A stretch of DNA of 57,456 nt from Vitrella brassicaformis CCMP3155 (Eukaryota; Protista; Chromerida). A model generated the notes under the pieces. The model was not told where the DNA came from, made no database searches, and worked only from the letters and a program-made list of their open reading frames with translations. The stretch covers positions 1-57,456 of the forward strand of contig CDMY01000525.1 in the NCBI GenBank assembly GCA_001179505.1, in the 5' to 3' direction. Made by a program: the position numbers and the translations under genes. Position 1 is the stretch's first letter; each line of letters starts with the position of its first letter. Below are positions 1-57,456 of this stretch, in pieces.

Positions 1-292
1 TGTCTGACGTCCTGTCCGCCATGGCCTGTCTCATGGAACGGACAAAGACTCAACAGCCGTCCTGTCTCACAGATCAGTGGATCGTCGGTCTATGAACCCT
101 AGACCCTAAACCCTGGACCGACTTGCACTTCTGACAACTTGAACGGACGATGAGCCGGGGTTGGGATGTAGCACTGCAAATGCCGACAGATGGCTGACGA
201 ATCAAGCAGGCAAGAGGCAAGACACACAAGAGAGAGCCGAGAAAACTTCAAGCTGAAGACATTCGCGAGCTTGGCCTTGTTTCGGAAACACA

Positions 293-1339
293 ATGCCCGG
301 TGAGGTGCCTGTGGCTCGGCAGGTCCTCGGTGGGCTCAGCAGCCGCATCCCGTTGCTTATTCGCCAGCCCACGGCGAATCAAGCGACAGCGCTAGCACAC
401 TCGGCACACAGGGTGGCGGCGTCTGCCTGTCTGTCCAAGAGGCCGAGCAGCAGCGCATACCACCAACGTCAGCGACATGGCAACAATGTAAGAAAGATCT
501 AGACGAAAGGACGCCGACACTTGACATGGCTGTGGTGCGTGGTCCTGAAGGGTGTGGAGGTCCTCAATTCAGCGTTGACACGTGCCCTGGACGCAACACT
601 GGTGGGCCCAGGACAGGGCACTTACTCTATCTGTCGTGTTGGATGCGTCACCAGGACGTCTGTCTGCCTGCAGGAGGACAGCAGGGTCCGGTTGGCTCTG
701 AGATCTGCGCTTGCTCAGCAGGTGAGGTGGATGATTGTCACCCATTTCACGCACACACACACACAGAGATGACTGAGTGTGTGTTTGTTCGGTTGGTTCG
801 TTGGTGTCAGGCTGTGGTGGGCATCAGATCCCCTGTCCGCCCGGTGACGATTGAGGAGCCCTCTGCCGCACCCCCACGAACACACCCACACCCACACCCA
901 CTGCCGCCCACCACACCAAACACCAACAATCCAGGTACAGACACGCGAGACCACTCACACACACCGAGCATGACCATCTTGCCTTTTCGGTCGCTTGTGT
1001 GTGTGTGTGGCGTGATGCCGATCATCCGTCCATTAGATGCGGCCACCCCAGGGCGTAAGATAGAGCCCGCTGTGGGAGGTGATGTGTGCACTCCGGTTGA
1101 GGCGAAGCAGCCGGGCAAGAGCCACAAGAAGAAGCCCTACTGGTCAGAGATGCAGTGGTGGGAAAAGGTGAGGGAGTGAGTGAGCGAGTGAGTAGGTCAG
1201 GCACGGGAGAAGAGGAGGGCCGAGGGCGGCGTGAGAGTGCGCATGTGTGTGCTGTTGTGTGTGTATGTGTCAGGCCATCTGTGTCACGTGGTTCTTCCTG
1301 ATGATGTACGCCCTCATAGGCAACATTGACTGGATCTGA
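293..1339 (+). CDS. Hypothetical spliced protein with a C-terminal hydrophobic (possible tail-anchor) segment
   Basis: ATG at 293. Clear GT-AG intron at 722-810. The last exons read KKPYWSEMQWWEK|AICVTWFFLMMYALIGNIDWI*. Internal exon boundaries are uncertain and no family was recognised. Confidence 0.45.
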
Positions 1340-1980
1340 GAGAGAAAGAGAGAAAGAAGGGGCGTTTTTGCCCATCGACGGGTTGGCAAGTGGACCCGGT
1401 TGTCTTGATCTGCTATCCATCCATCCATCCATCCATTGCCTTGTGATGTATGTCGGCGTTCGCGCAGCTGCGTCCTCGGTGCCAGCCACGGCCGCCGAGG
1501 AGGGGGCTGTGCTGACGGTGTGGGGCATGACAAGGCCATGTGATGAGATGAGATTGCTGCTCGACCATCGCTCCCTGCCATATATATGTACACATGGCTG
1601 ACTGATACAGATACAATGGGTGTGGAGCTGCGTGCACTGGAGCAGACATCAATGTGGTGTGGGTCATCTTCCTGCCCCGCAGCAGGCAGTGAAGACGGTG
1701 CACTGCTTGGATGCGCTATGCGTCGTGTTCTGACTGCCGTGGAGCAGGTGGATGATCTGCAGCAGGTGGCGTGTGTCTGCTGCAATGCGTGTCAGTGTGT
1801 GTGGGGGGGTGCGATGTGACTTGAAGGACGAAGTGAAGTTGACAGACACACACATACGTCTTGAATCGTCTGTGTGTGGGTGACGTCGTTGATTGACCGA
1901 AGCTATGACGAGCTCGATCGTGTCCTTCATTCAAGCAGTGTCTGCCTTCCACCGCACCCAACCACACTCAAGTCAATTTA

Positions 1981-4900
1981 TTAGAGCTCTTCAGCCATCA
2001 GGGCCGACAGGGGCGACTGTGAGGGCGGAAAGCAGTGCTGGAACACACGCAGCGTAGAAGGCTCATCCTGGACACACACACCACACACACACAACAAGAC
2101 GTACAACACATACATACATACAAGAGATGCATGCCTTTTCCACACCCACCGATGGCAAAAACCGCACTTTCTGCACGGTGGTCTCGTCCAAGAGAAGCTG
2201 CACACACACAACACACACACGCACCAATGACTCCCTCCCTCCCTCCCTCCCTCCATGCCCCTCACCCAGCCCACACACCCTTTTTACCCGCAGCATGTCC
2301 CATGCAAGCCGCAGAGGCCAGGACGCCCGCCACACCAGCACCTCGCCCAGCCGCTCGGCATACACCTCGGTCAGGATGGGCAGCAGCTCCAGCAGCGGCT
2401 GCCAGGCCCCCCAGTGGGCGTAGCCGAAGCCCCTGCCGTCGATGAGCACCACCCACTGCTCCACATGAGGGGTATTCTGCAGCTGATGCAGGGCTTGTTC
2501 CAGCAGGTGCAGCAGGCACCACCTCAGGGCCTGCAGACGTCACATCATCACACGCATGACATGAAAGGTGTGCGTGTGGTGGTGGGCTACTGCAGGGTCG
2601 GCGGTGTTGTTGGATGTGATGCGTTGGAGGACGAACACGAGACAGGGCCGCTGGTGCACGTCGGACGCCCATAGGTGACCCCACCCTACACACACAAACA
2701 CACTCCTCCTCCATCCATCCATTCTCTCTCTGTCTGTCTCTCTGTTACGTGTGTCCATGTGTGGCTTGAGCCCCTCTGCGTGCAGGTGGATGGCCTCCAC
2801 GCCCGACTCCTTCCGCCAGTGGATCGCCCGCCGCAGCTGCAGCTCAGCCGCATCCACGTCCCACCCTCGCGCACTCAGGAACCGCAGCAAATCGCTCTCG
2901 CGCAAATCCAACACGGGAGGGCCGAACTCGCCACCCAGCTGCAGCTGACGGCGAAGGTCCGCTAAGGCCTGAGAGGAAGTGGGTGCAGTGTGTGTGTGTC
3001 TTGTGCGTGTGCTGTGTGTGTGTGTGTGTGGTGGCCGACCTTTCCCTGTCTTCTGCCGAGATCTTGCTGGCTGCGCAGCCACCTGGGGCGCTGGGAGGGG
3101 GGGACGGGGCGCAGATCAGAGAATGGCAGAGGGAGTGTGCAGAACACCCTGACACATACACAACACACAACACCGTACACGACGCAGCGCCCTGCACACG
3201 TGTGTGTGTGTGAGGGGTCACCTTGCGGCCGCATCGATGTCGTCTGGGTCTGTGTCCAGTGGCGAGCCTGGTGGGGAGGTGGTAGAGGTGGATTGGGGGC
3301 TGAAGGTGAGGCTGGGCAGGGGAGACGACCACTCGGACGCACCCAACTCACTCAACGGCATATCTACACCCCCCCCCCACACACACACACACATACAACA
3401 CGCCTTATCATCTCTCTCCCCCCTCCCTCCCTCCCTCCCTCACCGGCCTCATCGGATGACGTCAGGAACCCTCTCAGCTTCACAAGGTGGTCGAAGAAAC
3501 TCCGCACCAGCACACGCCTCACACCCACACCCCCGCCCAGCCACAGCGCCACCCCCCAGTAGGGCTGCCTGGGTGCCAGCCGCAGGCAGCATGACACATG
3601 ACACCGCTCGTTTGGCCGGGATGATGGGCCGACTCTCCATGAGACCAACTGGACGTCTGTGCGGACCGTCTGGGCGGCTCCCGAGAGCCATGGGAGAGGG
3701 AGAGTGGAAGACACAGAGAGGGGGAATGGTTTGGTGAGGGGGAGAGAGGTGCCGACGATGAACGACGTGCCGTCGGGGTCTGACAACAAGCAAACCATCG
3801 CAAACAGAGAGTGTGCGTGTTGTGTTGTCGTGTGGTGGGGTGCTCTGTCCACACGCACCTGTCCACCCAGTTCTGATGAGCCGATACTCCATGAGGGGGT
3901 TCCACGCGTGTCTGCCCCCCAGCACGCGCCACGGCACGCCCCACACGCCGCCCCACAGCCGATGTCGGTACCGGCAGACGTCGACCGGCTCGTCAGGCAC
4001 ACACTGCAGCAGCTGCCACTTGGTCTCCTGGAAGCCCAGGAAGCTCGATATGCCCCACGGCCGGCTCAGGTAGTGGAGGACGAGGGCCCTTGGCGCGTGG
4101 ATGGTCATGCTGCACTTCCACCTGTGGGGGTCCCTTCTGTGCCGATAGATGCGGCACCCACCCTCACCGCTTGACAACACCCAACTGCCGACAGCAACGA
4201 GAAGAAGACAACACTATCATCATCATTATCGCACCTACTAGCACTTCAGCCTGGCCGTTTTCTTACTTGTCGCTGCCGTCATGCAGGCCGCTTTGTGGCT
4301 GCTCGACACATGGCGCGAGGACAGGGGGGACAGATGAGGGTTCGGGTGGGCCAGGACAGGGGTGGATAGTCTCAGCGGTCAGGCGGATGCCGCTGGGGGT
4401 GTGGTCGTGCATGAAGGTGTCCAGCGGGGGCAGCACCGGCTGGGGCGGCGAGTCGAAGGCCTCGATCGCATCCAGTATGCCGTCATACCTGCAAACATCC
4501 ATCCATCCATCCGTCCGTCCGTCCGTCGAGGGAGGGAGGGAGGGAGGGAGGGATGGCCTGCCTGCCTGCCTGCCCGCCTTGTTCACGCCCACCATCTCTT
4601 TGCCTCGTCCTCATGGTAGTGTCCCAGGTGTGCGATGCCCCACCCGTCCTCCTCCACCCCCACAGGCGCCCAGCTGCCCATCCAGCCCGTCGACGCAACA
4701 GTTGACGAAATACCACCACCAGAAGAGAGTGCCCGCCGATCTGTCGGCTGCAGCTGCAGTTTCGGCGGTGTGTCGGTAGGCCAGCGGATCACAAACGACC
4801 ACATCCCGGCCGCCCTGTCGACGTGGTCGTCCGCTGGGCTGAACAGGCCTGCATTGGCGCAACGACTCACACACATAGTGGTGAGGGGGTTTATATAAGG

Positions 4901-6089
4901 GGTGGTGGTGGTGGGTGTCTGTACCTTCGATGACGGCTTGGTCGAGCGGGATGACCACTCTGGGCTCGCGCGAGGCCGGCGTGTCAAAGCATCGCAGCAT
5001 GCACCCAGACGTGTCCATCACGCAGTACCGGTCCACCCAGCTCCCTCCCCCTGTAACAGTCAACTCCTGCATGGGAGCGACCAGGCACAACACACACACA
5101 CACACACACACGTACACGTCACAATCAAGCCTCTTGGCGCCATCCCTGACACACACAGGGGTGTGTTCTGCCGGCCCACCTTTTGGTAGAGCATGCCCTT
5201 GAAGCGTTGCTGTATGGCGGCGATGCGCCTGGGGCTGCTGGCTGTGGAGGGGGGGTGGGTCTCCTCACAGTGGCTGGTGTTGTTGGCCGACAGCTGCGGC
5301 GACCGCACCACCACACCCCCACCGCCACCCACACCCATCATCCCACCCGGCATCGACAGCGGCGGACGGCCACCCCCGCCGCCTGAGCCTGCCTGCTCAA
5401 ACCGCATGGGTAGCTCCTGCTGTCCGTGTGGCTCTGACTGTGTTTGTGGCGGCGGCTGTGGGCGTCCTCCATCTGTCGGCTCTGCAGCTGGTGGTGCTGA
5501 TGGGGGGATGGACACAGGGAGGGGCGACGGCGCCCGGCCAGTGTCTGTGCGGCGGATAAATGGCGGCATCTGCCCGTGCCTTGGAGAGAGAGAGCGCGGC
5601 GATGAGGGCGGGTCTTTGTGCCGTCGTGTGTCGATGGCTGTCTTGTGGTCGAGCCAAGAGGGGAAGAGGGAGTCGACGATGGCCACGAAGTGAGAGGAGG
5701 CGCTCTCTTTCGACCCGTGGAAGGACGCCCGAAGCCATCCCTCCTGAAGCAACAAGCAAGGAACGAACGACGCAACCACAGACAGACACACGATATAGTC
5801 TGCTTCTCTCCTCTCTGTCCCTGTGTGAGTGATTGTCTGCTGACCGACCCATTTCCTTCTGTCGATTTCAGTGGCATCATGTGGTCGGGGCGTGGTGCAC
5901 TCGCCGTGCAGCGCGTATTTGCACAAACCTGAGGCGACGCCACAAACCTGATGTCCTCACTCACCAGTCTGTCCATCCCATCTGCCTTATCTCACCGTAG
6001 AGCCTGGACCAGTCGTCGATGGTGACCTGCTGCTGGTACCCGTCCAGATGGGCCACGAAATCCGACGCTTGCGCGAACCTTTCGTCCAT
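1981..6089 (-). CDS. Multidomain lipid-binding/transfer protein: ACBP - PH - START - CRAL-TRIO (Sec14)
   Basis: ACBP at about 6089-5654 (FAQASDFVAHL...LYG|LCKYALHGECTTPRP...RRKW|EGW...SKESASSHFVAIVDSLFPSW). PH at about 5200-4450 (FKGMLYQK|...SWVDRYCVMD...VIPLDQA...EDEAKRW|YDGILDAI). START at about 4170-3470 (RIYRH...YRLIRTGWT|DPDGTSFIVGTS...TVRT...RCHVSCCLRL). Sec14 at about 2960-2050 (DLLRFLSARGWDVDAA...WRK, VLIDGRGF, YAERL, LLDETTVQKVRF). All are co-oriented and joined by GT-AG introns. Confidence 0.8.
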
Positions 6090-6275
6090 CGTCACACCCA
6101 AGTTATGCGCGCTTAGCCTCACGGCTGGTGTGGATCTCCCCACTCTGTGGTTTCTGGCAAAGGGGGCTGCTTCTTCTGTACTCTAGTAGCGCAGATCCTC
6201 TTGACGAAATTACCAACGAACCTCGTCGGCGATCCGCAAGCTTTTGTGTGTGTTTGTGTGTGGCAAGCAGGAGGC

Positions 6276-7517
6276 ATGCCATTGGGAGGTCGCCCACTGT
6301 TTCCAGAAATCGTCAACGCTCATCATCGCATCGCGCCACACGTGGTGGGTGAGCAGCAAAGGCAGCCGCAGGGAGAGAAGCGGACAGAGGCAAGGGCCCA
6401 CGATGCTCTGTTGCTTGCGTCTGTCGTTAATGTGTTGGTTTTGCCCAGCGTGAGACGGGCTGCGATGAGTCGCCGTTTCTGTCAGATCTCACCGGCGCGA
6501 GTGTCTTTCTGAAACACGAGCACCACCAGATCACCGGATCATTCAAGTAACTAACTAACATGCATTAATGGCAGGCACTCTGTCTGCAGTGCAGATGAGA
6601 TAGACTCCCTCTGTGCGCGTGTCTGTCCGCAGGCTCCGCGGTGCTCTCAACAAGATCCTCGCGAACGAGTCGGCCTGCCGCGACAAGGGCGTCATCGTCG
6701 CGTCATCGGGCAACCACGGCATCGCATGCTGTGCCGCCGCCGCGAAACTGGGCACTACTCACGGCGAAAACGGCGAAAAGACGATCAGCGTGACGGTGTG
6801 CGTGCCATCGAGTGTGTCCGAAGCCAAGCGGTCGTTGATGGAGCACTACGGCGCCCATATCATCACAGTGGAGGGCGACTGCGTCAACAGCGAGGCTCGC
6901 GCGCGGCGAGAGGCGGATGAGCGTGGGATGGTGCTGGTGCACCCCTACAACGACATGCAAGTGATGGCGGGCCAGGGGACTATCGGCATCGAACTCAACG
7001 CCGTCCAGAACGTCGCAGCGGTGTTTCTCTCTGTGGGCGGTGGCGGGATTGTGTCTGGTGTCGGAACGGCCATCAAGCCTTCCAGCCCCATTGCCTGGTC
7101 GTCGCGTGCCACGCCGCCAACTCGTGCGTCATGTATGAGAGTCTCAAAGCTGGGCGGACACTGGCCGCAGATGAGGTCGACCAGAAGCCCACGCTGTGTG
7201 ACGGTGTGGCTGGGGGAATCGAGCACAACTGCGTGACGTTCGTGCACTGCCGCGATGTCATCGACCACCATGTGGTGGTGAGCGAGGCTGAGGTGCGTGA
7301 GGCCATGAAATGGATGGCGGAGTCCGAGCACTTCATCGTCGAGGGCGCGGCTGCTCTGGCCGTGGCAGGGCTGGTCAAGAGCTTGAGATAGCCGGGGAGG
7401 TCGGGGGAGCGGTTTGGGCACCCGCCGCCACTGTGTGGCAAGAAGGTGGTGGCGGTGCTGTGTGGACGGAATATCAGCTTTGATACCTTCATGGCTGCCG
7501 TGGGCAGCGCGGGGTAG
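6276..7517 (+). pseudogene. PLP-dependent serine/threonine dehydratase (serine racemase-like, no ACT domain), disrupted in this assembly
   Basis: Spliced reading EIVNAHHRIAPHV|RETG...VFLKHEHHQITGSFK|LRGALNK, then SSGNH, HPYND, GQGTIG, VGGGG, EGAAA and VVAVLCGRN. There is a 1-nt frameshift at about 7077 and an in-frame TAG at 7389-7391. Confidence 0.8.
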
Positions 7518-7983
7518 ATAGAGCAGGGCTGAATGGCTGAGTCCTGAGGTGTGCAGGGTTGTGTAGATAGATAGAAGAGGACCGACCGTCATGTCATGTC
7601 ATGTCATGTCATGTCATGTGTGCCTTTCGGCCGGCCGGTCGGCCGTGGCGTGGCGGGGGGCTGTGCGACAGAGTGTTGATGTGCCCTGCAGGGCCCTGAC
7701 GTGCCCACTGACTGGTCACCGCATGGCTGGATAGCTGGATGGCTGGATGATCGAATCGACCGTCAGTCATGTCATCTACACACACTCACATGCATATGAT
7801 ATACACACAGCACAGCACAGGACACACTACACACTACACAGCCTCAACAGCAAGCTGGCCGCCTCCCTCCCTCCCTCCCTCCCCGCCCCCGTGCCATGTG
7901 TCGTGTTTGTTTGTCGTCTGTCTGGCTGCATGGCTACAACCACTCACTCACTCATGGCATGGATGTGATGACTGACTATGTGG

Positions 7984-8893
7984 CTAAATCTCCTCGCCCT
8001 CCAGCTCAATGGAGTTCTCACGGAAGGGGATTCTGCTCACACACACACATAAATGAATGGCACACCCACCATGCCATCCATACACAGGCGTCAGTTACAT
8101 CAGACAGGGGGCGTGTATTGTATGGCCAGCAGGCAGGCTGACCTGTTGTTGAGTTGTGGTCTGATTCGAGCCATCTTGCTCTGCAGCACCGTCTGGCACA
8201 CCACGCCGATCTTCAGCTCCATCTGACGGATCTCAGCCTACACACACACACACACCCGTCACGCCCACACACATGCACACACGGAGCGATTTGCCTGCAT
8301 GGTCACCTTGAGTTTCTTGAGAGTGTCTTTGACTTTGACGAGCGGCGACGAGTCCGTCACGGTGGACGAACGGTCCTCGAGCTCTTGCTGCACTCATGCC
8401 ATGCCATGACACACGCGTCAGATGAGGGTGTGTTGTGTGCTCTGTGTGTCATGTTGTGTCGGTGTGTCTGTCGACCTTGAGGTTGTCTTCCTGCTCGGTG
8501 AGCATCTTGAGCTCCGTCTGCAGGTTGGTCACCGTGTCATTCAGCTCGGTGTAGCGCTGCTGCGTCTGGTTGGCGAATGGGGGTGTGGGGGNNNNNNNNN
8601 NNNNNNNNNNNNNNNNNNNNNNNNNNNNNNNNNNNNNNNNNNNNNNNNNNNNNNNNNNNNNNNNNNNNNNNNNNNNNNNNNNNNNNNNNNNNNNNNNNNN
8701 NNNNNNNNNNNNNNNNNNNNNNNNNNNNNNNNNNNNNNNNNNNNNNNNNNNNNNNNNNNNNNNNNNNNNNNNNNNNNNNNNNNNNNNNNNNNNNNNNNNN
8801 NNNNNNNNNNNNNNNNNNNNNNNNNNNNNNNNNNNNNNNNNNNNNNNNNNNNNNNNNNNNNNNNNNNNNNNNNNNNNNNNNNNNNNNNNNNAT

Positions 8894-8928
<35 letters not shown>

Positions 8929-11559
8929 AACGGACACCAACACACAAATGATTTGACCTGTTGTTGGTGTCGTATTGTGTGTGTGCGGCCCCCCGACCTT
9001 GCGCAGGTCCTGCTGGACGTGCTGGTGATCCAACGCCTGAGGGATGCACCCACCGCAACAGACACATAGATGATACTGACCGATGAAGTATTCTCGGAAC
9101 TGACCAGGTGTTCGAACTGCTGGTTGATGAAGGCCTCCTTATTGCGCACACGCTCCAACGCACCGCCAATCTGACATGCGATTAACACCCACACCCATAT
9201 GGCCACAGATGAGGTGGTTAGGTCAGACACTCCCCAGCCCTCACATCACCTCCTGTGATATTTTGTTGAGCTGTCCGCTGGCCGTCGGCAGATGCTCGTC
9301 CACTGTCTGAACAACACAGGCTCACATCACACCATCCACTTGTGTGTGCGTGTGGGTCTGGTTGGCACCAGACATACCTTCTTGAATACTTGTGTCTGCT
9401 CGAGGTGTGTGCGCCACTCCTTGGGGTCGTGCGGCATCGTCACCTTCAGCTTGGGCGTCACACGCTGATCGACACACAGACCGTTGGAACACAGATCCAT
9501 GTGAGTGGCGGGCGGCCACCGGGCACTCATTGAAGCATTGAAGCATCGAGGCCTAACTGACCTCTAGTTCGAGGGCCCACTCGTGTGGGTCCACCTGGGT
9601 CTCCAGCAAACCCTGCTCCTCACTGCGCACAAAGAGCCAGAGAGGGGCCATATCGTATTACATCATGAGTGCAGCCATTCACCGACTGACCGTTCTTCGT
9701 CGGTTTTCTTGTCTGCGGTGTGTACGACCTCCGAGTACATGACGTCCTCGTCGTCCTCGGCGGCCGCGATGTCCTCCTCTAGTAACACCAAACAAGCCAC
9801 ACACATGGAAGCGAAGCATCAACCAGGCAGACAGGACGGATGACTCACACACACATGCCCACCCCACCCACGTACGTACGCGTACCCATGTCTTCTGCGT
9901 TGATCTCGGCCTCCTCATCGACCTCCGCCTCGTCATCTTGACTGATAGATAGACACAAACAGACACCCACCCACCGGTACACACGCCTGCGATGTGAATG
10001 TGTCGCTGTCTATAGTCCATCCATTCCATGGCTACCTTACCCCTCGTCGGGGAACTGTGGTGGCTGGAACTGGAAGCGGCGCGCCTGCAACACCTGCAAG
10101 GCGGTTGATGGACGAATGGACAAAGCGAAGAGGTGACTTGACAACACTGAGCGTGTTGGTGTGCGGTAGACTTGCCTACCGCCCTGAGGAGGGTGTGTAT
10201 GAGGTTGCAGGTGAACTCCCCATACGCCTGACGTGATCAGAGAGATCGATACCACACCACACCCAGGCAGAAGAGATCGATGCCATCCACGCAGAATATC
10301 TTGGTCGGTGCGGCCANNNNNNNNNNNNNNNNNNNNNNNNNNNNNNNNNNNNNNNNNNNNNNNNNNNNNNNNNNNNNNNNNNNNNNNNNNNNNNNNNNNN
10401 NNNNNNNNNNNNNNNNNNNNNNNNNNNNNNNNNNNNNNNNNNNNNNNNNNNNNNNNNNNNNNNNNNNNNNNNNNNNNNNNNNNNNNNNNNNNNNNNNNNN
10501 NNNNNNNNNNNNNNNNNNNNNNNNNNNNNNNNNNNNNNNNNNNNNNNNNNNNNNNNNNNNNNNNNNNNNNNNNNNNNNNNNNNNNNNNNNNNNNNNNNNN
10601 NNNNNNNNNNNNNNNNCCCACCCCACCCACCTGTTTGAGTTTCTGCGGCGTCACCTCCATGCCCAGATCCAACTCCTGTAGGGCTACCACTGCAGTGCGA
10701 TGCAACCAAACCAAACCAACCAGCCATTCCACACAACACACACATACACACACACACACACAGAAGATTTGACACAAAGCATGTGTGCTGTGTGTGTGTG
10801 CCCATTGATGTCACTGACAGAGGTTGGTTGCGATGGTGTTGGGGTCATCGTAGGCGGAGAAACTCGGCTGCCTGCACAACACAACACAACACAACACCAC
10901 AACACACTACAACACAACACAACACAACTCAACCAGCAATGCGCGGGCAAACAAGTGCCGTCATATATGTCAATCACAATTACTTTCCCAGCTGCTGCAG
11001 CAACCAATACACCAGCCTGAACACAGACACACACACGGAGGGCACACACAATGCACCCGTCATGGCCGTCCAGCAAGTGTGTGTGTAGTGTGTGTCCGCC
11101 ATACGAGTGGAAGTAGGTGAGCTGCAGGGCAACGTTCGGCGCAGGGAACGAGAAATAAGACGCCGTGATGGGCGACAGCTCCCTGCAACCATTCACAAAC
11201 CAGTCATCACTCACACACACACACCCTGATGCATTCTACACGCTCCGTGCTCACTTGTTGCAGAACTGGGTCTCATAGTCGAGCAGCTTGAGCATCTCGA
11301 GGATCTCCTCATTCACAGCCAACACATCCGCCTCCAGCGACACCCCGCCAGCGGCACTGCCACCGCCGCCAGCGGGCCCGCTACGACGCTCCCTCTCCCC
11401 GCCTGTGGTGGTTGTGGCTGTGGGCGAGCCTGTATCCTCACCCTCACCGCCTCCCTCGGGGCGCGATGCCAGCTGCAGATGGTCGTCGACACACAGGCAT
11501 CTGACGTGGATTGGTGTGGATCTTGAAAGATCAGTGTCTGTTACCTTTCTGCTCGCCAT
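7984..11559 (-). CDS. IFT57: Intraflagellar transport protein 57 (HIPPI)
   Basis: EILEMLKLLDYETQFC; KEWRTHLEQ; LERVRNKEAFINQQFEHL; TVTDSSPLVKVKDTLKKLK; IRQMELKIGVVCQTVLQ. Two N-gaps lie inside the gene. Confidence 0.9.
8592..8891. other. Scaffold gap (300 N) followed by a G homopolymer of about 34 nt
   Basis: Seen directly in the sequence. Confidence 0.99.
10317..10616. other. Scaffold gap (300 N) inside IFT57
   Basis: Seen directly in the sequence. Confidence 0.99.
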
Positions 11560-11658
11560 CCTGGGTGTTTTGATCAACAGAAGCGCCGAAATTCAGTCAT
11601 CGCATTCATTCGACCGATGGTTCTCGGCTCGCAGCGCATCGCAAGGAGAGGAGGGAGG

Positions 11659-12761
11659 ATGCTGCTTAGTGAGGTGATCAAGACCTTCGTCGAGAGCGTG
11701 GTGAGGAAGAGAAAGAACAACATGCTCTGCTTCCGGCATCCATCTGCTTGTGGTGTGTGTGTGCGCCATGCAGGTGTTTCTGTTGTTTTTGGTGTTTGCC
11801 CCGGCGGCGGTGGGCAAGTATGCAGCCAAGCACCCCGAGCTGGGCCTCGGCGCACTCGAACCTGCAGTCGAAGTGAGTGGACGAAGAGAGGACTCTCGCA
11901 CAGCAGCGGTTTTTGCATCGTGTGCGTGTTGTTTGCTCTGTGCAGACGTACCTGGTGATCTTCACCTGCATTGTGCTCTGGAACGAGGTGCTGACGAGGG
12001 GGAATGACTTTGACGTGGCGGCCGTCATTGTCAAGAATGCTGTGGGGCTCAAGCCGGCAGGTGCGTGTGGGATGGATGGATGGATGGATGGTCAGACAGA
12101 CAGACAGGCAGAGAGCAAGGCAGACACAGAGAGAGAAGAGGCCAGCTGCAGATCTTCCTGTGCCGCTGAGTTCTCCTTTGCTCAGGTGCCGCATTGGAGT
12201 GCTGCGCCGTGATCTCGTTGGCCGGTGCGGCAGTAGGTGTGTTGGGGCTCTATCTGCCTGAGGTCTTCCCCAACCTCCCCACGATTGACGACGAGTCGCC
12301 CTTTTGGCTGTCCTTCTTGCTCGAGGCCTTCTGCAACTTCATCCACACCGGCATGATCTGCGTCGCCTTCGTGTGCGCCAAGGACGTCCCCGCCACCCGG
12401 TTCCTGCAGATGGCGGCAACGGCCATGATTATTGTCAGCGCACAGCCCTTCATCGGGGGCGGCCCGCTGCTGAACGTAAGAAGGATATGGCAAGCCGGCG
12501 CGGGGCGCACAGAGAGAGTTGGGAGAGGAAGGTTTACACAAGCAAGCACAGTTGCAGGCTCTCGTCTGTCTGTCTGGCTGGCTGCAGGTGGGTCTTGCGA
12601 TCACATCTGCGCTCAAGAACCTCCATCCGCTGAGCGGTGTGGTGCATGTCAGCGGCGATCTAGCCGGTGCCTTCCTGGCGGTGAGCGTCTTCACACCACG
12701 GAGGAAGGGGCAGGTGGCCGCCGAGGGGGAGGCAGAGCCGGAGGCCAAGAAAGAAAAGTGA
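11659..12761 (+). CDS. Highly divergent MIP/aquaporin-superfamily channel (SIP/AQP11-like), about 239 aa
   Basis: Five exons give six hydrophobic segments. TM1 ESVVFLLFLVF and TM4 LLEAFCNF carry the conserved MIP glutamates. Loop B reads RGNDFDVAAV, loop E reads GGGPLLNVGLAI, TM6 reads HVSGDLAGAFLA, and the C-terminus is KKEK*. Confidence 0.65.
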
Positions 12762-13623
12762 CTGACGGGCTGACTGGCTGCATGGCCGGTGTTGTGTTGT
12801 CTTGTGTGTGTGCATGCGTGTACGATAGACAGATAGACAGACAAGACGGTCAGACAGCGGTTGCCGTCAATTGTATGGGTTTTTTGTCACTCTTGTGCGA
12901 AACAATGAAGCAGGCAGGCACATGTCTGTAGCCAGACGGCGTCTCGCTCCTTCCTTGGCTGTTGGAGTTGATCCCCATGCCGAGGGCAGCTGCCACGGAC
13001 GACAGCTGCTTTTTGCGTGCGGTGAGATGGCCTCAACCAGGGGGAGCAGACGTTTGGACGGACAGTCGGACGAACGGGCGGATAGATGGATGGATGGATG
13101 AATGACGTGGGGTGAGTGAGAGTCTTCTGGATTCACCAACGTACGTCACAGCTTAACACAGCCGGCGATCTGGGCACGGTGGATGCATTGGAAGGCACAT
13201 TCAGTACAAGTCACTAGCTACTCCTCCGTCAGCTGGCTCTCTGTGCATAGGCCTGTGGTTGGTTACTGTGACGAGTCGTTACCTGCAGCCGTCTCCCATT
13301 CATCATGAGGCACGGCTGTGGGTGAAGAAGCGACACAAGACCCCCCACAGCCACCGCAACACCACACCAAAGGAAGTCACTCGCAGTCAGCACCGCTGAT
13401 GAAGGAAGGAAGTCCTCACACACTGTTTGTCAGTATGGCACCCCTGACACAACTGGTCTGTTTTCGTCTGTCGGCCGGCGACGTGTGACGGCCGCTCTCG
13501 ATGCCAGAGCCACCGGCAAACGTCGCCTTCCGGGCGTGAAAACAGCCCAGCTGTGTTGTCATGCAAGTAAAGCACCACACTTCCAGGAAATGGCCACCGC
13601 ACAGTCGGTCAGTTGACTCATAT

Positions 13624-13923
13624 NNNNNNNNNNNNNNNNNNNNNNNNNNNNNNNNNNNNNNNNNNNNNNNNNNNNNNNNNNNNNNNNNNNNNNNNNNNNN
13701 NNNNNNNNNNNNNNNNNNNNNNNNNNNNNNNNNNNNNNNNNNNNNNNNNNNNNNNNNNNNNNNNNNNNNNNNNNNNNNNNNNNNNNNNNNNNNNNNNNNN
13801 NNNNNNNNNNNNNNNNNNNNNNNNNNNNNNNNNNNNNNNNNNNNNNNNNNNNNNNNNNNNNNNNNNNNNNNNNNNNNNNNNNNNNNNNNNNNNNNNNNNN
13901 NNNNNNNNNNNNNNNNNNNNNNN
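13624..13923. other. Scaffold gap (300 N)
   Basis: Seen directly in the sequence. Confidence 0.99.
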
Positions 13924-14650
13924 GCCACAACGCACTTACTAGAAACCCCCCGGCTGTTTGCACACACGCGATCAGTCAAGTCAGGCAAGCCTCCTCGATT
14001 CAGACCAGCGATCACCTCAACAAGACCAAACCCGCAAGAAATCAATAGGGGCTGGTGCGATTGCGTGTGTCATCAGCTGCTGCTGCGGTTTCTTCTGAAG
14101 GGCCAACTCCATCTCTCCGCTTTGCAAACCCAGTCGTCACAAAGAAGAAGGATGCAGTACGACTTCAACAAGCCACCGCGGCAGCAGACGAGCACACGAC
14201 CACGCACGTCGAGAGTGAGATGCGGGTGTGCAGCCAGGAGGGAGGGGCCTGCTCTCGTCGTCTTCCTGCTCCCGCCTCCTCCCTTGCATCGACCGACTGG
14301 CCGGAAGCGACGCCTCACATTACTGCTTGCAGCTGCTCGCAAATCGCCGCTTGCTGCCACGCCACCAGGACCATCACATCAGCTCCTTCGTTCGCTTCAG
14401 CAGCACCAACCTCAGTCCAGCTCCCTCAGCTCAGTCACCTCGTCTGAGTGTGGAAAATCTGCCAAACACGCAGTCACCAAACGCCAGCTGGCAACCTTCA
14501 CGCTGTGTCGTCGTATTGCTCACCTCTTTCTTAAGAGCCAAACAAGAAGAAAAAGGCTGGAGATCTTCGCAGCGAAGCTCGCATGCGCGATCGTTTCTGC
14601 GAGAAGAGTCCCGGTGACGTAGGCAGGCAAAGCTTCCTTTGTGATGGTCC

Positions 14651-17249
14651 ATGCATTCGAGATCTGGACAAGATAGGCTGCTTTCATCCTTCACCGTCTC
14701 CCTTTGGCTCGCCCCTCTCATGACGGCCAACGCTCTCGCCGTCGGCTCAGATCCGCCACACAGCAGCATGACCCACGCAGCGGCCTCTTCGCCTTCATTC
14801 GTTTCACCTGTCCGCCCGGCCACAATCGGCAAGGCATCATCCGGTTCATCAGAGATGCCCATTGCTCCGCTGAGGCTCACGAAGGCACCGCTGCGGCCGG
14901 CAGCAAGGCGGTGCCAGGGCCTTCTGGGCCTGCTCAAGGGCCGTGACCGCGGCTACAAGTGGAGGGAGCTGTCAGCAGTGTCGGATGAGCAGCCGCCGCC
15001 GCCTCAAGCTGCTGCTGTTGATGATGAGAGGAAGTCGCCGTGGCCGTTTGTGTGGCTGTCTACCGCTGCCATAACGATCTCCTACGCGGACCGGTCGAAC
15101 ATTGCGACGGCGATTATCCCCATGGCCGCTGATTTCGGCTGGTCCGAGAGCGAGAAGGGCATCATCTTGTCGAGCTTCCTCATTGGGTGAGCAATGAAAT
15201 ACACACGTGGATGCAGGTGAGCAAGACAGCCACACGCATGAAGGCCGGCATGAGTACCTCATCTTAATCATCTTTCTTTTGTTGGTGGTTGTGTATGTCT
15301 ACGTCTACGTACGCCACACAGGTATGCGATCACTCAGACGCTGGGAGGCTTCCTCGCCGATCGCCGTGGCGGGAGGGACGTGCTGACCGCCGGCCTGACG
15401 GCCTGGAGCTTCTTCACCGTCCTGACGCCATTCGCAGCACACATGGGTGCCATTCCGCTGCTGTTGTGCAGAGCGGGACTTGGACTCGGCGAGGTGAAAA
15501 CATGGGGCAGACAAGGGCGGCGGATAAGACACCACATCACACCCTTGTGTCTGTCGTCTGCGCCTGCATGTGGGATTCATTTCATTCAGGGTGTGGCGTT
15601 CCCCGCTGTGCATTCGATGATTGCTGACTACGTCCCGCAGTCACGACAGTCAACGGCAGGTCAGTGAGTGAGCCGAGGAGAAACAAACAAGGGCCGACAA
15701 GACAACGAACCAGGCAGCCAGCCGTGATGATGAATGTGGTGTGTGTGTGTGTGTGTGTGTCCATTTAGTTGGCATCGTGACGGCTGGTTCTTACCTGGGT
15801 GCCTTCCTGGCGTTTCTCATCAGCCCATCGCTCATCGTCTACTTGGACTGGCCCGCCACATTCTACTTCTTCGGCATACTCGGACTCTTATGGCTGCCCT
15901 TCTGGCTGCAGTTCGACCCTGAAACACGCCACGCCGCCACACAAACATCGCTCCAACTCCAACCACCACCACCAATCCAAAGAGACGCAGCCGACACCCC
16001 GAGTGACCGAGACGATGTGCCTCTGACCAGTGCCGATGAGGCGGACAGCCCGCGGGAGAGTGTAGGGTCATCCGTGACAGGAGAAGAGGCCTGCCCTCTG
16101 AATGGGAGGCAGGGAGGCAGTGACAGTGGCGGGGGGAGCGATGGGGACGGTGATGATAAGGATACGGCTGGAGAGAGGAGGAGGGTTGAGGGTGGGGGTG
16201 GGGGTGGAGGGGTGGACTGGGCGCGGCTGGCGTCGCTGTTGGGTCGGCGTGAGGTGTGGGCCATCATCCTCTGTCAATACTGTCAATCGTGGGGGATGTT
16301 CGGCCTGCTCAACTGGCTACCCACATTCATGGAAGAGGTACGTCCCCCGCCACACAAGAGCAGACAGACCTGATGCATGTGTTTGCGTGTGTGAGGCATG
16401 GATGGATGGATGGATGAGTGCATGTGTGTGTGTGTGTGCAGGTGTATGATGTCGCGATGTCCAAGCAGGCCCTCTTCACGACCGCCCCTTACTTCCTGCA
16501 GGGGTCCGTGGGGCTGGCGGCCGGCCGCCTCGCCGACCTGCTCATCGCTGACAAACAATGGAGGACAAAAACCGTCAGGCAGCTGCTGCAGGTGGGCGGG
16601 TGTCTGTCCGTCTTGACAATAACGCTGTGTGAGATGTCCTCTGTGCGCCTGTCTGTGCGACAGACGATCGGCATGGTTGGTCCGGCGGTGTTTCTGCTGG
16701 CGGCCGTGTACACAGCAACGTCCGACGTCGAAGTGAGAGAACCGAAGAACCAACCAGCGCACTCTGTGTGTACGTCTGGTCTGTGTGGTGGTGCAGGCAG
16801 CCGCCTTTATTGCCGTGGGCACAGGCCTGAGTGCCCTCTCTCTGGGCGCCGTCTCAGTCAACCACCTGGACGTCGCACCCAAATACGCTGGTATGCATGA
16901 GAAAGGGAGATGGGGACACTGCCAACATAACTTACCCCTCCCTCCCTCCCTCCCTGCTGTCAGGTTTGGTGTTCGGTATGGGCAACACGGCGGGGATTCT
17001 TGCGGGCGCCCTTGCTGTGCCTGTGAGCGGCTGGGTGCTGGACGTGACGGGCAAGTCATGGGGGGCCGTCTTCTGGATCTTCGCGGCTCACTACCTACTC
17101 GGAACAATGGCGTTTCTCGGGTGAGTGAGTGAGCCCCCAGAGAGGGAGGAGGAATTCTGTGTGTGCGCGTGTGTGCCAGATTGGTCAGCGACGAGAGAAT
17201 CGATTTGGAAGAGGCTGATGCACGGACACTAGTGCCGTCAAGGAGATAG
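14651..17249 (+). CDS. MFS anion:cation symporter, SLC17/PHT4 (ANTR)-type phosphate/anion transporter, probably plastid-targeted
   Basis: ISYADRSNIATAIIPM, GIILSSFLIG|YAITQTLGGFLADRRGG, RAGLGLGE|GVAFPA, FGLLNWLPTF, NHLDVAPKYAG, GNTAGILAG. The long N-terminal extension is Ser/Ala/Arg-rich. The start codon is tentative. Confidence 0.88.
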
Positions 17250-17837
17250 CGATCAGTGCGGTGTGTCGATGGTGTTTGTCGATGGGTGGGTGGATCGGAC
17301 CGATTAAGCCTATGTCGTGTCCGTCAAGGCCACATTCACCACGCGTGTAGTATATGCATCGGTCGGTAGTGTCGTGTGCCTCCCTCCTCCCCTCCAGCGA
17401 CCCGTCGAAGGCTTCGACAGCAGAAACGAGCACATCGATGAATGGATGCATGGTGGGAGGAAAGAGACCGACGCACCGCAGGCAAGGCAGAGATACGGTA
17501 CCACGCACGCATACTCAACAACAAGATAGACGTCGTGTGCCGTCAGCCAATTAGTCAGCTACCCCCTCCCCTCCCCTTCCCTTCCCATCAGAAGTGCATT
17601 GTATGGGCAGCGAGCCCCTGCAGTCAACGCATCTCGTGCCACTCCCACCCCCTCAACCACTCACAGGCAAAATCTGAGGCCAGCTGGCTGCATTTGCATG
17701 GGGCCTCTGAAAAAAAAAGACACATAGAGCTGACATCGGAGGAATATGCAGATCGATACACCGATTCGCACAGTCACGCAGACACACGGATGGAAAACTC
17801 TGCGGGGCAGGTCGCTGCCTGCAACTTGCCTGGCTGG

Positions 17838-19093
17838 CTAGCAGATACTCGCCAGCTGTTTGGTCTTGTCGATGCGCTTGAGAATGCCCGCCAGGACGGT
17901 GCCGGGGCCCAGCTCATACCCCGACTCATACCCCCTCTCCAACACGGCCTTCACGCTGCTCTCCCACTGCACCGGGCTGGTCACCTGCATCACACACACA
18001 CACACACACACACACACGTGTGAGTGTGTCGTCAGAGAGCCAATCGATAGATACGCCAGCCGGCCTCTCGGTGACCTGTTTTGCGAGCAGCTGTTTGATG
18101 GTGTCCGGGTCGGAGTGCGGCCGGGCGTCCACATTGGAGATGACGGGTATCCTTGGCGTCTTGATCTCCACGCCAGACAGGACGGCCTCGAGCTTCTCGA
18201 CGGCGGGCTTCATGAAGTCGGTGTGGAAGGCCCCCGCCACGGCCAGCTTGACAGTCATGCGCGCCTTGAAGTCGGGCTTGGCGATCGCCATGACCTCCTC
18301 GCACGCAGCCTTTGAACCAGATGTGACGTAGTTGCCGTTGCACAGGTAGTTGGCCACGATGACCGGCTCGCCTGCAGGCATCAAACGAACCAACATTGCA
18401 CACAGATAAAGGACGACGATCACTCCCTCCCTCCCTCCGTCCCTCACCGGTCTTTTCAGCCGCCTTGTCGCAGATCTTGCCGACGGTGTCACTGTCGAGT
18501 CCAATGACCGACACCATGCCCGATTCCGCCCCGTCAGCGGCGCTCTGCATGGCCTCGCCGCGTGTCTTGGTGATCTTGACGCCGTCCTCAAACGAAAGCG
18601 CACCGGCGTAGCACAGCGCTGAGTACTCCCCCAGGCTCAGGCCAAGGCAGCACGTGGCCTTGTTGGCCTCCTCCTCCCCCCTCTCCTGCCGCAGCTTCTC
18701 CACAGCCGCCATGGACGCCACAAATATCGCCGGCTGGCAGACCGCCGTCTTGTCCAGCAGGTCCTTGGGGCCGTCGCGGCATCGCTCGAGCAGGTCATAG
18801 CCGAGGATCTCGCTCGCCTTGTCGAAGAGCTCCTTGGCCTTGGGCACTGCTTCGGCGGTCTCGGTGGCCATGCCAACGTACTGCGCGCCCTGCCCAGGGA
18901 AGAAGAAAGCCGTCTTGCCGGACCAGTCTGCAAAGCCATCGTCGGCGGACATGCGCAGCCGCGATAGGCGCCTTGGTGTCCGGGAGCCGCCATGCCGCCG
19001 TGCTGGGCTGGGGGAATGGGGGGAAGGAGTGAAGCATCTTGACGATGCAATGAAGAGGGCGGTGACGATGCATAATCTTGATAGCTGCAGCAT
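17838..19093 (-). CDS. fabD: Malonyl-CoA:ACP transacylase (plastid type II FAS) with bipartite targeting peptide
   Basis: FFPGQGAQYVGM, the GLSLGEY nucleophile motif, RGEAMQ, ANYLCNGNYVTSG, LAVAGAFHT and YELGPG. The N-terminus MLQLSRLCIVTALFIASSRC-FTPS reads as signal plus transit peptide. Confidence 0.95.
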
Positions 19094-19321
19094 TGTGAAT
19101 CGTTGGCGATGAACAGCCCTGCTTGATAAAGAGCAAAAGGACGAAGATCTCCCTCACAGGATGCCCAGATCAGTTTGAGCTCGCAAATTCTGTGACTCTA
19201 GGGTGCTCCATGAAACCGCTATCTGTGACTTTCTCGAGAAAAGATGACCATGACGGGCCACCAGATCCATCCAGGATGGCTGTTCACATCGCCTTCAACA
19301 CGAAAACAGTCAAGATCCTGG

Positions 19322-20193
19322 ATGCTCATCTGTCTGTCTTATCTGCTGTTGTGTGTGGCTGCTGTCGGTGCGCACCTCCGGCAGGCGGGCCAGACGGTGG
19401 TGGATCTGAGCGTGGCTGAGCTGCGGCACCACATGGAGGTGTGGTCAGAAGACCTGGTGGTCTTCTTCTATGCACCCTGGAGCAGCGATTGCAAGTGAGC
19501 ACTCATCGCCTGCAGGGCAGACACACACACAAGTGACTCACAGATAGAAAGACAACCAGACATTCAGTCAGGTTCCATAACTTACTGAATGGCCTGTTTG
19601 TCGGGGTGTGGTGTGCGTGTTGTCTGTCTGTGTGCGGTGCAAGCAGGCGTCTTGCCCCCCTGACCGAGAGTCTGGGTCGTTTCTACGTGGAGCGAAGGGT
19701 CAAGGACATCCGTGTGGCCAAGTTCAACTGCGTGGCGTCCAAGACCCACCGGGAGCTGTGTGACGGGCTGGGCATCCAGTCGCTCCCCACCTTCCTCTTC
19801 TTCGCCAGCGGCAAGATGCGCAGCTTCAACCGCACCAGCACCCTCCTCGCCGAGCGGGACGTCAAGCACCATCGGGCGTCCAAGTGAGCGCCTCTCTCTC
19901 TGAGCGGCGGGGTCTCGCGCTGTGGACACACTCTCCCAACCTGCGCTGTGTGTGTGTGTGCGTGTGTCAGATTTCGCGGCGATCCGTACATCTATGAGAG
20001 TTTGCGTGACTGGACGCGCATCATGAGGTGGCTGTCCTTGGGGCAGCGGTGGGCGAGGTACGTCAAGCAGACCACGTCGGATGTGCTGGGCGGGCGGACA
20101 CTGATAGCCGAGAACGCCAGGCTGCGGGCGGAGAAGAAGAGGCTGCTCAAGAGGCTGGAGGCCTGGGGGGACACTGAACCATCTTCTGCATGA
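19322..20193 (+). CDS. Signal-peptide thioredoxin-fold (PDI-like) protein with SxxC motif
   Basis: Signal-like MLICLSYLLLCVAAVGA; VVFFYAPWSSDCK|RLAP; VAKFNC; ELCDGLGIQSLPTFLFF. Three exons. Confidence 0.8.
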
Positions 20194-20790
20194 CCAGCCG
20201 GGATGACTGACGAAGGACGGACGGACGGGCGGACGGGTCGTCGAGCATGGATGGATGAACGGATGGATGGATGGATGAGTAGATGAGCATGTGGTCGGCG
20301 TGGGATCTGGTGGGGGATGAAATGTCATGGCTGGCCAGCCACTGTAGGCCACTGTGTTAGTGGAAAGACGATGTGACTGCCTGGCTGGCTAGCCACTGCC
20401 ATTGTGTCGGTGAAAGACGATGTGAACCACGCGGCGAGTGCATGCAGACGGGGGGCGTCCCCCAGCTGCATGCATCTTCGTCAAGACGGGCGTCCAGGAA
20501 CGCTCGAATGAGTCATCTTGTCGTTGGAAGACCATCTCGCCAGCCCCACTGCAGGAGACAGCGCGATCTCTTCGCGACCCAAAGTCATTGGGTCGTCGCT
20601 CGCAGGTCCGTCGTGTTAGTACCGTCGGTTCTCAGGCGTCGCATCTTGTCTGGCGTGTCTTGGTCGCCCTCGCCGCCTTCTGCCGCTTTCCCTCGTCCTT
20701 GTTGTCACGCCTCTGCCTGCCTGTGACAATCACACCACTCGCTGACACCCGTGCCTGTCGCTGACTCCGATTCTGCTTCTGAGGAGCAAG

Positions 20791-23700
20791 ATGGTCGCCA
20801 AGAAGGAGCTGTCGAACGGGGAGATGAAGAAGGAGATTGAGCACGAGATCGAGGAGGCTCACCACTGGATGGAGTCGGAGCGGTTCAAGTACACCAAAAG
20901 GACATACACCGCTGAAGGTGCGGAGGGCGAGAGGGGAGAGGGGGGGGTGGGAGTGGCGTGTCGGTCGGTGAGGGAGGGGAGTGGCATGTGTCTCGCTGCG
21001 TGCAGATGTGGTGAGTCTGCGGGGCATGCACCACCGTGAGTATGCGGGTGTGCGTCCGGCGCGGAAGCTCTACCGCCTCATTCGGGAGTGCTTCGACAAG
21101 CGCACCTTCACCAACACCTTCGGCGCGGTGAGTGACTCACTCACCGACACACACAGGGAGGGGGGAGGGAGGGAGGGAGCCAGGGTGGGGGTGCATGGGT
21201 GTGTCTCACGTGCGAGAGGGAGGGTGCGCGTTGTGTGTGTGTGTGTGTGTGTGTGCAGCTGGATCCCCTGCAGGTTGCTCAGATGGCGCAGTACCTCAAG
21301 ACCGTCTACGTCTCGGGCTGGCAGTGGTGAGCATCCCACACACGCTCATCCATCCCTTCCTCCCTCACCTCACTCTCCTTGCGTCTCGTGTCGCGTTGTC
21401 TGTCTGTCTGTGTGTTCAGTTCGTCGACCGCATCCACGACGAACGAGCCGGGTCCCGACTTCGCCGACTACCCGAGCAACACGGTGCCCACCAAGGTCGA
21501 CCAGCTCTTCAAGGCACAGCTTTTCCACGACAGAAAGCAAAAGTGAGTGAATGAGTGGGTGGGTCAAGCAAGAACCACACACGAACGAGAGAGAGGGGGA
21601 TGGCGTGGTGTCCTGAGAGGTGGTTGTGTTGTGTTGTGTTGTGTTGTCTTGGCAGGCAGGAGAGGATGCGCCTGAGCCGTGAGGAGCGCGAGCTGCACCC
21701 CGAGATCGACTACCTCGCACCTCTCATCGCAGACGGCGACACCGGATTCGGCGGCGTCACCTCTACCATGAAACTGGTGTGTACCCACCCCACCCACACA
21801 CCTCCCACCTCACACACGCACACACGAAAGACTCACGCCTTGCCTTGCCTTGCCTTGCCTTGCCGCTCTCTCCTCTCTCCCCTGTGTGTGCAGATCAAGC
21901 AGATGGTTGAGAACGGTGCGGCGGGCGTGCACATCGAGGACCAGCGTCCCGGCGCCAAGAAGTGCGGCCACATGGGTGGCAAGGTGCTGGTCAGCACGCA
22001 GGAGCACATCGACCGGCTCACGGCTGCCCGCCTCATGGCCGACGTCATGGAGTGCGGCCTGGTCCTCATCGCACGGACGGACGCCGAGTCGGCTCAGTTC
22101 CTCGACAACAACATCGACGCCCGCGACCACCCCTACATCCTCGGCTGCACCAACCCAAAGCTGGAGCCTCTGGTACGTGACGGGCTGATGTGGTCGGGGC
22201 GGGGCGGGGCGGGGCGGTGTGTGGGTCAATGGGGCATTAATGTGAGCGATGTGTGTGATCTGTGTTGTGTGCTGTTTCTGCGTGTGTTGTATAGAATGAG
22301 GTGATGCACAAGGCTGACGAGAAGGGCATCTCCCAGGCCGAGAAGCAGAAGCTCAATCAGCACTGGTGAGTGAGCAGGGCAGCAGGACACGCGCGAAGAC
22401 ACACAGATGGGTGCGTATCTAACTGTCCATGTGTGTGTGTGTGTGTGCGTGCCTTAGGCTGGAGTCAGCGAATTTGATGCGTTTCCCCGCCTGTGTGGTG
22501 AAGGCACTTAAGGAAGCCCACTTCGACAACGAGGGTGAGCCACACACCCACACCCACCCAGTCGTCCGCCCATCCACAGACATGATCGCCTTGCGCTCTC
22601 CTTCTTGCGTGGGTGATGTGCATCAGAGGATCGCGATGCGGCGTTGACCACGTGGCGGCAGCAGGCCTACAGCCTGTCGCACCGTGATGCCAAGAAGCTC
22701 GCCCTCTCACTCGGCCTCACCGAGGAGCAGATCTACTTCGACTGGGACGGTACACACATCATGCACTCACCATGCACTGCCAAATACCTCCCTCCCTCCC
22801 TCCCTCCCTCCCTCGCTGCTGTGTGCAGCCCCCCGTTCTCGCGAGGGTTTCTATCGCATCAAGGGCGGCAATGACATGGCAGTGGCGCGCGGCTTGGCGT
22901 TTTCTCCCTACAGCGACATGCTGTGGTTCGAGACCAAGACGCCCAACCTGACGCAGTGCAAGTACTTCGCCGACGGTATTCACGGGACCTACCCCCACCA
23001 GCTGCTCTGCTACAACTGCTCACCCTCTTTCAACTGGTGAGTGAGCATGGTCAGGAATCAGGCACACACACACACACAGATAGATGGATGGATGGATGGA
23101 CACACAGAGGATAGCGTGTACGTGTTGTGTTGGTGTGTCGGCTTGGCTTGCTGTTGGTCAGGTCTACTGCTGGCATGAGTGACGAGGAGATCCAGGACTT
23201 CCAGACGGAGATCGGCAAACTCGGATTCGCCTGGCAGGTGAGGCGCCATCGCCACCACACCCACACCACACCACGTCACCCTATATGGCCATCCACCGCA
23301 TGTGTGTATGTCATGTCTTTCATGTAATTGTTCATTCAGTTCATCACGTTGGCTGGTTTTCACTGCAACGGCATGTACATCTCACGCTTCGCCTGCGACT
23401 ACGCCAAGCGGGGCATGCTCGCCTACGTCGAGGACATCCAGCGACCCGAGAAGATGCATGCACCTGAGTTGCTCACACACCAGAAATGGAGCGGAGCGGT
23501 GAGTCTGCGAATACCAACGAGGGAGGGAGGGAGGGAGCGGTCGTGTGCGCATGATTGTGTTGTCCTTTGGTGTGTCTCCTCCTTATCAGGGTCTGATGGA
23601 TGCGAGCATGATGATCGCGTCCGGCGGACACTCCTCCGTCAAATCGCAGCAGGTGGGCGCCGTCACCACCACCACATACTTGCCTGCAAGTTGGTCATCA

Positions 23701-23921
23701 TGCTGTCTGTCTTGTGTCTGTCGTGTTGCCATGCCATGCCATGCCAACAGGAGGGCTCGACCGAGGTGCAGTTCAAGCCGGCCACTGACGAGCCGATGGG
23801 GCACCTGGGCGGCTCCAAACACACCGACGCCGACGAGCAGGAGAGGCGCAAGAAGAGCTCCGTCGGCGGGTCGTCCTCCCCGGGCCTGCCAGCATCCCCC
23901 GCCACTCACACCTGCGCCTGA
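20791..23921 (+). CDS. ICL: Isocitrate lyase (long eukaryotic type)
   Basis: FGA|[35 protein letters not shown]...[40 protein letters not shown]. Confidence 0.97.
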
Positions 23922-24868
23922 ACTCACACACACTTAACGCTAATTCCTCCCCCACCCACCCCCCTGGCTGTGTTCACACTTCACACTCAGCAGCGTGCAT
24001 GGCGTGACCTTTTTTATGTGTCGGTCGACCGGCTGTGATTTCGTGTGGCTTGGCTTGGCTTGGCTTGGCTTGGCGTGATGTGGTGTGTTGTGTTGTGTTG
24101 TGTTATGTGATGGGCTTGCGTGTGGTGCGCGCAAGAGGGAGCCAGCGAATGGATATCTCTGTTGATGATGGTGTGGATGGATGGATGGATGGTATTTCTT
24201 ACTATCCAATGCGGTCAGTGTTGCGGCAACAATACAATGAGAGAGCGTGGGTGTGTGTCGCGCTTGATCGCCAGACTGGACGAAAGAGAGGAGGGACATG
24301 CCCGTGCCGTTTGGTGGGCGCGCGGCGTGCTTAGTGGGAGGAGATGGAGGTGGAGGTGGACATACACACCGATCGATATGGTATGGCTGCTGGATTGACT
24401 GCGGCTGGCTTTTTCTGCTGGGTGTCGTGTGTGCTGTATGATAGCTATGTACCATGGAATGCGTTATGCGTTATCACACACTGACGACTGACGAGTGGAT
24501 GGATGGATGGATTGAAGCAAGGGGAGGGGACAACTGGCTGCGTGTCTGCATCACATCAGGGGATTTACTGATTGCTTTGCTAACTCACCCACCCCCCGCC
24601 TCACAAGTGCGTACATACCTACGTACACACATGGACGAGGCTGCCTGCGTGACTGACTGCCTATCTTCCTTGCATGCCATGCCCGATTGATTTGTTGTAT
24701 CATCTGCCTTCGCCGCTGACTGACTGATGGCTGGATGTCGTCTTGGTCTGTGTGTGCTTTGCTCGCGTAGGGTACCGTGACGTGTGTCTCGTCGGCCGCC
24801 ATATCGCTGCCGCGGACATCCATCACGGCACCCGTGGCTCGAGCAATGCACGCAGGACCAAAGGCAAG

Positions 24869-25027
24869 AATGGCAATCCCGATACACGAAAGTCCTGTTT
24901 GTCGAGCCTGGGCATCGATGGCCTGGTGGTTGCCCCTTGACAAGGGCTTTCGTCAGCCCATCGATGAGGCCGGCGGAACACAGGGGCTTTCATGAATCGG
25001 AATGAGGGGCGGGACATACATGCCATT
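24869..25027. repeat. Nested imperfect inverted repeat (extended hairpin)
   Basis: AATGGCA (24869) pairs with TGCCATT (25021). The segment 24879-24898 pairs with 24980-25000. GCCT..CATCGATGG (24906-24921) pairs with CCATCGATGAGGC (24958-24970). Confidence 0.6.
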
Positions 25028-26300
25028 GGGCCTGCTAGTGGATATTTTCAATCGGTCTGACGGGGCTGTTTGTGAGGAGGTTCATCCGTCCATGGCGTGT
25101 GGTGTATGCCGTGCCGGTGCGTGTCTGCCTAGTGTGTGTGTGGTTCTGTGTGGCTCCCTCTTGTTGTGGTTGGGAGTGAGTGGCTGACCAGGGGATGCCC
25201 GCGTCCTCTTGCGCATTGTCATCAGTCCATCCATCGATCGGCAGAAAGCGAGGACAGGTCCCCCTGCCACGTCATGCCTTGCCTTGCCGTGTTGTGCTGC
25301 GTTGTGCTGAGTCGCCTGCGTGTAGGGATGTGTGGTGGTCGATACAATGAACGGCACATATGTATGTAGCAAAGGAGACTGGTGCGCGCTCCCTCACCCC
25401 CTCACTCACTGGCTGCCTGGCTGATTTGTTATACATACACAACGGATACCGGACCGGATTTGTCGTCCCTGCATGGATGCCGTCCGTTCTCACTGCCTGG
25501 CCGTCTCTGTCGGACTACTGGATGACTGGATTTCTTCTATACGGGTGCGCACCGTCTCTTGCATTCTCGATCGGCCGGGTGTGTGTCGTGTGTGTGTAGT
25601 GGAATTTTTAGCATGACACCATACCATAACACCATCGTCGTTGGCGTGTTGGTTGGGTCTGGTGCGTGGTGGGCGGGGAATTCGGTCGTTCATTTGGATA
25701 GAGGAGGTGGGCATGTTTCTACCTTCCTGTCACGTGCAATCCTTCCGTGTCGCGCTCTCGGGTCGGTGGGGGGTGGCAGCAGAAGCGTGCAGCATCACAC
25801 AACGGTGTGGCACGACTCTACTTGTCTCTCTCAGGACCCATGAGTGCGAGGCAGGGTGGACGCGCACAGACAGGTGTGGTGTGGTGGCGAAAGGGTCATT
25901 CACCACGAAGCCGAGCCAACTAGCAAGGCCCGTACGTGGCGCGCTGTGTCGATCACTGTATAGATCAACCTGTGAGGATAAGGGAGGTCCTCCAAGAGAA
26001 GAGAGGAGGGAGACAGACAGACCCATTCACACAATGGAGGGATGGATGGATGACACTGCTTGCCTGTCTGGTCGTCTTTGTCTGTCTGTCTGTCTGTCTG
26101 TGTCAACAGCTGTTCTTTTTGACTTTTTCTTCTTTTTACTAACGCTTCGACGAGAGAGGGAGGGGGGAGGGGAGAGGACCGACGCGGTTATATATACACT
26201 ATACATTCATATGTATATATTCTTACTTTCCACTACGTCTTCTCCTTCGCCATTTGTTGTCTTCCCGTCGTGTTACGCCTGGTGTGGTTCGTCTGTATGT
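24950..26300 (-). other. Possible unannotated spliced transcription unit (coding frame unresolved)
   Basis: Several minus-strand GT..AG pairs flank microsatellite-rich intron-like segments and separate short exon-like blocks such as LIYTVIDTARHVRALLVGSAS. I could not fix one consistent ORF. Confidence 0.25.
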
Positions 26301-26738
26301 CTGTCGAGTGGTCGATTGGTCGGACTCAGTGCGCACATTTTTGCTTGGTTGTTGCTGGTTGCTGTGTTGCTGCTCTGGCTGGTCGGCTGGCTGGCTGCTG
26401 GATTGTTCTTAGAGAATGGACGAAGCTTGACACCCCACAATGAGACGAGCAGCTGGTGGCGTGCTGTGGTGGAGTAGAGAGACGACACAGAAGCAACAAG
26501 GGAATGGCCTGGACGGATGCGTGAGAGACATTTTTACTGGCCAATGAATGAACGAACGAAGGAGCGATCCGAGAGCAATTATCCATGTGTACACACACAT
26601 GCTCCTACATATACACATGTATACATATGCACATACACATACGCACATACGCACAACCAATCAATCACTCGCTCATCCGTCGCTTGTGTTGATTGACTGC
26701 CTGGAATTCGGTGACACTGCTTTGGTCGTTCGGTCATC

Positions 26739-28706
26739 ATGCCAGGCGTTCCTGCGAAGGATGACGTCGAGGGCGCCGAGGAGACTCTGCTCTTCCTTCT
26801 CCCGGCTGAGGGCAAGGAGGACAGAATGCTAGACGTATGCAACACAAACACAGAGACACACAACCAGAGAGAGGCATTCGTTCACTGTGGTTGTCTCCGT
26901 CTGTCTGCCTCTGTGTGTGTGTGTGTGTGTGTCTGTCTCATTCTGCCGCTGACTGACAATCAGCTGCCGTACGAGCGCAAGAACGGCTTCCCGTTCAATC
27001 TTGCGGTTGTGAGTTTGGGCAGCGTGCTGACGCTGGTGTTCTTCATGTTCGAGGCGTTGTGGCTGGCCATTCTCATCAACGAGCGGCCCAACTGCCGACT
27101 CTCGGCCGTCCCAGCCCTCTGCCACACCTGCACGTATGGACGGACACTCAGACGGACGGAGACACACAGCAGCTCATCATTGTGTCTGTGTGTGTCTGTG
27201 TTGTCAGTCTGGTGTTCTTCACGACGCCCCTCATCGCCGCGGCAGCCGCACTCTTCGTCGGTCAGACTCAACGACACGACCCACACAATCACACACACCA
27301 TTCGCCCCTCTCTCTCTCTGTGTGTGGTGTGGTGTGCAGCTCAGCGGGCGTTTCTGATGAATCGGCTCTTCTACGAGTTGCTGCGCCGCAAAGCCGTCCT
27401 CATCGTCAGCAAAGGTAAAGGCAGGCACAGACAGACAGACAGACAGCCGTCAACACAGGTATCTCTCCCTGTGTGTGTGTGTGATTGTCAGTTCAAGCGA
27501 TGGCCGATCCGCTGGTGCTGTTGGTGGTGCTGCCGCTGATTCTGTCGATCGGCATGTTCATCTTCATCGACGACCCACTCACAACCATAGGTCAGCCAGC
27601 CAGCCACCTGACCACACCTCACTCCAACCACACCTCTCTCTGTGTGTGTCTGTGTGTCTGTGTGCCTGCAGCCTTCGTGCCGTATTACATTCCCTTCGCC
27701 GCATTCCTGGGCGCCTACTTCCAGCGTGAGCAGCCAACCGACACACACACAGACATGGGCAGATGATCCACACGTGTATCTGTGTGTTGTGTGTGTGTGT
27801 CAGAGATGAACGTGGCTGAGTACGGTGAGATCTTCACGCTGGCCGAGTTCATGTCGAGCGGCGAGCCGGCCATGAGCTACCTGAGCGGCTGCACGACCAT
27901 CAAGGAGGCCGCACTCCGCGACGCCGTGCCGTGGGCCGACCAGCAACTCGCCGACAAGGAAGACTACACACTCAACGACAAACTGGACGTACACACAGAG
28001 GAGAGGACACACTGACTGCCGTGGCTCACTCACTAACTCACTCTTTTGTCTGTGTGTGATGCGCAGAAGTTGCAGGAGCGATGTGCGTGGTTCAAGGACA
28101 ACAAGGAGGACGCGTGGGCTGCCCGCAACCAACGGTCAGTGTGGATGCATCACACACACACACACACACCAACACCAGGTCCATCTGTGAGTGTGTGTGC
28201 CGTCTGCTGCCCAGGCTGGGGACCTTCGTTGGTGTGGTGATGAACTACTTGGCCTTCCCCGGCTCCATCCTGCTGGACCGCAAGTTCCTGCAGACGGACG
28301 CCCGCGCCACGCGCTTCATGGGCTGGTCAGACACACAGACACACACAGAGCCACACACATATGGATGTTTGTGTGTGTCGATCTGATAGGAACCAGGTGT
28401 ATCGCGTGCTGATGTGTGTGGTCGGCGCCCTCCTGCTCGCCGCCGCCATTGCACTCATCCGCGTCGAGGTACCGACAGAGAGACAGAGGTGGCATGCCAT
28501 AAGTGTGTGTGTGTGTCTCGTGTGTGTCAGTTGTCGTCAAGTCCGTCGGTGAGCGGCCGGTACCTGCAGTCGATCCTCGCCGGACACCTCCAGTGAGCTG
28601 CAGCCGCACACACCACACAGATGGATGGATGGACACTGTGTGTGTGTGTGTGTTGGTCAGCCACGTGGGTGCCAAGGTCCCCGAGCTGGAGGGCGGAGAC
28701 TTCTGA
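26739..28706 (+). CDS. Uncharacterised multi-pass membrane protein
   Basis: About 11 exons splice in frame from MPGVPAKDD to VPELEGGDF*, with about six hydrophobic segments (LAVVSLGSVLTLVFFMFEALWLAILI; LVLLVVLPLILSIGMFIFI; VLMCVVGALLLAAAIALI). No family was recognised. Confidence 0.7.
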
Positions 28707-29496
28707 GACCAACACGGCAACCAACACGACCAACTGACGACACCAATGAGCAGACTGACTGACGCACTGACACACTGACACACTGACTGACGAATGGACA
28801 CGCAGAGACATGAATGAACCAACCACAGTGATGTACATATTGTGCATCTCCAGTTGTGTTGTTAGCGCGTGCACCTCACAGTGACTAGCAGCTGTGTGTA
28901 TGTCTGTCTATGTGATTGAGAGCTTTGGGTGCCATTTATTTTTCGAGGCTGTCCGTTGATTCGTTTGCGCGAGTCAGGACGTCAGTCACATCCATCACAT
29001 ATGTCTTGTCTCACCCACAAGCCTCACACACCCCACCCACCGGCACCAGCGCCCACCACTGCAGACAGGCCCCTTCCAGCCACTTATCATATCAGGGGAC
29101 GGCAGGAGGAGGCAAAACACAGCTATGGGCTGACTGCGGTGTAAGGAAGGTGGCATCGAATGCACATTGCATGCACATTGCATGAGAAGAGAAGAAGACG
29201 ATGATCATTGTGTTGTGCCAGATCTATGGTGCATCGCCACAATGCCTGGAATGCATTCATGAGCTCGTGTAATGTAACGGACCTTCCTGCTCTCGCCGTG
29301 AGAGGGGGTTGCGGATGACCTTCATCGCAAGCAACAACTCCATTGCAATGGACTTTCGATGGCTGGCAGCTCCTCGGCTGATCTGGAGCTGCTGCTGCTG
29401 CTGTAACGGTTTCGCCGACACGCTCAGGTCGCAGATCCCTTGGGCCCCAGAATCTACCGGAATCGGCCCCTCAGGGAAGAGAGGATAGAGAACGAC

Positions 29497-31000
29497 ATGA
29501 GGATTCTCTATCTCCACGGCATGGAGGTTTGTACATATGATCTGCCTCAGCTGATGCACTGCACCAGTATCACAATTCATGGATGCATTCTCTTTCCTTG
29601 TCCTTAGGATGGTCCCAGCGGCAGAAGGCCAACTCTCCTCCGGCAGCTGGGCTATGATGTGGACGCGCCTGATCTGGGACTGAGCCGTTTCTTCGATCTC
29701 AAGCGCTGCCGCACGCTGCAGGTGACGGCGGTGTTGCTGGCGGTGTCGTTCATCGGGGTCGTGGCGTCCACGTGGACCCTCTCCTTGCGACTGAAGCTCA
29801 CCGTCTACCGGGCATATGTGTGGATGGTATGGTGGTCCTGCCAGCGAGTGAGCGCTTTTCTGGTGCGGTCCATGGTGTCGGCTGCCACTCGCATCGCCCA
29901 GGAGACCTTCCAAACGCACCAGCACGACGTCATCATCGCCAGCTCGTTTGGTAGGAGCGTCAACGGACGTGGGACTGTGATGAGATGGGGAGTCGGCATT
30001 GATTTTGCTCTTGTTGAATGCTCAGGTGGCGCGGTGCTGCTGTACGGCAAAGCTGCTGGATGCTTCGCGGGCAGTGCCAACATTCTCTTCTCCCCATCTC
30101 AGGGCGTCGTGGGCCCCCTCCTCCACTCGAGCGCAGCAGACATGATAGGTACGCGAAAGGCACTGCACGGCCGCGGCTCGGCACGCGCAAGGAAGTCAGG
30201 TGTGAGCGTGTACAGTGTATGTATGTATGGGTGGTTTCGTGCCGTGCAGGCCTCCCGCCCTCAGAGGGTACCCTCGTCGTGCACGCATCGAAAGACGAAA
30301 CCGTCCCTGTGGAACACTCACTCAAGTCAGCAGCAAACCTTCACCAATCGCATCGCATCCCTCGCCCCACGCCCCTCTCCATCTGTTCGTGTGGGTGTGT
30401 GGTGTGTGTGATTCCCAGGTTGATAACGTCCATGGAGGAGTCTTGCCGTCGCATCGAGATCTGCAAGCTGTCCAGCGAGTCAGCAGGGGACCCCACAGCC
30501 CCACCGGGTGCTGTCAGCGACGATAGGGCGGGTGCCAAGGGCAGAGAGGACGGCGCCGAGCTGCATCAAGGTGGAGGCGGTGCCAAGAGGGACGCGTCGG
30601 GTGTGCCTTACGACGAGTATGAGATAGTTGACGCGAGCGCGCCGCCGAGGGAGGGGGTGGTCGCCAGGCTGGAGATGGTTACACACGACGGCCACTCACT
30701 ACGACACACGGTAGGCAGGAAGGCGAACCGACGACAAAGAGAAAAGACCCATTTGATTGATGCGTGCGTGTGTGTGTGTGTGTGTGTGTCCAGTACACGC
30801 CCGACAACATCCTGTTGTGGCTGTCGACAGTGCGGCACCTCCATTGCAATGCGCTGGGCCTCACCGACACCAGTGGGCCGCAGCGGACGGCCACCGCGTC
30901 ACGGACCACCACCACAGAGGTGACCGATAGCCAGGAGGGCGGCGAGCAGCGTACGGGCCAAAGCTTGCTGCGGCATAGGAGGAGGGGGAAAGGAGCTTAG
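29497..31000 (+). CDS. Alpha/beta hydrolase (YqiA/UPF0227-like esterase) with a hydrophobic insertion
   Basis: MRILYLHGME|DGPSG; nucleophile elbow IIASSFG|GAVL; VVHASKDETVP (Asp); DGHSL (His). Confidence 0.72.
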
Positions 31001-31249
31001 GGAGGGAGCAATACAGACCAATAGAGAGATAGATGGTTCGGGACGCGGCAGCAGGCAGAGTTCTGTGCGAGCCCCGACAATCACATGCCTGTGGGCGGGT
31101 GGGTGGGTGTGTGAATAGATAGATGCTACCTATTTGTCTGCATGGTGAGATGTGTGCACCTGCCATTCCCACTTCAGCCAGACGCGAATTTATGGCTACT
31201 GTGAAACCTTTAGCCAACGAGGAACCGCCGACCACGCGCCGCGTGCGTC

Positions 31250-31930
31250 ATGGATGCAGGTGGGACGATGCTATCAAGATTGGCAGGTCCCTTGCTATCG
31301 GTGCGCTTCAACTCTCTTTCTTTGCCTGCAGGTGGCGAGTGCGAAGGTGAGTAACCCTCGAGCGAGGACCCAAGATCAGGCTTGGAGGCCATGGAGGGTT
31401 ACTCCACGGAGGGCCTGCGAACCGTGAGAGACCTCAAGATGCTGCTCCTCGACGGCACTGGAGCCATCTGGTAGGCAGCTGCCTGTCAGTGACTGACTCA
31501 TATCATCATGGGATGCGGTGTGTACGGACGTACTGTATGTGTCTTGTGTACGTGTCTTGATTCCCCTTGTCAGGTGGGGCACGGAGCTGACTGATGTGGT
31601 CTTCGTCGGTCACGAGGACGCGCAGGACAGCCAGACCATTGCCGAGGTGTTTGGCGCACAGGGGAGCTCCAAAGACCCTTTCAACCCTATCGTCATCAAG
31701 CAGATGGCGCCATGGCCCACTGACGCTGCCTATCAGGCTGCCATGGCCACCACCACACCGTCTAACGCCCAGACAAGTGAGACGGATATGAGATGTATTG
31801 TATGCATATCGCCCCCTCTTGGCTGTTTTCATTGCTTGGTTCAGATGCCGATACCATGAATCAAGAGGGGCCGCTCAGACGTGCCTTCCACCGCGTCGCA
31901 CGCGTGTTCGCACCCAACCAAAACGACTGA
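31250..31930 (+). CDS. Small hypothetical protein, possibly ubiquitin-like fold
   Basis: Four introns splice in frame to give MDAG|GECEG|LEAMEGYSTEGLRTVRDLKMLLLDGTGAIW|WGTELTDVVFVGHEDAQDSQTIAEVFG...QND*. The TVxDLK and VFxG..D..TI pattern is ubiquitin-like but weak. Confidence 0.45.
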
Positions 31931-31952
31931 CCGACTGACTGACTGACTCAAG

Positions 31953-32423
31953 ATGGTGTCTATCATGTCCTCGCGCCCGGCCGTCTCGCATCTGATGCAG
32001 TCGATGTTTCCCATTCGCACGGCTGTCCGGCATCTCTCAACTGGATCGTCGTCAGCAGCTCTGCAGCTGGTGGCCATGCATTTCCATCACATCTACAACG
32101 CACGAAAGAAGGACGCCATCACGTCACTGGCAGATGAGCACGGCTTGACAGGCGTCTATCTCTTCGGCAAGCCGGGGCGCGTCATTATCGAGGGCGAAGA
32201 GGCGCGTGTGCAGCAGTGGGTGAGAGAGATCAAGCAGCTGAGGTGGCAGCAGGCCGTGATGAGGGTCAGGGTTGCCATCACTCGTCGGCATTTCGGCGAC
32301 TTTGGTGAGGCTGACAGCGAGCGGGACTTGGCTAGACGGATGGAGAGTGCGGGCTTGGCGGACATCTATCAGTGCTTCCATGATCTCGATGCGATTACTG
32401 CTGTTGAATCGAGGACATGTTGA
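31953..32423 (+). CDS. DUF1115/Prp3_C (RWDD2 C-terminal-like) domain protein
   Basis: HHIYNARKKDAI...GLTGVYLFGKPGRVIIEGEEARVQQWVREIKQLRWQ matches the RWDD2 C-terminal pattern HHIY..K......L.G....GKPG...EG. The N-terminus (RTAVRHLST) resembles a mitochondrial presequence. Confidence 0.7.
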   Translation: MVSIMSSRPAVSHLMQSMFPIRTAVRHLSTGSSSAALQLVAMHFHHIYNARKKDAITSLADEHGLTGVYLFGKPGRVIIEGEEARVQQWVREIKQLRWQQAVMRVRVAITRRHFGDFGEADSERDLARRMESAGLADIYQCFHDLDAITAVESRTC

Positions 32424-32579
32424 CAACACGAGAGACCATGACAATGTCGGCACGCAGCAAGCAGACAGCAACGTGCAGCCATGCAACAGTCAGCCGCGTC
32501 AAAAACTCGGCAGCAGCGTTCCTCCCACCCCTACTAGCACATCCAATGAATGCCCCAGTGACCGGCCGCTCCCTCCTGC

Positions 32580-32909
32580 CTAGAAATGTGCCAGCACGCT
32601 CTCCCACTGGTCCGTGTGTGCGGTGCCCTTGTTGATGACGCTCAACAAAGCCGGGTTCTCGAGGGCCGCTGCAACACGCTCTGCACAGCAACAACAGCCA
32701 GGCAGAGGCAGGCAACCCTCAGCCACTTTGTATCTATGTGGATCAATCAGATGAGCGGATTACCTTTGTCGTTGAGTTGCTTGTTGATGGCGTCCTCTGT
32801 GTTGTGGCTGCCTGGGAAGATCGACACGTCCACTTTGAACCGGTCGGGTACGCACCGGAGCAACTTGACTCGAAGCATCAGCCCGATCAACATGGCCTGC
32901 ATGCACACC

Positions 32910-32940
<31 letters not shown>

Positions 32941-33578
32941 GCGCGTCCAGACTGTCAATTTGCGCGGTGGCACTGGCGTGTGTCTCTGTGTTGCCTGCCC
33001 CTACCCACCTGTGAGCAGTGTGGTATGGTTGGTGTGAACTGGACAGAGATGTGCTGCTCGTCGTTGTCGACCTTGATGTGATCCATCTGCACCACACGCA
33101 GCTGCTCCAGTGTGTGCGGGTGCTCGGGGTCATTCAAGTGACGAAGCAACTCAAACACCTCCTGCACTCAAGACACCAAACGTGTGCCAACCAGCACACC
33201 ACAGCCGCATCAATCATCATGTCCCTTTTCTCACCTCATCATCAAAGTCATCATACGGCGCAGTAGACGAGTCGCCGCTCACGCTGCCAACTGTTGTGGC
33301 GCGATGGCCATCGTCGGCACTGCCCTGCCCACTGGACGCCTCGTTCAGCAGGTTGAGGAAGGTTGCGAGGGAGAGGGATGTCAGGTCCTTGCTGGATGGC
33401 GTCGCGCCCGACGCACTGCTGGAGTAGACTGTCGGATTGGGGTTGTCCGCCACGAACTCACCGTTGGTCGCCTGCACACACACACAGCAACCACAGGAAC
33501 AGGAGATATACATGTAGCTGATCAACTGGGCCCTTCCGCAGGCTCTGTGGTGATGTGGAGATGCCCGAAGCTCACCAT
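32580..33578 (-). CDS. CIA2: Cytosolic Fe-S assembly component CIA2/MIP18/FAM96
   Basis: [33 protein letters not shown]|[23 protein letters not shown]|ERVAAALEN. The ATG sits at the end of exon 1 (33578), directly before an intron donor. Confidence 0.95.
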
Positions 33579-33722
33579 TTCCGTCCAAAAGGTTGCAAAA
33601 CTTCAGCAGTGGCGGTTTCTGTCGGCACTAACTCATCTGCGAGCTAGGCTTCCAGAGGGGGGAGGACGAAGAAAGAAATGGCGTCGAAATAGGGTGAGGC
33701 TGGGCAGCATTCATAATACGCA

Positions 33723-36700
33723 ATGTTCCGAGCGGTCCATCTATCACGCCATGCAGCCCTTTTCCCTCGGCAGCCCGCCTCCCGCGGAGCACTCATCTGC
33801 CTCTCTAAACGCGTCGGTGCGTCGGCAAAGCCGCGTGCCGACTCATGCAGGAGAGAATTCTCATCGGCAGATCCCTCCAGCCACAAGCAACATCGCAGCA
33901 GCACCTCAGACACAACAACTCACCAGCAGCAGCAGCAGCGGGCATCGTCATCAGCCTTCTTTTCAGATTTTATGCGGCAGGCTGAGCGGCCGTCGGCAGC
34001 ACAGCAGACGGAGGGCAGCGCGGACAAAAGGAAAGATGAGAAGGGCGGCGGCCGAAAGAGCGATGAAAGTGACGACAGGAGTGAGGCGATGGCCTTCCTG
34101 CGAGAACTGTTTTCGCGAGACAGCCCCCGCACATCGCTGAGGGAGTTGTGGAAGATCCTGAAGCCCGAAAGGCCCCGCCTCCTCGGCGCACTCGGTGGGC
34201 CATTCACACACACACAGCGCGCAGCAGTATTCACCGCCTGTGATGAATGGGGTGTGTGTGTGTGTTCAGCTGCGCTGTTCGTGTCGTCTTCAGCAACCCT
34301 GGCATTTCCGCGGCTGATTGGTCATGTGATGGATCTGTTTGGCGACCCGGCTGTGGGGCTGCAGTTCGTGACCGACCAGGCATTGCTGTGTGGGGGTGTG
34401 GTCATCCTGGGAGCTATTGCTTCGTTCATACGCATCTTCCTGCTCGAGACGGCGGTGCGCAGATCCGCACACACACACGTCACATGCACCCACCTGTCGA
34501 TGGAGGTCTGTCTGTATATGGTGTGTGAGTCACAGATAGAGAGGATAGCACTGCGGCTGCGGCACGAGCTGTTTGGCAAGGTGATGCGGCAAGACACCCA
34601 CTTCTTTGACACGCACCGCACCGGCGAGCTGATCAACCGTATCTCGGGTACACTCACACACACACACATGCATGCAGCGTCCCGTCATACCATACAAGTC
34701 GGTGGGTGGTGGATGGGTGGTGGGTGGGTGGTTGGTTCAGGTGACATCACGATCGCCAGCCGCATCCTCATCGAGGCATCGTTCGGTCTCCGGAACCTCA
34801 TCACATCCGTTGTAGGTATACGTGACAAACAAACACAACAAACACAACAAACAGGCAGTAGAGGGATCTGTCTGTCAGCTGATGGTATGGTGTGTGGTGT
34901 GCTTGTGCAGGCACCGGCATCATATTCTACCTGGCGCCCTCCCACCTGGTGACGACCCTTCTGGGCCCTGTCGCCTTCACATTCCTCGGCGCGTTCGCCT
35001 ATGGCCGGTATGGTATGCCCGCCCGTATATGACAGAAATCAAGCAGCACAAGCACAAGGACGTGTGTGTTCCGTTGTGGTGTCGAATGGTGGGTCTGGTG
35101 TAGGTACGTTCGTGACATATCAGTGAGGAAGCAGGATGCTTTGGCGGACTGCATCCAGACGGCCGAGGAGAAGATCAGCAACATCCGAACCGTCCGCATA
35201 TTCAACGGAGAGGCGCACGAGATCAGAAACTTCAGGAAGAACGTCAGGAAGCCGGCCGCAGCAAACCACATGAGATGTCACTTATGTTGGTGATGGTGGC
35301 GTTTGTGTGTTTGTGTGTGTTCAGCTGGACTACGTGTACAGTTTGGCTTTGAAGAACGCCTACGCCACCGGAGGCCGTGTGTTCATCTTCTACACCATGG
35401 GAGGGCTCTTCCTGCTCCACCTCACATACCTCAGCGGCACCATGATCTCACAAGGTAGGTACCTCAGTCAGCCAAGCCAATACAGACGACACACTCACCC
35501 AAGCCGTCCAACCTTCTTTCTTTGTCAGGTCTGATCACCCTTGGCGACACCACATCCCTGGCCATGTACTGCCTCATGACCGGCGGCGGCTACCAGGGCG
35601 TCCTCTCAGCCTACGGCGACTTTCAGAAGGCTCTCGGCGCGTGCCACAAGGTCATGGACATCATCAACCAGCCACAGACAGAGCTCTCACAGCCCTATAC
35701 ACCACCAAGAGGACCAGCTCCAACACCAACACCAAGACCATCATCGGCGAGAGAAGCCGAGCAGCAGGCGCCCTTCCCATCGGTTGAGGTGCTCCGTGAC
35801 TCCCCGGATATGTCGCTGCGCGACTCGGCGGATGTGGCCCTCGAAACTGTCCCTTACGAGCCGCGGATCCGTTTTGAGGATGTGTGCTTCAGCTATCCTT
35901 CGCGGCCCGACCAGCAAGTGCTCAAGGGCGTGACACTCGACATACCTCCCGGCAGCCGACTTGCCGTGCTCGGTCAGGCGGGACACGGGGGAAGGGGGGC
36001 AAGGGGCGTTAGGTGTGTGTGAATGGTGCTGTTGGTGTGTGCAGGTGAGAGTGGCAGCGGGAAGAGCACGCTGGCTCAGATTCTGCTGCGCCTGTACCCG
36101 CCGACGAGCGGCAAGGTCTTCCTGGGCCCCCACTCGCTCATGGATTGCGACCCACGATGGGTGCGCGCACAGGTCGGTACTCCTGCACTCTTGTCCAGCG
36201 GCACACCAACCGATGCACCCTTCCTTTGTTGCCTGCTGCCGTCCTGTGTTGATGGGTGCATGGCAGTTCGGTGTGGTGAACCAGGACCCCATTTTGTTTG
36301 CTCTGAGTATCCGCGACAACGTGCTGTACGGCAAACTCGCCGAAATGGACTACATGAGAGACCAATCGGTACGGCCGGCCACCCACACCGACAGATGTCA
36401 CTTACGCCACACCTGAGGGTGTGCGTCGTGTCCGTGTGTGTGTGTCGTGTCTGCAGGATCTGGAGAGCATGCGGATCGAGAGGCCGCGGTCGAAGAGGAA
36501 GCCTCAGTACGACTCACACGAGCACCTGACGCCCCAGCTGAGAACAGAGTTTGACAAGGTGAGTGGCGATCCAGCGGCCGTGGAATGGCCCCACCGGATG
36601 GTTGTTCCCGTTGTTGCATGTGTGCAGGTGTTGCGTGCGGCGCATGTGGCTGACTTTGTGGAGCAGATGCCCGACAAACTCGACACGTTCGTCGGGGAAA

Positions 36701-37293
36701 GGGGACAGGCACTGTCAGGTGAGATGAAAACAGAGATGACAGGGCATGCAGTAGACCGCCCCCCACCCCTGTGTGTGTCTTATCTTTGCTGCACACAGGT
36801 GGTCAGAAGCAGCGTGTGTGTATTGCCCGCGCATTGATCCGCGACCCCCCGATGCTGCTCTTCGACGAGGCCACATCTGCACTGGACAACAAATCCGAGA
36901 AGCTCGTCCACACCGCACTCGAAGAGGTAGGCAGCCCTTCCAGCCGCCGACAGTGCATTGGGGCGCCATCGTGCTGTCTGTCTGTGCAGGCGATGAAGGG
37001 CCGGACGTGTCTGTTGATCACCCACCGACTGAGCACGCTGGACTTCGCCGAATACATCGCGGTGAGTGTGTGACATTGGCAGGGACATGCACTCACAGAT
37101 CGGATGTGACACGCTGTTTGCACGTGTGCAGGTGTTGTCTGACGGTGAGGTGGCGCAGTTCGGAGCGAAGGCAGATGTGTTGCGGCGTCCGTGCCCCGAG
37201 CTGTCGCGCATCCTCAATCAGATGTCACACACGACACCGGCAGAGACGGCAGACACCAAGACCGAGACACCGCCCCCACCAGCTGCCGGCTGA
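33723..37293 (+). CDS. Mitochondrial ABCB half-transporter (ABCB10/MDL1-like)
   Basis: Arg/Ser-rich presequence; [33 protein letters not shown]; Walker [10 protein letters not shown]; signature LSGGQKQR; Walker [12 protein letters not shown]; H-loop ITHRLST. Confidence 0.92.
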
Positions 37294-37695
37294 TTGATGC
37301 GTGGATCCATGTATGGCCATGCACGACGTGATGATGATGGATCTAGATCGGCGGCGTGCATGTGAAAAGTGTGCAGGTAGTCGAAAGGGACTTGCGTGTG
37401 TCGACATCTCTTTCGTCGGTAAAGAGTGGATTGATGAGCCCATGAGCGAGATTTCAGCACATTGCATAGTTGGTGACTGACTGACGACTGTGGGTCTGTG
37501 GGTGTGCATGGTGTGCACTTGTAGCATCTCTCTCCTCGTTTGTTGCCTGCTGCCTGGCTCACAAATCATCCTTGTTTGTGGCATCGTCACAGTTGAGCAA
37601 CGATGGTGTATGACGCGACACTCCAGCATCTCACGTATGAAGTCGATTCAGGGAGAAGTAAACCAGAGTCCATGAGGTCCTACCCGCACCCCCAT

Positions 37696-38234
37696 CGATC
37701 GGTCAGTCAGTCAGTGCAGACTCACAAAAGGCTGGCAGAGAATAAAGGAGTCAAAAAGCAGACAGCCAGCACAGAGCAGAGCAGCACAAAGGCAGCGATA
37801 AAAACGCAGACAGCTGGCACATTGAGTCACAGACCAGCTCATAGAGTCAGAGACACGCTTAGCATCATCAGCAAGCAGTAGAGATGTGAGATATGTCCAG
37901 GCAGACGGTATGAAAGGCATGAAAGCTGCCTGGACCAGAGTGGTGAAAACCTCTCGCTAACATGGAAGAGAACGCAGGCAATCATGTAATGCAGCACCAA
38001 CAGCACACGCACCACGCAAAGGGTCGGACAGGAGCGACGGGCACTCAGTGATCCAGAACAGGGAATACGGCATTCGATAAAGGCGGCAGATAGGTGAGAC
38101 GCAGACGAGAAACAGACAAAACGCAGACTCATTCAAACACACAGCATCTGTCAGCCAACCGATCAGTCAGTGCAGACTCACGAAGGGCATGCAGAGAAGT
38201 AAACGAGTCAAAACGCAGACAGACAGACAGCACA
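37696..38234 (+). repeat. Pair of imperfect direct repeats of about 75 bp (37696-37773 and 38160-38234)
   Basis: CGATC(GGTCAGT)CAGTCAGTGCAGACTCAC...GCAGAGAA...GAGTCAAAA.GCAGACAG..CAGCACA occurs twice, about 460 bp apart. Confidence 0.6.
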
Positions 38235-38275
38235 TGCAGTCACACAGACCACCCAGCCCTTCCCCCCTCCCTCTG

Positions 38276-41200
38276 TCAGTCACGTGTGCGCCCGCCCCTC
38301 TTGGCTTTGCAGTCCCTGCATTTCTTCGGCTGGTCCATGCCTTTCATCCTGTAGAAATGCAGGTTGACGGGGAACCTCTTGCCACACTCCGAGCAAGCCA
38401 CCTGGGTCTTGTCGCGGCGGCAATTGTCGCGGCACGTGTTGCAGGACAAGTCCTTGCCCTGTCGCCGGAAGCTCATGTACTTGTCTCGATCGGTCACCTG
38501 CACGCACACACACACGCACACAAACAGACAGAGGGAGAGAGAGAGGATAAGGACACATTTCGCACCACTCCTCCCGTCATCCGCCCACCACGAAGATGCA
38601 TCCACAGAGCTCGCAGCATATCTGCATGTCCGATCCCGGTGTGCCGTCCATGGCCAACACCTCGATCAGCTCCTCCTCGCCAATCGCCGTGTCATCGAGG
38701 GCCGCTCGCATGGCGGCCTCCATCCGGGCGGCCGCCTCGGGGTCTGGGTGCACGAGGCCCAGCTTGCGACACACCTCATTGCACCTGACAAGAGAAGCAA
38801 TCCAAAATGAGTGGCACGTTGGAGGAACAGTGTCATGTGGCCCTCCCACGTGTGTGTGGCGAAGAAGTGTTCCACGCCCTTCCTGCCGAGATCTCCCTCG
38901 CCAAACATAGCACCACGCTGAGAGAGAAGGATGCGCGGGCAGCCGTGTGTGCGTGTGTGTGTGTGTGAGTTGGCTCACCTTGGAATGAATCTGAGGGTCG
39001 GTGTACACATTGCCGACGCCTTGAATGTCCACAGCGATGAGGAAGCCGCCCGTCTCGTGGTGTGTCCAGTGGCTGAAGGATGCAGCCAGCTCGGCGCCCG
39101 CCTCGTTGGACGCCCATCCGCTGTTGTTGCTGAACTTCTTGTACTGACAGATGACAAGGGAAGTGACAACGCGGTGGGGGCATGCGACTGGGTGTGGTCG
39201 GTGTCAGCTCTGTGCGCGTCCGTACCTCTCCCTCGATGTATGGCTCGACCGTCATCCAGCGTTCCGCGTCCGGCCGGTCAGGAAACTCGTACACGGCTGG
39301 CAAGCCAGATGTGTGTGTCTCTGTGTGTGTGTATGTGTATGTATGTCATCGCTCCACGTACCGACGTCGATGAACGAGACCATGCGGTTGATGCCCTTCT
39401 CGAGCGTCTGCATGTTGAATTTTTTGGCCAGCAGCTTGCACACGGCCTGCGTGCACATGTCGGCTTTGGCGTAGGCCTCTAGGCGGCCGCCTTCGAGCAC
39501 CTCCAGAGGCAGCTTCGCTACCTGCACACACACACAGCCAGACAGCCAGACAGCCAGACAGCCAGATAGACACGCAACACAACACAACAATAGTGTTTTC
39601 TGCGCTTCGTATGCGTGTGTATCCACCAACCCGTTTGAGGTCCAGGTCCATGTCCCTGATACGCGAGTGAGAGCAGAATGGCGCATTCAAGGGACTCACT
39701 AATTCCCTATTAAGCCTGCTCACTTGAGGTAGGACGCGTATCGCATGCCGCCCTTGTCGAATGGGTGCTTGGAGATGCGCACAGTGGTGTCCGACTTGGA
39801 CGAGGAGAATGATCCGTTGACCTCCTCCCACTCGAGCACCGAAAGAGCCTTGTCGCCACCCCGGAAATGGTACGTGTGACGCACAGCGCGCTCGACCTGG
39901 CGCCGGAAAATCAAATCAGGCAGGGTCGGTGTGCGTGGGATGCATCCCTCTCACCTACCCGATCGCCAAGTCTGTCCCAGTTTGGCGGCTTCTTCTCGAC
40001 CTCGAGATTGCGCATCTCCTCCTCTTCATCCTCCTCTGCAATCGCGCCGAGACCACCTGGATCACACGGACAGACGCTGTGCCTGTGCGTGCACACACGG
40101 CCTGCGTACCGATGAGTTTGCCCCCGACAGCGAGGGGCAGTGCCTTCATGGACGCCTTATCGCTGCGACTCATGCGCTTGAAGGTCGAAGTCACACTGTC
40201 CTTCAACTGCACAACAGATTGAGACAGATGAGCATTTATTGTGTGCCTGTGTCCTTCCTTTGTGTCTGTACCATTCGCGAGACGTTGGGTTGGAAAGCCG
40301 TGTAGTCGCCTCCGAGCTCCACCACATTCAACTTGAAGGGCATGCCAGCGCCTTCGTAGTGCTCGCGAAGCACGCCGAGGAACTTGTCAGTGGAGTTGTT
40401 GATCTTGATGAAGCCGTACTGGATGCCGTGCTCGCGAAACGACGCCGCGAGGGTCTCAATCTTGGTGTCATCCGGGTGCCCATGTGGGAAGCTAAAGCGC
40501 ACAGTGCAGTCAGGTCCACGCTGTGTGGGTGTGGGTGTAGGTGTGTGTGTGCGTGTGGCTGTGTCTAACTTGTCGCACGAGGCGCCGTAGTTGTGGTAGG
40601 CAACACCGTGTGGTGGGGCGTCACCGACATGAATCACCAAACGCGTCATGGACGACCAATCGAGGCCCAGAGCCGCACTCATCGCGCCAGCAACATCCTC
40701 TGGCTCTGCACCGTCATAACGCAGGTCAGATGCACCCCGTTCTGGCACCACCCCTTCAGCCTGCCTACCGTCAGGGGCATCCCCTGTAATCGCTCCTTGT
40801 CGTTTTATGTGTGCCTGCACGCTGGCAATGTCGGATGTGAATGGCGCGATGGACAGCCGCTCGACGCGCATGACGCCATCGTTGTAGTCACGATATCCGA
40901 CGAAGGCCGCACGGTAGGCCAGCGCGGGAAACTTTTCCTTGACGTCGCCGATGATAAAGCACAACGCACGCGCAGCCTGCACGCATCAACAATACCACCC
41001 GTCAGATGCGCTGTGTGCCGGTTATTCCTTGTACATGTAGCTACCTCAGCGATCCACGACTCCATCGACGCCGTGCAGTCCATCATGGCCACCAGGTCCA
41101 CCGACGTCGACTGCCTGACCACTCCTCGAATACCAGAGGCGATGTCCGTTCGAGATTCGGTCCTCAATCTCTCCTCCAGCTCCCGGATGCGGTCATCCTT

Positions 41201-41606
41201 GGCCTCCTCGCGGTAGGCCGCACGGTAGGCCGCGCGGTTGGCCTCTTCGAGCTCCCTGATGCGAGCTGCTTGACGCCGACGCTCCTCCTCCTCCTGGCGA
41301 GCCTTGGTTGCCTTCTTGGTCTCCAGATCTGCCTGGAGCTTCTTGATCAGGGCGTCCTTGGCGTCTTCCTCCTCCCGGCGAGCCTTGGTTGCCTTCTTGG
41401 TCTCCAGATCTGCCTGGAGCTTCTTGATCAGGGCGTCCTTGGCGCTCCCGGCGAGCCTTGGTTGCCTTCTTGGTCTCCAGATCTGCCTGGAGCTTCTTGA
41501 TCAGGGCGTCCTTGGCGTCTTCCTCCTCCCGGCGAGCCTTGGTTGCCTTCTTGGTCTCCAGGTCTGCCTGGAGCTGCTTGATCAGAGCGTCCCTGTCGTC
41601 CGCCAT
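38276..41606 (-). CDS. vWA-domain alpha-kinase (eEF2K/Vwk family) with N-terminal coiled-coil repeats and C-terminal Cys-rich zinc ribbons; frameshifted in the repeat as assembled
   Basis: vWA: MMDCTASM, FVGYRDY, EPEDVAGAM, IHVGDAPPHG. Kinase: PFDKGGMRYA, VEPYIEGE|YKKFSNNSGW, SFSHWT, DIQGVG..YTDPQIHS, FGEGDLG, CNEVCRKLGL. Tail: CSECGKRF...FYRMKGMDQPKKCRDCK. Confidence 0.88.
41290..41592 (-). repeat. Coding tandem repeat, 4 x 81 bp (27 aa, DALIKKLQADLETKKATKARREEEDAK)
   Basis: The anchor GAGCCTTGGTTGCC occurs at 41299, 41380, 41453 and 41534, giving spacings of 81, 73 and 81. Confidence 0.97.
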
Positions 41607-41999
41607 CGCGCCACGGCTGAAGGAGGGTCTAGAACGAGGAGATCTGGAAATCACGTGGCACAACAACTTGATGCATGCCATACCATGGATGTGCCCTGCG
41701 CGCGTGTGTGGGTACCTTCTCGGAATACGTCGATCGCAGGCACAAGAGGGCGCTGGAAAGGAAGGAGGGAATGGGGGGAGAGACGTCTCGGGGGCCAAAC
41801 CCTATCGCGAATCTCGACGGCAGTTGCTCTCTAGTTTGGGGTGGGTGTGTGGGTGTGAGGTTGTGCTTTGCGTGTTCGGAGGTGTGTTGGTGACGGCCGC
41901 CAGGAATCCCATTCAACGGAGCAGTCAGCCTGGTCGGCGCTTGATTGCATTCATTCATTCATTCACTCATGTCTTTGCGTGTCCCTCCGTCAATTTTTC

Positions 42000-42595
42000 A
42001 TCAGTCAGTCTGCGCATTTGCATCGTCAGTTGGTTGTGTTGGTTGCCGTGTTGGTCTCAGAAGTCTCCTCCCTCCAGCTCGGGGACCTTGGCACCCACAT
42101 GGCTGACCAACACACACACACACACAGGGAGATATCTGTGTTGACGACTGTGTGTCTGTCTGTCTGAGTGTGTGTGGCTGCCTTTACCTTTGCTGACGAT
42201 GAGGACGGCTTTGCGTCTCAGCAACTCGTAGAAGAGCCGATTCATCAGAAATGCCCGCTGAGCTGCACACCACACCACACAGACACACAGAGAGAGAGAG
42301 AGGGGCAACTGGTGTGTGTGGATTGTGTGAGTCGTGTCGTTGAGTCTGACCGACGAAGAGTGCGGCTGCCGCGGCGATGAGGGGCGTCGTGAAGAACACC
42401 AGACTGACAACACACACACACACACAGAGTCATGCCCTCCCTCCGTCTGAGTGTCCATACGTGCAGGTGTGGCAGAGCGTTGGGACGGCCGAGAGTCGGC
42501 AGTTGGGCCGCTCGTTGATGAGGATGGCCAGCCACAGCGCCTCGAACATGAAGAACACCAGCGTCACCATGCTGCCCAAACTCACAACCGCCAAG
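42000..42595 (-). pseudogene. Truncated, internally deleted inverted paralog of the 26739-28706 membrane-protein gene
   Basis: The reverse complement matches about 27003-27480 (three exons plus introns), then jumps to about 28641-28765 (last exon and 3' flank). It has no first exon, and the spliced junction to the last exon is out of phase. Confidence 0.9.
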
Positions 42596-42632
42596 TGCCG
42601 GCAGGTGGTGGTGGGCCGGGTGTGTGAGGGGG

Positions 42633-45600
42633 TCAGTGGTAAGTGGGTCTCTTGATTTGCGCCATGCAGAAGTCGCAGAGCTTCTCGGTGATGTACCGCT
42701 GCTTCTCGCTGATCGACGCCTTGGCCTCGTGCAGCGTATTCCACGGCACTCGAATGATGCTCCAACCACAGCGCCTGATAAGGGAAGAGATGGATGGACG
42801 CGTGTGCGTGCGTGTGTGTGTGTGGGGCCAGCCATTGCTGACGTACTTGAGTAGTCTTTCCCCGAACCTGACGGCCCCACTCCGCCGCCAGTGTGGCTCG
42901 TCCCAGTGCCGTATCAGGTGGCTGTGGCTCTCCACCTCTGCATGGACACACACAAACACACACACACAACACAAGGATGAGCTGCTGTGTGTCCATCGGC
43001 TGGCAGGTGGCTCGCTGACCGATGATTATCTTTCTGTCGGGCATTGCGAAGTGCACCGTGATGCCCTCGGGGGTCACGTACTGAGGCACAAACGTCAGAC
43101 CTGCACCATCCAACCATCGATGCGATGCGCACACATCAACACATATGCGGGACTAACAGGCCATCCACGTCAAGCCCTCTCTCTCTCTGTCTCTGTGTGT
43201 GTGTGTGTGTGTCTGGGTGGCCTGACCGAGTGATCTGAGTGTCTTCTCGAGGTCCTGGTGCACCTCCTGGAAGCGGTACTGGCGCTGCAGAGGGTTGAGG
43301 AAGTGGTACTGGCAGTGCTGCAGCGACCCACGACGCAACCCCACCGACGATGCCAACACATCCCCTTGGCCTACCCCCAGCCCCCCACCCCGCCCCACTC
43401 GGACACTCTCCTTCTCATCGTCGGCTGCACCGGCCTTCTCTATCTGGAACCCAAGATGGGCCGCAAATACCTGAGAGAGAGAGAGAGAGAGAGAGCACCA
43501 TCGCGTGGTTCGGTGTGTGTCTCTCTATTGTGAGTGGCCCACCAGTCTGGCAGTGTTGGGGTCAGCCTGGCTCCAGTCAAGGTTGAGGATGACGCCGAAC
43601 AGCTCCCGGTCGTAGACGCCCAGGACGGCCGCACTCCACGCCATCGTGGCCAAGTCGGACGCGGCGAAGTTGACAGGCACGCCGTGACGCACTATGTCGG
43701 CCTTGAGCCGACGACGGATCTCCAGTAGAATGGCACTGGACGAACAGCACAGCAAGAGCAGCACGAGGTGAGGTGCATGGCATGGATGAGTGTGTGTGTA
43801 TGGGTGTGTGGGTCAGCGCGGCAGCGCACCCGATGAGTCGTTGGTTTGTGTAAGCGTTCCATGCACATGCGAAGAGGACCCATGAGAGGTGTGTGCTGGA
43901 CAGCTCCTTGATCCGCGCCCCCCCGTCCCGCAGCAGCTCCTCGGACAGCGCCAGAAACAGACCATGGTGGTTGTACCCTGATGGATGGATGGATGGTTGG
44001 AACAAACACAAACACACACACAGACAGACACACACAGGCGGAAGTCCATGCGGTGCGGCGTGCTGTGGAGCGGGTATCCATCGGCTGGCTGACCGAATCG
44101 GCCAAAGTAGAGGAATGTCGAGGCCAGAACAGTCGACGGCAATTGCTGAAGGGAAGGAAGCGCACACAGAGAAGCAGAGAAAGAAAGAAAGATCACACTG
44201 TGTGCAGTGCACTCATCGCCCGGCCCCCACCCACCTCGATGTGCTCTGGTGCACTCAATTGGTCGCCTATGGACTCCAGCAGCCGCAGCGGGCGGTACAG
44301 GTAACCGTCCTGACACACAGACAGACAGACAGACACACACAGTGAGAGAGGAGGAGTATGCTGCGTGAGTCCGCTCACCTCTGCAAATGCGCTCAGCAGG
44401 AGCTGGTGCTCCTGGGGCCCGATGGCGCCCTCGTCGCAAGGGGCAGAGAAGGCCTACATTACATTGTGTGGGGCCAACAGCACAGCACATCACAGCATCA
44501 CACCATGAATGGCTCACGGGTTGCCTCACCGCTTCCGCCAGTTTCCAGAAGGCCGAGTCGATGATGGACCGTGCCGTAGCGTTAGCCGTCCCGTTGCTCT
44601 CCTCGACTTTTCTGGATGTGTCATCGGCACCGGCGGTGGCCTCGCCACCAATTTGGGCGCTGAGTGATGCCAGTGCATAGACGAGGCGGGAGCCGACCTG
44701 CGGCGAGAGGCGGAAGAGCGACAGGGGCGATGTGAGGGTCGCGTCGGGTGGTGTTGCTCCCGACACGCCAGTCGCACTCCCCGCAGAAGAGATGTCGTCG
44801 TGCGTGTTGGTAGTGGTGCAGCACTCGTCGTCTGTCACCAGTGAGGGCGACGGCTGTCCTCCATCATGTGTAAAGGTGGTGTCCGATGCGACCACCTTGG
44901 ACTCCTTCAGGCACCCTCCTCCCGACTTTTGCTGCTGCTGCTGTGGCGGTCTCTTTGGCACAGGGGTGAAGGTGTCGAATGATGACGCGGCACCGGCAGC
45001 CGGGCCACCATTGTCTTCACCAGTGGGGCCGTCCATTTGTGGGAAGAGGCAGGGCCGATCGCCGGGAGGGGAGGAAGGAGAGAGAGAGGGCCGGGACGCA
45101 CTAGCAGCGACTTGATGCGCCTGACCAGAACCTTTGGGCCTCTGTTGCCTCCCTGCCTCGCCCTCACTCCTCCTTCCGTCGCGCCTCCTTTTTGCCATCG
45201 CCCGCCTGAGGTCTGTCCATGAGGCAGCCTTGACCACATCCACCACGGCGGCCAGCAGCTGGCTGACGTCACTGGCACACTGCCTGTGGCTCGAGGCGGT
45301 GAGGAGCTGCGCCACTCGCCCAGGTTTTCCTTCGTGTTGCAATGATTGAGGCGATGGGACAGGAATGGGGCCGAAGAACTTGTCCTCTTTCCTCCTCCGG
45401 CGGGTCATCACGGTGCCGCCTGGGGTGGTCTCCTGCTGCAAGTTGCCGAGCATTTCGACGTCATCTTCTGCTGCCGCCAGACCCAGAGCCGATGCAGGGG
45501 GCAGGGAGGAAGGGTCACGAGCGTCAGCCCTCATGAGTTGTGCGAAGATCATCCTGTAGCCCCATAGCAGGCGCCGGATGAGGTTGCCGCTCAGCTGCCT

Positions 45601-48600
45601 CTCCTTCCTCATCAGCTGCACCCGCAGCGCAGCCTCCATCCCGCCCCCATTGCCGCGCTGCTTCACCCGAGCGGCCGCCCGCCGCCTCCGAAGCACACGC
45701 AGATAGTCCCCCAGCCGTCCGGCGCACTCTCGCGCAACCGATGCACATAAGGCCAGGGTCATGTCCCCGGCAGCGGAGACCATCTTGATGGCGCCCGCCT
45801 GGAGAGCGATGCCGTGGGCGATGAGCAGGTTGACGAGGGAGAAGAAGGGGAAGGACGACAGCGACAGTGAAGCAGGGTGGTCAGGGGCTGCCAGCCGGCG
45901 GGACACCTCGCTGAACACCTCAGCACAGAGCTCCCTCACGGCCACAGCTGCTGATGTGTCGGCTGGGGTGGTGGGGCCACCTCCACAACCACCGTACCCG
46001 GAGGCCCACTTGGCTGCGTATGCACGCTCCTCTTGCTCGGCCAAGAGTTGCCTCGACATCTGGGCAACGGACCACAGCAGGTCGCTTAACGCGCTCCCGT
46101 CCAGCTCATCCAACTTCCGACGATTCTCCGGGTGTTGCTGCCTCAGCAGCTCCCCCACAGCGACCTTGAGCAGCCGCTCGTGCACCACACGCGCCTTGGC
46201 GAGCCCCAGCAGGATGCGCACCAGCACGTCGCCACTGAACACTTCCGCGTTGCGCATCACCTCCTGAGCCACACGCCGGTAGAATGCCGAGTGGACAATG
46301 CCCGAGCGGGCCACCGACTGGGAAAGCTGCCCCAGGTGGTCGCTTCTGAAGTCACTCAGCCTGTCTCTGCTGGCCTTGTTGCGCGCAGAGTGGAGGTGTG
46401 TGTGTGGGTGGGGCACCAGCAGCCGCTCTATCACCATGGGCAGGTAGATGGCCGCCAAGGGGACAGGCGCGTCCCTGGAGCGGCGGTCAGCTGATTGAGA
46501 GATTGCGGTTGAGGGCCGCTGGATGACGATGCCGCTCTTGGCGATGGCCGAGGCGATCCTGGCGATGTGTGACGGGCCCATGTCGTCGAAACGGTCCAGG
46601 AACGACTGAATGATGCACACAGTGAATGGTGAGTGGTGGCTGCTGATGTGTTTCATTACTCACCTTCAGCAGTGCCTGGTTCCATTGCTGCATCCACGGG
46701 AGCTGCCCGAGATTGCTCCTGGGGGAGTGGGCGATGCTGGCGATCCGATTCACCGCCCAGATGCAAGCTGTCAAGTCACTGTAACCAAGAAGCAAGCCAA
46801 AGATACGGTTCCCATCTCTGTCGGCTGTCTGCAGTTTGGCCTTTTGGTAGCTTACCCAGCATTGAGGTGCCCCAGGTTAACGGTCATCCCCAGTGCCTCC
46901 GGCCTGCTCACGACAGCCGACGGCGGTAGCCGCAACACCGCACCACCACCACCACCAGCACCACCGCCAGCACCCACAGCAGCGCTCTGAGCCCTCTCAC
47001 GCCGACCAGCCGTCCGGTCCGCCCGCCCAATGAACACAGCCGGGGGCGCCTCGACCGCATAGTGGTCGCTTGCATACGAGTAGGCAAAGTGTGGTGGGGG
47101 GGAGGGCGGGGTCTCGGGCAGCTGCTTGGAGGCGATGTTTGACGACAGGGGGAACACGGCCACGGCTGGCGGTGGCGGCGTGGAGGAGGCTGCTTGTGTG
47201 TGTGTGGCGGGGTGGGAGAGGAAGAGCCCACTGACTTGTTGGGTGAGGGTGATGAGTGTGGGGTCGCCTCGGGTGGCGAGTAGGTGCGGCAGCTCCTCCG
47301 CGACGTTGCCGAGGGCCCACACGAGGTAGATAAGGGTCTTGGGCTCCAGCACCAGCCGGGGATCGGCTATATACGAGGAGGGGTCGGCCACGCCGTCTGC
47401 CGGCACACCAGCCAGAACGGCCTGCCGAGCAGTAAACCGGTCAGATATCTCCCTAAATGAAGGCACCAAACAGAGGGAGAGAACATGTCTTCAGAAACGA
47501 GCAGAAGGTGCATGGATGAGCGTGTGTCATGCATTCCATTCCATTCCATGCCGTGCCTTCCCTCATCGACGGACCTGCCGAGCATGGTGAGTGCGTCGTC
47601 TTGTGACGGTCTGAGGCTGGTGAGGCTGCCCAGCGCCTTGACGAGCCACTCGAGCGACACCCTGTCGAGGTCCGACTTGCTCCACAGGGTCGGCTCTGCC
47701 AGGGCCTCGGACGCGCGCATCAGCCACGGTGGCGGCTTCCGACGATGGCGCCCTGACGTCATTTAGCAAGTGAGAGAGCGAAATGGAACGAGAGGCGTGA
47801 ATTGGATGAGGTGCGGCTGTGTGCTTACATGGTTGGGGGTAGCTTCGCGAAAGGATCCACAAGAGCTGCGCGCGACCAGTGGGTGTCAACGACTGCAACA
47901 ACAAACGCACAGAACCATGCCATGGGTCGTCTGTCCCTCCACTCTCTCGCACTTTCACCACTCCCTCCCTTACCGCAGCGGTGATGTTGTTGGTCTCGAT
48001 GTGTTCCCACAGCTGCACGGCATCCACTCCACCCTCCACCCTCATGCGCGCCTTGCCGCTCACAAGCCGATCCAACGCCGTCAGCGGGGCCCTCCGCTTC
48101 AGCGACCTCCATTTGTACAGATCACCATGCGACGTCGACTCGGCACTCATCAGACCGCTCACCACCGCCTGCAGGTCTCTTTGTGCATCTGATACACCAT
48201 CTGCCAGCCGAGGGGGGCCGTCTGAGAGGTCCTGGATGGCTTGGCTCACTCGGGCGAGCTTCGGGCTGCTGTTGACGGCAGGGTCGCCCCGTTCACCGAG
48301 TTCCTTCACGCCGGTGACCAGACAATGGTGCACTGTGCGGCTGCCCCCCTTGTGTGCCTCGCTGATGATCCACAGGGCGTTCAGAAGGGCGCCGCTGTCG
48401 CATGCGCGCCGCACCGATGGTTCCAGAAACACCACAGCCATTCGCTCAAAGAACAGCTGCAAGAGGTCCGTCAGCTTTGCTGGTGTGTCACTGCCGGCGG
48501 CCATCTGCCGCTGAATGGCGAAGAGCGACAGGAGCTGAGAGTTGAGGGTGTCGATCGCCGCTGGATCAGCAGCGGCAGATGCCGCCAGCACCGGCACATC

Positions 48601-49362
48601 ACCGTGCACCACCGTTGCAATGAGCTGATAGAGCATCCCGCCTTCGCCATCCTCTTGGCGCCTCTGCAGCAGACCGCTGAGCACTGCCGGCTGCTGAACA
48701 GCCAACGACACTAGCTGCCGCAACAGCTGCGCCCTCTCGCCCACACGATCACCTTTCCTCTGCATGCCGGCAGCTGGTTGGTCCTCCAGTAGTGCCTCCA
48801 TCCTTGCCACCACATCGTTCTCCGACCGGACAACGCCAGACGGCCTGGCCGTTGTCTCGGTGTCAGGCTGCAGCACACGGGGCAGCGAGGGCGCGCCATG
48901 AGAGCTCTCCGCGCCCTTCTTTGCAGGTCCCATCTGGGCGTGCAGGTCGGGCCCTTGACCATTGGGCTGCTCAGCGTCATTGGGTGTCGCCTCAGTGTAA
49001 TGCCGTCGCGCCGGTGTCTTCTTTGTCCTCCTCTGTCTGCCCCGTCCATTAGCTCCAGACCGCAGATCCAGGGCAGCGGCCCGGACGTCGACCGTCGCAG
49101 CACCGCTGTCACCTCTCTGCTGTTGCATGATGAGCGGGAGCTGGGCTGACCGGAGCCGCCTCAAAGACCTGCAGCGGTGATGAGATGAGGATGGCAGCGA
49201 GCGACACGGGGCGCCGGTTCTCGTGCATGGTCGATGAAGGAAGGCGTCGAGACGAAGGTGCTGCTGGCGAGAATGCTCAGCTGCAGTTGATGTGATTGTG
49301 GTCTTGCTTGCCATAGAGGCCAAGACAGCATAGATCAGCGCCAGCGCCACCCTTTGCCGCAT
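42633..49362 (-). CDS. Very large helical-repeat protein with C-terminal RAP domain and bipartite (plastid-like) targeting peptide
   Basis: N-terminus MRQRVALALIYAVLASMAS...LDAFLHR. Repeats of LxxLxWAL type (LLNALWIIS, LIYLVWALG, LSDLLWSVA, LSWVLFACA, LATMAWSAAVL). RAP-like end: VTPEGITVHFAMPDRKIII|EVESHSH...RLLK|RCGWSIIRVPWNTL. A single-gene model is assumed. Confidence 0.72.
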
Positions 49363-49580
49363 CCGTGTGTGCGTCCTGATCATCCCAATCGTAGATCAGC
49401 CATCAAGATCTGCAACCCTTGGGATCTGGACAAGCATCACTCCGCTTCACCTTTTTGCCCACCTCCTTTCGTAAGCGATCGGATCGGGGACTGCCCAGCA
49501 TCCATTCTTTTCTCTCCAAACGGAGCTGATGGGGTGCACCAAGACGTAGACTACCAAGGGATCTTTTGTCGGTTGCTAAG

Positions 49581-51557
49581 ATGGACTTGGAAGGAGAGCT
49601 TCCAGGCACTGCCAAGAGGGCCAAGAAGAAACGGAGAGCGCTCGAAGATGAACACAATGGTGAGAGCACACAAACAACGCTTGACTCCTTTGCTCCATTG
49701 CATGAGCGTCTTTGTGTCTGTCAGCGCCAGATACCTCCCTCCGACAAGGCGCTGACCGCACCCCACCACCACCGCCCAAGAAGCGGAAGAAGAATCATCA
49801 GGCGAAGGATCTATCGGAGCGGAGTGAGCCACCCCCTCCAACACACAAGGCGCCTGATGCACCACCTAAGAAGAAGCAAAAGAAGAAACGAAAGCCCGAC
49901 GCACTTGACGACGGCATTCAGCTCAATATTCTCAATGACGATGGGGGCGGGGAGGACCACATGAACGACGGGAATGAAGGGCAAGAGCAACAGGTCACTA
50001 AGCAGAGGGCCAAGCAGCGGAAGAAGAACTTGAAGATGGTGGGCAGGGCTGAGGCTGAGGGTGTGGATGGCTATCCGCCTCTTGACGCATCGCTGCTCGA
50101 CGGCGTGCCCTTCGTGGCGCCTCCGAGGCTGCGGACTGTGTCGGTGGCGCTGCCCGTGTCCATTGTGGCCAACGCACAGGTCGCCAGCAACACAACACAG
50201 GCACTCGTGTCAGTTCTCGGTGTGTGTCTGTGTCTTGATTCATTGATTCAGTCGTTTGAGCTTCGTGCCTACCTGGTGGGTCAGATCGCCAGGGCCCTCA
50301 CGGTCTTCGGTGTCGATGAGGTGGTCATTTACGAAGATTCAGGTACCTCACACAACAGTTACCCACACACACACACAGACACACAAGACAGCCAGCCAGC
50401 CAGCCAGACAGACGTCGATGGCTGTTGGTTCCTCTCTGCTTGTTCGTTCAGCGAAGGCGGTGTCTGAAGGTGGCGGCGGCCCGTCCCGCTGGCTGTCGTT
50501 CTTCTGCTGCAACCTGCAGTACCTCGAGTGCCCGCAGTACCTCCGGCGGGCCCTGTTTCCGATGCACCCCGACCTCAAGTATGCCGGGCTGCAGAACCCT
50601 CTCGACGCGCCACACCAAATGAGGCAACACCACTGGATGCCTTACAGGTAGTATGAGAGTATCTAACTGGGCAGGCGGGGCGGGCAAACCACACAGGGCA
50701 GCGCAGCTGAAAGGAGGGCGTGTGTGTGTGTGTTTCTTATGACACTCAGGGAGGGCGTGGTTGTTGCGGGGAAGGGTGTGAGGGAGAGTGGTGGGTCAGA
50801 CGTGGAGGGCAGCTGGGTCGACTGCGGCCTCGCCGGCGGCCAGAAGGTCAGGGTCACGCAGGCAATACAGCCGGGCGTCAGGTAAGGCACGGCACCAATC
50901 AACGCGCCTTAACACCGTGCCTGTGTGCTGTGTGCGGGCGGTTGGCTGTCAGGGTGACGGTGCGTCTTGATGCTTCGGCCAAGGCCTTCATCGAGGACAA
51001 CGCCCCGGGCCCCAAAGGCAGCGGTAGCAGCAAGCAGTTCTCGAAGATCCAGCGGCGGTCGGTGACGGGCACTGTGGTGTCCCCCCAGGAGCCGGCACAG
51101 CGGGCGGGCCTCTACTGGGGCTACCAGACAAGGGCCGCCTCGTCCCTCCAGGAGGTCTTCACCCACTGCCCACTGGACCCGGGGGGCGGGGGGTATGACC
51201 TCACCATTGGCACGTCGGAGAGGGGGGATGTGCTCACACGCGACTACCAGATGCCGCCGTTCAAGTGAGGGGCCACCCTCTTGTAGACAGAGAGGGGAGC
51301 CGAGCCGCCGTGTGTGGTAATCATTCTCTCTCTCTCTCTGTGTGTGTGTGTGTGGCAGGCATCTGCTGATAGTGTTTGGTGGTTTGGGTGGGCTGGAGGA
51401 GATTGTCGAGGACGAGCAGGCGCATGTGACGGCGAGCGACCCCCGCGAGCTGTTCGACCAGTACGTCAATGTGTGTCCGGGGCAGACCTCCCGCACAATC
51501 CGCACCGAGGAGGCGCTCCTCATCACTCTGGCCGCATTTAAGCTACTCGTGCCTTGA
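49581..51557 (+). CDS. SPOUT1: SPOUT-family RNA methyltransferase C9orf114/CENP-32 (DUF171)
   Basis: TVSVALPVSIVANAQ, VGQIARALTVFGVDEVVIY, LQYLECPQYLRRALFPMHPDLKYAGLQNPLDAPH, GLYWGY, IGTSERG, LIVFGGLGGLE, RTIRTEEA. Confidence 0.93.
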
Positions 51558-52356
51558 CTGACAGATGAGTGTATACTATACGAGCATGGCTCTTTCTTCT
51601 TCTGCGTGTGAGGGTGAGGGCGAATGAAACGTATGTCATGTGTGTTGGGGGCGTGCTGTGTGCACTGTTGCTGCGAATGGTGGGTGTGTGGGTGAACGCG
51701 AATGCGCCTGCACGCGTGGCGTGAGAGGGGAAGCGCGTCGGACATCGTTATGTGTGGACATGAACGTGATTTGACACGTTTACGTCGGTTCATCTCATCG
51801 ATCACACAGGATGGCATGGCTGGCGTGTTGGTGTCGCCGACACTGCAAATCACCGAAACCCCGCCCGCCCTCCGCATGCCAGGGCGGGGCGGGTGCCAGC
51901 GATCCACAGCAAAGGCAACACCAGCACGTGCCCATCCACAGAGTCACACCCTCGGTCGGTCGGTCGACCATGAAATGAAGGGGTGGGTGGACAGAATGAA
52001 TGAACGCATGTGAGTGCATGTCTCGATCGTCCTCTCTCACCAGCCCCCACAAAATCGATGGATGCGATGCGCCTTGCTCACGACACGACCCTTTGGGTAG
52101 CCAGTCAGTCAGGCAGTCGTTCAGGAAAACAGCTAGCGGCGCCAAAACATCCACCCACCCCTACATGGATGGCATCGACACACACATATGCACAGAGCAG
52201 CACGCACAGAGCACATCATATTGATCATGCAATGCAAGGCAGTGGGGTGGTGTGCTACATCGCACATCGCCAAAGCCCCCCCACCAGCGCACATCACATG
52301 CGGGGGGCGGGGCACGCAGAGAGAGCAGCGAATGAGTGAGTGGGTGAGTGGGCCAG

Positions 52357-54262
52357 TCAGTTGTGGTGGAAGACGATAACGTCCCCATCCTGCACCACAT
52401 ACTCCTTCCCCTCCATCCGCACTCTCCCCGCCTCCTTGGCCTTGACGCGGGTGCCGTGCTCCACCAGGTCGGCGTACGCCGTCACCTCGGCCCGAATGAA
52501 GCCCTTCTCAAAGTCCGAGTGGATCTTGCCCGCCGCCTGCGGCGCCCGGCTGCCCTTCAGGATCGTCCACGCCCGGCTCTCCTGCTCACCGCTCGTCAGA
52601 AAGGTCATCAAACCAAGCGCATCGAAGGACGTCTGCATCACAAAGGTAGATGTCTGCTACAGTGTGTGTCTGAGATGTGCGAAGCTGGTGGCTTACGGCG
52701 ATGAGTCGGTCGAGTCCTGTTTTGTCAAGCCCAACCGAGTCGAGAAACTCCTGCGCATCCTCCTCGTCAAGGCCGGCCACCTCGGCCTCGAACTTGGCGG
52801 AGATTGGGATCACCTGGCTGCCCTCGGCCTCTGCGTACTCGCGGACCTGCCGCACATACTCGTTGTCCATGTGGGGGAGGTCCTCCTCCTTGACGTTGGG
52901 CACGTAGATGACGGGCTTGGACGTGATGAAGTCGTATTGCGACACAAGGGCGTAGTCGTCTTCCTTCAGCTTGCCGCTGGTTTGGAGGCTCCTGACGGGC
53001 AGCTCGGCGCTGAGGTGCTCGATGGCGACCTTGACGACCTCCAGCGTCGCCGCGGCCTGCTTGTCGTTCTTGGCCTTCTTGTTGAGGTTGGCTGCGATGT
53101 TCTCGGCCATCTGCAGGTCGGCCAAGATGAGCTCCAAATTGATGATCTCTATGTCCTGTGACAGCAACACACACACACAAACCTCGACATCATCGCTCCC
53201 TCCCTCCCTCCCTCCCTCCCCGGCAGACCGTAATGGGGTCGATCTTGCCGTCGACGTGTGTGATGTGTTCGTCGTCGAAGCACCGCACCACATGGCAGAT
53301 GAGGTCCGTCCCGCGGATGTTGGAGAGGAACTTGTTGCCGAGACCCTCACCCTTGGAGGCACCCTTCACCAGACCAGCGATGTCCACAAACGTGGTCGTG
53401 GCGAACACTATCTTCTGAGAGCTGCTCAGCTCAGCGAGCTTAGACAGACGCGGGTCACGCACCTCGACAATGCCTATATGAGGGAAAGGGAGGGAGAAAG
53501 CAGCGCCAGTTGGCGTGCGCTTAATTCGGATGGCGCGTGCCGACCCGACCCGACCCACCGGTGTTTGGTTCAATGGTGCAGAAGGGGTAGTTGGCCGCAT
53601 CCACCTGCTTCTTGGTAAGCGCGCTGAACAGTGTGGACTTCCCTGACCGATGTAAGCGATGCAACCAACATGGAATCCATCCATCCATCCATCCATGACA
53701 CATGGCCCTCTCATCATCTCTGCTGCCTGCCTGCCTGCCTGCCATTTATTCTCACCAACATTAGGAAGACCTGAACGAGCAAGTCAACACACAAGGATGG
53801 GATGGGCGGATGAATAGATGAGCGAACGCATGTTTGGGTGAGCACTGAAATCACTCACATACCTACGATGCCGGCCGCCAGGTTCATCGACAGCTCTCCC
53901 TGCCGCCTCTGCCGCCTCTGCCGGTGCTGCTGATGCCTCAAGAGGGTCCTCTCTGCTGCGGATGATACTGATGGGGTAAAGCCCGCCTGCCGCCTCCAGC
54001 CGCTGACTTCATTCGCCAAACAACATGAGATCAGCATGCAAAGCGCTGGGATTGTCCCGTGCACCCGCTTGGCTGGTTGCCGTGGGGATGCCGGTGCACA
54101 CGAGGATCCCCGCCGTGCTGCGCTGCTGCGATATGCATGGTCAGGATCATCACTCGGCGAGCCGTGGGAGTGCCGCTCTCGTATCGCCGCCCTGCTCTGT
54201 CGCTCCATCGCCGAGATCTCTCTCTCCACAATCAGTGCCGCCCGCTTGTTTTGAGCTCGCAA
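52357..54262 (-). CDS. ychF: Bacterial-type YchF ribosome-binding ATPase, organelle-targeted
   Basis: GIVG|LPNVG|[40 protein letters not shown] (NxxE G4 variant), [33 protein letters not shown]-terminal extension present; start codon uncertain. Confidence 0.93.
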
Positions 54263-54398
54263 GAAGAGAAGTGTGAACTTGCAGTGTCAAGAGGACTTGT
54301 TTCGTGCTTTGAAGGCTTGTGGATAGGCCAGAGCATCAGCTCTGGCCGGTTTGTTGACTCCGTCGTCGAACTAGCAGGCGTGTTGTCAGGTTGAAGAT

Positions 54399-56612
54399 AT
54401 GGGAGGGTCCGGTTCGACGAACCGTGCTTCGCGGAATGGGCGGGACCAGGTGAGAGGATCACAGAACACTCCCGCACACCGAAAGGAGTGCAGTCCGTCT
54501 GTCAGCAGGGCACACAGCGTGTTGCTTCATGTTGTGTTGTGTTGTGTGTGTTTGTCATTCGCTGTCCAGGGGCCCACGGCTCCTCCGCAGCAGGTCTATA
54601 TTTTTCAAAACGGCAGCTATGCGCCGCAGGTCAGTCACACAGACACACGGGCATCACGACCTCGTAAGATGCTTCTGACACTCTCTGGCGCGTGTGTGTG
54701 CGTGTGTGTGTGTCAGGGTGGTCGTCCGTATCAGATGAATTACAACACCGCCGGATACTACCCCAACATCGGGCCGGCCATCGCCCCACCGGGGCAGCAC
54801 ATGAGACAACAAATCGCTGTCAGTCACACACACGAGGGAGGACCGATCCTGAAGGAACAGACAGACCATCGGTAGACGCCACTCTCTCTATCTCTCTCTG
54901 TCTGTGTGTCTGTGTGTCTGTCTGTGTGCGTGTGTGTGCAGCCAGCTCAGCTGAAGAAGACGTGTGTGGTCAAGAACCCCGTCAACCTCAAGAAGAGCAG
55001 CCTCGCCATGGAAAAGGTCAGTCAGTCAGTGCTGGCCGCTGACGACGGGCGGCATGTTGATTGATTGAACTGATTGATATGTGTGTGTGTGTGTGTATGT
55101 GGTTGTGTGGTTGTTTGGTTTGGTTTGACTGCCTTGCCCTGTAGGATCCTGTGTCGGCCAACATCTACTACATAGAGTTTGACTTTGACGCGTTGGATGA
55201 GGTCGAGATCACCATCTACTTTGTCGCCAAGGAAGCAGAAGACAAAAACACCAGATTGCCACGGTATGTATGTATGTCGCTGTGCCTGCCTGCCTGTCTG
55301 CCTGCCAGCGAGCCTGCCAATGGGAGACAGACATACAGGCCAACAAGAGGTATCGTTCATGACCTTAGTGGTATGGCTGTCAGGTTCACGTGTGAGAGCA
55401 AGGATTCCGCCGTGTCGAGAAGGTTCCCCAAGGGCATGAAGCAGCACTACAGGTGCGTGGCGTGGGATGGATGGGACAGCTCCAGTCAGTCACGTTCGCT
55501 GACTCACCGAGCGATCGTGTGGTGTCTGTCATGGTCGTGTGTGTGTGTGTGCAGGTCCTCGAGCAGTGAGGCGCTGAACCTGCTGTCACACCCGCTGGAC
55601 AAGCTCACATACAAAAAGGACGCTGACACCTACCCAGTGGTCATCGAACTGGTATGCTCCTGCCAGACAGACAGACAGACAGACCACTGTGCCGTACGTG
55701 TGTGTGTGTGCAGCATGCGATAGGTGCGGGCGACTTTGTGCAATCGCAGTACACGTATGCGAGTCTTGAGATGGACAAGGCGAGCAACAACTGGTCCCTT
55801 CACACACTCAAGCAGAAGGTCCAGTACGGCGAAAAGAGCTACGAAGTCCAGGTAGGACGCCAGCTAAGTAGCTCAGCCATGAACGCCAGCAACGCACAAC
55901 ACAACACCCACACACACACGGATCGAGGGCGTCTGATCTTCATGTGTGTGGTTTAATATATGTGTGTGTGTGTGTGTGTGTGTTGTGTGTGCAGGAGATC
56001 TATGGGATCGAGAAGGCGGGAGGGAGCAGTGAGAGCCTGGGGGACGACCTCTCATCAGGAAGGTACCCACCACACCGCGTGGCTGCCTGCACACTTTCAG
56101 ACCATGCGTCGCGTCATCCCTAGTGTATGGGTGTGGGTGTGGGTGTGCGTTGTGTGTGCAGAGAGTGCGTGATATGTTTGTCTGAGGAGCGCGACACCGC
56201 CGTGCTGCCGTGCAGACACATGTGCCTATGCAACGGGGTAAGCCATTCCAGGCAGCCAGCCAGCCAGGCAGGCAGTGAGTGAGTGAGTGATTCTGCCTGC
56301 ATCCGTCTCTCTCTCTCTCTCTCTCACTGTATCTGTGTTAAGTGCGCCAACATCATGCGGATGCAGAGCAACAAATGCCCCATATGCAGACAGCGTACGT
56401 AAAACCACCCACTTAGCCACACACATACGATACGCACACCAATCCATTCACCCGTATGCGCACCTGTCCCTCTGTGTGTGTGTGTGTGTGTGTGTGCAGC
56501 GGTGTCAAGTTTATTGCAGATCTCTGTGCAAGACCGCAAGAGAACCTCACCCAAGAAGGGCAAGGGCGCCAGCAGCAGCAGCAGCAGCAGCGCTGCGGCG
56601 GCTCCATCATAG
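54399..56612 (+). CDS. LOG2/MGRN1-like RING-HC E3 ubiquitin ligase
   Basis: MGGSGS N-myristoylation-type start; [12 protein letters not shown]; [13 protein letters not shown]|EIYGIE; [29 protein letters not shown]|[17 protein letters not shown]|PV. Confidence 0.92.
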
Positions 56613-57456
56613 CCCGCCCTGTGGTGTGAGAGTGCCTGCGGGCCGGGCCGGGCCGGTGCAATCCCATCTGCTCTGCTCTGCTGGCCATCAATGATTCATC
56701 CGTCTGTCTTTCCTTCCTTTCTTCCTCCTTGTTACCCTACCCTACCTTACCTTACCTGGCTTGGTTGATGAGATGAGTGGGGCCGGCGGGGCCTTCTTGC
56801 TGGCGTCTTGTGCCTGTGGGCGGGGCCGCGGGGGGAGGAGGGGAGGGGTGGTCGTGGTGGTTTGGTGGTGGGTGGTTGGTTGGTTGGTTGCTGGGGATCC
56901 TATCCGATCCGCTGTATTACTTACATGTACCAATCGTGTGCGTGCAGGCAAGGCAGGACATTGACATGGCGGGTGTGAGAGGGTGTGGGTGTGAGTGAGA
57001 GGGAGTGAGTGTGTGGGAGAGTGGGGCAGCTGATCAGCTCACCCCTGCAGGCAGGTAGTGCATTGCGGGGGTGGCTTTGGACAGGCAGGCCTCACAAGTT
57101 TTTGCTCCCCATGGAGCCCCCTCAGACACTCACTCACGCACTTACTGCTGGCCCTGTTGTTGAGTAATCAACGCTTCTTCATGTGGAAAGAAGGCCCTGG
57201 CCGTCCAATCCTCGTGATCCATTTGCGTTTGGCGCTGATATTCGTTCATTTCATCACACACACATACACGAGTCTGCACACACTCGCATCACCGCATTCC
57301 ATTCCATTCCGTCGCTTCCGCACCGCAATTCATTCGCAGCGGTTTCAGGGAGCACCCTAGGTGGCCTGACGGCCAAGTCCCATGTCGGTCTGTCCAACAT
57401 GAAACAGGCACCCTAACATGCAACCCGGACACGCAACACGCAGCACGCAGAGGGCA

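What the first reader, a model, noticed from the sequence alone, without database searches (positions are those of the whole stretch)
1981..6089. Four lipid-binding modules fused in one protein: ACBP-PH-START-Sec14
Seen: splicing across the introns joins motifs of an acyl-CoA-binding domain, a PH domain, a START domain resembling that of plant EDR2 (DPDGTSFIVGTS...TVRT...RCHVSCCLRL) and a CRAL-TRIO domain into one minus-strand gene, which no single ORF in the track shows. Known: PH-START occurs in CERT and EDR2 membrane-contact-site proteins, Sec14 domains exchange PI/PC, and ACBP binds acyl-CoA. I do not know of this four-way combination. Inference: a lipid counter-exchange or sensing machine at a membrane contact site that couples acyl-CoA status to lipid transfer.
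Basis: partly seen in the sequence, partly recalled or inferred. Interest (0 to 1): 0.88.

Follow-up and report, generated by a model that had tools for sequence, protein, structure and literature searches.

The report
Four-module lipid-binding protein gene in Vitrella
One spliced 15-exon gene of the alga Vitrella brassicaformis encodes a 987-residue soluble protein carrying an acyl-CoA-binding domain, a PH domain, a very divergent START-like domain and a Sec14 domain; I found this combination described nowhere, but it fits a known habit of this lineage of fusing lipid-transfer modules.

Summary
Spliced RNA contigs and reading-frame bookkeeping give one minus-strand gene: 15 exons, ATG at 6089, stop at 1981-1983, 987 aa. 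It is letter-for-letter the public model CEM20323.1 / A0A0G4FYN0 of Vitrella brassicaformis CCMP3155, named only 'CRAL-TRIO domain-containing protein'.

- **ACBP:** 48 bits, above Pfam's threshold.
- **CRAL_TRIO:** 72 bits, above threshold.
- **PH:** just under threshold (22.7 against 25.1 bits), but its ESM model matches PH folds.
- **START:** no sequence match anywhere. Its ESM Atlas model matches only START families at TM 0.60-0.69, with EDR2-like first. My two AlphaFold models were too poor to use.

No transmembrane helix, signal peptide or FFAT motif was found, so the 'membrane contact site' reading is not shown. The Sec14 domain keeps three of four PtdIns-barcode residues and lacks the three PtdCho-barcode residues that could be aligned.

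No protein of comparable length resembled it. A review's figure legend lists acyl-CoA-binding and PH domains among T. gondii and P. falciparum Sec14-like proteins. The scan's earlier unchecked notes report PITP+PH+START+ORD fusions elsewhere in this genome.

Verdict: real, moderately interesting, a new variant of a known kind.

The parts
1981..6089 (-). Whole coding span of the gene: 15 exons, 14 introns of 60-113 nt, 987 codons plus stop. Exons (high to low coordinate): 6089-5996, 5928-5849, 5743-5180, 5066-4925, 4848-4593, 4488-4267, 4184-3859, 3779-3444, 3363-3222, 3148-3040, 2968-2749, 2685-2591, 2530-2288, 2197-2150, 2067-1981.
   Evidence: Spliced RNA contigs; GT..AG refinement; length and frame bookkeeping; identical to public protein P0001.
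5648..6086 (-). Acyl-CoA-binding (ACBP) domain, aa 2-90, spread over exons 1-3. It starts at residue 2, so there is no N-terminal targeting peptide.
   Evidence: Pfam PF00887 at 48.2 bits, E 1.3e-12. PDB sequence hits to ACBD6, ACBPs and ECI2, E 3.5e-7 to 1e-4. Y31, K35 and K57 are kept and F77 replaces Tyr.
5222..5647 (-). Linker 1, aa 91-232: 50% Pro/Ser/Thr/Gly, with Gly runs. It lies in the same exon (exon 3) as the end of ACBP and the start of PH.
   Evidence: Composition; exon map.
4440..5221 (-). PH domain, aa about 233-395, exons 3-6, with a long insert before the last strand. The C-terminal helix carries the conserved Trp (W379).
   Evidence: Pfam PF00169 E 1.4e-4, 22.7 bits, below the 25.1 cut-off. 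ESM Atlas structure TM 0.56-0.63 to ten cluster sets, nine of which carry Pfam PH.
3448..4304 (-). START-like domain, aa about 441-672, exons 6-8.
   Evidence: ESM Atlas structure search: TM 0.60-0.69 over 183-210 residues to ten cluster sets, nine with Pfam START (EDR2-like, CERT, STARD13, STARD3-like and others) plus Plasmodium Fam-a; feature score 0.95. No Pfam, PDB or homologue hit.
3040..3447 (-). Linker 3, aa 673-757, rich in Ser/Thr/Pro, exons 8-10.
   Evidence: Composition.
1984..2968 (-). Sec14 module, aa 758-987: CRAL_TRIO_N (aa about 758-830) plus CRAL_TRIO (aa 838-966), exons 11-15.
   Evidence: Pfam PF00650 at 71.6 bits, E 8e-20; PF03765 weak. PDB sequence hits to CSR1/Sfh2 5e-9, SEC14L2 2.5e-8, Sec14p 2e-7. 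R791, T950 and K953 match Sec14p R65, T236 and K239; G792 replaces K66; L846, W888 and V890 replace the PtdCho residues Y122, S173 and T175.
5994..6343 (.). 5' region shared with the divergent PALP gene. The transcript contig is continuous here. An in-frame stop lies upstream of ATG 6089, so the N-terminus is fixed.

Best explanation
A single nuclear gene of Vitrella brassicaformis makes one soluble, probably cytosolic, 987-aa protein. From N to C it carries an acyl-CoA-binding four-helix domain, a disordered linker, a PH domain, a highly divergent START-type lipid pocket, a second linker, and a Sec14 (CRAL_TRIO_N + CRAL_TRIO) lipid pocket.

Shown: one reading frame, four modules, no membrane anchor, and no targeting peptide seen.

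Inferred: it is a peripheral multi-pocket lipid-transfer or lipid-presenting protein. The core is a CERT/EDR2-like PH-START unit that has gained an ACBP head and a Sec14 tail. The Sec14 pocket probably still takes phosphatidylinositol, because three of the four exemplar PtdIns-barcode residues are kept. It probably takes a second ligand other than phosphatidylcholine, because the PtdCho-barcode residues that could be aligned are all replaced. The ACBP head probably still binds long-chain acyl-CoA, because three of four contact residues are kept. The most likely working mode is that the PH domain, and the pockets' own membrane-docking faces, bring the protein to a membrane. There two different lipids and an acyl-CoA are held in one complex, linking PI presentation or transfer with lipid remodelling. 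Whether the pockets exchange lipids in a coupled way is unknown.
For: - **One gene.** Spliced contigs from runs X5, X6 and X1 give joints that all have minus-strand GT..AG ends. The ORF runs unbroken across all 14 junctions. The ACBP end and the PH start share exon 3. The model is identical to the public protein.
- **Domains.** Pfam finds ACBP and CRAL_TRIO above threshold and PH close to it. PDB sequence hits go to Sec14-family proteins and ACBPs. The ESM Atlas gives fold matches for PH and START. For the whole protein, the nearest named clusters are EDR2-like PH/START, SEC14L1 and CERT.
- **Ligand residues.** Taken from the alignments. The Sec14p barcode is as listed in PMC4945147.
- **Soluble.** The highest Kyte-Doolittle score over 19 residues is 1.06, and ACBP starts at residue 2.
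- **Lineage context.** A PITP-PH-OSBP fusion is reported in T. gondii, and acyl-CoA-binding and PH domains are listed among apicomplexan Sec14-like proteins (PMC10543664).
Against: - The START module has no sequence-level support. Pfam, PDB, a phmmer scan of 1.84 billion representatives with exon 8, a word-index search and a metagenome scan were all blank or spurious.
- Both AlphaFold single-sequence models were unusable, with mean pLDDT of 36.8 and 35.5. The fold evidence therefore comes from one predictor only.
- PH is below Pfam's gathering score and has no PDB sequence hit.
- K66 of the PtdIns barcode is Gly, and Tyr73 of ACBP is Phe.
- Contigs have no strand and merge neighbouring genes, so a full-length single mRNA molecule was not directly seen.
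- No binding or transfer activity has been tested.
Confidence: 0.62

Rival explanations
1. It is functionally a two-module ACBP + Sec14 protein. The central PH-like and START-like stretch is a decayed remnant or a mere spacer that no longer binds lipid or membrane.
For: Only ACBP and CRAL_TRIO pass Pfam thresholds. The START region is a sequence orphan. By eye the PH lacks the canonical basic motif, and it has a long insert. The Atlas model of the whole protein is of low confidence: pTM 0.33, pLDDT 0.54.
Against: About 440 residues are kept in frame across five exons. The ESM model of aa 430-680 matches nine START-family cluster sets plus Fam-a, with about 200 residues aligned. The language-model feature score is 0.95, a level reached by about 1 in 100 shuffled proteins. 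The region is rich in Trp and Cys and low in disorder-type residues, unlike the real linkers.
Confidence: 0.2
2. The central domain is folded but is not START proper. It would be another member of the Bet v1/SRPBCC-like helix-grip superfamily, for example PRELI-like as in SEC14L1, or a lineage-specific fold.
For: There is no PF01852 hit even at E 10. In the whole-protein structure search the best row is a PRELI + CRAL_TRIO cluster (SEC14L1-like) aligned over aa 471-987.
Against: In the domain-only search, nine of the ten listed cluster sets carry PF01852 and the tenth is Plasmodium Fam-a, which is START-like by my recollection; none carries PRELI. PH-START is an established pairing.
Confidence: 0.1
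3. The fusion is an artefact of assembly or annotation: two or more adjacent genes whose transcripts were merged.
For: The same contig also runs into the neighbouring genes on both sides, so contig continuity alone proves nothing. In run X6 the contigs break inside exon 3.
Against: The frame stays open through every junction for 987 codons. All junctions have the same strand sense. The X6 break lies inside one exon, in a Gly-rich low-complexity run. No in-frame stop or plausible internal start and terminator signal was seen. Two domain boundaries (ACBP to PH, and PH to START) lie within exons or across observed junctions.
Confidence: 0.05

Closest known systems
CERT (STARD11) and plant EDR2: PH-START proteins
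   Same: Same order of PH then START, and these are the best fold and feature matches for the central part. Both are soluble proteins that meet membranes peripherally.
   Different: There is no FFAT motif (CERT) and no EDR2_C/DUF1336 domain (EDR2). The START here is undetectable by sequence. ACBP and Sec14 modules are added at the two ends.
SEC14L1 (PRELI/MSF1 + CRAL_TRIO_N + CRAL_TRIO + GOLD)
   Same: A second lipid-binding domain (PRELI) sits N-terminal to a Sec14 module in one chain. It is the best whole-protein structural row, with aa 471-987 aligned.
   Different: PRELI rather than START. It has a GOLD domain, which is absent here, and no ACBP or PH.
T. gondii multidomain lipid-transfer proteins: TgME49_289570 (PITP-PH-OSBP), and the apicomplexan Sec14-like proteins drawn with 'A-CoA' and PH domains
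   Same: They come from the same wider lineage (apicomplexans and chromerids), join several lipid-transfer modules with a PH domain, and pair an acyl-CoA-binding domain with CRAL-TRIO (PMC10543664).
   Different: I could not see the figure or fetch the sequences, so neither orthology nor the presence of a START-like module in those proteins could be tested. The text describes at least three T. gondii candidates as about 2,000 aa, against 987 aa here.
ACBD3 (ACBP + GOLD) and other extended ACBD proteins
   Same: An N-terminal ACBP domain is used as the head of a larger membrane-associated adaptor (PMC7057175).
   Different: The partner domains named in the passages I retrieved from that review (ankyrin, kelch, GOLD, enoyl-CoA hydratase, transmembrane/FFAT) do not include PH, START or Sec14.
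Yeast Sec14p and its Sfh homologues
   Same: The CRAL_TRIO_N + CRAL_TRIO fold aligns over about 210 residues. The R65, T236 and K239 equivalents are kept.
   Different: K66 is replaced by Gly. The PtdCho barcode is absent (Y122 to Leu, S173 to Trp, T175 to Val). It is embedded in a four-module protein.

Membership tests
ACBP (Pfam PF00887) | Profile score above Pfam's gathering threshold over the whole domain | tested here: met
   48.2 bits against 28.3; profile positions 1-76 of 76; aa 2-81.
ACBP (Pfam PF00887) | Acyl-CoA contact residues (bovine ACBP Y28, K32, K54, Y73; numbering recalled from memory) | tested here: inconclusive
   Y31, K35 and K57 are kept; F77 replaces Y73 (alignments; positions). 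Binding was not assayed.
PH domain (Pfam PF00169) | Profile score above the gathering threshold | tested here: not met
   22.7 bits against 25.1, E 1.4e-4. No PDB sequence hit.
PH domain (Pfam PF00169) | Beta-sandwich capped by a C-terminal helix carrying the conserved Trp | tested here: met
   The ESM Atlas model has TM 0.56-0.63 to ten cluster sets, nine of which carry Pfam PH. W379 sits in the predicted C-terminal helix. This rests on a predicted model only.
START (Pfam PF01852) | Profile or sequence similarity to START domains | tested here: not met
   No Pfam hit at E up to 10, no PDB hit, and no homologue.
START (Pfam PF01852) | Helix-grip fold of about 200 residues | tested here: met
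   The ESM Atlas model of aa 430-680 has TM 0.60-0.69 over 183-210 aligned residues. Nine of the ten cluster sets listed carry PF01852 and one is Plasmodium Fam-a. This comes from one predictor only; AlphaFold gave no usable model.
Sec14 / CRAL-TRIO (PF00650 with PF03765) | Profile score above the gathering threshold | tested here: met
   CRAL_TRIO scores 71.6 bits against 22.6. CRAL_TRIO_N is sub-threshold at 17.8-19.2 bits against 23. Sec14p, SEC14L2 and CSR1 align over aa about 750-965.
Sec14-type PtdIns/PtdCho exchange proteins | PtdIns barcode (R65, K66, T236, K239) and PtdCho barcode (Y111, Y122, Y151, S173, T175), as listed in PMC4945147 | tested here: not met
   PtdIns barcode: R791, T950 and K953 are kept, and G792 replaces K66. 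PtdCho barcode: Y122 to L846, S173 to W888, T175 to V890. It is therefore not a classical PI/PC exchanger. PI binding remains plausible.
CERT-like contact-site transfer proteins | FFAT motif between PH and START for VAP binding | tested here: not met
   A regular-expression scan found no FFAT-like core in the linkers. The only xFFD string (aa 655) lies inside the START C-terminal helix and has a basic flank. This was a simple scan, not the full scoring matrix.
EDR2 family | C-terminal EDR2_C / DUF1336 domain after PH-START | tested here: not met
   No PF07059 hit. The C-terminus is a Sec14 module instead.

The most novel reading that the evidence does not exclude
This is a lineage-restricted four-pocket lipid protein whose ACBP head physically couples acyl-CoA supply or sensing to a PI-presenting Sec14 pocket and a second START pocket. 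That would make it a self-contained 'remodel and move' unit with no described counterpart. Its START domain would be so diverged that sequence methods miss it, which would imply that more hidden START modules exist in alveolate proteomes.
Probability: 0.25. Interest if true: 0.65.

Novelty: new variant of a known kind. Interest (0 to 1): 0.45.

Why it matters
Lipid-transfer proteins usually carry one pocket plus targeting modules. Chains with two different pockets, such as SEC14L1 or the T. gondii PITP-PH-OSBP protein, are used as arguments that lipid fluxes are physically coupled. A chain with three pockets (ACBP, START, Sec14) plus a PH domain would be an extreme natural case. It occurs in a free-living photosynthetic relative of apicomplexan parasites, where Sec14-like and START-like proteins are essential genes and are being considered as drug targets. 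It also shows that public annotation, which records only ACBP and CRAL_TRIO, misses half of the modules, because the PH and START parts are visible only at the fold level. The practical value is modest until binding or transfer is measured.

Tried and rejected
- **Pfam on raw ORF pieces and single exons**. This gave only weak partial hits. It was superseded once the full protein id was found.
- **Exon 8 against 1.84 billion representatives**. It returned only the protein itself and P0002. BLASTP showed P0002 to be a repeat protein matching by composition, so I rejected it as spurious.
- **Three word-index homologue searches**: whole protein, Sec14 region, and START region alone. They found nothing but the protein itself. 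The first two were run at E 0.001 scaled to 5.8 billion sequences and restricted to proteins of 0.55-1.75 times the query length. That combination hides weak true relatives and the roughly 2,000-aa T. gondii proteins, so absence of orthologues is not shown.
- **Metagenome locus scan**: nothing found.
- **AlphaFold2 without an alignment**, on the full protein and on aa 228-680: mean pLDDT 36.8 and 35.5. Foldseek on the second model against PDB and Swiss-Prot gave only noise and was discarded.
- **PDB sequence searches** with the PH and START parts: no meaningful hit.
- **FFAT, transmembrane and signal scan**: negative.
- **Literature searches for the four-way or ACBP + CRAL-TRIO combination**. 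The only relevant item was the Figure 8 legend of PMC10543664. Its supplement did not identify the gene.
- **Enumerating the three unobserved introns.** Many combinations satisfied length and frame. I kept the one that respects contiguous contig pieces, normal intron length and Sec14 homology. It equals the public model.
Full report
**Where and what.** The window is contig CDMY01000525.1 of Vitrella brassicaformis CCMP3155, assembly GCA_001179505.1. This is a photosynthetic chromerid, a close relative of apicomplexan parasites. Between 1981 and 6089 no single ORF is long. The minus-strand frames nevertheless hold recognisable pieces of ACBP, PH and CRAL-TRIO domains.

**Gene model.** I laid the contigs of four public runs on 1201-6700. 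Runs X5, X6 and X1 behave as RNA, because their contigs are spliced. X7 behaves as DNA, because its contigs are unspliced.

- One X5 contig of 5,734 nt crosses the whole locus.
- Eight listed joints have CT..AC ends on the plus strand, which is GT..AG on the minus strand: 2529>2590, 3147>3221, 3779>3859, 4184>4267, 4847>4924, 5065>5179, 5742>5848 and 5926>5994.
- Three more introns follow from the ends of adjacent contig pieces: 2969-3039, 4489-4592 and 3364-3443.
- After shifting each joint by 0-2 nt to the GT..AG position, the frame stays open from ATG 6089 through all of them.

Three further introns fall in low-complexity stretches where the tool dropped joints. I placed them from the contig's own letter count: 608 nt lie between window 2067 and 3040, so 235 nt of extra intron are needed. 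I also required GT-AG ends, an open frame, contiguous contig pieces and Sec14 homology. That gives 2686-2748, 2198-2287 and 2068-2149.

The result is 15 exons, 14 introns of 60-113 nt and 987 codons. A phmmer scan of 1.84 billion representative proteins with exon 8 returned a 987-aa protein, P0001. It is identical to my model. It is CEM20323.1 / UniRef100_A0A0G4FYN0, named 'CRAL-TRIO domain-containing protein', with only ACBP and CRAL_TRIO precomputed.

An in-frame stop lies upstream of the ATG within the continuous transcript. The N-terminus is therefore fixed, and ACBP begins at residue 2.

**Is it one transcript?** Contigs carry no strand, and this one also runs into both neighbours. The joints at 6343>6448 and 6546>6633 are GT..AG on the plus strand and belong to the divergent PALP gene. 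Contig continuity alone therefore proves nothing. The argument for one product has three parts:
- the open frame through 14 same-sense junctions;
- the end of ACBP and the first PH strand lying in one exon (exon 3);
- the PH-to-START and START-to-Sec14 links crossing observed or bookkept junctions.

The contig break in X6 lies inside exon 3, in a Gly-rich run. I put the chance that this is a merger of separate genes at about 5%.

**Domains.**
- **ACBP, aa 2-90.** Pfam gives 48.2 bits, E 1.3e-12, covering the full profile. PDB sequence hits go to ACBD6, several ACBPs and ECI2. Y31, K35 and K57 align with the acyl-CoA contact residues, and F77 replaces the fourth, a Tyr. The bovine numbering is recalled from memory.
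- **PH, aa about 233-395.** Pfam gives 22.7 bits, E 1.4e-4, just under the gathering score. There is no PDB sequence hit. The ESM Atlas model of this part matches ten cluster sets at TM 0.56-0.63, nine of which carry Pfam PH. By eye it has the strands, a long insert, and the C-terminal helix with the conserved Trp (W379). It lacks the canonical basic K/R-x-R at the start of strand 2.
- **START-like, aa about 441-672.** There is no sequence support of any kind. The Atlas structure search gives TM 0.60-0.69 with 183-210 residues aligned. Nine of the ten listed cluster sets carry PF01852 (EDR2-like first, then fungal START, STARD13, STARD3-like, CERT and others) and one is the Plasmodium Fam-a proteins. 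The language-model feature score is 0.95, with a haptophyte cluster in which a quarter of members carry START. By eye the strand pattern of exons 7-8 also reads like START. I rate START fold at about 80-85%.
- **Sec14, aa 758-987.** CRAL_TRIO scores 71.6 bits, E 8e-20, and CRAL_TRIO_N is weak. Alignments to CSR1/Sfh2, SEC14L2 and Sec14p cover aa about 750-965.

My two AlphaFold2 single-sequence models were unusable, and Foldseek on one of them returned noise. All fold evidence is therefore from ESMFold models held by the Atlas.

**Ligand clues.** PMC4945147 lists the Sec14p barcodes as R65/K66/T236/K239 for PtdIns and Y111/Y122/Y151/S173/T175 for PtdCho. In the Sec14p alignment, the Vitrella protein has R791, G792, T950 and K953 at the PtdIns positions. 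It has L846, W888 and V890 at Y122, S173 and T175. PI binding is therefore plausible, PC binding is unlikely, and the second ligand is unknown. This is the pattern PMC4945147 describes for plant Sec14-like proteins outside the Sec14-nodulin group.

**Localisation clues.** There is no hydrophobic segment (highest KD19 score 1.06), no N-terminal extension and no FFAT-like motif in the linkers. It could still hold through PH and pocket-face binding or through partner proteins.

**Relatives and precedent.** No protein of 0.55-1.75 times its length matched in the 5.8-billion-cluster collection. No ESM Atlas cluster of at least 50 members combines ACBP with START or CRAL_TRIO; the nearest named clusters are EDR2-like PH/START, SEC14L1 (PRELI + CRAL_TRIO) and CERT. 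These searches are insensitive, because of the strict E-value scaling and the length filter, so orthologues in Chromera or apicomplexans are not excluded.

In the literature I found no description of the four-way fusion. PMC10543664 does report a T. gondii PITP-PH-OSBP protein. [quoted passage not shown] I could not see the figure or fetch those sequences.

The scan's own earlier first-reader notes, which are unchecked, report PITP+PH+START+ORD fusions on other pieces of this genome. Taken together, fusing lipid-transfer modules looks like a habit of this lineage, and this gene is a new and unusually rich example.

**Verdict.** Novelty is a new variant of a known kind. Interest is moderate.

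Noticed in passing
window 6100-7500 (+ strand): A divergent PALP (pyridoxal-phosphate enzyme, 272 aa) gene lies head-to-head with this gene. Its plus-strand introns are 6344-6447 and 6547-6632. Its likely ATG is near 6270, only about 180 nt from the ATG of the lipid gene at 6089. The RNA contig is continuous across both, so the 5' UTRs overlap or share a bidirectional promoter.
   Followed up: partly
window 323-1902 (+ strand): A 194-aa gene without any Pfam family (annotated at 323-1339) has an intron at about 1166-1271. Its transcript runs to about 1902 at roughly ten times the depth of the lipid gene in run X1. Its 3' end overlaps the convergent 3' UTR of the lipid gene, which reaches at least 1879.
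   Followed up: partly
window about 8590-8890: An assembly gap (a run of N) is flanked by long G/C homopolymer-like runs that translate as poly-Gly or poly-Pro in several frames. Local GC falls to 0.25 in the composition profile because of the N run.
   Followed up: no
introns of the gene, e.g. 2068-2099, 2198-2263, 2700-2745, 4500-4590; also 1408-1443: The introns repeatedly contain the same low-complexity motifs: GGAGGGAGG-type, GATGGATGG-type and CA/TG dinucleotide runs, which translate as [15 protein letters not shown] and HTHTHT. Read laying treated several of them as repeats and dropped joints there.
   Followed up: no
window 7984-11559 (- strand): An IFT57 (intraflagellar transport) gene of 441 aa lies just beyond the PALP gene, according to the public gene calls.
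   Followed up: no
window 5277-5342 (exon 3): In run X6 the transcript assembly breaks inside the Gly-rich part of exon 3 (aa about 180-205), whereas X5 spans it. This is probably a low-complexity assembly break rather than an isoform boundary.
   Followed up: no
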